A stretch of 64,000 nucleotides of DNA from Zygnema circumcarinatum SAG 698-1b. Its lineage: Eukaryota > Plantae > Zygnematophyceae. Below are positions 1 to 64,000 of this stretch, one piece after another (within the stretch, counting starts at the first letter, position 1; every line of letters begins with the position of its first letter). The notes beneath the pieces were generated by a model. It did no database searches. It was given only the letters and a program-made list of their open reading frames with translations, and was not told the origin of the DNA. The position numbers and the translations under genes were made by a program. The stretch is taken from the NCBI GenBank assembly GCA_037447605.1, contig CM074820.1:1984001-2048000 (forward strand), read 5' to 3'.

Positions 1-15
1 CATTGGGGTTTACAG

Positions 16-1664
16 GCCTATTGGCTGGACTGTGGAGATTGCGACATTTCTGAGACAGTTCGCAGTGTGAACGCGACCACTAGCAAAGCGGATCTAGAAG
101 ACTACGCTTACAGACAAGGCCAGCTTCCGGTAAAGTCACATCTATTTCCTCACTCTTCTCCCTCTCTTATACCGTATGGCCTCCGTTTTCTCTAAGAAAC
201 GAATCGCTGCGTCTCGGAGGTTGCAAGAAAGAGAACATTTGGAGTATGCGCAGTCAATTTTGCTGATTTCTAGTGTTCCTCCATCCACACCCCCTCTCTC
301 TCTCCCTTTCTCTCTCTCTCTCTCTCGTTCTCTCTCTTTCTCTCTCTCCCCTCTCTTTCTCCCTTGCGCTCTCTCCTTTCCGGCTCGTCTTCTCTGCCCC
401 GTCTATGCTTCCCCAGAAGGAGATATTTGGAAACCATCCTGGAGCCCTCACACATGCGCCACTTATCATTCTCACAAATCGGAACTCCGCGAGTGCTAGT
501 GAGGTAAAAACTTCGGTGTTCCGCAATCTCTCAATTGCTCGATGAAGAAATCAAAGTATTTCTTAACATTGTAGGCTAAAAATGTATCAGAGTGTGATGA
601 TTGAGTCTCCTATCGGCAGTCATGAAGGCCTGGATGCATTATAAAGGTCTCAAAATTGTTTGTGGGACTAAAAGGAAAAATGGTATTACTGCTTGAACTT
701 CAATGAGATTTTAGTGTTTAACTTTTGAGTTAAAGTACTACGGGCATGCAGGTGCTGACAGGATCGTTAAAAGACAACCGCAGAACCGTTGTGATAGGGG
801 AGACGACGTTTGGAAAGGGAGTGGTGCAGGTATGGCAGCTTGAGAGAGATGGATGAAGAGAGAGACAGTCAGGGAGAAAACGAGAGAGGGAGAGGGAGAG
901 GCAGTCGTTGACTTCGAAAGAAAGCGGGCGAGAGCGTGAGAGCGACGGGGAGAGCGCTAGGTGGAAAGAGGGAGGAGAGAGGGAGAGCAGAAAGGGGAAT
1001 GAGGGAATGGGGGAGTGGTGGCAAATGGTGAAATTTCTTCAATTTTGACATTTGCTTCCCCTTGAATCCCTATTATAGCCAGACTCTTACTTTCTGATAC
1101 TTTTTTGCGAGCCAGTATTACTTCCCTATGGACGATGGCAGCGGTTTGAAGCTGACAGTGGCGAAGTACCTAACGCCCTCCCGTTATGATATCACAAAGC
1201 AGTAGGCCCTCCCGCCCTCCTCTCCTCACCCCCCTCCCGCTCTCCCTCTGCAACTTGAACATCAAAACACCATGAAGCCCTAATTAAAATGCATTCAACT
1301 CCAAAAACCTTAAAATCCCTTTTTCTGACCTCTTAACTCCCCTAAACCCGCCTGAAACCCTCCAAAGCTCTTACATTTGCATGCATGCCCTCGTGTCTCT
1401 AGTACGCTCTTATGTTTGTATGCATGCTCGTCTGTTTGTGTATGAAGGGGCGGAATTTCGCCTGATATTGAATGCGTGGATTATCCTCGAGCTAAGGGCA
1501 TGGACCGCTGCCTCCGCCAAGCCGTAGAGGTGATCTCACAAACTCAAGCAGCCGCAGAAGAGAGAGAGAGTGAGTCTCTGAGGGAGGGTGGTCCGTACGG
1601 CCGAATGCCGTACCGCTGGCTGCCTTCTGTGAGCCGCCGGTTGTGGGCGTCTGGGCCGGATTAG
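16..1664 (+). CDS. ctpA: C-terminal processing peptidase (S41/CtpA family), 3' exons; 5' part lies outside the window
   Basis: Manually spliced exons ~16-129, 417-503, ~751-829, ~1116-1201 and 1448-1664 give HAPLIILTNRNSASASE|VLTGSLKDNRRTVVIGETTFGKGVVQ|YYFPMDDGSGLKLTVAKYLTPS...GGISPDIEC. This includes the catalytic Ser (SASASE) and Lys (FGKG). AG/GT boundaries are phase-consistent. Confidence 0.9.
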
Positions 1665-1746
1665 GGCATCCGTAGGAATCCGTACTCCCGTCCGTACCAT
1701 CGTTACCATCATAACGGACGGGCATTCTATTTTCAAAGGGGGGAAA

Positions 1747-1915
1747 TGGCATTGAACTCACGATGGCAAGGCCATCAAATGTACATGAACAAAAGCAGCA
1801 TATGGAACCACGAGGAATTGGTCGCAAAGGACCTAAGCACAAAAGAAAGAAGCTAAGAGCGGAAAACTACGCCTCGGCGCGACAACGCAGCCCTCCGTAA
1901 AGGCCGCGAAGGTGC
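1747..1915 (+). repeat. Dispersed repeat family, copy A (core TGGCATTGAACTCACGATGGCnAGGCCATCAAATGTACATG...AACCACGAGGAA...CAAAGGACCTAAGCACAAAAG)
   Basis: Recognisable homologues by eye at ~2222-2372 (+), ~36870-37070 (+), ~41322-41425 (-), ~46855-47025 (-) and ~47635-47680 (-). TE class not assignable. Confidence 0.75.
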
Positions 1916-2836
1916 ACATCGCGAGGAGGGAGCAGCGGAAGTCCACCGATATTCTATCTTCAAGGTTTGATTGTAAGCCGTATCGGGCACGTCACTTTAG
2001 GTTATTGTGGTGTATACACCGTTAGGGTTTGATAGCTTGCAATAAAGTTTGGAGGTAAAGGATTGGAGAAGTTTAGTGTTTGAATGGTTCCATGGTATAT
2101 GTCGTTATTGCGATATGACGTCTGATGGAGAGTAGAAACTACCAGGATTTGTACATACAGATATGGCACTTAATCTTGACCACTAGGGTTTTCAGAGGCT
2201 TAGGGTGAAGAGGAAAATAGGATTGGTCTTACGATGGCGAGGCCATCAAATGTAAATGGATAAAGTCAACATGGGGAACCAAAGGAATCGGCCAAAAAGG
2301 ATCCAAGGTCAAAGAGGAAAGTATGTAAACGGAAATCTGCTTCTAAGCCCAACATCACGGCACTGGAAGCAGCCTTCTCAGGATTGTTACGGTTTTTAGG
2401 ATTTCTATGGGGATTGAAGTGCATAAAGAACTGAGTTTAGGCAGAAGCCCCCCATTGTGTAGGGGAGTGTATTTAAAGTATGTGTTGCGACATCATACTG
2501 CACCGCCGCCTATTGAGCTGCATTAGTTTGCGGCGCTAGGATAGTTGACTACCAAGATGAAAAAAAGAGAAAAAAGAGAAAAAAAAATGTGAAAAAATAG
2601 CCATGTATGGTTGGAATCGACTGCCCCAACCCGCCCGTGGTCCGTTGAGATGAGTTGCAATTGAGTTTTTCTTGTGTTTTGAAAGCCCTGTACAGTGAGC
2701 AAATTTCTTTTACTTGTCCTATATCCTTTTCCCCGTTCCTTGTTCTTCTCCTATGTTTTTGGAAACGCGATCATGCGTGAGGTGATAAACAATGTATCCT
2801 CGGCTAACAGAAAATTGATGTCAACCATTTATTTAT

Positions 2837-3854
2837 GGAAAATTCTATTCTCACACCTTTTTTGTCTACGCACAGACCTCTTTTCGCTGGGCAGGTTTTA
2901 AAATAGACAAAAAAGGAACACACCTTTCACACCTTTTTTTTTTCACCTTTTTTTTCACATCTTTTTGGAATCGATACACGCTACCAGTCCTGAGCGGCCG
3001 AGCGCCGTGAGACCTTTTTCTGTCGGGCAGATTTTACTCCTTATCATTTATTTTCAGAGAAAAAAATATCTGCCTGCCCGAATCCGTTCGCAGCGGAAGA
3101 TCCGTCCGCCACGAGATCGTTCGCGGGTGGCCGTCCTTCACACGTGCAATAATTTTCCGCCGTCGATATTCACGCAGATCGCACCATGGCAGATCACCGT
3201 TCGATCAGCAGCCGGGCTCTGTCCCACGTGTCCCACCCAAGCCGGCTCCAAGGACCGTACAAAAGGCGTACGCCCGCAGCTTCGAGGAAAGTCAAAAAAC
3301 GTAATAATTAAAGTTGAGTGCCTGTACCAATCACAGTTTGCCACGTCTAAAAAGAGCACGCGGCAGATGGTGATTTGATTCAAGCTCGCAATGTAAGGAA
3401 TTTAGACTTTCCTCGAAGCTGCGACCGTACGAATTGTGTACGGTCCTCGAGCCTGCTCGGGTGGGACACGTGGGCGTGTGCCATTCGCTGGAACCGAGCC
3501 CGGCTGCCGATCGAAAGGTGATCTGCCGTGGTGTGATCTGCTCTAGAATCGACGGTGTATAGTTTCTGCACGTGTGAAGGACGGCCACCCGCGAACGATC
3601 TCGTGGCGGACGGATCTTCTGCTCCGAGTGGATTCGGGCAGGCCGATATTTTTTTCTTTGAAAAAAACAAGAAAGGGTAAAATCTGCCCGATGGAGAAAG
3701 GTGTGTATCGATTTCAAAAAGGTGGGAAAAAAAAGGTGAAAAAAAAAAGGTGAGAAGGTGTGAAAGGTGTGTTCTTTTTTTGTGCTATTTTAAAATCTGC
3801 CTTGCGAAAAGAGGCCTGTGTGTAGACAAAAAAGGTGTGAGAATAGAATTTTCC
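2837..3854. mobile_element. Non-autonomous foldback DNA transposon with ~450-bp TIRs (Mutator-like by TIR length and G-start)
   Basis: Left arm GGAAAATTCTATTCTCACACC... (2837-~3295) is the reverse complement of the right arm ...GGTGTGAGAATAGAATTTTCC (~3403-3854). Spacer ~110 bp. Identical 8-bp flanks TTATTTAT (2829-2836 and 3855-3862) are the candidate TSD. No transposase. Confidence 0.85.
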
Positions 3855-3930
3855 TTATTTATTTGTTAGACGTACGTACTTTGCGCAAATCAAGAAGAAA
3901 CAAAATTGTCTAAAGGTAATTTTTTTTTGT

Positions 3931-4012
3931 TGACAGCTGTGGGATTTGAACCCACGCCCCTCACGAGACTGGAGCCTAAATCCAGCGCCTTAGACCACTC
4001 GGCCAAACTGTC
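3931..4012 (-). tRNA. trnL-UAG: tRNA-Leu (anticodon TAG)
   Basis: Minus strand reads GACAGTTTGGCCGAGTGGTCTAAGGCGCTGGATT-TAG-GCTCCAGTCTCGTGAGGGGCGTGGGTTCAAATCCCACAGCTGTCA. It has an acceptor stem, A and B boxes, anticodon stem CTGGA/TCCAG and a long variable arm. Confidence 0.97.
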
Positions 4013-4474
4013 TGGATTCTAGATAAAGAATTATTAATTTATTTAAATGCAAAAATGCACATTTAAATTCTTGCTTACCTCCAGACAAACGGCATGATTC
4101 GAGTCAACCGCACTTGGACTTTCAACGAACCAGACGTTGGGGTTTTATGGCTTTTAAAGATAGGGCCTTTAAAGTTTTAAAGGTGGGGGTTTAGTATATG
4201 TCTTGTGGGGGAGGGGGAAGGCGGGGGAGATGCTGGTTAAGATGCCCATTTCAGTTTTTTCACTGTTCGCTTCGAAACTGAAAAAACCAAAACGAAAACT
4301 TAGCCCTTCATGGAAGCAAATCAGTGAATTGAAGTCGCCATCAGCGGCTGCCCAAAAAAAAGAGTGACCCCAAAAACACAGCACAGCACAAGCATACGCA
4401 TTTGCGGCGTGACATGTCAAAACTAACTGGACCCATCTAACGGTAAACTGGGGCTACATGTTATCAAGAGCTAT

Positions 4475-6329
4475 TTAGTACCTTAAGCCTGGGCTGTTCC
4501 CTCCTCCTACAAGCCGAGAATATTTGTCCTTTCCTTCTCGACCTCCATAGGAAGAGGGAGACCCAACCGCAAGACTGGGGCTAGGGGCACTGATCAACGC
4601 ACTCCGTATCTGTTTAACGGAACCAACTGGCCCCGCTACATGCCCTCTCTCCGTTCTGTGCTCCATAACGGAGGCTGTTGGGCCCTTGCTGTAACTAGGC
4701 TGGATTTTAGGGTTCGCTGTGATGGAAGTTGATCGCGAAAAGGCTTGCGCCAGTTCAAGGGCAGAGGGGAGGGGGGTTTGGCGAGAGGATCCGGCCGGGT
4801 TGATCCTGGGCGTCTGATCAACCAAGGTGGAATTGGATCCACCACCAGTGGTGCGCCGCCACGTGTCCTCTTTGTCAGGGATGCGCTCCCTCCCTGTGGA
4901 GGGAGTTGATCTCTCCGCAACTTTTTCGGCATGTGAAGGAGAGGGGGCGGGTGGGGGATAGCTGCATGCCCAACGAGAGAAAGCGAGTTTGAGAAAAAAT
5001 CAGGAAACAGAAAAAGGAAAAAGGGCGAGAGGAAATTGTAGTTAAAGAAGACAATAACATGTTGGGGTTCTGAGGTTTGCTGAGCACTGATTTCAAAATG
5101 GATAGCTAGGGTTTCAGCAATTTGAAATAAGTACTGCTCCCTAACGACCACAGGATTGCTATTGACTTTAAGAAGGTTCTTGACTTTACGGGAAATCGGA
5201 GATTGTAGAGGAGTTTTAGGGCTTTAGATTCATGCATAACTTTTTCGAGGGTTCAGGAGTCCAAGAAGAAGGTTCAAACCTGGGAGGTGATCGAAGCTCG
5301 TCCGCTCGTTTGATGACGACTTCATCAACGCCCCGATCCTTCAGAATCTGAAGTAAATGAGAGAGAGAGAGGGTAAATGAGAGGGTAAATGTGTGTCAGA
5401 GAGAGAGAGAGCAGAGAGAGAGAGAGAGAGCAGAGAGAGAGAGAGAGCAGAGAGAGAGAGAGCAGAGAGAGAGAGCAGAGAGCGAGAGAGAGCAGAGAGA
5501 GAAAGTGGGCAGAGAGAGAGTGAGAGAAAGGGGTGAGTGTGTGTGAGAAGAGAGAGTTTTTTCTTTGGGAGGGGGGGGAGAAGGGGAAAGATCAAACCAT
5601 TCGAACACTGAAATACAATATCAAACCTAGGGACAAATGAGGTATTAGAAATAGAGGGCCCGGATGAAAAAGAAAACAGAAACGTGAAATCCGAAGCCTT
5701 CGATTATTTGTTCTGCTCCTTTATTTAGAGAGAAGGTCAAGAAAAAGAGAAAGAACTTCACCTCTTCACGAGGGCGGGCCCCGCCAAACACGGATGCACT
5801 GAAACCCCAAAACCCATTAAGTCAAAAAAATGAACTTTGGAACGATGGATACATTTCACAAATACGCCGCCAGGATGTAAGTTTTGAAGTGAGAGAGAGA
5901 GAGAGAGAGAGAATAGGGAGAGAGAGAGAGAAAGAGGGAGAGAGAGAGAGTACCGATTTCTTTGAGCATCATCGTCTGACTGCTTCTCTAAAGGCGTAGA
6001 TCGTGGTTTCAAGTTCAAGCGCGGCCTCTCTGCCAGTCTCTCTACCGCTATGTCCTCTCCCATCCCTCCTCCTTCAGAGGGAGAGTTTTCAATTACCAAA
6101 CCCTCCAACTGAGCACCCTTTTGTGTATTGTTTCGCTCCTCATTTGCCTGCATAAAACCCAAACATCAACTTGACAATCACTGTTTCAGTTCTTGGCTCC
6201 GTTCAACGGAACGTCGTCAAACACTGCTACATGTGTCCGGAATAATGAATTGCAAAAGTATGTTAAAGGCAATTTTCATTCGGAAAAATGATTCAAAGGA
6301 GCTCATATGGCAACCCTACGAGCAGAGAG

Positions 6330-6381
<52 letters not shown>

Positions 6382-7671
6382 AGAAAAAGAGAGAAGGAAG
6401 AAAAGGAAGAGGGAGAGAAAAGACTCACCAAATCACTTTTTGGGCCCCACATTTTATCAACGTTTCTGCGGTTTCTCAGTGCATCTGCTTCCCTCTCCCT
6501 CTCCCTCTCCCTCTCCCTCTCCATTTCCCTATTCCTTTCCCTTTCCCTCTCCATCTCCCACTCTCTCTCCCTCTCCCTTTCCCTTTCCCTCTCCCTCTCC
6601 CTCTCTCTTTCCCTCTCCCTCTCCCTCTCTCTCTCCCTCTCCCTTTCCCTTTCCATCTCCCTCTCCCTCTCTCTTTCCCTCTCCCTCTCCTCTCCCTCTC
6701 CCTCTCCCTCTCCATTTCCCTATTCCTTTCCCTTTCCCTCTCCATCTCCCACTCTCTCTCCCTCTCCCTTTCCCTTTCCATCTCCCTCTCCCTCTCTCTT
6801 TCCCTCTCCATCTCCCACTCTCTCTCCCTCTCCCTTTCCCTTTCCATCTCCCTCTCCCTCTCTCTTTCCCTCTCCCTCTCCCTTTCCCGCTCCCTCTCCC
6901 TCTCTTTCTCCCTCTCCCTCTCCCTCTCTCTCTCCCTCTCTCCTCCTTGGTCCACTCCCACCTCCACCGGTCGAATCAGTCGACTTCTCGGTGGCGATGC
7001 CTCCGTTCCATGCAGTCCCCGTCCCGTTATGTTCGACGGCCTCCACACGTGCGTCCCTGTTGGCTTCAACGGATCCCCCAACAGCATGGAACCCCCTCTC
7101 CCACTCTGCTGCTGAGTCAAAGTCGACTTTCGACTCGAGCCAAACTCCTCTTCAGTCATTTTTCCACTCGAATTCAAATTCAAATTCCCTGAAAGACCCC
7201 AAACTTCCGCAGAATTTTGCCCTCCATTTCTCGCTCGCGGATATTGATCTTCATAACTTAGCTCATGCTTATCGATATATCCCGATGTTCGAGGTATATC
7301 GAGATATGGCCTCTGCCGGGTCCTTTCATCATCGACATCGGCAGGTTTCCCCCTCTCATCCTCCTCATAATTTCGTCCTATGTTTTCAGAACTTGCAAAA
7401 TATCCGGTTTTGATAGCAGAGTCTGTCGGAATTCGACCTCCATTTCCGATTCCTTGTCTACTGAAATCGCTGCTGTTAATTCCCATTCCGTAATTTGCTC
7501 CTCTCGGGGCTCCGATTGGACCGGAACGGTAAGCAGCCCTGTCATATGCAGCGCTCCGTTCCACAGTTCTGCACAACAGAAACACAGAGACAAGGAACAA
7601 ATCTTCAGTACAAAACAAATCACAGAGTCGGATAAAAACGTAGACAAGGATACAATCTAAACCGAGAAATC

Positions 7672-7738
<67 letters not shown>

Positions 7739-7739
7739 C

Positions 7740-7770
<31 letters not shown>

Positions 7771-8146
7771 GGAGAAAGAGTGAGAGAGAGAGATTCCCTC
7801 TATCTAATCTCTCTCCTCTCCCTCTTTCTCTTCTCTATCTCTCCCCCTTCATTCACTTCTTCCTCCCCCCTTCCTTCTTCAGTACCCTCTCTCTCTCGTG
7901 CTTTTTGACTCTCCCTCCGTCTCTACCCTCTTACCACAGCAATCGAGAATATTTTGAAACTTTTTTTTCACTAACATAACCAACTATCTTAACGTAGTTC
8001 AAAATCAAAGGAGAGGTATATTTTTTCTCGAAGAAATTCACTTACACTCCCGGTGCTGATGGAAGCGGCAGTTCTGACGGAATTTGGCCTCCATGGAAAT
8101 CCTTGAGAGGGATGGCAGCCCGCGAAGAAACCTTCCTTTTCGACAT
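4475..8146 (-). CDS. Plant-conserved eIF4B-related low-complexity protein, multi-exon
   Basis: First exon from ATG 8146 reads [33 protein letters not shown]. Internal exons carry [11 protein letters not shown] and [12 protein letters not shown]|ILKDRGVD, which are plant eIF4B-type motifs. The last exon has [10 protein letters not shown]...YSRL and stops at TAA 4475-4477. Confidence 0.8.
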
Positions 8147-10011
8147 AATGGAAAAGAAAAGAATCTGCGAAGTGCAGAACACTGAAAGTAAGATGACTTT
8201 CACTTTTACGATAAAATTGACCGCTCAATTGACCACTCGTTTCTGCCAGTGGCTGCTGTCATGAGGAGTGGAAAGAGGCGGAGGGAGAGAGAGCGGGAGA
8301 CGGGAAGGGGGGGAGGGGGGAGAGTGCGGGAGGGAGAGGGAGAGGGAGAGGGGAAGGGGGGGAGTGGGGGANNNNNNNNNNGAGAGGGAGAGGGAGAGGG
8401 AGAGGGAGAGAGGGAGAGGGAGAGGGAGAAAGGGAGAGGGAGAGGGAGAAAGGGAGAGGGAGAGAATGAATTCAATCACTGGTCAAGAGGAAAACAATCC
8501 CACTCATGCTTCTGTCCATCAATTTTTCTGTCCATCCATCCATGCATCCCAACCAGCTGGCTTTGCATGCACCTCACTGCCCCCATCCACACATGCATAC
8601 ATGCATACATGCATGCATGCATGCATGTATGTATGCATGGGTCCCCTCCATCCTTCAAACCGCAAAGCCATCATCCCTCAATCCTTAGCCTATCTCAAAC
8701 CCAAATCCAGAATCAAAAATTTTCAAGCCCCAAAGAGCCCTCAGTCAGAAACCCAAAAACCCACCAGAGAAAACCAAAAGGTCTAGAAAACTATTATTTT
8801 TTCGTTTACAAACCCTACATATGTGCAGGAAAAAATCCTCAAATTGTTCACTCAATTGGTCAAAAGAGGGGAGTTAAGAAACCAAACCTGCAGAAATCCG
8901 AGGCGGCCAAAAACCCTTGGAAAGAAGCAAACAGCCTTCAACTTTTTTTTGTTTTCCTCCTTTTTTCACTGAAATGCAACGTTGTGGTGGTGGTAATTAT
9001 CCAATTCTGAAAACTGCAGAAATTCGATAAGCCCTAGCCTCTTAAACCCTAAAAAAAAGGGTTCAGGGCGCCACGTGGCAGCTCCGCAGCGCGTCCTCTC
9101 TACTTCCGGCAGCGCAGTCAGCCCTTGCCTTTTTACCGTTGCTGGTTTGGTACATCTTGTACAATTGTACGAACATATGCGTACGTTTTTAGTACATGTT
9201 TATACATGCTCGTACATATTAGCGTAGCTGTTCTACAAACAGTTCAGCAGCTCGCTGATGCTTCGTAGTTAAACAGCGATTAACAGTTCTATGAGTGAAC
9301 GAATTTTCGACATGTGACTCGTAACGTGACCCTTTGAGCGAGAAGGGCCTCCAACGACTCCATGAGTGTTCGCAGTTAAACGGGAAGGTGGGTTTCCATG
9401 GAGGGAGCGTAGCGTTGGCATGCAGCCAATCACTGCTCTCCACGTCAGAGGGAATGTACACGTGGCACCTTATAGTTGGCCCGTAACCCGTAACCTGTTG
9501 GCCCGTGGTTTTTAATGTATAGCCTCGATGTCAAAGCTTTAGCTTGTTCTTTTGTGTGTGCCTTCATCCCACCATAGTTTGTGGCGCAGCGACCTCTCTT
9601 CTCTCCCGTATACAAGTCACCAAAAGTCATTATTTACTAATTTTTTGGGAGCCCATAGCCATGAAAGGCTACCACCCTTTAAACCCCATTAACCCAAGAA
9701 ATGTGAGGTAAGTCCTCCTCATGAGGCTGGAAATTGTAACCTGTCCAGGCTCAAGGGAACAAATGAAGCTCCCTTCGCTTTCTGCCTGCGATGCTCTTTC
9801 ATCGGCACCAGTCCATACTGTGCAGCACATAGGGCAGAAGCTCACAGAAAGGCACATCTTTGGCTTTGATGTTCAGGTTCTGAAATTACATGTGCGCACG
9901 CCCTCTCTGATCTCTCTGTTGTTTATGACTCTCCAAACCGTCACGAACTATTAGAATCCCAAAAAAACCAACAACACCCAAAGGGGGCCCAGAAATGTTG
10001 CGACACAATAA

Positions 10012-10192
10012 GGGGGGTCAGGCTTAACACATGGGCAAATCAATTTAGTAAGCCTGTCGGGCGAATTAAGCATTGGCTAAGTACGCATTTCGGTAGCCGC
10101 TAATCCCCACTCGGAATTCGTGCACGAAACTCTGACTTTTAGTATACTAAATTAGGCAATTTAGTACGCTCTGGACTACGTCTGAACCCCCC
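10012..10192 (+). mobile_element. Tourist-like (PIF/Harbinger) MITE, copy 1
   Basis: Termini GGGGGGTCAG...CTGAACCCCCC, flanked by TAA on both sides. The interior is homologous to 57493-57693 (reverse orientation). Confidence 0.75.
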
Positions 10193-11605
10193 TAATGCAG
10201 CAAACCCAAAACCACAATATATATCAATACAATATATACCATATCCATCCGATTCTCACAGACATGAGAGCCTTAATCTTAAACCCGGCCACCCCCACAG
10301 CATGTGACTGCAACACCCCCTGGATACTCCCAACAGTCCAGTTACACAGCAAACTTCATTCGACACATAGAAACGGCCAACGTTACACGGGCAGGAATGC
10401 AAGCATGGAGTCTTTACCCTTCTACTTCAGATCCTCAAGTTGCATTACTTAAAGTACAGCATTTATACAAACGCGAAAACACATGCCACAATTGCTTCCT
10501 CCTCTCTCTCTCTCACTCTCTCTGCTCTCCCCCCTCTCTTTTGCCTCTCTCCCATAGGAGAACCCATAACCCCACTACAATCTCTTTCCCAGCTCTCCTA
10601 CTGCATTTCTTCACACTACCCACGACTCCGTACAGCGTCCAACAGCAACAGCGGGTCACATGTGAAAAAAACCAGAACATAAGACGTCAATCAAAAGGCG
10701 AGCGGGCTTTTCATTCCTTTTTTGTTTACTTTTGAAAAACTAAACCGCAATAGTCGATGACATCATCAACATAGTGCCGTGACATCAGCAGAACGGGCAG
10801 GTCCATCAAGGGAACGCTAACCTCTCCACAGACCAAAAGGGAGCTCAAACACCTGTTCCCAAAAAAAAGCCGTCCCACAGAATAAGAAGGAAATCCCAGT
10901 AGCGCATCACTCCCTCCCTTCCTCCCCCGTGCACCCTCTCTCCTTCCCACCCTCCTCTTTCCCTCCCTCCTTCCCTCCTTCCCTCCCCCTTCTCCCTTCC
11001 CCCCCCCCCTGCCTCCCTCGCCCGTCCCCTTTTCCGTCCCCTCCCTCTTCTACCCGTCCGCCCGCCCTCGCTTCTCCCGCCTACCCAGCCTCCCACCCAC
11101 TCCCTCCTTCCCTCCCTCCCTCCCTCTCCAGCTCGCCCGCCCACTCGCCCCTCCTCTCCCTCCCTCATCTTTACGTCCACCCTCCCCCTCGCTCGCCCAC
11201 CAGCCCTTCCCCTCCTCCTTCCGTCCCTCCATCCCTCCCTACCTCCCTCTTCCCCCTCCCCCCCTACTCCGCCTGTTCGTCGTCCCTCCCTCCTCCATGT
11301 CCCGCTTGCCAATCCTCTCCTTCTCACGCCCTCATCCCTTCCTCACCGGCAATTGCTTTCCACCCCCCTCCCCGCCATTCCTTTCTCCCTTCCCTCTACT
11401 TTACTCCCCACTTTTTGAATTTAACCCTCTTCAATCTCTTACCTCACTCCGTCCTCCCATTCTTTCTCTCACTCTCGTTTTCTACACACTCTCTCTTTCC
11501 CCTCTTACCTCTCCCTCCTTCCTCTCCTTCCCCCCCTCGCCATTCCTCCCACCCTCCCTCCCTCCAACTCCCTCCAATGCATATAGCTTTCGCTTGCTCA
11601 CCTCA

Positions 11606-13087
11606 TTAAGCATCCTCATGAATGCGAGAGTTCGTCTCATTCTGACTGTCCAAAGGCATGTACTGCGCCATGATGGCTCGGATCTCTGAGTCCATGTACG
11701 ACTGCATAGGGGAAAGGGAGCGAGAGAGAGAGAGAGAGAGGGAGAGAAAGTGTGAGAGAGGGAGAGGGGAGGACGGCAAGGAAGGGAGAACATCTGTATC
11801 ATACTAACGCGGATCTGTAAACTACCACTGGCGGAGGTACGAGAGAGAGGGGGAGGGGAGAGAGATACGGCGAAAAATCAGAGAAAGAGAGAGATATGGA
11901 AAGAACGAGAGGTTATGAACGAAGAGACGGAGCAATTTTTTTTTTTCTTTTGATTTAGCGTACCCGAATACGATATTTGTATACGACGTAAGCGCCGACT
12001 CCCACAACTCCGAGACATGCGATCACGACTAGTGTCACAACCCAACCAATGCTTGATGCTGAGGATGAAGCTCCCAGTTTGCCTGCATAGAACAGCACAC
12101 ATTATTACAAAGCATTAGAAAGAGAGCGCGAGAGGGAGAGAGGAAGAGGGGAGAGGGCAAAAAAAGGAGACTCCCACTCCCACTTGAAAGTCAGGGATTG
12201 GGGAGGGGGGGGAGAGAGAGTAAGAAAACAAAAGGAAAGAGACAAGGAGGGAGAAAGTGACGAAATCAAAGGTGGAAAAAGGAAAGGCAGGGATGGGAGG
12301 CAGAAAGAAAGGAGGAAATTTCCCGCCCCTCTATCCTAACTCCCAATTCCTATTAAAATCGCTCTCCGACTCCCACTCCAACTCCCCCTCCAAATCCCTC
12401 TCCAGCTCCCACTCCGACTCCCTCTCCGACTCCCTCTCCGATTCCCTCTCCGCCTCTCTCTATTTACTGAACTGAACTACTGAACTGCACTTACTGATGC
12501 ACGTGTCGTGTTCGCGTATGTAGACACTATCTCCCCCGCAGCTGCAGTCGAACCCTCCGAACGTGTTCTTGCATTTGCAGTTCGCGCACTTGCAGATGGG
12601 AGAGTTCGCAGCGCACTCGTCGATGTCGGCGCATGTGAAGCCATCGCCCGAGAACCCTGCAGGGCACTTGCAGCCCGTGCCGGGGAGCATGTCCTGCAAT
12701 AGGGGAGGGAGGGAGGGGAGGGAGGGGAGGGGAGGGAGGGGAGNNNNNNNNNNGGGGGGGGGGGGGAAGAGGAGGAGGAAGGGGAACGAACGGAGGGAGG
12801 GGATGCGAGACGGAGGTAAGGAGGGAGAGTACAGGGGAGGGAGGGAGGGAGAGGAAGGGTTGAGGAAGGATGGAGGAAAAAGGAAAGAGGAATGAGGGAT
12901 GACAGAAGTGAAGGAGAGGGAAAAGAAAAAGAAACAATAATAATTTTCAGTTCTCGCTTTTGGAAGAAAAAAAAATCTTCAGAACTAAATTGGAGCCATG
13001 AAAAGGTAGAATCTGAGCATTGAGGGGGGTGAGCAGATAGATCTCCACATCCTCATCCGTCTCTCCCGCTATCTCAAGATATCTCTT

Positions 13088-13125
<38 letters not shown>

Positions 13126-14288
13126 ACTCTCTCTCACTCTCTCTCTCTTTCTCACACACACATACACCACATCCATATTCCCCTCACCCCGCCAAATGCC
13201 TGGGCCTCTTAGTTCATCCCTCTTGTTCACTCCTCCTTCCTCACTTTCCAACTCCCACTCCCCACTCTCTTTCTCAATGTCATGAACACGCGCTTTCCCT
13301 CACCCTCCCTCCTTTCCCCCCTCTCTCTCCCCCCCTCTCTCCCACTCTCCTCACTATCTCCCCCCGCCCCCCTTAATCCTCCCTTTGTGGCTCTCTCTCT
13401 CTCGTACTCTCTCTCACACACCCCAACAGCACTTACTTCGCAGGCGGTGAAGTATTGGCCATTGACTGTAGCTGACCAACATCCTCCGTTGTTGACCAAG
13501 CACCGCCCTACTCCGGCAGCTGCAGAAATAAACACCCCTCTCTCACATAAGATATTGTCTTAAAAAACCAGAATCAAAACCGGTTTTGAAACTCCAAAAC
13601 TGTGCACTCTCTAAATCATAAATCCTAAAAACCACGAAACTCCGAACCCTAAATCCCTGACCCTAGAAAATTACAAGATCTAAAAACCTAAAAACGTAAA
13701 CCTGAACCGAAAACCGTGCCCTTCTACTTGAAACACCCCAACATTGGCTGTACATATCCTAACAACGTTCGGGTAATTTGTACGGCTTGGGCCAACCACT
13801 ACCACTAACCCTAATTCTAGCCCTAAAACTTAAAAAGAATTGCTAATCGAACCTAACCTTAACCCTAACCCTCAAGTTTCCGCTATACTCACGTTTGCAG
13901 CTTGTATATCCATCTCCCACAAATGTGGTCCCTGTAACGGGATCATGCGGACATTGGCAGACTCTTCCTCGGAAAGTATCCTGAAAGCACGAAAAATAAC
14001 GCTTAAAAATAGGACTACGATAGAATTCAAGGCATTAGAGAAAGAGCGTGACGTGAGAGAGGAGGAAGAGAGCAGGGAGGTGGAAAGGGGGTGGGAGAGG
14101 GTAGTGGTGGTGGGAAGAGAGGGACGGGAGGGAGTCCTATAACTGATATATTCGATGAGGAATCAATAAAATGAGATTTCTCAAGTTTGTATTTTGAAAA
14201 GATTGATGCTGGTTTCTTCCTATGAACCTTAAGAAAGCTAACTTCATATCTTCCAGCGCCACGCATGTGGGGGGAAAAGAGCCAGTGA

Positions 14289-14344
<56 letters not shown>

Positions 14345-15421
14345 ATTCCAATGCAGTTCAACAATAACAAACATCGTTTTCCGAGTTTCTAGGGTTAAGG
14401 CTTAGAAGCTATAACCTACCAAGCAGGCAGTGTAATTGCCCTCCTTCCAGCACCCCCCATTGTTCTCATTGGCACACTCATTTGTCTGAATGTCTGCCAA
14501 AAAAAAAAAAATGACAGTCAGAGAGATAGTGGCAGAGAGCGAGGGAGAAAAAGAGAGAAGAGAGAGAGAGAGGGACAAAAGGAGAGCAATCACAAATTCA
14601 TTTACAAAGAACTACCTAAACTGCAATTTACTTCTGTAATTTATTCACCTTTTCCAAGGCACTGTGGGGGGTCTGTTGTCTCCAAGAAACCGGAGCAGAT
14701 TGCTTTCATGACTGCCTTAGAGTCAAGCTTCCCTGTTCACACCAAATCCTGAATATTTAGTACCAAAAAATACAAAAATATGCCAAAGATATGGAGAAAT
14801 GCAAAAAACAAAGTCACAACTTTTGACTTTGGAAAAAAACAGCCATAAGAAAGCAGTGAGACATGGAAATACTCTAAAGGAACAAACTAAACTTGACTTT
14901 AGAAGACAGAATCGGTAGTAAGAGGGCGAGCGAGAGAGAGAGAGAGAGGGAGAAGGAGAAAGAAAAGGAGATCTCTCTACCTCTGTACTGACGCTGGTTG
15001 ATAACGAGAGTCGGCAGAATCGTCACATCGCTGCGATCATCGTTTCCAACCTGCAAGTAGATTCATCCGGATATAGAAACCGCAAACAGTAAGAAATCAT
15101 TAGAGAGAGAAAACGAAAGCAAGAGAGAGAAGGAGAGAGGAAGTAAGAGGGAGAGGGACGGGAATCATCAGAGAGTGCGAGAGCGAGTAAAAGGGAGGAA
15201 AGAGGGAGCGGTGGGGAGGAGAGAGTTAGGTATCATCAGAGGGAGAGAGAGCGAGTAAAGGGGAGAAAAAGTGGGAAAGAGCACGAGAGTAAGAAACGGG
15301 GAAAGAATAGGTGTGAGAGGGAGAGTGGTAGGAATCATCCGAGCGAGCGAGACTTAGCCAAGGAGAGAACAAGAGCGGGAGGAAAGGGATGGAGGTTGTG
15401 AAAGACGGGGAGGAGACAGAG

Positions 15422-15478
<57 letters not shown>

Positions 15479-15816
15479 AAACAGCACCTGCGCTGCCTGC
15501 TCTGCCTTCAGGATCGGATTATCCGCATCACGGGTGGGATCTCCCACACAGTCAGTGATTCTTCTCACATCCAATCCTGCAAACCGGTAAACCTAGATTA
15601 TTAACATACGTCATATATAGAAAAATCGAATTTAGGCCCTTGTAAAACACTACTACACAGGTCACTTCCACATCCCACATCACATCTACATTCAGTTCCC
15701 TCTCCTTCTCCTCTCCTTCCTTCTTTCTTTCTCTCCTGCTTCCACCCATCAATCTAAGTTCCAACACCTGTCTCAGGTCGGATTCCTCTCATTCCTCTTC
15801 TCCACTTTTACTCATG

Positions 15817-15851
<35 letters not shown>

Positions 15852-18252
15852 ATAGCATTGTCTCCCCCGACCTTTCCTCTTCCTCCTCTCTCCACTCTCA
15901 ATCACTCATACAAAAATTCGTCCCAAGTAAACCCAAAGCCGCCCTCAGATAAAATTTCGCTTCAATTCCGCAAATCGACAAATCGAGCCCTAAAATACTC
16001 CAAACTGAACTAAAACTGGACCAAAACTCAATTTAAACAGAACCAAAACTGAAGCATAGAAGCACCCCCCAAAAACACCTCAAAAAATTACCCACCCAGC
16101 GCACTGATGATCTTCTCCGCACACTCTGCATTGTAATTCTTCTCCTTCATTTTGCACCTCAGCTTGAAATCCGTCACATAGTCCCACCACATCCATGGCT
16201 TTCCGCTCTCATTCGCGAGCTGGAAAACACAAAGCTCTCTCAAATTCTCCACTACCACATCCTTCCCATCATAGCCAACGTCGAAGTCTTGTTCAGGATC
16301 GGGTGCACAATACCTCCCATTGTTAATACACTGCGATTTGCACTGTTTGCTATCGACATAGTTCTGAGGGCAATACCACGTAATATAGTGAGGAGTGAAC
16401 TGCACATATCCAGCCTGTTCCATAGTCTGAGCAGTCCCCTTAAATTCCGCCACAAAATCTGCCTGAACATCACATTTCTGCCCACATTCGTCGTTGCTGT
16501 TGGTCCAAAATTCATACTCTACTCGATCATCTGGGTGAGGGAGAGCCTCTGTCCAGTCCATGTTCACATTCACGAGCTCCTTATTGGAGAGAGCCTTCTT
16601 GATAGCATCGCTTGTGTTCTTGCGAATTAGGGCTGAGGGAATTGTGATGTTTGTGAGGTAGGAGTTGGTATCCGGATCATCTTCAGGGGCATCCATAGTG
16701 ATGAGGTTTTCATCTTTATCATCGGCTACGAGCACAGCGGAGGCGCCGGCGAGCTGTGCATACCACACCTTTTCGGTGAAGTAGCAGCCTAGAGAGAGAG
16801 AGAGAGAAGGAGAGAGAGAGAGAGAGAGAGGATAGGATCTTGTTAGAATGATGCTGAACGAAAAAAGGAAAAGGGAAAGGAAAGAAAGCGACGATGACAG
16901 GACCTCAGCAAGGTATGTCCTCTCTCACTCCCCGCATCTCTCTCTCTGTGGGGGGGAAGGAAAGAAACTGGATAATTGGTTGGAAGAAAGATGACAGGAT
17001 AATTGATATTTTGAGAAAAGAAGTAACAAAAAGATCGACGCGAAAGTTGTCGAAAAATGAAAAAGTGAAAGGAATACACGAGTTCGACTGAGGAGGATGT
17101 AAAGAGTGGGGGGAAGGAGGAAAGGGGGAAAGAGAGAGTGAAGAGACAAAAGGTACGAGATAAACAGAAAAGAACAGGATAACTTCTGTTAAGGAAAAGA
17201 ACAAGCGAGGCCAGCACCTGTAGGTAGTGCCACAAAGAGAGAAAGGGGGAGGGAATAAGAGAGGTAGAGACAGAGAGAGATAGAGAGACAGACAGAATAA
17301 GCGATTGCAGCTAGAGGGACAAGCGAGCGGGACAGAGAGAGCGAGCGAGAGCGAGAGAGAGACTATAACGTATTCAGTGACATAGATGGCTTCAAACAAT
17401 TGACATCGGGGAGCGAATTTCCGATCGTGCAGGATGTTAAGAAAACGCTACATAACTTAATGCGAGTGCACATGTATGCAAAACATACCCTTTTTGTGCG
17501 ACTTGATTCGTCACAAGAAAAGCAAGGGAAACGCAGAGAGTCCGACAGAATCTACCTCCACAATTATCTCTTCAGCAAAAGAAAGAAAGTGGGAGAGAGG
17601 GACAGCAATTGGGAAAGAGACAGAAACTGGGAGAGGACGCTGAGAGCGAGAGGGGAGATTTAGATAGACAAAGAGAGACAGGAGGATTCTAGAGACAGGC
17701 ATAGAGAGACATAGAGAGAGGAGGGAGAGAGAGGTAGACTGTGAAACGCAGGAAGGAGAGAGAGACACTGGGAGATAAGAGAGACAGAGGGGGCATAGTG
17801 AGACAGAAAAGGCGGAGACACAGATATAGACAGAGAGAGTGAGAGGAGGGAGGAGGGAGGAGGGAGAGAGACATATAGAGACAGAGAGACAAAGAAAGAC
17901 ATGGAAAGAGACAGACGGAGAGAGGGAGAGGAAACATAAGATCCCTACCTCCCCGATCAAGGAGCAGAATCCGGGGCAGCTCCCCGAGCTTGGCCTTGAA
18001 CTCCGCCCCCGCGAACTGCTGGCAAGCCTTGGCCCGGTCCCCCCCCGGATACACGACCTGGCCCGCCATGGATCCTCCATATTGAGGGATGCCAAAATTG
18101 GCGATGGCGCTTGTGAACGTTCCCTTCAGGGAGGGCGCGGAAACTGTGAGACTGTGCTCCTCCACGATGAAGCGGGCGTGGGAGAGAGGCAGGAGGAGGG
18201 CGAAGGAGAGAGAGAGGAGGAGGAGGGGCAGCCCGGGGGGGCGGAGCTCCAT
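11606..18252 (-). CDS. VSR: Vacuolar sorting receptor (PA domain, EGF repeats, TM, cytosolic YMPL motif)
   Basis: Signal peptide followed by RFIVEEHSL...[13 protein letters not shown]; [16 protein letters not shown]; [11 protein letters not shown]; EGF exons ([21 protein letters not shown]); TM exon ~11970-12075; last exon [20 protein letters not shown]...* with TAA at 11606-11608. Confidence 0.96.
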
Positions 18253-20439
18253 AGAGGCAGAGGGAGAAGGAGAGGGAGAGGAAGAGGGAGTAGTTGCAAA
18301 ACCAAAACGGGGAAAGTGGAGATTAGAGTTTCAAGATAGGTCGTATGGAGATAGAAGGATCCTGACTTGTACTCCCTCGCTCACTGAAACAATCTCTCGC
18401 TCTCTTTCTCTCTTGATACTCCTCTTTATATTCCTACCCGGATACCTATTTCTATAATCGTGGCTGTTACCACGCTTCACTGGCTCCCCCCCTTCCCCCC
18501 ACCCTCTATCCTTGCCCCTCCCTCCCTCACTCCCTAACCTACCTCTTCCTCTCTACTCCCTCTCCAGCTCTCCTCTCCCTCCCCCTCTCCTCTCCCTCTC
18601 GCTCGCCCTCTCTCTCTCTCCGTCTCTCCCCTACCTCCTGGATGGAGGACAACCTTCGAGTTGAAGTTAAGGGGAGCATTACATCCGCGAGAAAGGACCA
18701 GGAACATAATTTATTTAAACTTTTGACTGTACTTTACTTTTTTTCACGCCTCAATTTGTTTGTCTTGAAAAACTTTTCAATTCATGTATAAACAGCTGAG
18801 ATCGCTAGACGCGATTATATGGTAACGTGGCACGGTTTGAGCTGTTGGATTGATCCATAACGGGCAGAAATAACGTTTTAATGCGTCGATTGAAATCATT
18901 TTGTGCTGCCCAATTGTTTGCCTGCCCAAGGGCGGCCGGCCGAAGGGACCTCCGATCTTACCGGCAAAGAAAAAGTCAAACTTTTTTCGGGAAGCCGTTA
19001 AGAAAAAGTAAAACTGTTTCCCAAAAAAAAAAAAAAAAAAAACGTTTCAGCCATTTCACAAAAAGAAAAAACTTCTACACTGGAGATTGTTTCCTTTGCC
19101 TGCCTATAAGATTTCCGTCAGCTGCCCGGACTAAAAACAAAACGTTTCGTAGCTGCATCGGGCATTTTTTTCCCAGCTGCCCTTATGAGAACGTTTTTTT
19201 CCCTGCCCGAAACAAATATTCATCTCAGAAATTGGAAAAATCCTCGATCAAAACAAATTATAAAAATGGTTCCTCCAGAGGAAGTACTCGGAAAAGAAAA
19301 GTACAAAAACGTATCGACTTTTCTCTCAATATATTTCGATATTCGAATTCGCCTTTATGCCAAGAATCGCAATCAGTACATCGTTAAAAATATTCGTACC
19401 GATTCGTTGTTCATAACTGCATACATTTTTACATTCCTTTGATTCTAGATTTCATACTGCGCAAGTTTCAACAGAGTCTACATACGGTTAGAGGAGTACG
19501 GTTTCCGTACGGTCGTCCGTTGGGTGGAGGGGTAACCGTAACCGCCCGCGAACCGTCGGCGGCTCCGTACGGTTTGACAGCTGCGGGAGGGGGCGGAGCT
19601 GGCGGAGGGGGCGAGAGGGAGGTGGTCTGTGAGAGGAGGAGAGAGACGTGCAGAGCGAGAGGGGGAAAGGGGGTAGGGGGAAGGGGGAANNNNNNNNNNA
19701 GGGGGGGAATGAGGGAGAGGGAGAGGGAAGGGGAGTGGGAGGGGGAGTGGGAAGGGAAGGGGGAAGGGGGAAGGGGAAGGGGAGGAGGGCAAGGGGGGGA
19801 ATGAGGGAGAGGGGGAGGAATGAGGGAGAGGGAGAGGGAGGGGGAGGAGAAGGGGGAGGAGGGGAAGAGGGAGAATGAGGGAGGGGGAGGGGGAGGGGGA
19901 AGGGGAAGGGGAGGAGGGGAAGGGGGGGAATGAGGGAGAAGGAGAGGGATGGGGAGGGGGAGGGGGAGGGGGAAGGGAAGGGGGGGAATGAGGGAGAGGG
20001 AGAGGGAGGGGGAGGCGGAGGGGGAGGGGGATGGGAAGGAGAGGAGGGGAAAGGGGAAATGAGGGAGAGGGAGAGGGAGGGGGAGGGGGGGAATGAGGGA
20101 GAGGGAGGGGGAGGAAGGGGAAGGGGAAGGGAAGGAGGGGAAGGGCGGGGGGAATGAGGAAGAGGGAGAGGGAAGAGGGGCAGGGGGCAGGGGGGGAGGG
20201 AGGGAGAGAGGGGGAAGGAGAAAAGAGGGAGAGGTAAGGAGGAGACAGGGTATCTCCGAATCAAACGAGCGTCGAAGTTGATACATGTTTATCTTTAAAC
20301 GAATTTACAGAAAGAAACTAACTAGTCAATGCCAGCCGTCACAAACCTACTACCTCAATCAAATCCAAACTTAGTAACCAGTGCAAAACTAACCTAACTC
20401 TAAAACATAAAAACCTCAAAAAATGACAAAACAACATTA

Positions 20440-20800
20440 CTCTTCTTAACGGCGTAACGTAAGCTTAACCTAAAACATAAAAACCTTACAAATTCACGAA
20501 AATTATTGCCCTAATCAATGGCGTAACGTAAAACCCTAATAACCTAACCCTACTTTTTAGAAAAACGTAACCCTAATTTTCAAAAAAAAAACCGTAAAAA
20601 CTCACAAAAAACATCACCCTTATCAACGGCGTGACGTAAAACCCTAATAACCTAACCCTAATTTTCTAAAAAAACCTTAAACAAACTTTAACCGCTCAAA
20701 TTCAAAGAAACATTTCCCTGGTCAACGGCGTGAAGTAAAACCCTAATAACCTAACCCTAATTTTCTAAAAAAACCTTAACCTTAACCTTAACTTTAACCT
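20440..20800 (+). repeat. Degenerate ~100-bp tandem repeat (4 copies of an AACGGCGTRACGTAAAACCCTAATAACCTAACCCTA core)
   Basis: Cores start near 20447, 20516, 20624 and 20723, immediately 3' of the LRR-RLK stop codon. Confidence 0.7.
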
Positions 20801-20823
20801 TAAACCTTAAACCTTACTCAAAT

Positions 20824-23633
20824 TCACAGAAGCATCTCCCTGATCAGCGGCGTTTCCTTTATTTTGGTCGCTGTGTCTTTGGCCCTCAAAAGCATCTCCA
20901 CAACATCCTCCATTTGCGGCCGCAAAGTCCTCTCCCCCATTGTGCACAGCAAAGCGACTTTCAAAATCTGCAACATTTCATCTTCCGCATCCTCCAAGTT
21001 GACTCGCGAGTCCAAAACTTCGTGAATTTTTCCACCTTCAACTTTCGACTTGGCCCACTGAGCAATGTTCAGATCTGACTCGGCCAGCAAAGGGTCCCAA
21101 GGGTTCAGACCCATCAAAATTTCCAAAAGGAGAACGCCGTAACTGTAGACATCTTCTTGGTTGGGTCCGTCGTCTATATGCTCTGAAAAACCCCAATTAG
21201 ACCCCATTTGTACCCCATCTATATCGCATTAAAGCCCCAATTAGACCCCATTTGTACCCCATCTATATATCGCATTACAGCCTTGAACCGAAGCAGAACT
21301 GCTTTCCAAAGGAGATATCATACATCGGCAGTAATAAAAAGAACTGCTTAAAGGATATAAACGCAGGAAGGAAAGGAAAAGCAGGAAGGATAAGGAATCC
21401 CTCCAAACGGCCCTACATTGTAAATACTTACCCGGAGATTTGGGTCCATTTTGTGGAGTAGTTTGACCAGCTTCTGAAATTTTCGGCAAAAATGAAGTCA
21501 ATCCGACGGCTCCAAGGCACGGCTCGTAGTTGGAGTCCAACAGAACGGTGCTCGCCTCTATGTGTTGCGGCGAAACGGAACGGAGCCGCATGTGAAGGTG
21601 CGCCAAACCCCTCGCCACTCCCAGCGCTATTTGGAAACGGTAGCTCCACATGCTCCTTCTGCGATACTTCCTCTTCTGAACAAGGAAGGTATAAGAAGGG
21701 GGATTGTCACGGGAATATGTGTGGATGTGTGTGTGTGAGAGAGGGAGAGAGAGAGAGAGAGGGAGAGAGAGAGAGGGAGAGGGAGAGAGAGAGAGAGAGA
21801 GGGAGAAAGGGAGAGGGAGAGAGAGAGAGAGAGGGAGAGAGAGAAAGGGAGAGGGAGAGAGAGAGAGGGGGGGGGAGAGAGAGAAAGGGAGAGGGAGAGA
21901 GAGAGAGAGAGGGGGAGAGAGAGTGGCTCTTTTGTGACACAACGCTCACACGTTGCTTTGGCATGAATAGAAAAAAGTTCCACAAACCTCGGAATGCAGA
22001 AAGTCCCTCAAGGTGCCGTGCGGCATGTAGTCATAGAGAAGGAAAATTTGGCCTTTGATGATGCGGAAGCCGAGTAATGGAACAACATTCTTATGTTGTA
22101 GTTCGGAAATCTCCCTTGCATATTCCTGTGAAATAGTGAGGAAAGGAGAGAGGGGGCAAGAGAGCGAGAGAGAGAGAGAGAGGAGGAGTGGGCTTGTGTC
22201 ACATGGAGGAGTTCGAACAATTGAGCAAAGGGAGAGACTGATGGAAGACTCTGCCATATGTTTCAGACTGGAACCAAAACCCTAAACCCTAAACCCTAAA
22301 GTTTCTCACCTCGATTTCTGCCTCACTTTGAAGGGGGTCCTTCCCTACCACCGTCACTGCCATGCGAGTCATGTCGGGAAAGGATGCCCTATACATGGTC
22401 CACCCCTCCCCCGAAGAGATAACATATGCTGCTCCCGAATAATGTATGGCGTCCAAAAGGTCGAATTCTCGGATGGGTTTTGAGCCGAACATGGTAACAA
22501 GGGGCTCCATGTGGCCACCTTTTCTCAGTCTCAGTTTCGGTTTCCGTGATGATGAGTTAACTGAAGGTTGCAGAGCCAATTGGGGAGTGACATCTGGCAC
22601 TGGGTGGGATGCTGCCAAAATTGTCCAGCAGACTCCAACCACAATTGCAGCTCCAATAGAGCTGAAAATGATGGCAAAAATGACTCCAATAGTGAAAGTT
22701 TTCGATTTTGTGGTGTCGGTAAAGGGAGGGAGGAGAGGGTATTCAGAGGGAGGAGGTGGAGGAGGTAAAAATTGCGAATTTGGAGAAGAATTTACTTGAG
22801 AGAGTTGAAGGATTCGATAAGGGTGAAGGTTTTCTATGGAGGCGTTCCTTGTAACGGAAAACCGTGACAGTTCCGTTGAGTTTGCGAACCATAGAACTGG
22901 TCCTGATAGCTTGTTATCTCTCAGGTCAAGGGAAGTCAATGAAGTCAATTGGGTCAATGCGGATGGAACTTCTCCAGACAATAGGTTGTGTTGTAATTGG
23001 AGAGTTTTTAAACGTGACAGGTGGCAGAGGCTGATTGGGAGGGAGCCTGTGAAGGAATTATATGATAGGTCTAATTTTTCAAGACGAGTAGCTTGACCTA
23101 AAGTGGAAGGAATGCTGCCCGAAAAACTATTCCGAGCCAAAACCAAACTGGTTAAACTTTTCAGCTGCCCAAGACTGCCCGGAATCGAACCCTCAAAGGA
23201 ATTGTACCCTAAATCGAGTTCCTGCAACGCTGAAAAAAACCTAAAATTGAAATCGACCGGAATTTTATCCCCCAAACGGTTATCACTTAAATTCAATTTT
23301 ATCAAATTTTGAAGAGAAAGCCACTCTTGTGGTAGTCCTCCAGTCAAAAAGTTTCCAGAAAGGTCCAAAACCTTCAATTGGGAGAACCTCCCGAAGACAC
23401 GTGGCAGCGATCCGGTAAATCGGTTTTGCCCTAATTTTAGGGTTTGCAAATAATTTAAATCCGCAAATGTGAGTGGCTGAGCGATGAAAGATCCCTCAAT
23501 GTTGGATCCTGTGAGGTCCAGACCAATCACACGTCGCCACGTGGCGGAGCATTCCACTCCATTCCAAGAGCACGGGTCAAGGTCGGAGGCATTCCAATTG
23601 TTCATGGCGCCTTCGCGAAATAACAAATCCAAG

Positions 23634-23665
<32 letters not shown>

Positions 23666-24679
23666 AGGGAGAGAGAGAGAGAGAAAGAGAGAGAAGGGCG
23701 AGAGAGAGAAAGAGAGGGAAAGAGAGAGAGAAGGGAGAGAGAGAGAAAGAGAGGGAAAGAGAGAGAGAGAAGGGAGAGAGAGAGAGAAAGAAAAAAAGAG
23801 AGAGAAGGGAGAGAAGAGAGAGAGAAATTGATTAATTAACATTTAACTGTGTTCCATTTCAAAAAAAATGTTCTGGGTTCGCCCTAAGGCGCGAGAGTAC
23901 CAGCTAAGTAATTCAATAAAACCCTAAGCATACCCTAAACCCTGCTCGAAAAGCAATGATCGACGGTAAACGTCAGCCCTATCCAAACCGAACCTCTGAC
24001 CTAAACAGGCATTTGCTCTAACCCTAATCCTAGCCCTAATCGTAACCTACGGAACAGGGTCTGGGAGAACGGCGGCACTGAACCCCATCTTTTTCCTTTT
24101 AAACAAGCCTGGGTCACATTTTGCATCGTTGAACCAAACCAAATTATGTAACTGAGTTCATTCCTGAAAACCTGACCCTCTCCCCCTTAACTATAACCCT
24201 AACTCTAACCCTTCCCCTAATCCTAACCCTAACCCTAAACCTTGCCCTAACCCTAACCCTTGCCCTACTCTTAACCCTAACCCTTACCCTACCTTCTAAC
24301 CCTAACCCTAACCCTAACCCCAACCCTTGCCCTAACCCTAACCCTGACCCTAACCCAAATCTTCCAACCCTAACCCTAACCGTAACCTTAACCCTAACCC
24401 CAACACTTACCCTAACCCTAACCCTTACCCTAACCCTAACCTTCTAACCCTAACCCTCTAAACCCTAACCCTAACCAGAATCGAACCCAGCGAGCACTAC
24501 CCTGTCACTCGCCCTGAACCCTAATCCACCCCTCGCAGCTCACCTTTCGGGTCCCGCAAAACCGTGGCCTTGAACCCTAGAAGCGCCGCCTTCTCCTTCT
24601 CCGCCGCCCGTTCCATGCGCGCTGTTCCGTCCACGCGCAACAAAAACAGTAACGCAAACAGCACATAGAACACAGACAT
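20824..24679 (-). CDS. LRR receptor-like kinase with a degenerate (pseudo)kinase domain
   Basis: Exon 1 (24679-24544, not in the ORF track) is MSVFYVLFALLFLLRVDG...EKAALLGFKATVLRDPKG, i.e. signal peptide plus LRR cap. It splices in phase to 23610 (AMNNWNASDLDPCSWNGVEC). Then 8 canonical LxxLxLxxNxLxG LRRs, a TM segment and kinase-fold exons ending DVYSYGVLLLEILMG...RPQMEDVVEML. Confidence 0.92.
24180..24480 (+). repeat. Interstitial telomere-like (CCCTAA)n degenerate array in LRR-RLK intron 1
   Basis: Runs of AACCCT interrupted by variants such as TTGCCCT and AACCTTCT. Confidence 0.85.
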
Positions 24680-24686
24680 TCTCTGC

Positions 24687-25181
24687 CACGTGTCCTTACC
24701 GGCGTCTTAAAAACTGGCTAAGCACGTGGCGCGTTTTCAGGCTTCCACGTGTCATCCGAAAAGCAGGAGAGTTTAGGCACGTATCAGGGCCGTCATTTTG
24801 TCGACTAGCGGACATAACGTACGGAATGGTTGTCCGATTGCACAACCGTACAAATATGCACGGATTCGTACGACTCAATAACAGACAAAATCTCCCACCG
24901 ACAGTACGAACATGCCCGGGTCCTTGTCGCCTTGAGGGTGGAGGAACACGTGCGAGGGGCCGCTCTGATTGATGAATAAAAACGACAAATCACCACGAAA
25001 CGACAAGGGGCCGCCTCGCCACGTGATTGGCTAAAAAGGACGCGCCCAGGCGCTTTAAACCAATAGCGTATTGCCACGTGCCTAATTATCGTACACCATA
25101 ACCAGTCGAATACTGACACGTGTACCCTGTAGGACACGTGGAACTGGGATTTCGAGTTGACCAATAGGGATCCACCACGTG
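24687..25181. promoter_or_regulatory. Bidirectional promoter with nine CACGTG (G-box/ABRE) sites and CCAAT boxes
   Basis: CACGTG at 24687, 24723, 24746, 24947, 25020, 25075, 25117, 25135 and 25176, lying between divergent start codons at 24679 (-) and 25451 (+). Confidence 0.65.
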
Positions 25182-25450
25182 TAAAAATGTCTGCGCCTGC
25201 AAGGAGGCAGGGAAGATCAGCAGGCAAGGAACTGGGGAGAGGAGGGAGAGGTAGAGCGAGCGGGACAGGGAGCGAGAGGGAGGGTGAGAGAGAGAGTGTG
25301 TGAGAGAGAGAGAGGGAGACAGTAAGAGAGAGGGAGAGGTAGAGAGGGGGAGAGAGCGTGAGATAGAGAGTGAGTGAGAGAGAGGGAGAGAGAGAGAGGA
25401 GAAAGAAAGGGAGAAGGTCGCCGAGCCCAATCCTTCCTGTCCCAGCATCC

Positions 25451-26341
25451 ATGGCGGATGCCCTTTGGTCCTCCGCCTCCTTCTCCGCCAACAACATCAC
25501 CATCCACTACCTCCACAGTCTCCCTCCCTCTCCCTCCTCCTCCCTCGCCTCTCTCCCCCTCATCTTCTTCCTCCATGGCCTCACTATGAGCGCCGGAACC
25601 CTAATTCCGGCGGCCACCAGCTTCACCCACGACTTTGAAGTGATCCTTCCCGATGCGCGCGGCCATGGCTCCTCCTCTCCCATCCCCAAAGGGTCCTTCC
25701 TCATGAACAACCTCGTGTTGGACGCCATGTTGGTCCTAGAGAAGTTTGGGCTAGGGAGGCCCGTCTTCCTAATGGGCCATTCCATGGGGGCCGCCACCGC
25801 CGCCCGATTGGCCAAGCTCCGTCCGGATCTAATCCGAGGGCTCATATTGGAGGAGCCGCCGTGGGATCGGACGGCTGGCGCTGAACCCAACACCACTTTG
25901 TCCCTTTCTAAGGCCCAAAGTGTGGGCGATACAGTGAGGGTTTTTCGCAACATGAGCAACATGGAATTTCATGAGTTTGACACGGAGGGACTTGGGATTC
26001 TGCCTATGGCTATGAGCCCAAAAGCCGCCGTACGGGCCTTTGATATTGACGATTGTGAGGAGACTTTGGTGGAGGTTGATATCGAGATAACCGAGGCAGT
26101 GGAGGGGGTCACAGTCCCTTTGGAGCTTCAGATGGGAGACGTAGCGGCTGACTACGAGTGGCCTTTTGGCTCAGCTCTGAACCCTCGAGTGGCGGCCTAT
26201 GCATTAAGTACTTATCCATTGGGGTCGTTTCAGTTCTTTAGAGATGGAGGGCATCTCCTGCACACGGAGCCCACCGTCGAGGATTGGACGGGGGAGGTTT
26301 TGCGCTACTTCAGGTCGTTTTCTTCTGTGAAGTCTCAATGA
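25451..26341 (+). CDS. Intronless alpha/beta-fold hydrolase (esterase-like)
   Basis: Likely start MADALWSS at 25451. Motifs: FFLHG oxyanion loop, DARGHGSS, nucleophile elbow GHSMG, LILEEPP and C-terminal GGHLLH. Single exon. Confidence 0.9.
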   Translation: MADALWSSASFSANNITIHYLHSLPPSPSSSLASLPLIFFLHGLTMSAGTLIPAATSFTHDFEVILPDARGHGSSSPIPKGSFLMNNLVLDAMLVLEKFGLGRPVFLMGHSMGAATAARLAKLRPDLIRGLILEEPPWDRTAGAEPNTTLSLSKAQSVGDTVRVFRNMSNMEFHEFDTEGLGILPMAMSPKAAVRAFDIDDCEETLVEVDIEITEAVEGVTVPLELQMGDVAADYEWPFGSALNPRVAAYALSTYPLGSFQFFRDGGHLLHTEPTVEDWTGEVLRYFRSFSSVKSQ

Positions 26342-28338
26342 TGATTCTTTTGACTACGGCCGGCTCACGTTGCAAAGCTTAGGAAGTATTCGATTTCTTA
26401 AGGAGTGATATGCCATCAAGTTGAGTCTAGTTCTCGCGCTCCCTCCCTCCCTCCCTCCCTCCCTCCCTCCCTCCCTCATCCCTCCCTCCCTCCCTCAACA
26501 TGGGCGACGCTTTGGATAGGTTCCTGGTCACCCTTCGCTGCTGCACCCACTGCTTCCCTGCATCCCTCCTTCCTGTGTTCCTCCATCCTCTCCATCCCCC
26601 ACATTGTATATACCCCCATTAGGCCAAACGTGTGCTAGTTTCGGAATTCATTTTCTAACTCTTTTTCGGAGAACGGTGATCCGGTGACGCCCATAATGGA
26701 GACTTTCCGCGTTGGATCTATGGAACGTCTGCAAGACCATGTCCTTAGGAAGGCTCTGCGTCCTTCATCTTGAGGCAGTTAACCGGTTGCCCAGTTTCAT
26801 GGCTGAGAGAGAGCGAGCGAGTGACAGACCACTTGTAGATAATGTTTTGAGGTAGTCAAGGCGTTGTACGATGTTTCTCCTCTTGTCTTTGAGCGATATG
26901 TGAAGTGTTTGCTTACCATTGGCGAGAAGGACGGATGAAATGCAAAGCAATTGCGCACATCGGAATTGGAAGGTGTCACATGCCTCGTGTCAAACCTTTA
27001 AAAAGACACCTTTAGGTGTTTTGATGTACTGATGGCTGTATGATGAGTTAGAGACGAGCAGGCATAGATAGCAATTGAGCCTAAACCCTAAACTCTGAGC
27101 CTGAACCCTGACCTTCATTCCAAAAAAGTATGCGCAAAACGCTTTAAAAATTGGGTTTTTAGTTGATGGAACGGATTCAGCTTTCAAGGAACATGGGTCA
27201 CTGTCAATTTCGAACGAAATGAGTGATGGAGCAAATTTCTACATAACGCAACATTTCTGTGGAACAGCCAATCAATCGAAGCACATGGAACTCCCATACA
27301 AGGGAGATCATAAGAAGCAGCCGGATATATGCAGAACCCTCGTGACAGACAGACACTTTCATGGTAACAATTTCTTTGTGCGAATAATCATACATGTATC
27401 CATGGCCTCTATTCCGTATCACTATGCCTCCTCACAGTTAAACGGAGTCACTGATAGTTTCTACCTCCATCACCTTCCAAGAAGAACCCAATGCGCTAAT
27501 TCTCCAAGCCATTTCTCTACGTGGAACCTCCCCCTCTCTACCCAGTAGTACAGGACGGATCAGACGAGAGATTCCGTGTTGCCTGTAACGAATCACTGAA
27601 CTAAAGAAAGGGACACATAACCGGACAGAAAAAATACGACCGAGAAAATGCTTTCCGCCTCGTGAATGAAGCAACCTGCAAAACGAAAAACAGCAGTACC
27701 CAACTGAATTCGTTAAATGGAGCACACAGACCCGTATACATAGAGCTAGGTTTGTCCTCCTCGCCTCCCTCTCACTCCACCCGCTTCCTCCTCATCTCCA
27801 CCGACAAACCCAAAACACCCTAGATCTCTCTCTCTTCCCCCTTCTCTACCTTCCTGTCCCCACTCTATCTACCTCCCTCCCCCTCTCCTCTCCCTTCTCC
27901 CTCCCTTGTCACTCTCTCTATCTCTCTCTCTCTCTTTCTCTCTTTCTCTCTCCTCCGTTCCCCTTCCTCTCCCTACCCCTCTAAAACTGAAACAACTGAA
28001 CTCCCCGTTTGTCACGGAGATTCAGTTGTTTCAGTTTGGGTACTTACCACCTGCCATCCCCAACTAGTGTATATGTAAAACTTAGAGAATACGAATCCCT
28101 CAAAAACATAGACGATCTAAGAGACCCACAGCATTGACAATCCTCCTCCAGACTCCTTCGGCCTCCAACTCCTCCAATTGAGCACTACTTCACATAAAAT
28201 GCCGAAACATGTCTAAAAAGTTAACCCAATTCAAAGCAGTCCTTCCTTCTCTCAACAACCCACATTCTCTTCCCTCCCCCATCTCCCATCTCCACTCACC
28301 GCAGCCCACCACGATTCCAAGAAAAATCGAGATCCGAT

Positions 28339-30431
28339 TTAACGCTTGGAGAACTGAGGCGCCTTCCTGGCCTTCTTCAATCCGTACTTCTTCCTCTCAA
28401 CAGCGCGAGAATCTCGAGTGAGCATTCCCTGTGCCTTTAAGGGGGGGCGGTTGGCTGCATTTGCTTCACAAAGGGCCCGAGCTATTCCGAGCACCATGGC
28501 TTGGGCTTGTGCGCTGAGTCCTCCGCCATGAGCTTTAATAACAAGGTCGTACTTGCTCTCATAGCCGAGGGAAGATAAAGGAAGCTTGACGGCCTGCAAA
28601 GGTAAACAATATGAAGGGAATTTGTATTTCTCACGCTTGATTTGAGTGTCTTATCTAAGTACAAGTAGGCCCGTTAAAGCCTCCGTGCAAAGCAAGGGTC
28701 ATGCATCCATCCAGGGTACAATCTCTCTCTTTTCTTCTCTCCTCCCTCCTCTCCCCCCCATCAAAGAGCCTCCCCTCCTTCCCTCTGCCTCTTCCCTCCC
28801 TCCTCTTCCTTCCTTCCCCTGCCCCTCTACCACATTGTCTCTCCTCCCTCCCCTCCCTTCATCTGCCTCTCTCCCACCTTCTCATTCCTCTCCCCATACA
28901 ATTAACTCCCCTCCTTCCCTCACTCCTTCCCTTCTTCTCCCTCTCTTCCAACTTCACTCTCTTCCCTTCCCTCGCGTCTCCTCCCCATCAGGAAAAAAAA
29001 AGAAAACTCAGGGTCCACAATTCAATGGAATTTTCGGAGTTCCCAGAGTTTTCTCCCACACCTTACCTGAATCATGAGCGCCTGATTCTGGAAGTATTCA
29101 ACCAAAGAAAGGTCGTTCACAATTATGCGCCCGGTTCCCTCGATAAGGCCCACCCTTGCAACAGCCGTCTTTCTCCTTCCGGTCCCATGGATCTTGAACG
29201 CAGCGAAGTGAGGATAGCGAGGGCTTCCGTCCTCAATAGCGAAAGAGGGCGCAAGGGAGGACGCCTCTAGGGCTTCAGCAGTAGCAGATACTCTTAGGGT
29301 TCTGGGGGCTGCTCTCGTGGTAGCCACTAAGGGGGCTACTTTGATGCTTGAAGAGGCACCGAGAAAGACGCTTCGGAGAGGCAGCTGGGAGGGCCTTGAG
29401 ACTCTGCAGTATGTAAGGAAGGTGAAATGTAAGGTAGAGAAATGTTGTGTGTAAGTGAGGGGAGGGTGGGGAGGGAGAGGAGGGGGAAGGGAAGGGCGAG
29501 GGGGAAGGAGGGGGAAGGGGAAGGAAGGAGGGGTTGCTGTATGTGAAGAAGAGGAGGAAGGGGCTAGGGAAGGGAGAGGGAGGGGAGAAGAACAGGGAGA
29601 AGAGGAAGGAGAGCGAGGGAAAGGAAGGAGGCAGTAAAAAGAAAATGGCATTGAACGATCATTAAAATGGATGGACATAAATGAAAGTCAGCAAACAGAA
29701 GTGGAGAAGGGGGCATTCTAAAGGGGATTCAGGAAAAGGAAAAATTCAGTTAAGCATGCCACACGCCTATGAATTTCTTTGCATAAGGGGGTCGGAAAAG
29801 ACTTGCTTTTATTTCTCTCTTGCTCACTTTCTCCTTCTCCCCCCTCTCTCTCGCCCCCCTCTCCCTCTTCTGCCCCCTCGCTCCCTCCCTCTCACCCTCA
29901 CTCTCCATCTCTCTCTCCCTCTCCCTCTCCCTCTCCCTCTCCCTCTCCCTCTCCCTCTCCCTCTCCCTCTCCCTCTCCCACTCCCTCGCCCTCGCCCTCT
30001 CCCCCTCCCTCTGCCTCTCCCCCCCCCTCTCTCTGTCTCCCTCTCCCTCTAACTCTCTCTCCACTTCTTCTCAATGTCTGCTAAAAAATGATAAAAACCA
30101 GGGTTCAAGTGCTCCTGGAAGCGTCCGAAAAACTAAAAGTTACATTTCTGGCTCGACCCGAAATGCTCCTCAGCTGCCGACAAATGGGATACAGCAAATC
30201 CAAAAAAAAAACACTAAAATATGATTTGCCAATGTGCCCTCTGTCGCCATTGGCAGACAGTGTCCGTACAGCCTGCAAGCCCTGCCACCTGTCAATAACC
30301 TTACAAAAATTTCTAATTTCCTGCAAATTTTGAGTAATTTCGAGCTTCTCTGACCTGCCAGATGCTGCAAGAGCCGTGCTTTCTCCCAAACTCAATGACG
30401 AAAGCACGGAATTGAGTGCAGAAACCGCCAT
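28339..30431 (-). CDS. PRPS9: Nuclear-encoded plastid 30S ribosomal protein S9, 3 exons
   Basis: Transit-peptide exon from 30431 ([15 protein letters not shown]); [13 protein letters not shown]; [10 protein letters not shown]...[27 protein letters not shown]. Confidence 0.96.
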
Positions 30432-31773
30432 TTGGAACCAAAATTTGACAAAGGGCTATTCTGCGATAATTTCAAGCAAATGCTGCCGGAAAAGGTTCTT
30501 AACGAATGAAAGACAGTAAATCCCCGTCGAATTCGCTTCAATGGAGGGTCTTTGTGCAGAAAACGGCCTCCAAACTCTTGCCCTAACCCTAACCCTAAAA
30601 ATGGTCCTCCTCTGCACCACGGGGAGGCGCAGTGCAGTAGAGAGAAAAGCCAAGGTTCAGAGAATCGCCATTTTTTTGAGAATTGGACGCTCAAGATCTG
30701 TTCTTACTTCTCCGTACAGATTATGGACGGCTGAGATGCGCCGGAAGCCGTTTTGCGGCTCGAGTTTGGATAAGCGTGGGACGACTACATATTCGTACAT
30801 ATACCGTACAGTATGTAACCGTACAGGAAACCGTACATGATCGTACGGCATACGAAACTACTGTACGGCCTGACAAGTGGCTGACCGTGAAGCATTTCAG
30901 GCTGCCCGCGATGGCAAGACAGCCACTCGCGTGGTGACGCGTGGCACGACCTCCCCCCCCCGACCAACCTGTGCAGCGGGCAGAAAGAAAATATTTTTCG
31001 CTGTGTCCCAAGAAAAAAGTAGGAAATACTGTAGAAAGTTTTTTCAACAAGGGACCAGCCTTTCCGTACCTTACAGTGTTGTATAGTCGGTTGTGTAGAT
31101 TGCTTTTTTGGCTAGTCAGAGTGGTGAAAGTAACCACTAGTTTCTGGTTTCTGGCTTCTGGTTTTTGGAATTTGGTTTCCAGTTTCCAATGTGTATTGCT
31201 TTGTAAGCAAAAGCTGTTTTAAATTTTTTTTTTTTAGATAGTTAAGTTGCATAAGTAGCTGCTCGTCTTTTTTTTTTTCTTTTCTGAAAATGCGAGCAAG
31301 TCCCAACACTGAACTTTCGATTCCTGGTGCAAAAATTTCAACTCAACTCACTCTCTCCCCCTCTTTGGGAGAAGCTGCTTAAAAAAAAAACCGCCTTCTG
31401 ATTAAACCCCAAACCAAATCATCTCAAATTGAGCTTCCGTTTCCTCAGAACCCGCCTCCCTGCCCTTTCCGTTACAGTTTCCGTTACAATTTCCGTTACA
31501 GCTTCCGTTGCCATTCTGTGGCCCTCAACTGTTTCCATGGCCTCTGCTTTCGGCGATTTGCAAGGACCATCCTTCTGCCCTTTTTGCGCATTACCGCGAT
31601 AAATTTTCTTTCCGGATTTTTCGCTCACATTATTGCCTCCGCTGCCTGCATCAGAAAATGGGTCCGTTCCTTCATCCGCTGCAAATTCTTCATGTTTTGA
31701 GGAGGAAATTCGCGGCGATTCATGCTCGGTCTCAGTCTCAGTTCCAGTTTCAGTTATAGTTTTAGTTACAGTT

Positions 31774-33596
31774 TCAGTTACAGTTCCGTTTTTCCTCGGT
31801 AACGGAGTCCCCTGTCTTCTCCTTTTGCTTCGTGAGGATGAGATAATGCGCCACCGACTTATACCCGAGACTCTCCGCCTGCGCTCACGGAAAAATTCCA
31901 CATAGACAACCCACTATTAGTTTGGCGAATCTTGGAATTTCATCACCAAGAAAAATCTCAAATGACCCACAGACTTTTTCAAGTTTTCGGGAGTTCTCGA
32001 AACTCAGATTCCTACGATTTAATGACCTGCTTGCCCTAATTATTCAGAACACAAACATCTAAAAGCCCATTAACCCCCCTTAATTCCATCCCTTGTCCCT
32101 GTTTCCTACTCCCTAAGCCCTGAACCCTAACCCTTAACCCCTATCCGCTATTCTCTAGCCCCTAACCCCTACCCCCTAGCCCCCACCCTTCACCCTCTGC
32201 CCCCTGCCCCCCCCCTATCCGCGAAACCCCCTACCTCCCACCCTTCCCTCGCTCCCCGAACGGCCCTGAACCCTGAACCCTCCCCCTCNNNNNNNNNNGG
32301 GAGAGGGAGAGGGAGAGGGAGAGGGAGAGAAGAAAAAGGACGTGGGTTAGGAAAAAGGAGGAGAAGAATGGAAACAGAAGGACTCCAGTGCACTAATATC
32401 GGGATTTTTTTAGGGTTTGTGGACTCTATAGGTACTGGAGAGATGATGTGGGCTCCGAGAATCGACGGATTCTTGAAAGATTAAAGAATCCAAGGCCTAC
32501 TTTTTTTCCTCAGTATGCATGCTCTTTATTTGGGTTTTACTATTGAAAGAAAAATGAGAGGGTTTAAGGGTCTTTAGGGTTCAGAATAAAAAGTAAAGCG
32601 GGCACCTCGTAAAGAGACAGTCTCCACAGAACTGGCCCTGAACCAATTTGCAGTGTGAGCAGTGTGTTCGGAGGCCCGAAGTTTTCTGCCTGCAATCCAT
32701 CCTTAGTTTCAAGATTAGGGTTTAAAGCCCCAAGGCATCAGGGTTCAGCAGCTTGGACGGTTTTCTGATGTTCTAGGGTTTCACTGTAGGGTTTTTAGGA
32801 TTTTTAGAGTTTTAGGGGTTTTAGGGTTTAGGGTTGTTAGGGTTTTCAGGGTTTTTATAGTTGTTAGGGTTTTGATGGTTTTAGAGTTTAGGGTTTTAAG
32901 GGTTTTAGGGTCGTAGGGTTTAGGGTTTATAGGGTTTTTAAGGTTTTTAGGGTTTTAGGGTTTTTAGGGTTCAGGGTCTTACCGGCATTGATGGCATGTC
33001 TTTCCGTTCGCGGGATCGTATTTTCGTTTCTTTTCTTGAAATTTCCACGGCTCGGAGTAGCTTCCGAGAAGCTTCCAGTGCTCCTCCGTGTACTCCTCCT
33101 TGCGCCCTTCACCTTCCGACGGATCAAATTTTCGGTTTGCGACTCCGCTGGGCGGCTCTGAACGGAGAGGCTTTTTGGGGCCCGGATCTTGAAGAAGAGG
33201 AAGAATTGCAAGAGGAGGGTTCGGGGGGATGCGGTCTTTCAGCCTGCACAGATAGTATGAAAAAAAAAGGAACGATTGAAGAATTGTAAGAATAGAATGT
33301 TCTCATTTTGAGAGTTTTGAAACTGTCAGAAGAAGAAGAAGAAGCAGCAGCAGAAGAAGAAGAAGAAGAAGAAGAAGAAGAAGAAGAAGAAGAAGAAGAT
33401 GAAGTAGAAGAAGAAGAAGAAGAAGAAGAAGAAAAAGAAGAAGAAGAAGGAAAAGAAGTAGTCGAAGAAGAAGAAGAAGAAGAAGAAGAAGAAGAAGAAG
33501 AAGAAGAAGAAGAAGAAGAAGAAGAAGAAGAAGAAGAAGAAGAAGAAGAAGAAGAAGAAGAAGAAGAAGAAGAAGAAGAAGAAGAAGATGAAGTAG

Positions 33597-33628
<32 letters not shown>

Positions 33629-36266
33629 GAAGATGAAGAAGAAGAAGAAGAAGAAGAAGATGAAGAAGAAGATGAAGAAGAAGAAGAAGAAGAAGAAGAA
33701 GAAGAAGAAGAAGAAGATGAAGTAGAAGAAGAAGAAGAAGAAGAAGAAGAAAAAGAAGAAGAAGAAGGAAAAGAAGTAGTCGAAGAAGAAGAAGAAGAAG
33801 AAGAAGAAGATGAAGTAGAAGAAGAAGAAGAAGAAGAAGAAGAAAAAGAAGAAGAAGAAGGAAAAGAAGTAGTCGAAGAAGAAGAAGAAGAAGAAGAAGA
33901 AGAAGAAGAAGAAGAAGAAGAAGAAGAAGAAGAAGAAGAAGAAGAAGAAGAAGAAGAAGAAGAAGAAGAAGATGAAGTAGAAGAAGAAGAAGAAGAAGAA
34001 GAAGAAGAAGAAGAAGAAGAAGAAGAAGAAGAAGAAGAAGAAGAAGAAGAAGAAGAAGAAGAAGAAGAAGAAGAAGAAGAAGAAGAAGAAGAAGAAGAAG
34101 AAGAAGAAGAAGAAGAAGAAGAAGAAGAAGAAGAAGAAGAAGAAGAAGAAGAAGAAGAAGAAGAAGAAGAAGAAGAAGAAGAAGAAGAAGAAGAAGAAGA
34201 AGAAGAAGAAGAAGAAGAAGAAGAAGAAGAAGAAGAAGAAGAAGAAGAAGAAGAAGAAGAAGAAGAAGAAGAAGAAGAAGAAGAAGAAGAAGAAGGGTTC
34301 AGGAAGGTTACGAACTTTGGGTTTAAGATTAGGGTTTGGAGGTGAAAAGGTTAGAAGGTTCAAATAGGGTGAAATAGGGCATGTGATTCCAGGGTTTGAC
34401 TCCTTGGTGTTTAAGAAGTAGAGTTTCGGGTTTAAGAAGCTAGGGTTTAGGGTTTATAGGGTTTTTAAGGTTTTTAGGGTTTTAGGGTTTTTAGGGTTCA
34501 GGGTCTTACCGGCATTGATGGCATGTCTTTCCGTTCGCGGGATCGTATTTTCGTTTCTTTTCTTGAAATTTCCACGGCTCGGAGTAGCTTCCGAGAAGCT
34601 TCCAGTGCTCCTCCGTGTACTCCTCCTTGCGCCCTTCACCTTCCGACGGATCAAATTTTCGGTTTGCGACTCCGCTGGGCGGCTCTGAACGGAGAGGCTT
34701 TTTGGGGCCCGGATCTTGAAGAAGAGGAAGAATTGCAAGAGGAGGGTTCGGGGGGATGCGGTCTTTCAGCCTGCACAGATAGTATGAAAAAAAAAGGAAC
34801 GATTGAAGAATTGTAAGAATAGAATGTTCTCATTTTGAGAGTTTTGAAACTGTCAGAAGAAGAAGAAGAAGGGTTCAGGAAGGTTACGAACTTTGGGTTT
34901 AAGATTAGGGTTTGGAGGTGAAAAGGTTAGAAGGTTCAAATAGGGTGAAATAGGGCATGTGATTCCAGGGTTTGACTCCTTGGTGTTTAAGAAGTAGAGT
35001 TTCGGGTTTAAGAAGCTAGGGTTTAGGTCTAAAGACTAGGGTTTAGGAAATAGGGTTAAGAGTTTGAAAAGTAGGGTTTAGGGTTTAAGAAGTAGGGTCT
35101 AGGGCTTAAAAATCTAGAATTTAGGTTTATAAAGCTAGGGTTTAGGTTTACAGACTAGGGTTTAGGATTTAAAAAACTTGTGTTAGGGTTTAAAAAGCTG
35201 GGGTTTGGGTTTAAAGACTAGGGTTTAGGGTTTAGGAAGTAGAGTGTAGGGTTTAAAAAGCTAGGCTTTAAGACTAGGGTTTAGGGTTTAGGAAGTAGAG
35301 TGTAGGGTTTAAAAAGCTAGGCTTTAAGACTAGGGTTTAGGGTTTAGGAAGTAGAGTGTAGGGTTTAAAAAGCTAGGCTTTAAGACTAGGGTTTAGGGTT
35401 TAGGAAGTAGAGTGTTGGGTTTAAAAAGCTAGGCTTTAAGACTAGGGTTTAGGGTGTAAAGCCTAGGTTTTATGGATTAAGTAGTAAGGTTTAGGGTTTA
35501 AAGACTAGGGTTTAGGGTTTAAAGACTAGGGTTTAGGGTTTAAAGACTAGGTTTTAGGGATTAAGAAGTAAGGTTTAGGGTTTAAAGACTAGGGTTTAGG
35601 GTTTAAAGACTAGGGTTTAGGGTTTAAAGACTAGGGTTTAGGGTTTAGGAAGTAGAGTGTAGGGTTTAAAAAGCTAGGCTTTAAGACTAGGGTTTAGGGT
35701 TTAAAGACTAGGTTTTAGGGATTAAGAAGTAAGGTTTAGGGTTTAAAGACTAGGGTTTAGGGTTTAAGAAGTAGGGTCTAGGGCTTAAAAATCTAGAATT
35801 TAGGTTTATAAAGCTAGGGTTTAGGTTTACAGACTAGGGTTTAGGATTTAAAAAACTTGTGTTAGGGTTTAAAAAGCTGGGGTTTGGGTTTAAAGACTAG
35901 GGTTTAGGGTTTAGGAAGTAGAGTGTAGGGTTTAAAAAGCTAGGCTTTAAGACTAGGGTTTAGGGTTTAAAGACTAGGTTTTAGGGATTAAGAAGTAAGG
36001 TTTAGGGTTTAAGAACTAGGAGCCTCGAATTCAGGGTTCAGAGGAGAATTCAGATTCCATGCGACCCGTACGGAAATCGACCTCTCCGAGCGGCGCGTGG
36101 GCCCCGTCCCCGGCTCCTTGGGCGACCGTTTCCGTTTAACGTATTTCCTCCGTTCCCATGGAATCTCCTCCAACCCTAACTTCTGCAAGTGGAGCCGGTT
36201 GGCCTCCACACGTGTCGCGCGTGCCAGCTCGTACTTTGAGAGCTTCGGCGCTTCAGCGCTGCCCAT
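31774..36266 (-). CDS. CDCA7: CDCA7-like zf-4CXXC_R1 protein; one internal exon not visible, exon 2 duplicated
   Basis: Exon 1 36266-36082 (LSKYELARATRVEANRLHLQKLGL...RRSER). Exon 2 34770-34510, with a copy at 33243-32983 (EEYTEEHWKLLG...YDPANGKTCHQCR). Exon 3 32689-32606 (QKTSGLRTHCSHCKLVQGQFCGDCLFTR). Last exon from 31878 (AESLGYKSVAHYLILT...*, TGA 31774-31776). Exons 1-3 are phase-2 compatible. Confidence 0.88.
33328..34294 (+). repeat. (GAA)n trinucleotide tract of ~970 bp with GAT/GTA/GTC/GGA/AAA interruptions
   Basis: Directly visible. The second, otherwise identical flank copy carries only about five units at ~34856-34870. Confidence 0.95.
35020..36010 (+). repeat. Higher-order TTTAGGG-derived telomere-like satellite in CDCA7 intron 1
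   Basis: Contains 21-bp units (AAAGACTAGGGTTTAGGGTTT), ~55-bp units, and a ~210-bp block repeated at ~35080 and ~35760. Confidence 0.88.
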
Positions 36267-37565
36267 GGGTTTAAGGTTTAGAGTTAAGGGTTAAGGCTTT
36301 AGGGTTTAGGGATTAGGGTTTAAGGTTCAGGATTTAGACGAGGGTTGAGACTTGAGATTTGATGAGGGTTGAGAGCTAAGTGTATGAGACTTTATGGTTG
36401 AGGGTTCTGAAAATTTAGGGTTTAGGCTCAGTGGCGAGCGGTGGAAGCCGTTGGAACTTATGTGTCGCTGTTCCGTAAAGTGTTCGACGCTCGACGCCAA
36501 GCGCCGGCAATATATCGGATATCGGCATTGACCTCGCGATATCGACACCATCAAATGATCACATGCCCCCATGGACACATGGTCACATGGACACATGCAC
36601 GCACATGTACACAACATGCATGTAGATGGCCATGTCCATGGGAACATGTGCTATTGTCAAAGTCGCTAATTGGGGCCTCGCAATGACGCGTTGCCCTTCC
36701 CTTCCCTGCCGAGACAAGTAGGCCTTCTCACAAGTGGAGGAGGAGGGAAGGGTTCAGAGCCTCCCTCCATTGGGACCGGCGGTCAATCATCTCCTCTGCA
36801 CAGAGTGCCCCTTCTTTGCAGTTCAATGGGCAGTCATTCGAGACGGGTTCACATGGGTTTGGTTCTACAACAACAACATGGAGAACCACGAGGAACCAAC
36901 TGCTCACAAAGGACCCAAGGACCAGAGGAATTAGTTACGAGAGGAACTCTGGTTCTGGGCCCAACAGCAGCACGGCTTTGAGCCGCTTGATTAGTGGCAT
37001 TGATCTCACGATGGCGATGATGCCATCAAATGTACATGGACAAAATCAGCCTGGGAAACCACGAGGAAGTGCTATGGGCCAAGAAGTTTGCTTGATTTCA
37101 CTGGTCGGAGTTTCAAGCTCTTAAAAGAGAACTGAGGCGACTTCCTCATGCTATAGACGCTTTCGCTACAGGACCAGAAACCACAAACCACAACCACAAA
37201 CCAAAAACCAGATCCGAAACTCATAAGAGAGAGCGTTGTACAAGTTCTCCAGTTCATGAGAAACAAAAACAGGAAAAAGAAAAATACAAGAAGAAAATCA
37301 ACTTTCATTTTCTCAGCTGTTCCGTTGCATTTCTCAACAGGCAACGTAAAACACTGCAGAGAAATCTAAACTGCATTCTACTTATTTGTACACCACATGT
37401 CGTTTGAACACGTAAAATCGAAACAGGCAAGCTGCTGCTCTCTACCTTCCTACCCTCCCCCCCTCCCTCACTTCCTCCGCCACTCCCATTCCATGAAGCC
37501 TCCACGAGTCATTTCGGGCCCTAAATTCAACTCAACATTGCTTCAGTCAAGGGAAATTCTCGACA

Positions 37566-38310
37566 TCATTTTGCAGCAGCTGGCTTCGACGACTTGTTGG
37601 CATTCTCCGTCGCCTGCATTCATAAAGTCAAAAAACAAAAGTAAAAGAATCAAAACATTCGTCTTCCTCAATTGCTAGAACACGCACATTCGTCGTCCAT
37701 GCGGGTTTTAAAACCTAAAACCTGAAAACGTTAAGGAACCTGAAAATGCAGACTCTGGATGCTACTGTAACTCCTCCAGCCTCACAGGAAAAACACAAAC
37801 GCTAAAAACTCCTATGGACCCAAAAAGCATCCCCCGAACCCCAAAACTGAAAATTTCCTGAACACTACCACCTTCGCTGAACCCTAACCACATTCCTGTG
37901 CCTACGACCTGCCCTGAACCCTCAAGAGTCCCCTGGACTCTGCCTCTCCCCTCAACCCTGAATCCTTCAACCTCCCCATAACCTGCGCCCTGAAGCTAAG
38001 CAGTTTCTCTGAACCCTGAACCCTACGACGTTCTCTAGGCCCTAAGACTTCCCCTGAACCCGCAAAGCTCCCCGGAACCCCAAAATGCTCCCCTCAACCC
38101 TCAACCTTAGCAGTTTCCCTATACCCCCTCAACCCTAAGCCATTCCCTGAACTCTAACCTCTAGCTCCGAGCTCTGAACCCTCCCCTGCCCTGAACCCTC
38201 CCCCGCCTGCTCGCCTTGAGCCAGAAGTAGCTCCCGGCGAAGGCGGGCAGCGCCGCCCCCGCCAGAATGAGGAGAGGGCCCGTCACCAAACTCAGCCGGT
38301 TGGAAATCAT
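37566..38310 (-). CDS. Candidate two-exon single-TM microprotein (~47-52 aa)
   Basis: ATG 38310 begins MISNRLSLVTGPLLILAGAALPAFAGSYFWLK. A second exon at 37613-37566 follows a TGCAG acceptor (ATENANKSSKPAAAK*). The gene is divergent from NKAP. No family recognised. Confidence 0.45.
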
Positions 38311-38744
38311 CCTCTTTTTGCACCGGGAAAAGAAAAAGAAATATGTATGTATGTGAAAAAGAGAAAGGGGAGAGAGAGGGGAGTATGGTAGATGATGATG
38401 ATATCAGGAGAAAAACAGTTTTTTTTTTTTGATAAGTGGAAAGAAAATGGGAGTGTAGCAGTTGTATCTGTTCGGCTATTTCCTTCTTTTTCTTACTTTT
38501 TTTTTCTTTTTATTTGATGCGCGATGATAGAGGGAGGGCTTTAGGGTTTGGAGGACAAACGGTTCGCTGAGTAGTTCAGTTGTGAGGAACTGGATCCAGG
38601 TTGGATGGAGGTCAGGATGTGGACTCGATTCCATACGGATCAACATAAGTAGATCAACGACTAGACTGGGTGGATCTAAGGAAAATGCCAGGTATCCAAT
38701 CTTTGATTCTAACACTCAAGATCAATACGTTCATTGTATGTTGA

Positions 38745-40700
<1,956 letters not shown>

Positions 40701-42284
40701 TGGAAGAGAAGTTGGGAGAGAGAGGTTCAGGTTTGGGGGGTTTTGATTGGGAATCCTCTCTCCCTCTCTCCCAATCTCTCTCTGTCCCTTCCTTCCACGA
40801 TGAACATATCTATCTTGATTTAGTCGGGTAGACACAAAAAGTTGCCCCCTTACACTTCTCTGTCTCTCTCTCGCTCTATGGGGTTACATGGGACGCGAGC
40901 AGTTGAATCGCAAGAATCACTTTCGTGAAGGGGAACGTGTTGAGATTTTGTTGCTTTTGAAGCTTCACGTGCAGAAGCCTTCAAGCTGGAACCCGTGAAG
41001 GCGCCTTTTGAAGCTGACTAAATGCAACGAGGCTTGAAGTAGTGAAGAATATTTGCAAGCATAACGTTTTTTTTTTCTTCTTCTCTGTTCGTGTATCATA
41101 GTCTTTTTGTGTTGCTTTGTCTCCCCCTTTTTTTTTTTTTTCTGGGGGAGAGAGGGAAGGGGAGATAAGGGCTTGTTCTGGCCCTGACAAAAAACATTGT
41201 ATCCAAACATCTGTGCGTTTAACCGTTTTGCTTTTGACAAGGTGTTGTGCGTCGTGGTGTGTCGTGACATGACATGACATGACATGTGTCACTTGTGGGT
41301 TCTTCTAAGCTTGATCTGAACTTCCTGCTTTTGTGCTTAGGTCCTTTGCGACCAGCTCGTCGTGGTTTCCATGCTACTTTTGTCCATGTATGTTTGATGA
41401 CCTCGCCATCGTGAGTTCAATGCCATTGTCGTTCTTCCTGCTCTCTTCGCTTGAAGGGACGAGTGTGTGAGGTCTAGGGGCTAGGGTTTGGCGCATGGGT
41501 CCGGGGTTTAGGGTGGAGGAACACAGGGTCTAGGGTCTTACTTCTTGGCTTTTAGGCTTTTGAGGTTTTAGGGTTTGCTGTGGAGAACTGTTTTGGGGAT
41601 GTCAGACTTTGAAAGAATTGAAATGGATTTTTTTTTTTATGGAAGTCCTTTTATTTGAATGTTTCTACGTATTCGCAGGAAAAGCTGCTCGTTTCGAGTT
41701 CCAAAACTGTGAAGTTTTTGCATGTCTGAAACCCAAACTGCATGTGCTCAACCTTTGGCATCATCAGTATGGGAATGAAAATCACAGTGGTAACCGAAGA
41801 GCTGGACATGACGTGACATGCGCTTTCCTTTCGGCACAACTGAAGCTGACATTTGCATGGTCCGGCCCTTCACGGAACAAAGGAACAAAGGAAAAAAAAT
41901 CTTTATTATGTACTAAAGGTTGTTCGTTTGCACCCTACTGGCACGAGGGCGCGACAATTCAACTGTTGTCCTCCTATCACCTCCGCAAATTCACTGTAAA
42001 TGTCGGTCTCCTAATAAAGACGGGGATGGATTTGTACAAAAGAGATCAAAACGTAGCAAGACAACTAGTGTGCTTCTATCATTTCCGTAAGAACATTGTC
42101 AATATCCTTCTTCGTCAGGGTTTCGAACAACTTCGAAACCCTGACACAATTATCTCCCCCCACTCTAATTAACACCAAAGCAAGTTAAATTTGAATACGT
42201 ATAAAGCTGCAGAGAGGGGGAGAGAGAGGAAGTGACGGAGAGAAAGAATGGGAAGGGAGGACAAAGAGAGAGAGAGAGCGAGCC

Positions 42285-45200
42285 CTAGCGATGCGGCACA
42301 TGAGGAGGAGGCGGCAAAGGAGGGCGTGGCGGCATTCGTCCCAACTGCCTCCTGCACGGTTTCCATGTAATTAGGGTTAGATACGAGTTTCACAGAAATT
42401 AGGGTTTGTGAAGTTTGTGAAGTTTGTGAGTGAGAGAGAGGGAGAGATGGACCCCCTCTCAACTCTCAAATACCCGATTTCAGACATCGCGCTCCCCTCA
42501 CTTTTTTTTAGTTTCATTATTTTCTTCAATAGGGCCGATGACAAAGAAATTTGAAAGAGTTTGGGGTTAAGAACCTCAGGGTTTTCAAAGGGATAAAACT
42601 TGAAATCTGACCCGAGAATTCTCGCCTCCACAAGTGCTTGATATTGAAAAGGGATTTCCATCAACGCTCTCAAAGCGAATTGAGACTCCTTTTGCTCCTC
42701 CCCCATTCTTGAATCCATTATTGCAGAAAATTCCACAAACTGCCCAACCCCAGAAAGAATACTTTCAGAAGCTTCAAACTTAAAAACACGTGCTTGGAGA
42801 GCCGAAGAAATTCTTCATCCTGAAACATAGACATATCTCCCTTAGAAAAGAGCCAAAAAAGGTTTAAAAAGCGCAAACACTGCACCTGAAAATTGTCGAA
42901 ATTTCGTTTCGGCAAATTGTCGTCAAATGCATGCATAGCGTCCCACGGTCCATCGCCGACGCCCACCATCACTATGGAGAGGGCGTAGTTGCTGCAGTTC
43001 CGTTAACCGCAACGGAATCAACGTAGGGAGGGAGAGAGAAAGGGGGAGGGAGGGAGGGGGGAGGGGGGGGGGAGGAGGAGGATGGGGAAGGGGATGGGGA
43101 TAGGGAGAGGGAAACGAGAAGGTAGAGCGAGAGAGAGGGAGGAAAGAGCGAGGGAGCGGAGGGAGCGAGGGACGAGCTCTAGAAGGGAGTGAGGGAGAGG
43201 GAGAGGGAGGGGAAGGGCAGAGAAAGGAAGAAGAAGGGAGAGAAAGAGAGGGTGGGAGAGGGAGGAAAAGAGAGGGAGAGGGAGAGAGAGAGAGGTGGAC
43301 AGGGCGGGCAGGGGGAGAGGGATGAGAGAGGTGGGTGCGGACGGAAAGGGGGGGAGAGCGAGAGAGGGAAGGAGAGGACGCGGGAGGGCAGACGAAGGAA
43401 GAGCGGGAGAGGGAGAGAGGGAGGGAGAGGGAGGAGAGTGAAGAGGGAGAGGGAGAGTTGGAGAGGCGGGCAGGGGGGGAGCGACGAGAGAGGTGGGTAG
43501 AGGGAAAGGGAAAGAGAGAAGAAAGCAGAGAGGAAGCAGGAGAACAAGGAACAGAGAGAGAACACAGAGAGGAGAGCACATCATCCAGAGAACACAGGAT
43601 TCGGAGGTAATATGATTTCGAATTTTAGGGTTAAGGTTCAAGGTAGTATGGAAATTCAATCCTCTCGTAATAAGTTGAAAAAAAATTGATGAACAGCATT
43701 TGTAGAATTTCCAAACATCATAAAGTCAAAAAGGAAATCCAAAGGGCACCGTGCCAAATTCAACAAAAACGTAGGTTCAAAATGAAAACTTTGCCGTGCA
43801 AACGAGAAGCAAGAATCAGTACCTCGCTGCCACAATAGCATCGACAGTCGCCTGCTCCTGATCACTTAACCGATTCGGGAGCGTATCACTTGGCCTCGTC
43901 ATCTGAAAAGCAGGCAGAAAAATAAAAATTACAAATTTAAATTTCGTTTACAAACTTCATTCTCCCTTTATTCGTGTATTTGTACGTTTATGTTTACTCG
44001 CTTTAACCGCTCCCCTCCCTAGGGGGGATGAACGACCTGGAGGGGAGGGAGGGGAAGAGGATGGGTTTTTAGGGTTTTAAGGGTTTTTAGGGTAGGCCTG
44101 AAAGGAGGCCCTCCCCTTCTCCCTCCCTTTCCCCTTCCCCCTGCCTTCCACTTACTCCCCTTTCTTCTCCCTTCCTCCCCCTTCCCCTCCCTTCCCTCCC
44201 ACGTCCTCCCCCTTCCCCCCGTTTCCTCCCCCATCTCCCCTCTCTCTCCTCTCCCTCCCCCTCCCCCCTCCCTCTCTCCCTACATCCCTCCCTCCCTCCC
44301 TACCTCCCTCCCTCCAGTGAAAACGAGTTCTCTCACCTCCCCATCTGCAACAATGAGCAGAACGTGGTATTGCCCTCCACTTTGTTCCACAATGCGAACA
44401 GCGGACTCGACAATTGGAGCAAACGAGGTCGGACCTAAAAAAAATAAGCACAAAACCTCCCCTCTCCATATCGCTTTTAAATTTTAAGATTCAGAAAGAC
44501 GTCGGAGGTCAGATTTAACTCGTTTTTTTTTTACATGTGCCCTTAAGTTTTAGGGTATTGGAAGCCTACAAATGTACAGTTTTCGGGTTTTGGAGACAAG
44601 ATTCCAAATAGATAACCAAAAATACAGGTGAACAGCTGATTTTTCCCCTTTCAGACGATAGAGAAGTTCAATAAACGATAATTTATATTTCAGCTTTTAG
44701 GGTTTTCGTTGTCCTGCCTTACACTGACCTGCTAGTCGCACCCTCGGAACAATTTCTTGATAACGATTTAAAGCTCCCGCGAAGCCCCGACATGGAGAGC
44801 CGTCCTCGTTAAAGCTAAACACATACTGGTCCGTCGTAGAAGCTGGCCAAAGGAGCAGCATAGAACACATAACACGTCAAATGGAACTGAATCTGGAACT
44901 GAAACTGGAACTGAAACTGAGCAGACTTTGAGCATATGCACATGTTGGTGCTTTCGGACGCTGCGCCTTGAAGAGGAGAATGCGCAACAATGAAAGCACG
45001 TGTGTGCGGTGTATGTGTGTGAGAAAGAGGGGGAGGGGGGGAGGAGAGAGAGGGAGAGATCATGGAAGAAAAAGGAGGAAGACTGTTAAAGAGCATAACA
45101 GAAAGGAGAGGACAATAAAGTGTGTGAGAGAACGAAAGAGACAAGGGAGGAAGAAGGGGTGAAGGGAGAGAGAGAGAGGGAGACTCAGAGAGAGTCACAA

Positions 45201-46490
45201 AGAGAAGAGTGAGAGAGAGAAAGAAAGGAAAGAGTGAGAGGAGGGAGATGTACGATACTCCTCCTCGCGACTCGAGCAGTTCAATACACTTTTCTCTAAA
45301 CTTGATTTATGTAAAAAGTGCTGCAATTCTACCTCCCTACTTGAACTAAAACACAAAAAGACTAAAAATACAGACGTGAATTGAATTGAAATATGTCCTT
45401 CGATTTACTTTCATTAAGTTTGGCGAAAAGAAAGTGTCAAGGAATCCGAATTTGAGATAAGCTCAAATTCTTCATTGTTGCACTGACCGTCTCCAAATCC
45501 AAAGCATGGAATCAAATTGTCTTCGTCAAAACGTTCGAGAGTTCGACCAATGATGTGCAGCGCCTGCTGGTACGGATTAGGCTGCCGACCAATCGCATGC
45601 AAGCTCTGTTTCCCAAAAGTTCGTTTTCCTGCCCGAAAAAAAACAATTCAATCAAATATACTTCAGAAAAATGGAAAGGGGGAGAAGACTGAAGAAGAAG
45701 CAAGAACAATGCAGTCTGGATCTTTGCATGTGTCTGCGAAAAAAGGAGGCCAGGGTTGAAAATATCAAGTTCAGCTTATAAAAACGTATTTGGCTGAAGA
45801 AATTGGTTTCGAGAAGGTTAAAATTACAAGAAAAGAGCAAGAAGAGAGAAGAAGAGAGAGAGAGAGAAAGACGGAAGTTTGGCAAGAGGAGGGAGACGGA
45901 AAGAGAAGAGGAGTGAGAGGGAGCGAGAAAAGAGAGTGAAAGAGAGAGAAGAGAGAAGAGAGAGAGAAAAGGAGTGGCGAGAGAGGGGTGAGATAGAGAG
46001 TGGGAGAGAGAGGAGAGAGGGAGGGAGGGAAGAGAGTGAGAGGAGAGAGCGGAGAGAGAGGTATATTAAAAACCAGGAGTGAGATTTCCCGTGAATGAGA
46101 CACCTCAAGTTTAAATATTTTCACCGTTCCATGTGTTGCTGGCGGTGAAATCGATTCCAACAATCAAATTGCTCGACTCCAAACCTGCCGCTTGCAGCGC
46201 GCTTGTCACCTGCATGGGAAGGACAAATAAATTTGGCAAATTTGAGAAACAATTATGCACATCATAGGGACATGTTTTCTTTTCTCCGCCGAAATGCTGG
46301 AAGATGTACCCAAGCTTTTTTGGAAACAAGGCATTCTGAGAGTTCGAATAGTTTTTTAAGTTTATAAATTTGATTAAGAAAGGAAAAGAGACAATTTACA
46401 GACCTGATCAATGTTTTGATACAGGTCGGGAATCTGCCCGTAGCGCCGTACAAACCTGTTTCTGAACTCATCATCATCAGCATTCGCCAT
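42285..46490 (-). CDS. RGLG-like vWA/copine protein without RING and without N-terminal Gly2
   Basis: Exons read [29 protein letters not shown]|[22 protein letters not shown]|...IPCFGFGD|...[13 protein letters not shown]|...|[17 protein letters not shown]...NFDNFQ|FVEFS...ALMEIP|[21 protein letters not shown], with TAG at 42285-42287. Confidence 0.85.
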
Positions 46491-48009
46491 CGCTCAGTGA
46501 AGGAGGAAGGGAGGGAGGGAGGGAGAGAGGAGGGAGGGAGGGAGGGAGAGGGAGGGAGGGAGGGAGGGGGAGAGAGGGAGGGAGGGAGGGAGGGAGGGAG
46601 GGAGAGAGGGAGGGAGGGAGGGAGGGAGGGAGGGAGGGAGCGAGGGATGAAGGGAGGGAGAGAGGAGGCCGCAGAGAGAGAGAGAGAGCAGAGAGAGAAA
46701 GAGAGAGGCCGCTAAATAGCGCGGAACGCGTCAAACCACAACGTTTGACGGCCTTTGTTGGGTACACGTTCAGAACCCGTACCTTGCCCATCGATTTCCA
46801 TACTAATTTTAGCTCGACCTAATTATTGGTTCTAATGCAACCGCTTCCTTCGGTGACCTTCGCGGCTGCTTCCAGGGAGGGAGGGAGGGCTTCAAGCGTT
46901 GCTGAGCCAAGGCGGAGCTTTTTTCTTTTGTGCTCAAGTACTTTGCGGCTCGATCCTCGTGGTTCCCAATGTTATTGTTGTTGCCCATGCACATCTGATG
47001 GCCTCATCGCCATCGTGAGACCAATGCCACAACTTTTACTTCAGAAGCATGGAAGCAAGTTGTTGGGGTGACGTCAGCAATAGTTTGGACGACGGCAGCA
47101 TGACTTCACGTTATGTCATGTCACGTCCTTGCCAGTTGTTCTCCGGAATCTGAGACTGTAACGGATCGGCCCGTACCAGCGTTCAGATATGGCTGCTTGT
47201 AACTTTCAAAGAGAACCCGTCCATAGTTCGTCACGTCACGTACGCGCCCGTAGCAGCCATTCCAAGTTTGGGGGGTGCGCGGAGCGAATTCGGTCGGGCG
47301 GCGACGCAAAAGCATTGGACACCTGCCATTGGACCACGGCGGCACGGTATTCGAAACACGTACTCGCGTATGGCTCATAGTGAAACACGACGACAATGGC
47401 CAAGTACTGGTACAGAGCACGACCTGAATCCTGCAGCTAATATTTCCGAATCAGTATTTGTGTTCTGGAAAATACGAGCGAAGACATCAGACGCGACGTA
47501 CTGTGTTTGAATTGTCTCTTCCCCCTCCCTCCTATTCAACAATCCATCGTCTTTCGGTGTCAATTAGAGGTTGGGACTCGGTTGGGAACCCGTCCCGGTG
47601 GTCTCCCGCCCCTTCCTGCGCGTGTTGCGCCGCACATCGGCGACCTTCGCGGCTGCTTCTAGTGCCGTGTTGTTGAGTTCAAACAAAACAAAAAAAAATG
47701 AGAATGAGAATGAGGGGAAATAATCATTTGAGAGTTCGATGAGTTCATATTTTCATCCAGCCCCATGTTTTATTTCGATGAGTTCATATTTTCATCCAGA
47801 CCCATGTTTTATTTCAATGCCATTTTCCTTTCTTTCATGTTTACGATTAATCGGATAGTGACAATGTTTATACGGACAGCATAGAAGTGCAGCTGTTGTG
47901 ATCACTTTCGCACAAGCTCCGCGGCACAAATTTCGGAATGCCGAGGGTCGGGACATGGCTTGCTTGTAAGGTTCGGTTGGGTTGTTGCGCCTTCTACCTC
48001 CGCCGGCCC

Positions 48010-49560
48010 CAATCCCGTACCTCTCTCTCTCTCCCTCTCCCTCCCTATTCGCCTCTCTCTCCCTCTCCCTCCCGTACCTCTCTCTCTCCTCCTCTCCCTC
48101 CCTATCCGCCTCCCTTTCTCTCCCTCTCCCTACCGTACGTCTCTCTCTCTCCTCGCCCTCCCTATCCGCCACCCCCTCTCTCCCTCTCACTCCCGTACCT
48201 CTTCATCCTCCCCCCCCTCCCTATCCGCCTCCCTCTCTCTCCCTCTCCCTCCCCAACAACTCTCTCTCCTCTCCCTCCCTATCCGCCTCTCCCGCTCCCT
48301 CCCGTAGGTCTCTCTCTCCCCCCTTCTCCCTCCCTATCCGCCTCCCCCTCTCTCCCTCTCCCTTCCGTATCTCGTCATTCTACCCTCTCCCTCCCTATCC
48401 GCCTCCCTCTCTCTCCCTCTCCCTCCCGGACCTCTTCATCCTCCCCCTCTCCCTCCCTATCCGCCTCCCCCTCTCTCCCTCTCCCTCCCGTACCTCTTCA
48501 TCCTCCCCCTCTCCCTCACTTTCCGCCTCCCTCTCTCTCCCGCTCCCTCCCGTACCTCTTCATCCTCCCCCTCTCCCTCCCCATCCGTCTCCCTCTCTCT
48601 CCCTCTCCCTCCCGTATCTCTTCATCCTCCCCCTCTTCCTCCCTATCCGCTTCCCTCTCTCTCCCTCTCCCTCCCGTACTTCTTCATCCTCCCCCTCTCC
48701 CTCCCGATCTGCTTCCCTCTCTCTCCCTCTCCATCCCGTACCTCTCTCTCTCTCCCCATCTCCCTCCCTATCCGCCTCCCGCTCCCTCCCTCTCCCTCCC
48801 GTACCTCTTCATCCTCCCCCTCTCCCTCCCTATCCGCCTCCCCTTCTCTCCCTCACTCCCGTACCTCTTCATTCTCCCCATCTCCCTCCCTATCCGCTGC
48901 CCTCTCTCTCCCATTTCCTCCCGTACCTCTTCATCCCCCCCCCTCTCCCTCCTTATCCGTCTCCCACTCTCTCCCTCTCCCTCCCGTACCTCTTCATCCT
49001 CGTCCTCCCCCTCCCTATCCGCCTCCCTCTCGCTCACTCTCCCTCCCGTACCTCTTCATCCTCCCCCTCTCCCTCCCTATCCGCCTCCTTCTCTCTACCA
49101 CTCCCGCCCGTACCTCTTCATCCTCCCCCTCTCCCTCCCGTACCTCTTCATCCTCCCCTCCTCCCTCCCTATCCGCCTTCCTCTCTCTCCCTCTCCCTCC
49201 CGTACCTCTTCATCCTCCCCCTCTCCCTCCCTATCCGCCTCCCTTCCTCTCCCTCTCCCTCCCTATCCACCCCCCCTCTCTCTCTCTCCCTCCCTGTCGG
49301 CCTCCCTGTCTCTCTCTCCCTCCCGTACCTCTCCATACTCCCCCTCTCCCTCCCTATCCAACTCTCTCTCTCTCTCTTCCTTCCTATCCGCCTCCCTCTC
49401 TCCCCCTCTTCCTCCCTCTCTCCCTCCCTATCCGCCTCCCTCCCTCTCCCTCTCCCTCCCTCTCCCCTTCCTATCTCGCTCTTCTCCAACCACTCTACCT
49501 CCCCATCACCTCCCTCTCTCTCTCGCCCTTCCCCGTCGCTCGCCCACCCCCCCCCCTCCC
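48010..49560 (+). repeat. Polypyrimidine minisatellite, ~57-60-bp unit (CTCCCTCCCGTACCTCTTCATCCTCCCCCTCTCCCTCCCTATCCGCCTCCC...)
   Basis: About 17 intact CCGTAC cores counted plus variant units, each alternating with CTATCCGCC. Confidence 0.9.
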
Positions 49561-50127
49561 TCTTCCGTGTTCGACGTCATCCGATCTCTCCAAGGACTGA
49601 TTGGCGAGGTCCACGTCATCCGATACGTGCACGACTCCCCGATTGGCTTGTTCTACGTCATCGAATCTTTGAACGACCTCCTTTGGCCCGTTTAGATTCA
49701 TTCAAATATTTTCAAGATCTTATACGACCTCGAATAGGCAGATTGCACGTCGGCAGATCTGGCGACGAGCTCTGATTGGCCTTTAAAATTAAAATATCTC
49801 TAGACGATCTCGTATTGGTGCAGATCAGGCCGTCGAATCCACATTTTTTTTGGTGAAATCCTTTTAGCTGTGTCCAGTATGTCAACCGAATCTTAGTTTG
49901 TCCCTTTTCTTAACGACAAATACCACGTGGCTGATTCTTATTGGACCTTTCACGCGCGCGCGCGGACAGCGACGCTTTTCTCCACGTTCACAAATTGGTC
50001 GACGCATGTACGAACGTACGGACTGATGGATATATGAGTGTACGGCCATAGTTTTGCTGCCTTCGGAAAAAATTGGAGAGCTTGGAGAGTGCGTGGGAGC
50101 GGAGCAGGGCACTTGGCAGGTCTGGCC

Positions 50128-53100
50128 ATGGCGGCCGCGCGGGGGAGGGCGATGGAGGGAGCAGCATTGATGCTGGTCATGGTGGCTTGCATGGCTCTCC
50201 TCGTCAGTGGGAAGAGCGGCTCTGGATTTTCGGGGGATTTCTCGAAAGCAGTTGCAAGGGAGGAGGGCTTCAATCGTCAGTCAACGCTGCGGAGGTCCTT
50301 GATAGGAGCGCAGGAAGTAAAAGGTTCTGGCTGAATCCATATACTGATATTGACAAGGGAGCATTCCGTAGTAAGCTTTTCTACCATTGCACGTTTCTTT
50401 GCTCTGGAGACGAGCAGAGTGATGGTTCAACGTCGAAATTGCACTAGTTAATGGTCACTTTGAATCAAATGTTGATCCAAATCCTTCTCTGCGCCCTTTT
50501 ATTATTCTTACCTCCGTGATGTTCTTGAGGTTTAATATTGACTATAACTTATGATCGTTTTGATATTTGTGCTGTTTGAGCCAAAGCAGTTGATGCACTC
50601 AAGGGAGCTGCCACCGCAGAGGAGAAGGAGGGTCGACAGTGCATCTCAGATTTCCCAAATCTGTGCTTATTCGTGGATCCACTCCCCTTATCTGAAAAGA
50701 TTGATGGATCCACCGGAGAAACAATCACTTTGGGAGCCTACATCGTGTGGGAGGTAATCAAATCTTGATCCAATTTTAAATTTCTTAACTAATCAATTTC
50801 TTAATTAAAGGTTCTGACCTGTCAGCCAGTATGCGAATTTTCTTTCGTTCATAATCATAGTCCCCCCATCTCTCCTTTTTTTTTTTTTATATTTCAATTT
50901 CAATCAGTCGTAAATCGTCCTTTTCTTGGAAAAAAGAAGGGGCGAGGCGGGGAGGGGAGAGGGGAGTGGGGGAAGGGGGAAGGTGGAGGCGGAAGGGAAA
51001 GGGGGAAGGGGGTAGGAGGGAGGGGAAGGGAGGGGAGGGGAGGGGAGGGAGGGAGGGAGGAAGGGAGAGAGGGAGGGGGGAGGGGGAAGGGGAGGGGGAG
51101 GGGGAGGGGAGGAGGGGAGGGGAGTGGGGGAAGGGGGAAGGGGGAGGAGAAGGGGAGGAGGGAGGGGAAGGGGGAGGGGGAGGGAGGAGGGAGGGGGGAG
51201 GGGGGAGGGGGAGGGGGAGGGGGAGGGGGGGAGGGGGAGGGGGAAGGGGGAGGGGGAGGGGAGGGGAAGGGGAGGGGGGAGGGGGGAGGGGGGAGGGGGG
51301 GAGGGGGAGAGGGGGAGGGGGAGGGGGAGGGGGGGAAGGGGGATCTTCTCCAAAGGACGAACGGCAAAGTCATATCTTCAACCACGATTCACACCGTGGC
51401 CTTATTTTTGGAATGTGCTGCAGAAGTTTCATCGCGACCTTCCTCCAACGAAAAATTACGGCTATGGGACTTCGGAAGAGTCCGCCACCACGCCAGGCCC
51501 TACGATAGAGGCGAAGCGACACATCCCAACGAACATCCAATGGAAGAACTACCTTACAGACGAAAGATATTACGTACCTGCCATTTTACCCGAATCAGAA
51601 GAAGTTCAGCCGAAGCGTGGCGGTATTCCGATTGGTCGGTTGCGAAGTCCATTCATTTTTCCATATTTTGTTTCTTTTCGTTTTTTTTTCTTGCCAGTGT
51701 AGTTCATCAAAAGCAGCTATGAGGATTTAGGACCAACAAGATATCATTGAAATCAAAGTTTCTGGCTTCGTCCGACTTTGATCCTCAGTTTCCGTTTGCA
51801 GTTTCTCTCTCCCCTAAGTTACATTTTTTTTTTATATGGACCCTTTCTCTACTTTTTTGGCCTTCATGTTTCTGTATCTTGTTTCTCACATTTTTTTCCC
51901 TTCTCTCCGTTCTCGCTCTCCTCTGTTCCGTGTTACTGCAGTCATGCACCTTCATGGGGGGGAAAACGAGCCAACATCTGACGGACACCCCGATGCGTGG
52001 TTCACATGGAAAGGGGAGGTGGGCCCCACCTTCAACAAGACATTGTACACTTATTTGAACACACAGCCCGCGGCCTCTCTGTGGTATCACGACCACACTA
52101 AGGGCCTAACGCGCCTCAGCATTTACATGGGTAGGAGGATTCCCTTGTCAACGTACAGTTTTGGAAGGGTAGGAGGGAACGAAGGTGGGAATGGGGAAAG
52201 GGAGGAAGGGAGAGAGGGAGGGGGGGAGGGTGAGAGGGGAAGTTGGAGAGGCAGAGAGGAGTGGGATGGAGTGGGGAGAAGGGTGAGGGTTACGAGGCAG
52301 GGAGGGGGAGAAGAGCGGTAGGGTTGGGTGGGTCTATGGAGGAAATAGCATTGGAGAATGATGATGATTGGAGTCTGCTTCGCAGTGGCATATGCAAAGA
52401 GGGGAGGGCGAGAGAGTGAACGCGGGAGGAAGTAGAGGAAGGGAGAGAAGGGAGAGAAGGGAGGTAGGTGGTAGAATTTAAAGACAAGGGGAGAGAAGTG
52501 GGGTTCTAAGTAGTCCTTTCCATTCAGTTGGGCCACTGTTCAATTTTCTGAAAGTGCTTGCTTGGAGATGATAATTTTATGTCTTGCTAGCTTTCCGCAT
52601 ATTCGACATTCTCTAATTCTCTTAGTCGAGGACGAAAGCTCACTTCATTTTTTCCTTAGTGGCTTAAACATGTGCAGGTCTCCTTGGGATGTATCTGCTT
52701 CATGACCCAACGGATCAGGAGTCTGCATTTGATCTCCCAGCCGGAAAGTATGACCTGCCACTCATACTCACAAATCAGATCCTTAACCATGAGGGCCTTA
52801 GGTATGTGAGTGATTATGCAAGCGTCCATCCTGTCGACTACGAAGAATACGTTGTCATCAATAGCAAGGTGAACTCTCCCTCTCCTCTCCTCTCTCTCTC
52901 TCGCTTAACTGCTGATTGTTTAGTTTTGCTCAAATGCAGGGTGTGGGTTTATTTGCATTTGGGTAGGGTATTGAATTGGAAGCAACAATAGAATTGCTGG
53001 AGATGGAAGTGCTGAATTTTTAAGACTCCCGTTTTCGTTGAGCTTGCAGGCATATCCCTACTTGAATGTGGACAGGACAAAGTATCGTTTCCGGCTTTTG

Positions 53101-54604
53101 AATGGATGTAACCTCTTGCAAGTTGACTTCCGCTTCCTTTATGTTGAAACTCCAAATCGCTCCATCACCACAAACAGCTCCTTTGTTCCCGATGGGACAT
53201 TCCTCACATTCCACCAAATCTCAAGTGATGGGGGCTACTTGGAAACTCCGGTTGCCAGTCAACATGTGTTGATTCAACCAGGGGAGCGGATGGATTTTAT
53301 CGTCGACTTTGAAAAGTTAAAGGCGGGGAGTGTCGTTTACCTTGTTAGAGATAATCACGGGGCGTTCTCTATGCTTATGTCTTTCAATGTGGGGGAGACC
53401 ATACTTGAAACATCTCCTATTCCTGCTATACTCAACAATATCAGTCTGCCAGAGCCGCATGTGCACGTGAAAGAACGACTTCTCAAAATCATACCCTTCG
53501 TCATGGAGCGAACAGGTGATGAAGATTCACCACAAGGGCAACCGATCATCGTCCCCGAGGAAATCATGACAACTGTTTCCGGACTAAAGTATCAGGACAA
53601 TGCAACTGAAATCGTTTCCGTGGTGAGTGGCTCCTCTCACACACTAATTTTCAGTTTCCTGCAGCTACTTTTATGCATAGAAAGGGAGCTTCTCGTTCAA
53701 CGTGAGCCGTGTCACCAGGCCCTTCATCAGAGCGTTTCACTTCACATCATCCAACCCTCTTACCCGTTACTCCCGCCGTCTCTCACTGATAATCTTGAAA
53801 AACCCAATATTCACGGTGCAGGGAGACATGGAAATCTGGAACATCATTAATTATACTCCGTCTGAGCACTCCATCCATCTCCATGTAGTAAAATTTCGCA
53901 TTCTGAGCCGTCAACAGTTTGACGTAAAACTTTCTACGGCGGGGGGCTGCGGCTTCAAAGTAGGGAGCACTCCCTGCTTCAATGGGACTCAGAAGGAGCC
54001 CGAACTCAACGAGCATGGGTGGAAAGACACAGCGCTGGCAAATGGTTTTTCGGTCCTGCGGATCCTAGTTCGCTTTCTCCCGCAGGTAATAAAATACCAC
54101 TCTCCATCCCTCCCCCTCCCCCACCCCCTCCCCCTCCCCATCCCCCTCCCCCACCCCCTCCCCCTCCCCCTCCCCCTCCCCCCCCTCCCCCTCCCCCCCC
54201 TCCCCCTCCCCCTCCCCTCCCCCTCCCCTCCCCTCCCCCTCTCCCTCCCACCTCCCCCTCCCCCTCCCCCTCCCCCTCCCCCTCCCCCTCCCCCTCCCCC
54301 TCCCCCTCCCCCTCCCCCTCCCCTCCCCTCCCCCTCCCCCCCGTCACCCTCTTTCCCTCTATGTCCCCTTCCCCCTCCCTCCCTTCCTACCCCCTACCCC
54401 TCCCCTTTTCTCTAAATGTGCTCTCACATCTGTCTTCAGGACGGAAATCCCTTTCCGTTTGACGTAACGGCGAAGCCGGGCTATGTGTGGCACTGCCACA
54501 TGCATAACCACGAGGACTACGCCATGATGCGCCCCCTCATATTCAAGCAGCACCGCGACGGGGAGCTGGCGACCTCCCCGCAGCCTCTAACTACCACGAC
54601 GTAA
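50128..54604 (+). CDS. LPR: LPR1/CotA-type three-domain multicopper oxidase
   Basis: Signal-like N-terminus; KFHRDLPPT...TPGPTIEA; HLHGG; LWYHDH; [19 protein letters not shown]; HSIHLH; [17 protein letters not shown]. All four Cu-binding motifs are present. Start could be 50128 or 50152. Confidence 0.93.
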
Positions 54605-55833
54605 AACTGAGTTTTTTGTCAAAAACTAGAAGCCAGCTTGTAGGACCTCGGACTGTAAAAAAAAGAGGGGGGGAAGAAATGTATTAGCTTAGCTTATTTT
54701 GTGAGAAGATGATTGTGTTGTAGGGACAAAGGCCTATCTATCACATATCCAGAAAATGGAAAAAGAAAAATGGGAAAACCGTACTACCAGTAGGTTTGAA
54801 CTTTGAACTTTTTATTGCAATTGTTCAAAGTTCAAATGGAAAGGTCTCATTTGAACTTTGAACACTCGAAATGAATAGTTTTCCAAATTGAACAATGTAA
54901 AATCAAAGTTCAATTGCTCAAAGTCTCAATCTGTTCGGCTACGCGTGCTGATTCCACTTTTGCCACGTAGGATTCAGGCTATCTGAGAGATTTGCTTAAC
55001 GCCTTTTGCGCCAGATCAACGATTTTCATACGGTACAGAAACTAAAACTGGCAAAAGTTGAACGCGCGTGTGCCAGGATTTACGCGCTTTGCGATTGCCA
55101 TGATCTCATTGTTGAGTAGTGGATGCAATGTAAATTGAAATTGAACACGACCGAGAGTTCATTGTTCAATGGTCGGTCGGTTTCGTATTGGATACTCATT
55201 TGAAAAAGGACCTTTGTTTTAAAAAAAAAAAAAGGAAAATGCTACTGCGCCCCCTATTTTGGCTTTCGCACCCCCCTTTTTGAAAATTTTGAATGACCAT
55301 TTTCGTTATCCCACCCCGTTTTGGATACCCCCCCCCCCTTTTTTGGACATTCCACCCCCCTGTTTTGAATATTTCGGGAGGGAATCTTCCCCTCCCCTCC
55401 CCTGCCCTGCCCTGCCCTCCCCTCTTTTTCTTTCTTTTTTTGTTTTTTTACTAAATAGGATTGTGTGTGAACAGATTCGGTACATTTCCAGTCCATTCGG
55501 AGTGTGCACACGACATTTGCAGTCTGAACAGGGGGCAAAAAATCCACGCCCGAGACATCATACGGATGGGAAGGTACAATCATACGGACAAGTCGAACGG
55601 ACATCCACACTTTCAATACCCCTTACAGTCGAAAGACGAGTTTTTTTTATTTTTCTTTATTACAAATCAAGGCCCCCAAAAATTTAAGCTTCACGCACTT
55701 TATTCCCCCCCTCCTCCGTCAAAGTGATTTTCTATACATGGACGACTATGCGTTCACCGAGTCTTACTTTAAAAGCCCCACTAAACTTCGATAACGGGGT
55801 TTGTAGGGTTTTGGGGGTTTAGGGTTTTAGGAT

Positions 55834-58800
55834 TTAGCCGTAGAGCTTAATCCGTGCCGTAATCGGTGATCGGCAAATTGGGCAAATACTTAAACTCTTC
55901 CCGCAGTCAACGCAGGTCTGCGCCAAGACCAGAGAGCAGCAGAGAGAGAATCGTCAGGTGATGGACAGACCTTCCGAAAAAAGCCTTCTTGGTAAGAGTG
56001 TGCGTGTATGTGAGAGAGGGGGGGGAGGGGAAACGGGGAGGGCGAGGGGGATGGGCAGGGCGAGGGAGACAGGGAGGGGAAAGGGAAAGGGAGGGGGAGA
56101 GGGAGGAGTAGAGGGAGGGAGAAAGCGAGAAGTAGGGAGAATGAGAAAGAGCGAGGGGGTGAAGTGCGAGAGGGAGGGAAAATTGAGGGGGAGGGGGAGG
56201 GGGAGGGAGAGGGAGAGGAGAGGAGAGAGACGAGAGTGAGAGAGTGGAAGGGAGAAAGCGGGAGAGAATCAAGAGTACGACAGAGAGAGCAAGGAGAGAG
56301 AAGGAGAGGGCGGGATCAGGAGTGTGTGAGAGAGAGAGAGGACCGAGAGAGAAAGGGACAGCGAGAGAGTGAGTATCCATACCTGATGCCCGCATTGGAA
56401 TGCCATGTTCTTCACATTGCTAATGCAGATGGGGCAGAGCCGCGCATCCTCCTGCATGGGCGGAGCCGTGGGAGGGGGCGGCGCGGAGGGGAAGGACTGG
56501 TCGCCGACGGCCGCCATGACGGAGGGAGGGAGAGGGAGAGCCTCTCGGGGAGGCAAGCGGCCCGCGCGGCGACTGCAGGAGAGAGTGGGGAGGGGGGAGG
56601 GCGTCCCATGTGGGAGAGAGGGAGGGAGTTTAGTAAACGGAGTTACGATAAAATGGGGAACAAGGATAGGGTGAGCTGGCGGGAGGAAGGGGGAAGGGGG
56701 GAGGGGGGAGGGGGGAGGGAAGAGGGTGATGAGGGGAGAGGGGAGACGGCGAGGAGAGAGGGGAAAGGGAAGAGAGGAGAGCGGGGGGGGGGTAGAGGGG
56801 ATAAGGGGGGGCGAGACGGAAGAGAAGAGAGGGAGAGGGGAAATTGGTGGGAGGGGAGAGGGGTGGGGTGGGGGGAGGGGGGAAGGGGGGGAAGGGAGGG
56901 AGTGAGTGCGAGAGAGACAGGTCAACGGGAGGTGAAGAGTAATCACTTTCCGCGAGAAAGAGGGAAAGAGAGAGAGGAAGTGAGGGGGTGATGAAGGAAG
57001 AGGAGTAGAGTAGTTACCCGATGTAGCCGAGCTCTTGGCAGGCTTTGAACTGCTCCGGAATCTCCATGAGCGCTGCGAGAGCAAACTGAGCCTCCTTCTT
57101 CTCCTCCGACATTTGCCTCAACATTATCGACGAGAAATCCACAAACTGCACATAACCGTAGAAATCAAAAGAAGCAAACAAATAAATAAAGCAAACTAAA
57201 TTTTGAGTAAAGAAGTCAATAATGAATTAACAAAGTACCATTCGGTGTGAGTGTAACCCGAAACTCAAACCCAGATTAGCGGCTGATGTTCATCCTACTA
57301 ATTGTGAAAAAAAGGCCCAAAACGAAAAAAAAAAAAAAAAAAAAAAAANNNNNNNNNNAAAAAAAAAAAAAAAAAAAAAACAGGAAACAAAGTAAGAATG
57401 GAAACCCCGAATGAAAACAGGCCTGACATTTGTCCAAGAATTGCAAGTAGAAGACTAAATTAACACGATAATAATAAACATTAATAATAATAGGGGGAGT
57501 CAGACATTGACGATGGCCGTACTAAATTCCCAAATTTAGTATACTAAAAGTCAAAGTTTCGTGTACGAATTCCGGGTCGGGATCCGCGCCTCCGCCGAAC
57601 CCAGCCGTACCGAAATGCGTACCTAGCCAATGCTTAATTCGCCCGACAAGCTTACTAATTTTGATTTGGCCATGGTCAATGTCTGACCTCCCCTAATACT
57701 AACAAAAAAAACCCATCAAAGGAAAGGCTTTCAGTTTCAGTTACCTGAAAATTGTCGAAATTTCGGTTCGGAATATTGTCATCAAAAGTCCGCATTGTAT
57801 CCCACGGCCCGTCGCCCACCCCCACCATCACTATGGATAAGGCATAGTTGCTGAATAAAACGGAGAAAGAAACGGAAAGAGAACACAGAAACCCAACCCC
57901 AAAAAAAGACCAGCTTTGAAATGAAGATGGAGGGGGTCTTCATTGTGTACAAAAAAAACCCAAAAAAATCAAACCTGAAAATTGTCGAAATTCCGTCCCC
58001 TCAAAAGGTTGTCAAAGTGCAGCATGGCATCCCAGGGCCCATCTCCCACCCCCACCAGCACGATAGAGAGGGCGTAATTGCTGCAAAAAAATTACCAAAC
58101 TGGACCCTAAAATACCGAACAACTTTTTACCAAACAAACAAACAAACGACCTTAGATACATCATTTTGATGTCAGGAAGGAACAAAAGGAAAAAATAAGG
58201 CCGGCTTTATAGTGTAAGGTTCAGGGTCTAGGGTTCAGTGTTTAGAGGTTAGGGTTAGATTGTAAGGTTTTACCTCGCCGCTGTGATGGCATCTACAGTC
58301 GCTTTCTCTTGAGGACTTAACACTCCCGGTGCCATATCTGAACTCCTCGTCACCTGCAAAAAAAAAAAAATTGCAAATATCGAAAAAAATGGTAAATACT
58401 TAACTTCTTCATAAAGCAGCGCGAAACAAAGGCCAGCTTTTTCCTTCTACCTCCTCCTTCTTCGCTCCCGTACTTCTCCATCCTAACCTCCATCCCTCCC
58501 TCCCCTTCCCTCCCGGTCTCTCCCGCTCTCCTCCTCGCGCTTCCTCACTCTCTACCCCTCCCTCTTATACCTCCACCTCTCTCTCCCTCCCCCCTGTCTC
58601 GCGCTTCTCACTCTTTTCCCTTCCCTCTCCTCTATCAAGTCCCCATCTCCCTCCTGCCTCCCTCCCTGTCTCCTTTCCCTGTCCCTCTCTCCCTCCCTTC
58701 TCCATCTCGCTCCCCTTCCCACCACGCTCTCTTCCCCCAAACTCCCTCCTCTTCCTCTCCCTTCCCCCTCCCTCTTTTTCCCTCGCCCCCTCCCCTTCAC

Positions 58801-59730
58801 CCACTCCCTCCCCCCTCCCGCTCTTTCCATCTCCCTCCCTTGCCCTCCACCCTCGCTCCCCCCCGCCTCCCCTCTCCCTCCTCCCGTCCCTCTCTCCCCC
58901 CGCCCTCCCTTTTCTTCCCCCCCCTCGCCCTTCCTCGCCGCCTCCCCTCTCACTTCCCTCGAAAACCTTCCTCCCCTTCCCCTTCCCCGCTCCCGTCCCT
59001 TCCCCCTCTCCCCCTCTCCCTCACTCTCTCCTCCCCATCTCCCACTCTCTGTCCCCTTCCCCCTCCCTCTCTTCCGTCTCCCGCTCTTTCTCCTTCCCCT
59101 CCCCCTCCCCCTCCCGCTCTTACTCCTCCCCCACTTCTCTCCCCTCCCTCCCATTCCACCTCTCAGGCTCCCTCACACTCTCCTCCCCCCCCTCTGTCTC
59201 CCTCCTCCCCCCTCCCCTCTCCTCCCTTCCCCCTCCCTTTCCCTCCTTCACGTCTCTCACCTGTCCATCTGCAATGATGAGCAGCACATGATACATTCCG
59301 CCGCTCTGCTCCACAATGCGAACTGCCGCCTCCACAATTGGCGCAAAGGATGTGGGCCCTGCAAAATACGAAAATAACAAAAAAAGAAAATACAAATATG
59401 TCAGAGAAACTAATTAGATCGAATTAGACAGTAACTGAACTGACAAAAGACAGACCCACCCTTTGTTAACTAATCGGTTGAGAGTGTGAGGGAGTAGACC
59501 TGCCGCTTGAATAACATTTTTAGTCAACATGGAAAAGTTAGCAATCTAGGCATTATTTCAATAACAAACGACAGTTTAGGCAAAAAAACAAACAATACCT
59601 GCAAGTCGCACGTGCGGAGCGATTTGTCGATATCGATACAACGCTTCATTGAACCCATTGCAGGGCCGCCCGCCATTATAAAAGTGAAACGAATACTGAT
59701 CATGTGTTGTGACTGTAAGAGAGACAGAGG

Positions 59731-59763
<33 letters not shown>

Positions 59764-61546
59764 GCCGAGGGAGCAGAAAACCACACCAGAATACAATAAA
59801 TCATTACAACCTCAGAAATGAGAAACCTTAAAGCCCCCCCCCCCCCCCCCNNNNNNNNNNCCCCCCCCCCCCCCCCACAAAAAATCCTAGAAACAGATAT
59901 CGTAATCCGTAATATCGTAATCGTAATTATATATTAGTAATAGCTTCAGTAAAGAAGAATTTCAGGAGACCAAACCCTAACGTTACACTTCAACCTGCAC
60001 TCTACTTTTTCAGCTTCAAATTTTCCTTACCATCTCCAAAGCCGAAGCAGGGAATGAGCTGGTCATCATCAAAGGAAGAGAGGGTTCTTCCGATGATGCT
60101 GATGGCCTGCTCGTACGGATTTGGGACACTGGAAATTGCGTGGAGGCTTTTCCCTCCAAATGTGCGCTTTCCTGTAAATAAAAAAGGGGAAGGAATAAAA
60201 TTAAAGAGAAACAAATGAAATTAGGTGAAGGTTAGGAGGGGAAAAGGAAGGGAGGAGAGGAAGGAGAAGAGAGAAGACGGGGCGGAGAGGAGAAAAAGGA
60301 GGAAGGGGGGGAGGAAGGAGAAGGGGAAAGGAAGGGAGAAGGAGGTGGGAGGAGGGGAAATGCGGGAAGTGGGAGGGGAGCAGGGGTGGGGGTGAGGAGG
60401 TGGTGGAGATGAGAAGGTAGGAGGAAGGACGAGGAGAGAGGAGGATAAGTGGAGGAAGGAGACACTGAAAAACAAAATCAACTATGCTGTAATCATGTTG
60501 CAGCATTTCTATGATTTGTTGTACAGAAACATACCGCTCCATTCGTTGCTCTTTGTAAAGTCTATTCCAACAATGAGATTGCTTGATTCAAGTCCTGCAC
60601 TTCGAAGAGCATCTTGCACCTGCAAGACAGAATTATGGTTACTTAACTAAGGAGGGCTATTAGACTTGGACTTGGATTGGAAAAGGGAAAGGTAGATTCA
60701 GGCCTCGCAAAAAGTTAGAAACTAAGGTGATTGAAAGGACTGAGTTGAAAAAAATTATGTTCAGAAAGAAGGCAAGGCATACTGTTGCAAGAAGACAACA
60801 ATAGGAAATAAGGAAATATGAACCTCCTTCGCCATCGAAAGCACTACTGCATAATCGTTCAAAAGAAAGTGCAGAAATTGATGATAAAATATTAAACAAC
60901 AGAGTGAGAACATAGTACGATAAAGAAATTTGAAAATATGGCACTTTCTGGAATCTGAAGGAGCGCTTTAACTCTCAGAATTTGCATAAAAGAATTCGGA
61001 ATGCGTAACAGCATAAACTCTTCGAGTTTTAGCAAAAGTCAGGGGTAGGCTAAGTGTCGGGGGTTAAAAAATTAACTCATGGTTTTCACTTGAGTCAAGA
61101 GCAAACATTAGAATCAAGAAAAAGGTTAGGCTTGAAGGAATCAGGTTTAGGGTCAAGGCTAGGGTTATGCTCGAGGGTAGAGTTAAGGTACGAATGAAGT
61201 AAGAGCTTCCATTTGGCTTAGAGTTCAAGTTGGTCGAGGTTAGGACTAGGGCTAGGGCTAGGGCTAGGGCTAGGATTAGGCTAAGAACTAGGGCTACGGC
61301 GAGGGTTAGGGTTAGGGTTAGGGTTACGGTTGACGTTAGGGTTAGGGTTGAGGGCGGTGCCTGGTCGAGGGTGGAGAAGCTGTCGGGGATGAAGTCGTAC
61401 TTCCGCGCGAAGCGCTGCGTGAGGCTGCCGGCCGGCGCCTGCAGCGAGGACCGCGGGGGCCCGGAGGGGCGCGCGGTCGGGGTAGAGCTGCTGCTGCCCA
61501 TGGGAGGAAGGGTGGGAGGGAGGGAGGAGGAACTGCTGTTGCCCAT
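55834..61546 (-). CDS. RGLG: RGLG E3 ubiquitin ligase (N-myristoylation motif, vWA/copine domain, C-terminal RING)
   Basis: MGNSSS start at 61546; [19 protein letters not shown]; IPCFGFGD; [12 protein letters not shown]; VGVGDGPWD; [18 protein letters not shown]|[27 protein letters not shown], with TAA at 55834-55836. Confidence 0.95.
57493..57693 (-). mobile_element. Tourist-like MITE, copy 2, in an RGLG intron
   Basis: TIRs GGGGGAGTCAGACATTGACGATGGCC / GGCCATGGTCAATGTCTGACCTCCCC. The interior matches 10012-10192. Flanks ATA/TAA. Confidence 0.8.
61190..61350 (+). repeat. Telomere-like (TTAGGG/CTAGGG)n array at the start of RGLG intron 1
   Basis: Visible TAGGGC/TAGGGT runs. Confidence 0.8.
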
Positions 61547-62947
61547 GGGAGGGTGGGAGGAACAAAGGGAAAAGGGGGGAAAAGGGAGGGGAAAAGGGAG
61601 GATTGAGGCGAAAGGAGGACAGAAGGGGTAGGCCGGGCCAAGAGCAGAGAGGGAAGAGAGAGCGAGAGGCACAGAGAATATACAATACGGGCGAGAGAAG
61701 AGTTGAAGACTCACGCGAGAGGGAAAAACTCAGAGGATGGAGAGTGCAGGGAGAGGGCACAGCGGGAGAGAGAGGGAGAGAGGGAGAGGGTGAGAAAAGG
61801 AGGGAGAGGAAAACTTTCTAGTCCGCGGCCGGTCAATCTCTCGGCTGCTCTCTCGCGCAAAGCACGCGCTATTCTTGTACTCACTCGCGGAAACGCGTTT
61901 GTCCGTACGTAAATTAGTACGGACATGTATCCACGTCAGCATTTGTCGTACTAGCGCCGCTCCAACGCGGACCTGCCCTGTCAACGGCAGTCAATGGCGG
62001 TCAAACCTGAGAAATTTTGACGTGCCTGCCCGGCGGCGCGGTCAAGCATCAAAAGCATTATCGTACGGTTTGAAAGGACTACCGTACGGTAAGGCATTGC
62101 ACGGATGGTAGGTCTTGTAGTTCCGTGGTTCCCAGTTACAGTTGAAGTTTATGGCCGTTGGCGGAATCATGTAGCAGGCCGTCCCGTGCTTTGTTTCGAG
62201 CTAGCTCCGTTGAAGCCAACGCGTAACGGTGTCAGGCACACAGGACATTGACTTCGGGCAAGCAAGCAGACCGACCTCGGTGGGGAATTTCGGGCCCAGA
62301 TTGCTATTGTGGCCATGAAAGCGTCCCAAAAAAGTCGCTGAAAAAGTGGTGTTCAACACCCTATACCAGTGCGCCATCCGAGGCGTCAGGAAGCCTCAAA
62401 AACTTTAGCTCGGCATCATCAGTGTGTGCGACGGCAAACCTCAAAAAACATGAGGACCAATGCATGCGCTTTCTGTAGAAGAACAGATGAGGGCGGCGCC
62501 ATAACTGCGCTACAATCCCTCAATATAGCAAAATTGGTCCAATGACCAGCTGGCGAGGTAATACCTACCGACGAACGATTACCCAATTGCCTGGTCAGTT
62601 TCGAGTTTCATGATACAAGTCGCTTTCTCGCCTTTGTTAAAGTGGGTTTCAAACAGGAGTTATTGTTGCTGCAGTTTTTCTCTTTAAACGCATAAATTTG
62701 GCCGCAAATCACCGTTTAGATTATGTTGCAGACGGTGCCCATGCACCACCTTCGTAACCAGCAAGAATTTCATCTTTCAAAAAACGCCAACAGCAACAGC
62801 AAGCTTCAGAGCGACAGAAAACTTCAAGACTCGCAGCACTAGACAATGGGCACATTTGAGGGCCGTGCGGGCATACATACACTAGAAGTTTCAAAAAGGA
62901 GGCTTTACATTGTAAAGTTTTTTTTTTCTTTCCCTTTTCCCTTAATG

Positions 62948-64000
62948 CTACACTTGCAGAGCTGCAAGAATTGGGTGAGCGAGACTTAGTACCTCGAAGG
63001 GCCGACGACCCTGCACTGCCTTCACTGTTAAGGGGCACGAATCAGAAATCCAAAAATAAGCAAACCCCGAGTGGGGCCCGTCTGCACAAACACGAGCAGA
63101 GTGCCCAAAAACTAATGAGCAAAATCACTTTAACTTTACTCATTAAAAAGGAACATATATGAATAGAACTCAAAACAAAAAAAGATAATGAAAGTGAAAA
63201 TGACAACCGATAGATTGGTTGAATGCGGATTAGAGAGAGGGCGAGGGAGAGGGCGAGGCCGAGGGAGAGGGAGAGGGCGAGGGAGAGAAGAGAGAGAAAG
63301 AGACGAGCGAGAGAGGAGAAAGAGCGAGGGGAGAAAGAGAGCAAGCCTTAAGCACTTATATGTGCCCTAATGTTGGTTGAATGGGCTTGACTGTATCGAG
63401 GGCTTACCTCCATTGTCGAAGTTGAATCGCTCCCACGAACGCTGTGGGAACACGCCGTGCGTCACGTAAGCACTCACTTTTGAGGCTCCCATGGCTGCCA
63501 ACAGCTTCTGCATATTAAAATCCAGAGGCCAAAAAATAAAATGAAAAAGTTACGAGTGGAACGCACATCGGCACGTGTTAAATTCTTTCAACTTTTCTGT
63601 CGTGGACCTATGACTCATTCACAAAGCATATTCAAAGAGATTTTAATCGATTCTCCAATAAGGAAGGATCACCCTGAAAACCTGAGTAAAAATACTAAAC
63701 GTAAGCTCCAAAAGGAGGCCATAAAATCCCGCAATTTCTGGAAGCTCCCCCAAAACTTGAAAGCCTCCGCTAACAAACCTAAGTAGCCAAAAATCCCTCA
63801 GTTCCTGACAGGGCTCTATAATTTCAATGAGAAAGGTTCAGTAAGAAAGGTTTAAGATAGGCTGACTTAAACAAAAAGGCCATCCCAAGGGGATAGGCTT
63901 CACAATGGCACAAAACCTGTCTTCACAGAGAAGTGGAATTATGAGTTATCACTCACTTGACATTCTATGAGAGTGGATCCTGATTGGACAAGATCATCCA
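62948..64000 (-). CDS. PRS4: Class II ribose-phosphate pyrophosphokinase (PRS3/4-type), last exons; gene continues beyond the window
   Basis: [14 protein letters not shown]| (to ~63956), [28 protein letters not shown], and [15 protein letters not shown]...[17 protein letters not shown] with TAG at 62948-62950. Confidence 0.92.

What the first reader, a model, noticed from the sequence alone, without database searches (positions are those of the whole stretch)
57745..58080. Tandem duplicated 106-nt exons in RGLG: candidate mutually exclusive splicing
Seen in sequence: two homologous exons, 58080-57975 ([35 protein letters not shown]) and 57850-57745 ([35 protein letters not shown]). Each has a CAG acceptor, a GT donor, identical phases (2 in, 0 out) and identical length, separated by a 124-nt intron. 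Since 106 is not divisible by 3, including both or neither shifts the frame. Both copies stay open and keep the VGVGDGPWD motif while diverging in the helix after it. Established: duplication-derived mutually exclusive exons are common in animals but rare in plants. Inference: two vWA-domain isoforms of an E3 ligase that may differ in substrate binding.
Basis: partly seen in the sequence, partly recalled or inferred. Interest (0 to 1): 0.82.

Follow-up and report, generated by a model that had tools for sequence, protein, structure and literature searches.

The report
Mutually exclusive exons in RGLG ligase
An algal relative of land plants makes two versions of an RGLG ubiquitin ligase by splicing in one or the other of two duplicated 106-base exons, which swaps the helix that acts as the protein's calcium-controlled switch; checked examples of this kind of splicing are rare in the plant lineage.

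Summary

**The exons.** Two homologous 106-nt exons lie on the minus strand: 7a at 58080-57975 and 7b at 57850-57745. They sit in a 10-exon RGLG gene (copine-type vWA domain plus RING). Either exon alone gives an open 403-aa frame. Both together, or neither, shift the frame and give early stops.

**RNA evidence.** Assembled RNA contigs from four independent studies contain both e6-7a-e8 and e6-7b-e8. No 7a-7b joint and no e6-e8 joint was listed. The 7a share is about 31%, 32%, 54% and 74% in the four runs. The 7a and 7b depths together are of the same order as the flanking exons.

**Conservation.** The same pair, in the same order and at the same length, with AG/GT sites, occurs in two other organisms known only from metagenome contigs. 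The three 7a exons form a clade (support 100/97). The window's own paralog and two Closterium orthologs have no 7a.

**Structure.** The exon encodes a β-strand, relay residue W331, helix α7 and four of the five ligand positions of the allosteric Ca2+ site NCBS1 of Arabidopsis RGLG1. Exon 7a keeps the ligands but changes two otherwise invariant neighbours, D339N and P342R.

**Limits.** Exclusivity is probably enforced by frameshift and NMD; I found no RNA-structure signal. The functional difference between the isoforms is inferred. This is a new member of a known kind.

The parts
55834..61546 (-). RGLG-type E3 ligase gene, start codon to stop codon. It has 10 coding exons per transcript and 11 exon bodies counting both 7a and 7b.
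   Evidence: Exon model built by homology and splice sites. The protein is 66.7% identical over 381 aligned residues to Mesotaenium RGLG P0174, which carries PF07002 and PF13920. Only e6 to e8 is confirmed by RNA.
58274..58353 (-). Constitutive exon 6 (80 nt). It ends with two bases of a Ser codon.
   Evidence: RNA contigs cover it in all four runs and join it to both 7a and 7b.
58081..58273 (-). Intron 6 (193 nt, GT..AG)
   Evidence: Joint 58274/58080 in four runs; zero depth inside the intron.
57975..58080 (-). Exon 7a (106 nt), the divergent copy, with the signature FDNLLRGR
   Evidence: A 145-nt RNA contig reads e6(27 nt)-7a-e8(12 nt) with 0 mismatches in X1 and X11; X10 and X15 have shorter 7a contigs of the same kind. 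Depths are 55, 109.6, 12.2 and 579.3.
57996..58028 (-). Codons 18-28 of 7a, the variable segment: exposed turns of helix α7 plus the loop after it (RGLG1 residues 333-343)
   Evidence: Codon table. Mapping to RGLG1 and PMC7155146. Helix and loop limits from the model of the Mesotaenium homolog.
57851..57974 (-). Intron between 7a and 7b (124 nt, GT..AG)
   Evidence: Only low-depth coverage in two runs, consistent with pre-mRNA. No joint removing just this intron was listed.
57745..57850 (-). Exon 7b (106 nt), the canonical copy, with FDDNIPNR
   Evidence: A 145-nt RNA contig reads e6-7b-e8 in X1 and X15; X10 and X11 have 120-nt 7b contigs. Depths are 124.7, 237, 4.2 and 491.7.
57766..57798 (-). 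Codons 18-28 of 7b, the variable segment in its canonical form
57146..57744 (-). Intron 7b-8 (599 nt). It holds an assembly gap of 10 N and a MITE-like insert.
57018..57145 (-). Constitutive exon 8 (128 nt). It carries the fifth NCBS1 ligand, E378 of RGLG1, in the LMEIP motif.
   Evidence: RNA contigs. Alignment to RGLG1, RGLG2 and RGLG5 chains.

Best explanation
Exons 7a and 7b are a tandem-duplicated pair of mutually exclusive exons in an RGLG-type E3 ubiquitin ligase of a streptophyte alga.

Shown: every mature transcript seen carries exactly one of the two, giving two 403-aa isoforms that differ at 9 of 35 residues. Both isoforms are abundant and their ratio differs between data sets. The duplication is old (dS about 1) and predates the split from two other organisms that keep the same pair. 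Both copies are under purifying selection.

Shown by homology to solved RGLG1 structures: the exon encodes a β-strand, the DGPW loop (W331), helix α7 and the Ca2+ ligand positions D338, D347, F349 and Q350 of the allosteric site NCBS1.

Inferred: 7b gives the canonical switch. Exon 7a keeps all ligands but replaces the invariant D339 and P342 with N and R. This removes a negative charge and adds a positive one beside the two-Ca2+ site, so the 7a isoform should have a different Ca2+ threshold, a different open/closed balance of the vWA domain, or a different local surface.

Inferred: exclusivity is enforced mainly by reading frame. Because 106 is not divisible by 3, double inclusion or double skipping creates early stops upstream of further exon junctions, which would be removed by nonsense-mediated decay.
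For: - **Splicing.**: joints 58274/58080 and 58274/57850 appear in all four runs, which come from four studies. Each exon has its own bubble contig containing 27 nt of e6, the whole exon and 12 nt of e8. Loose ends at 57975 and 57745 both read the start of e8. No 7a-7b joint and no e6-e8 joint is listed.
- **Depths.** Summed 7a + 7b depth against e6 depth is 180 vs 183, 347 vs 265, 16 vs 22 and 1071 vs 830.
- **Frame.** One search shows the consequences of including both or neither.
- **Selection.**: dN/dS is 0.20 at dS of about 1. In the first 17 codons dN is 0.05 and dS is 1.4.
- **Conservation.**: the same pair, 106 nt each with AG/GT sites, occurs in L001 and L002; the 7a exons form a clade at 100/97, and a tree with the window's 7a and 7b as sisters is rejected (p-AU 0.02).
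- **Structure.** with PMC7155146 give the residue mapping. One search gives strand 247-252, helix 258-266 and loop 267-275 in the Mesotaenium model.
- **Invariant residues.**: D339 and P342 are invariant in 30 diverse RGLGs; both are absent in only 6 of 272 unique homologous segments.
Against: - The RNA evidence is assembled contigs, not reads. Rare forms (both exons, neither exon) may have been dropped, and word depth is a rough measure of abundance.
- Run types were guessed. I infer RNA from the absence of intron coverage.
- Run conditions are unknown, so the varying ratio could reflect strain or library differences rather than regulation.
- No protein-level evidence exists for either isoform.
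- No structure of a 7a-type domain was predicted or solved, so the Ca2+ argument rests on charge and conservation only.
- 7a evolves faster than 7b between L001 and L002 (dN/dS 0.32 vs 0.08), and L002's 7a has lost F337 and F349. That is compatible with relaxed constraint in some lineages.
Confidence: 0.85

Rival explanations
1. Exon 7a is a decaying duplicate whose inclusion is splicing noise. Only the 7b isoform is functional.
For: 7a departs from residues that are otherwise invariant in the family. It evolves faster than 7b between L001 and L002. Annotated RGLGs of other streptophytes all carry the 7b type.
Against: 7a makes up about 31-74% of transcripts in four studies. It has stayed open, 106 nt long and flanked by AG/GT in three organisms at dS of about 1. 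Its first 17 codons have dN 0.05 against dS 1.4. All Ca2+ ligand positions are kept in the window and in L001.
Confidence: 0.07
2. The two transcript forms come from two different loci, or from an assembly artefact such as collapsed or duplicated haplotypes, and not from alternative splicing of one gene.
For: Contigs are short, so each one links only 27 nt of e6 and 12 nt of e8 to the alternative exon. A paralog exists 9 kb away.
Against: The two exons differ at 28 of 105 in-frame positions, far too much for haplotypes. Both contigs match this locus with 0 mismatches. The paralog's exon and flanks differ in sequence. 7a and 7b depths together are of the same order as the shared flanking exons. 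The same tandem layout is found on single contigs of two other organisms.
Confidence: 0.03
3. Exclusivity is set during splicing by competing RNA structures (a docking site and selector sequences, as in Dscam, 14-3-3ξ or ATE1) or by steric hindrance, and not by frameshift plus NMD.
For: No 7a-7b joint was seen even at a 2% threshold. A U-rich motif (GGGUUUUUUUUGU-like) lies downstream of both donors (family D5). The intron between the exons is rich in GGGTTT-type repeats in all three organisms.
Against: Duplex energies between intron and exon segments are within about 2.7 SD of shuffled controls, and the strongest stabilising z is -2.3, from only 20 shuffles. The only inverted repeats in the region are a MITE and short 11-16-nt matches. 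The intron between the exons is 124, 148 and 229 nt in the three organisms, long enough to be spliced. Both donors are ordinary GT sites, with no sign of U12-type signals.
Confidence: 0.15

Closest known systems
Homologous mutually exclusive exon pairs from tandem exon duplication whose length is not a multiple of three (e.g. mammalian FGFR2 IIIb/IIIc; ATE1 exons 7a/7b, PMC7797038)
   Same: Adjacent homologous exons of equal length and phase, with exactly one included. The swap replaces one structural element of a folded domain. Including both or neither breaks the frame.
   Different: This is a plant-lineage alga. No regulatory RNA structure or splicing factor has been identified here. NMD dependence has not been tested.
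Arabidopsis RGLG1/RGLG2/RGLG5 (vWA + RING E3 ligases; PDB 6K82-6K8B, 8HMG, 8XT5; PMC7155146)
   Same: Same domain order: an N-terminal Met-Gly start (MGNSSS), a copine-type vWA domain with a DxTxS MIDAS motif, and a C-terminal RING. The residues of the NCBS1 Ca2+ site and W331 are conserved. Exon 7b is 29/35 identical to the corresponding RGLG5 residues aligned.
   Different: The library held no report of alternative α7 exons in Arabidopsis RGLGs. The 7a isoform carries N and R in place of the invariant D339 and P342.
Reported plant MXE cases (predicted Arabidopsis candidates in Kassiopeia, PMC3923563; Picea abies DAL19 MADS-box, PMC6243048)
   Same: Mutually exclusive choice of exons in a member of the green lineage.
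   Different: The Kassiopeia Arabidopsis set is prediction only, and that paper notes that no MXE genes had been described for Arabidopsis at the time. Here the pair is internal, homologous, supported by RNA in four studies and conserved across three organisms.

Membership tests
Mutually exclusive exons derived from tandem exon duplication | Neighbouring exons are homologous, with the same length and intron phases | tested here: met
   Each is 106 nt, with phase 2 in and phase 0 out. Identity is 77/105 nt and 26/35 aa.
Mutually exclusive exons derived from tandem exon duplication | Each exon is spliced directly to both constitutive neighbours (e6-7a-e8 and e6-7b-e8) | tested here: met
   Bubble contigs and joints in four runs from four studies.
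Mutually exclusive exons derived from tandem exon duplication | Transcripts with both exons or with neither are absent or rare | tested here: inconclusive
   No 7a-7b or e6-e8 joint was listed at a 2% threshold, and 7a + 7b depth is of the same order as the flanking exons. However, contigs drop rare variants and raw reads were not available.
Mutually exclusive exons derived from tandem exon duplication | Both copies are maintained by selection or conserved in other species | tested here: met
   dN/dS 0.20 at dS of about 1. The pair is present in L001 and L002 with splice sites intact. The 7a exons form a clade at 100/97.
RGLG-type E3 ubiquitin ligase | Copine-type vWA domain with a MIDAS motif | tested here: met
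   Exons 7 and 8 hit RGLG1, RGLG2 and RGLG5 chains at E 1e-13 to 1e-8. The protein is 66.7% identical to Mesotaenium RGLG, which carries PF07002. DFTKS is present in exon 2.
RGLG-type E3 ubiquitin ligase | C-terminal RING finger | tested here: met
   A Cys/His pattern CPIC..C.H..C..C..CPIC is read in exons 9 and 10. It aligns to the PF13920-bearing C-termini of homologs.
RGLG-type E3 ubiquitin ligase | E3 ligase activity and N-myristoylation | not testable with these tools
   Only the MGNSSS N-terminus is seen.
RNA-structure-controlled MXE clusters (docking site and selector) | Conserved complementary intronic elements that compete for pairing | tested here: not met
   No duplex stands out from shuffled controls. 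No suitable inverted repeats were found. The test is weak: one species, few shuffles.
Steric-hindrance MXE (α-tropomyosin type) | The intron between the exons is too short to be spliced | tested here: not met
   The intron is 124 nt here, 229 nt in L001 and 148 nt in L002.
Frame- and NMD-enforced MXE | Exon length is not a multiple of 3, so double inclusion or double skipping gives a premature stop upstream of later exon junctions | tested here: met
   with both exons, the stops fall inside 7b. With neither, the stop falls early in e8. Two or three junctions remain downstream in each case.
Frame- and NMD-enforced MXE | The aberrant forms accumulate when NMD is blocked | not testable with these tools
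   Needs an experiment.

The most novel reading that the evidence does not exclude
The exon choice is a regulated, ancient switch that sets the Ca2+ threshold of the RGLG vWA allosteric helix. One gene would then yield a Ca2+-responsive ligase and a differently tuned or Ca2+-independent ligase. This would be one of the first RNA-supported, cross-species-conserved homologous MXE pairs with a defined structural role in the lineage leading to land plants.
Probability: 0.25. Interest if true: 0.8.

Novelty: new member of a known kind. Interest (0 to 1): 0.62.

Why it matters
Well-supported homologous mutually exclusive exons are common in animals but hardly documented in plants and their algal relatives. 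The Kassiopeia paper of 2014 could list only predictions for Arabidopsis.

This pair has RNA support from four studies and is conserved in three organisms. It replaces helix α7 and its flank, the element that crystal structures of Arabidopsis RGLG1 identify as the Ca2+-driven switch between the open and closed vWA states (PMC7155146).

Two consequences follow. It is a natural experiment on how that switch can be retuned. It also suggests that RGLG output in this alga can be altered after transcription rather than by keeping extra gene copies.

RGLGs act in ABA, drought, jasmonate and receptor-turnover pathways in land plants. An isoform switch in an algal relative is therefore relevant to how these pathways were regulated before land plants arose.

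Tried and rejected
1. **Own protein and species name.** A profile search seeded with window exons, a search with a Closterium homolog and an exact look-up of the neighbouring NKAP ORF did not return the window's own proteins. Placement as a streptophyte alga rests on best identity to Mesotaenium, a gene tree and shared NKAP-RGLG adjacency.
2. **More organisms with the pair.** A scan of metagenome contigs gave 80 loci with a single exon copy each. Two Closterium look-ups found nothing on record. Two others gave loci with only truncated repeats of the exon's 5' part and no 7a-type exon.
3. **RNA structure.** Duplex folding with shuffled controls (a first attempt, timed out) and repeat search gave no convincing docking or selector pair.
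4. **Aligning all window exons to a homolog.** MAFFT scattered the short pieces, so a subset was used.
5. **Isoform structures.** A model of the Mesotaenium homolog served for the secondary-structure limits.
6. **Steric hindrance and U12/U2 incompatibility.** Both were considered and rejected on intron length and donor sequences.

Full report
**1. Observation**

On the minus strand, exon 7a (58080-57975) and exon 7b (57850-57745) are each 106 nt.
- Each is preceded by a pyrimidine tract and CAG, and followed by GT.
- They are separated by a 124-nt intron.
- The in-frame 105 nt are 77/105 identical, and 26 of 35 residues are identical.
- The repeat finder lists the pair as a 118-nt direct repeat at 75% identity.
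- The flanking intron sequence is unalignable.

I built the gene model from homology and splice sites. It has ten coding exons, from the ATG at 61546 to the stop at 55834.
- With either 7a or 7b, the coding sequence is 1212 nt and the protein is 403 aa.
- With both exons the frame shifts and two stops fall inside 7b.
- With neither exon a stop falls early in exon 8.

**2. What the gene is**

The protein starts MGNSSS. It has the DFTKS MIDAS motif, a copine-type vWA domain and a C-terminal RING.
- Exons 7 and 8 hit solved chains of Arabidopsis RGLG5, RGLG2 and RGLG1.
- The whole protein is 66.7% identical to an RGLG of Mesotaenium endlicherianum that carries PF07002 and PF13920.
- In a gene tree it sits among streptophyte-algal sequences, outside the land-plant clade.
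- The neighbouring NKAP gene (39039-40697) and RGLG are also adjacent gene models in Mesotaenium (ME000407S06939 and 06940).

The organism could not be named, because its own proteins are not in the searched collections. I describe it as a streptophyte alga, possibly a zygnematophyte. This placement is inferred.

**3. RNA evidence**

Two run searches listed RNA-like runs of the same organism. I laid Logan contigs of four runs from four different studies on 56950-58420.
- Introns have zero or near-zero depth and exons are covered, so the material is RNA.
- In every run there is a joint from 58274 (end of e6) to 58080 (start of 7a), and another from 58274 to 57850 (start of 7b). Both have GT..AG ends.
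- Each alternative exon sits in its own short contig. The fullest of these are 145 nt: 27 nt of e6, the whole 106-nt exon and 12 nt of e8, with no mismatches.
- The loose ends at 57975 and 57745 both read the first 12 bases of e8.

This is what a de Bruijn assembler produces for two alternative paths between shared flanks. It shows both e6-7a-e8 and e6-7b-e8.

No joint removing only the 124-nt intron (7a-7b) and no e6-e8 joint was listed at a 2% threshold.

| Run | 7a depth | 7b depth | 7a share | 7a + 7b | e6 depth |
|---|---|---|---|---|---|
| X1 | 55 | 125 | about 31% | 180 | 183 |
| X10 | 110 | 237 | about 32% | 347 | 265 |
| X11 | 12.2 | 4.2 | about 74% | 16 | 22 |
| X15 | 579 | 492 | about 54% | 1071 | 830 |

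The sums are of the same order as the e6 depth, as expected if each transcript has one exon or the other.

Caveats:
- Contigs drop rare variants.
- Word depth is a coarse measure.
- Sample conditions are hidden from me.

**4. Conservation**

A search of 1.84 billion representative proteins with the 7a peptide returned one short ORF (P0005) with the 7a signature.
- **L001.** The contig carrying P0005, from an ENA metagenome assembly, has a 7a-type exon at 87-192 and a 7b-type exon at 422-527.
- **L002.** A second metagenome contig has exons 5 and 6 fused, then a 7a-type exon at 936-1041 and a 7b-type exon at 1190-1295.
- All four exons are 106 nt with AG and GT. The intervening introns are 229 and 148 nt.

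The three 7a exons share L/F at position 8, N at 24, L/V at 25 and R at 27, against M, D, N and P in 7b and elsewhere.
- In a tree of the 35-residue segment with nine outgroups, the three 7a exons form a clade with support 100/97.
- A tree that holds the window's 7a and 7b together is rejected (p-AU 0.02).

The duplication therefore predates the divergence of these organisms.

Selection:
- 7a against 7b in the window: dN/dS 0.20 at dS of about 1.
- First 17 codons: dN 0.05, dS 1.4.
- Variable 12 codons: dN 0.75, dS 1.17.
- L001 against L002: 7a has dN/dS 0.32 and 7b has 0.08.

Both copies are constrained, 7a less so. Counts are small.

The pair is not general:
- The window's own paralog (42.6-46.2 kb) has one 7b-like exon.
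- Eighty other metagenome loci have one copy each.
- Two Closterium orthologs have only truncated repeats of the exon's first 15-20 codons.

**5. What the swap changes**

I aligned the exons to the RGLG1 chains. The numbering comes from the crystal-structure paper PMC7155146. On that numbering the exon ends at Q350 and contains:
- W331, the relay residue;
- D338, in helix α7;
- D347, F349 and Q350.

That is four of the five ligand positions of the two-Ca2+ site NCBS1. The fifth, E378, lies in constitutive exon 8.

In RGLG1, loss of Ca2+ from NCBS1 swings α7 by 22 degrees and converts the domain from the open state to the closed state. This is the paper's result.

An AlphaFold model of the Mesotaenium homolog gives these limits for the exon:
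- strand 247-252;
- helix 258-266;
- loop 267-275;
- the start of the next strand.

The 7a/7b differences fall on helix positions 18, 20 and 21, the helix end (24) and the following loop (25-28).

Exon 7a keeps every ligand in the window and in L001. It replaces D339 with N and P342 with R.
- Both residues are invariant in 30 diverse streptophyte RGLGs.
- Both are missing together in only 6 of 272 unique homologous segments.

My inference is that the 7a isoform has an altered Ca2+ response or a different open/closed balance, and possibly a different local surface. This was not tested.

**6. How exclusivity is kept**

- The intron between the exons is long enough to splice in all three organisms.
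- The donors are ordinary GT sites.
- Duplex folding with shuffled controls and repeat searches gave no convincing competing RNA structure.
- Exon length is not a multiple of three, and the aberrant forms carry early stops with exon junctions downstream.

The simplest mechanism is competition between the two exons' splice sites, with nonsense-mediated decay removing the products that carry both or neither. NMD dependence is untested.

**7. Comparison and novelty**

This is the known class of tandem-duplication-derived mutually exclusive exons. In its reading-frame logic it resembles FGFR2 IIIb/IIIc or ATE1 7a/7b.
- I found no paper reporting such exons in RGLG genes.
- The Kassiopeia paper shows that plant MXEs were, at the time, predictions without description.

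I rate it a new member of a known kind. It is unusual for its lineage and for the clear structural role of the swapped element.

Other first-stage notes flag further MXE candidates in the same genome. I did not test them.

**8. Verdict**

- Mutually exclusive splicing is supported, with confidence of about 0.85-0.9.
- The functional difference between the isoforms is plausible but only inferred.

Noticed in passing
window 57485-57701 (inside intron 7b-8): A MITE-like insert with 34-nt terminal inverted repeats, 85% complementary and 149 nt apart. RNA contigs covering it have high depth and many variant letters, so it is a multi-copy element transcribed elsewhere in the genome.
   Followed up: partly
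window 42611-46239, minus strand: An RGLG paralog with a single 7b-like copy of the exon (42993-42886).
   Followed up: partly
window 39039-40697 (+) and the RGLG genes: An intronless NKAP-family ORF (Pfam Nkap_C) lies next to the RGLG genes. In Mesotaenium the NKAP and RGLG homologs carry consecutive gene-model numbers on one scaffold (ME000407S06939 and 06940), which suggests conserved microsynteny.
   Followed up: partly
window 61355-61361: By homology, exon 1 ends at CAG followed by GCACCG, so intron 1 would be a GC-AG intron. No RNA was laid there.
   Followed up: no
window 57975-57993, 57745-57763, 42886-42904: The last 19 nt of 7a, 7b and the paralog's exon are identical at the nucleotide level although dS elsewhere is about 1. 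L001 and L002 show synonymous differences there. Local gene conversion or a splicing signal are possible explanations.
   Followed up: partly
L083:8578-8907 and L084:6496-7002 (Closterium RGLG genes): These Closterium RGLG genes hold short tandem arrays of truncated exon-plus-intron fragments at many exon borders, for example two to three partial copies of the first 15-20 codons of the exon-7 equivalent at 110-133-nt spacing. One public gene model (P0010) reads through such repeats.
   Followed up: no
L002:249-439: In this relative, exons 5 and 6 are one continuous exon. The intron that is about 900 nt and polypurine-rich in the window is absent.
   Followed up: no
window 58420-59260, 56000-56360, 56600-56960, 60230-60460; N runs at 57349-57358 and 59851-59860: The introns of this gene consist largely of polypurine or polypyrimidine low-complexity tracts and telomere-like CCCTAA-type repeats. 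Two 10-N assembly gaps sit inside homopolymers.
   Followed up: no
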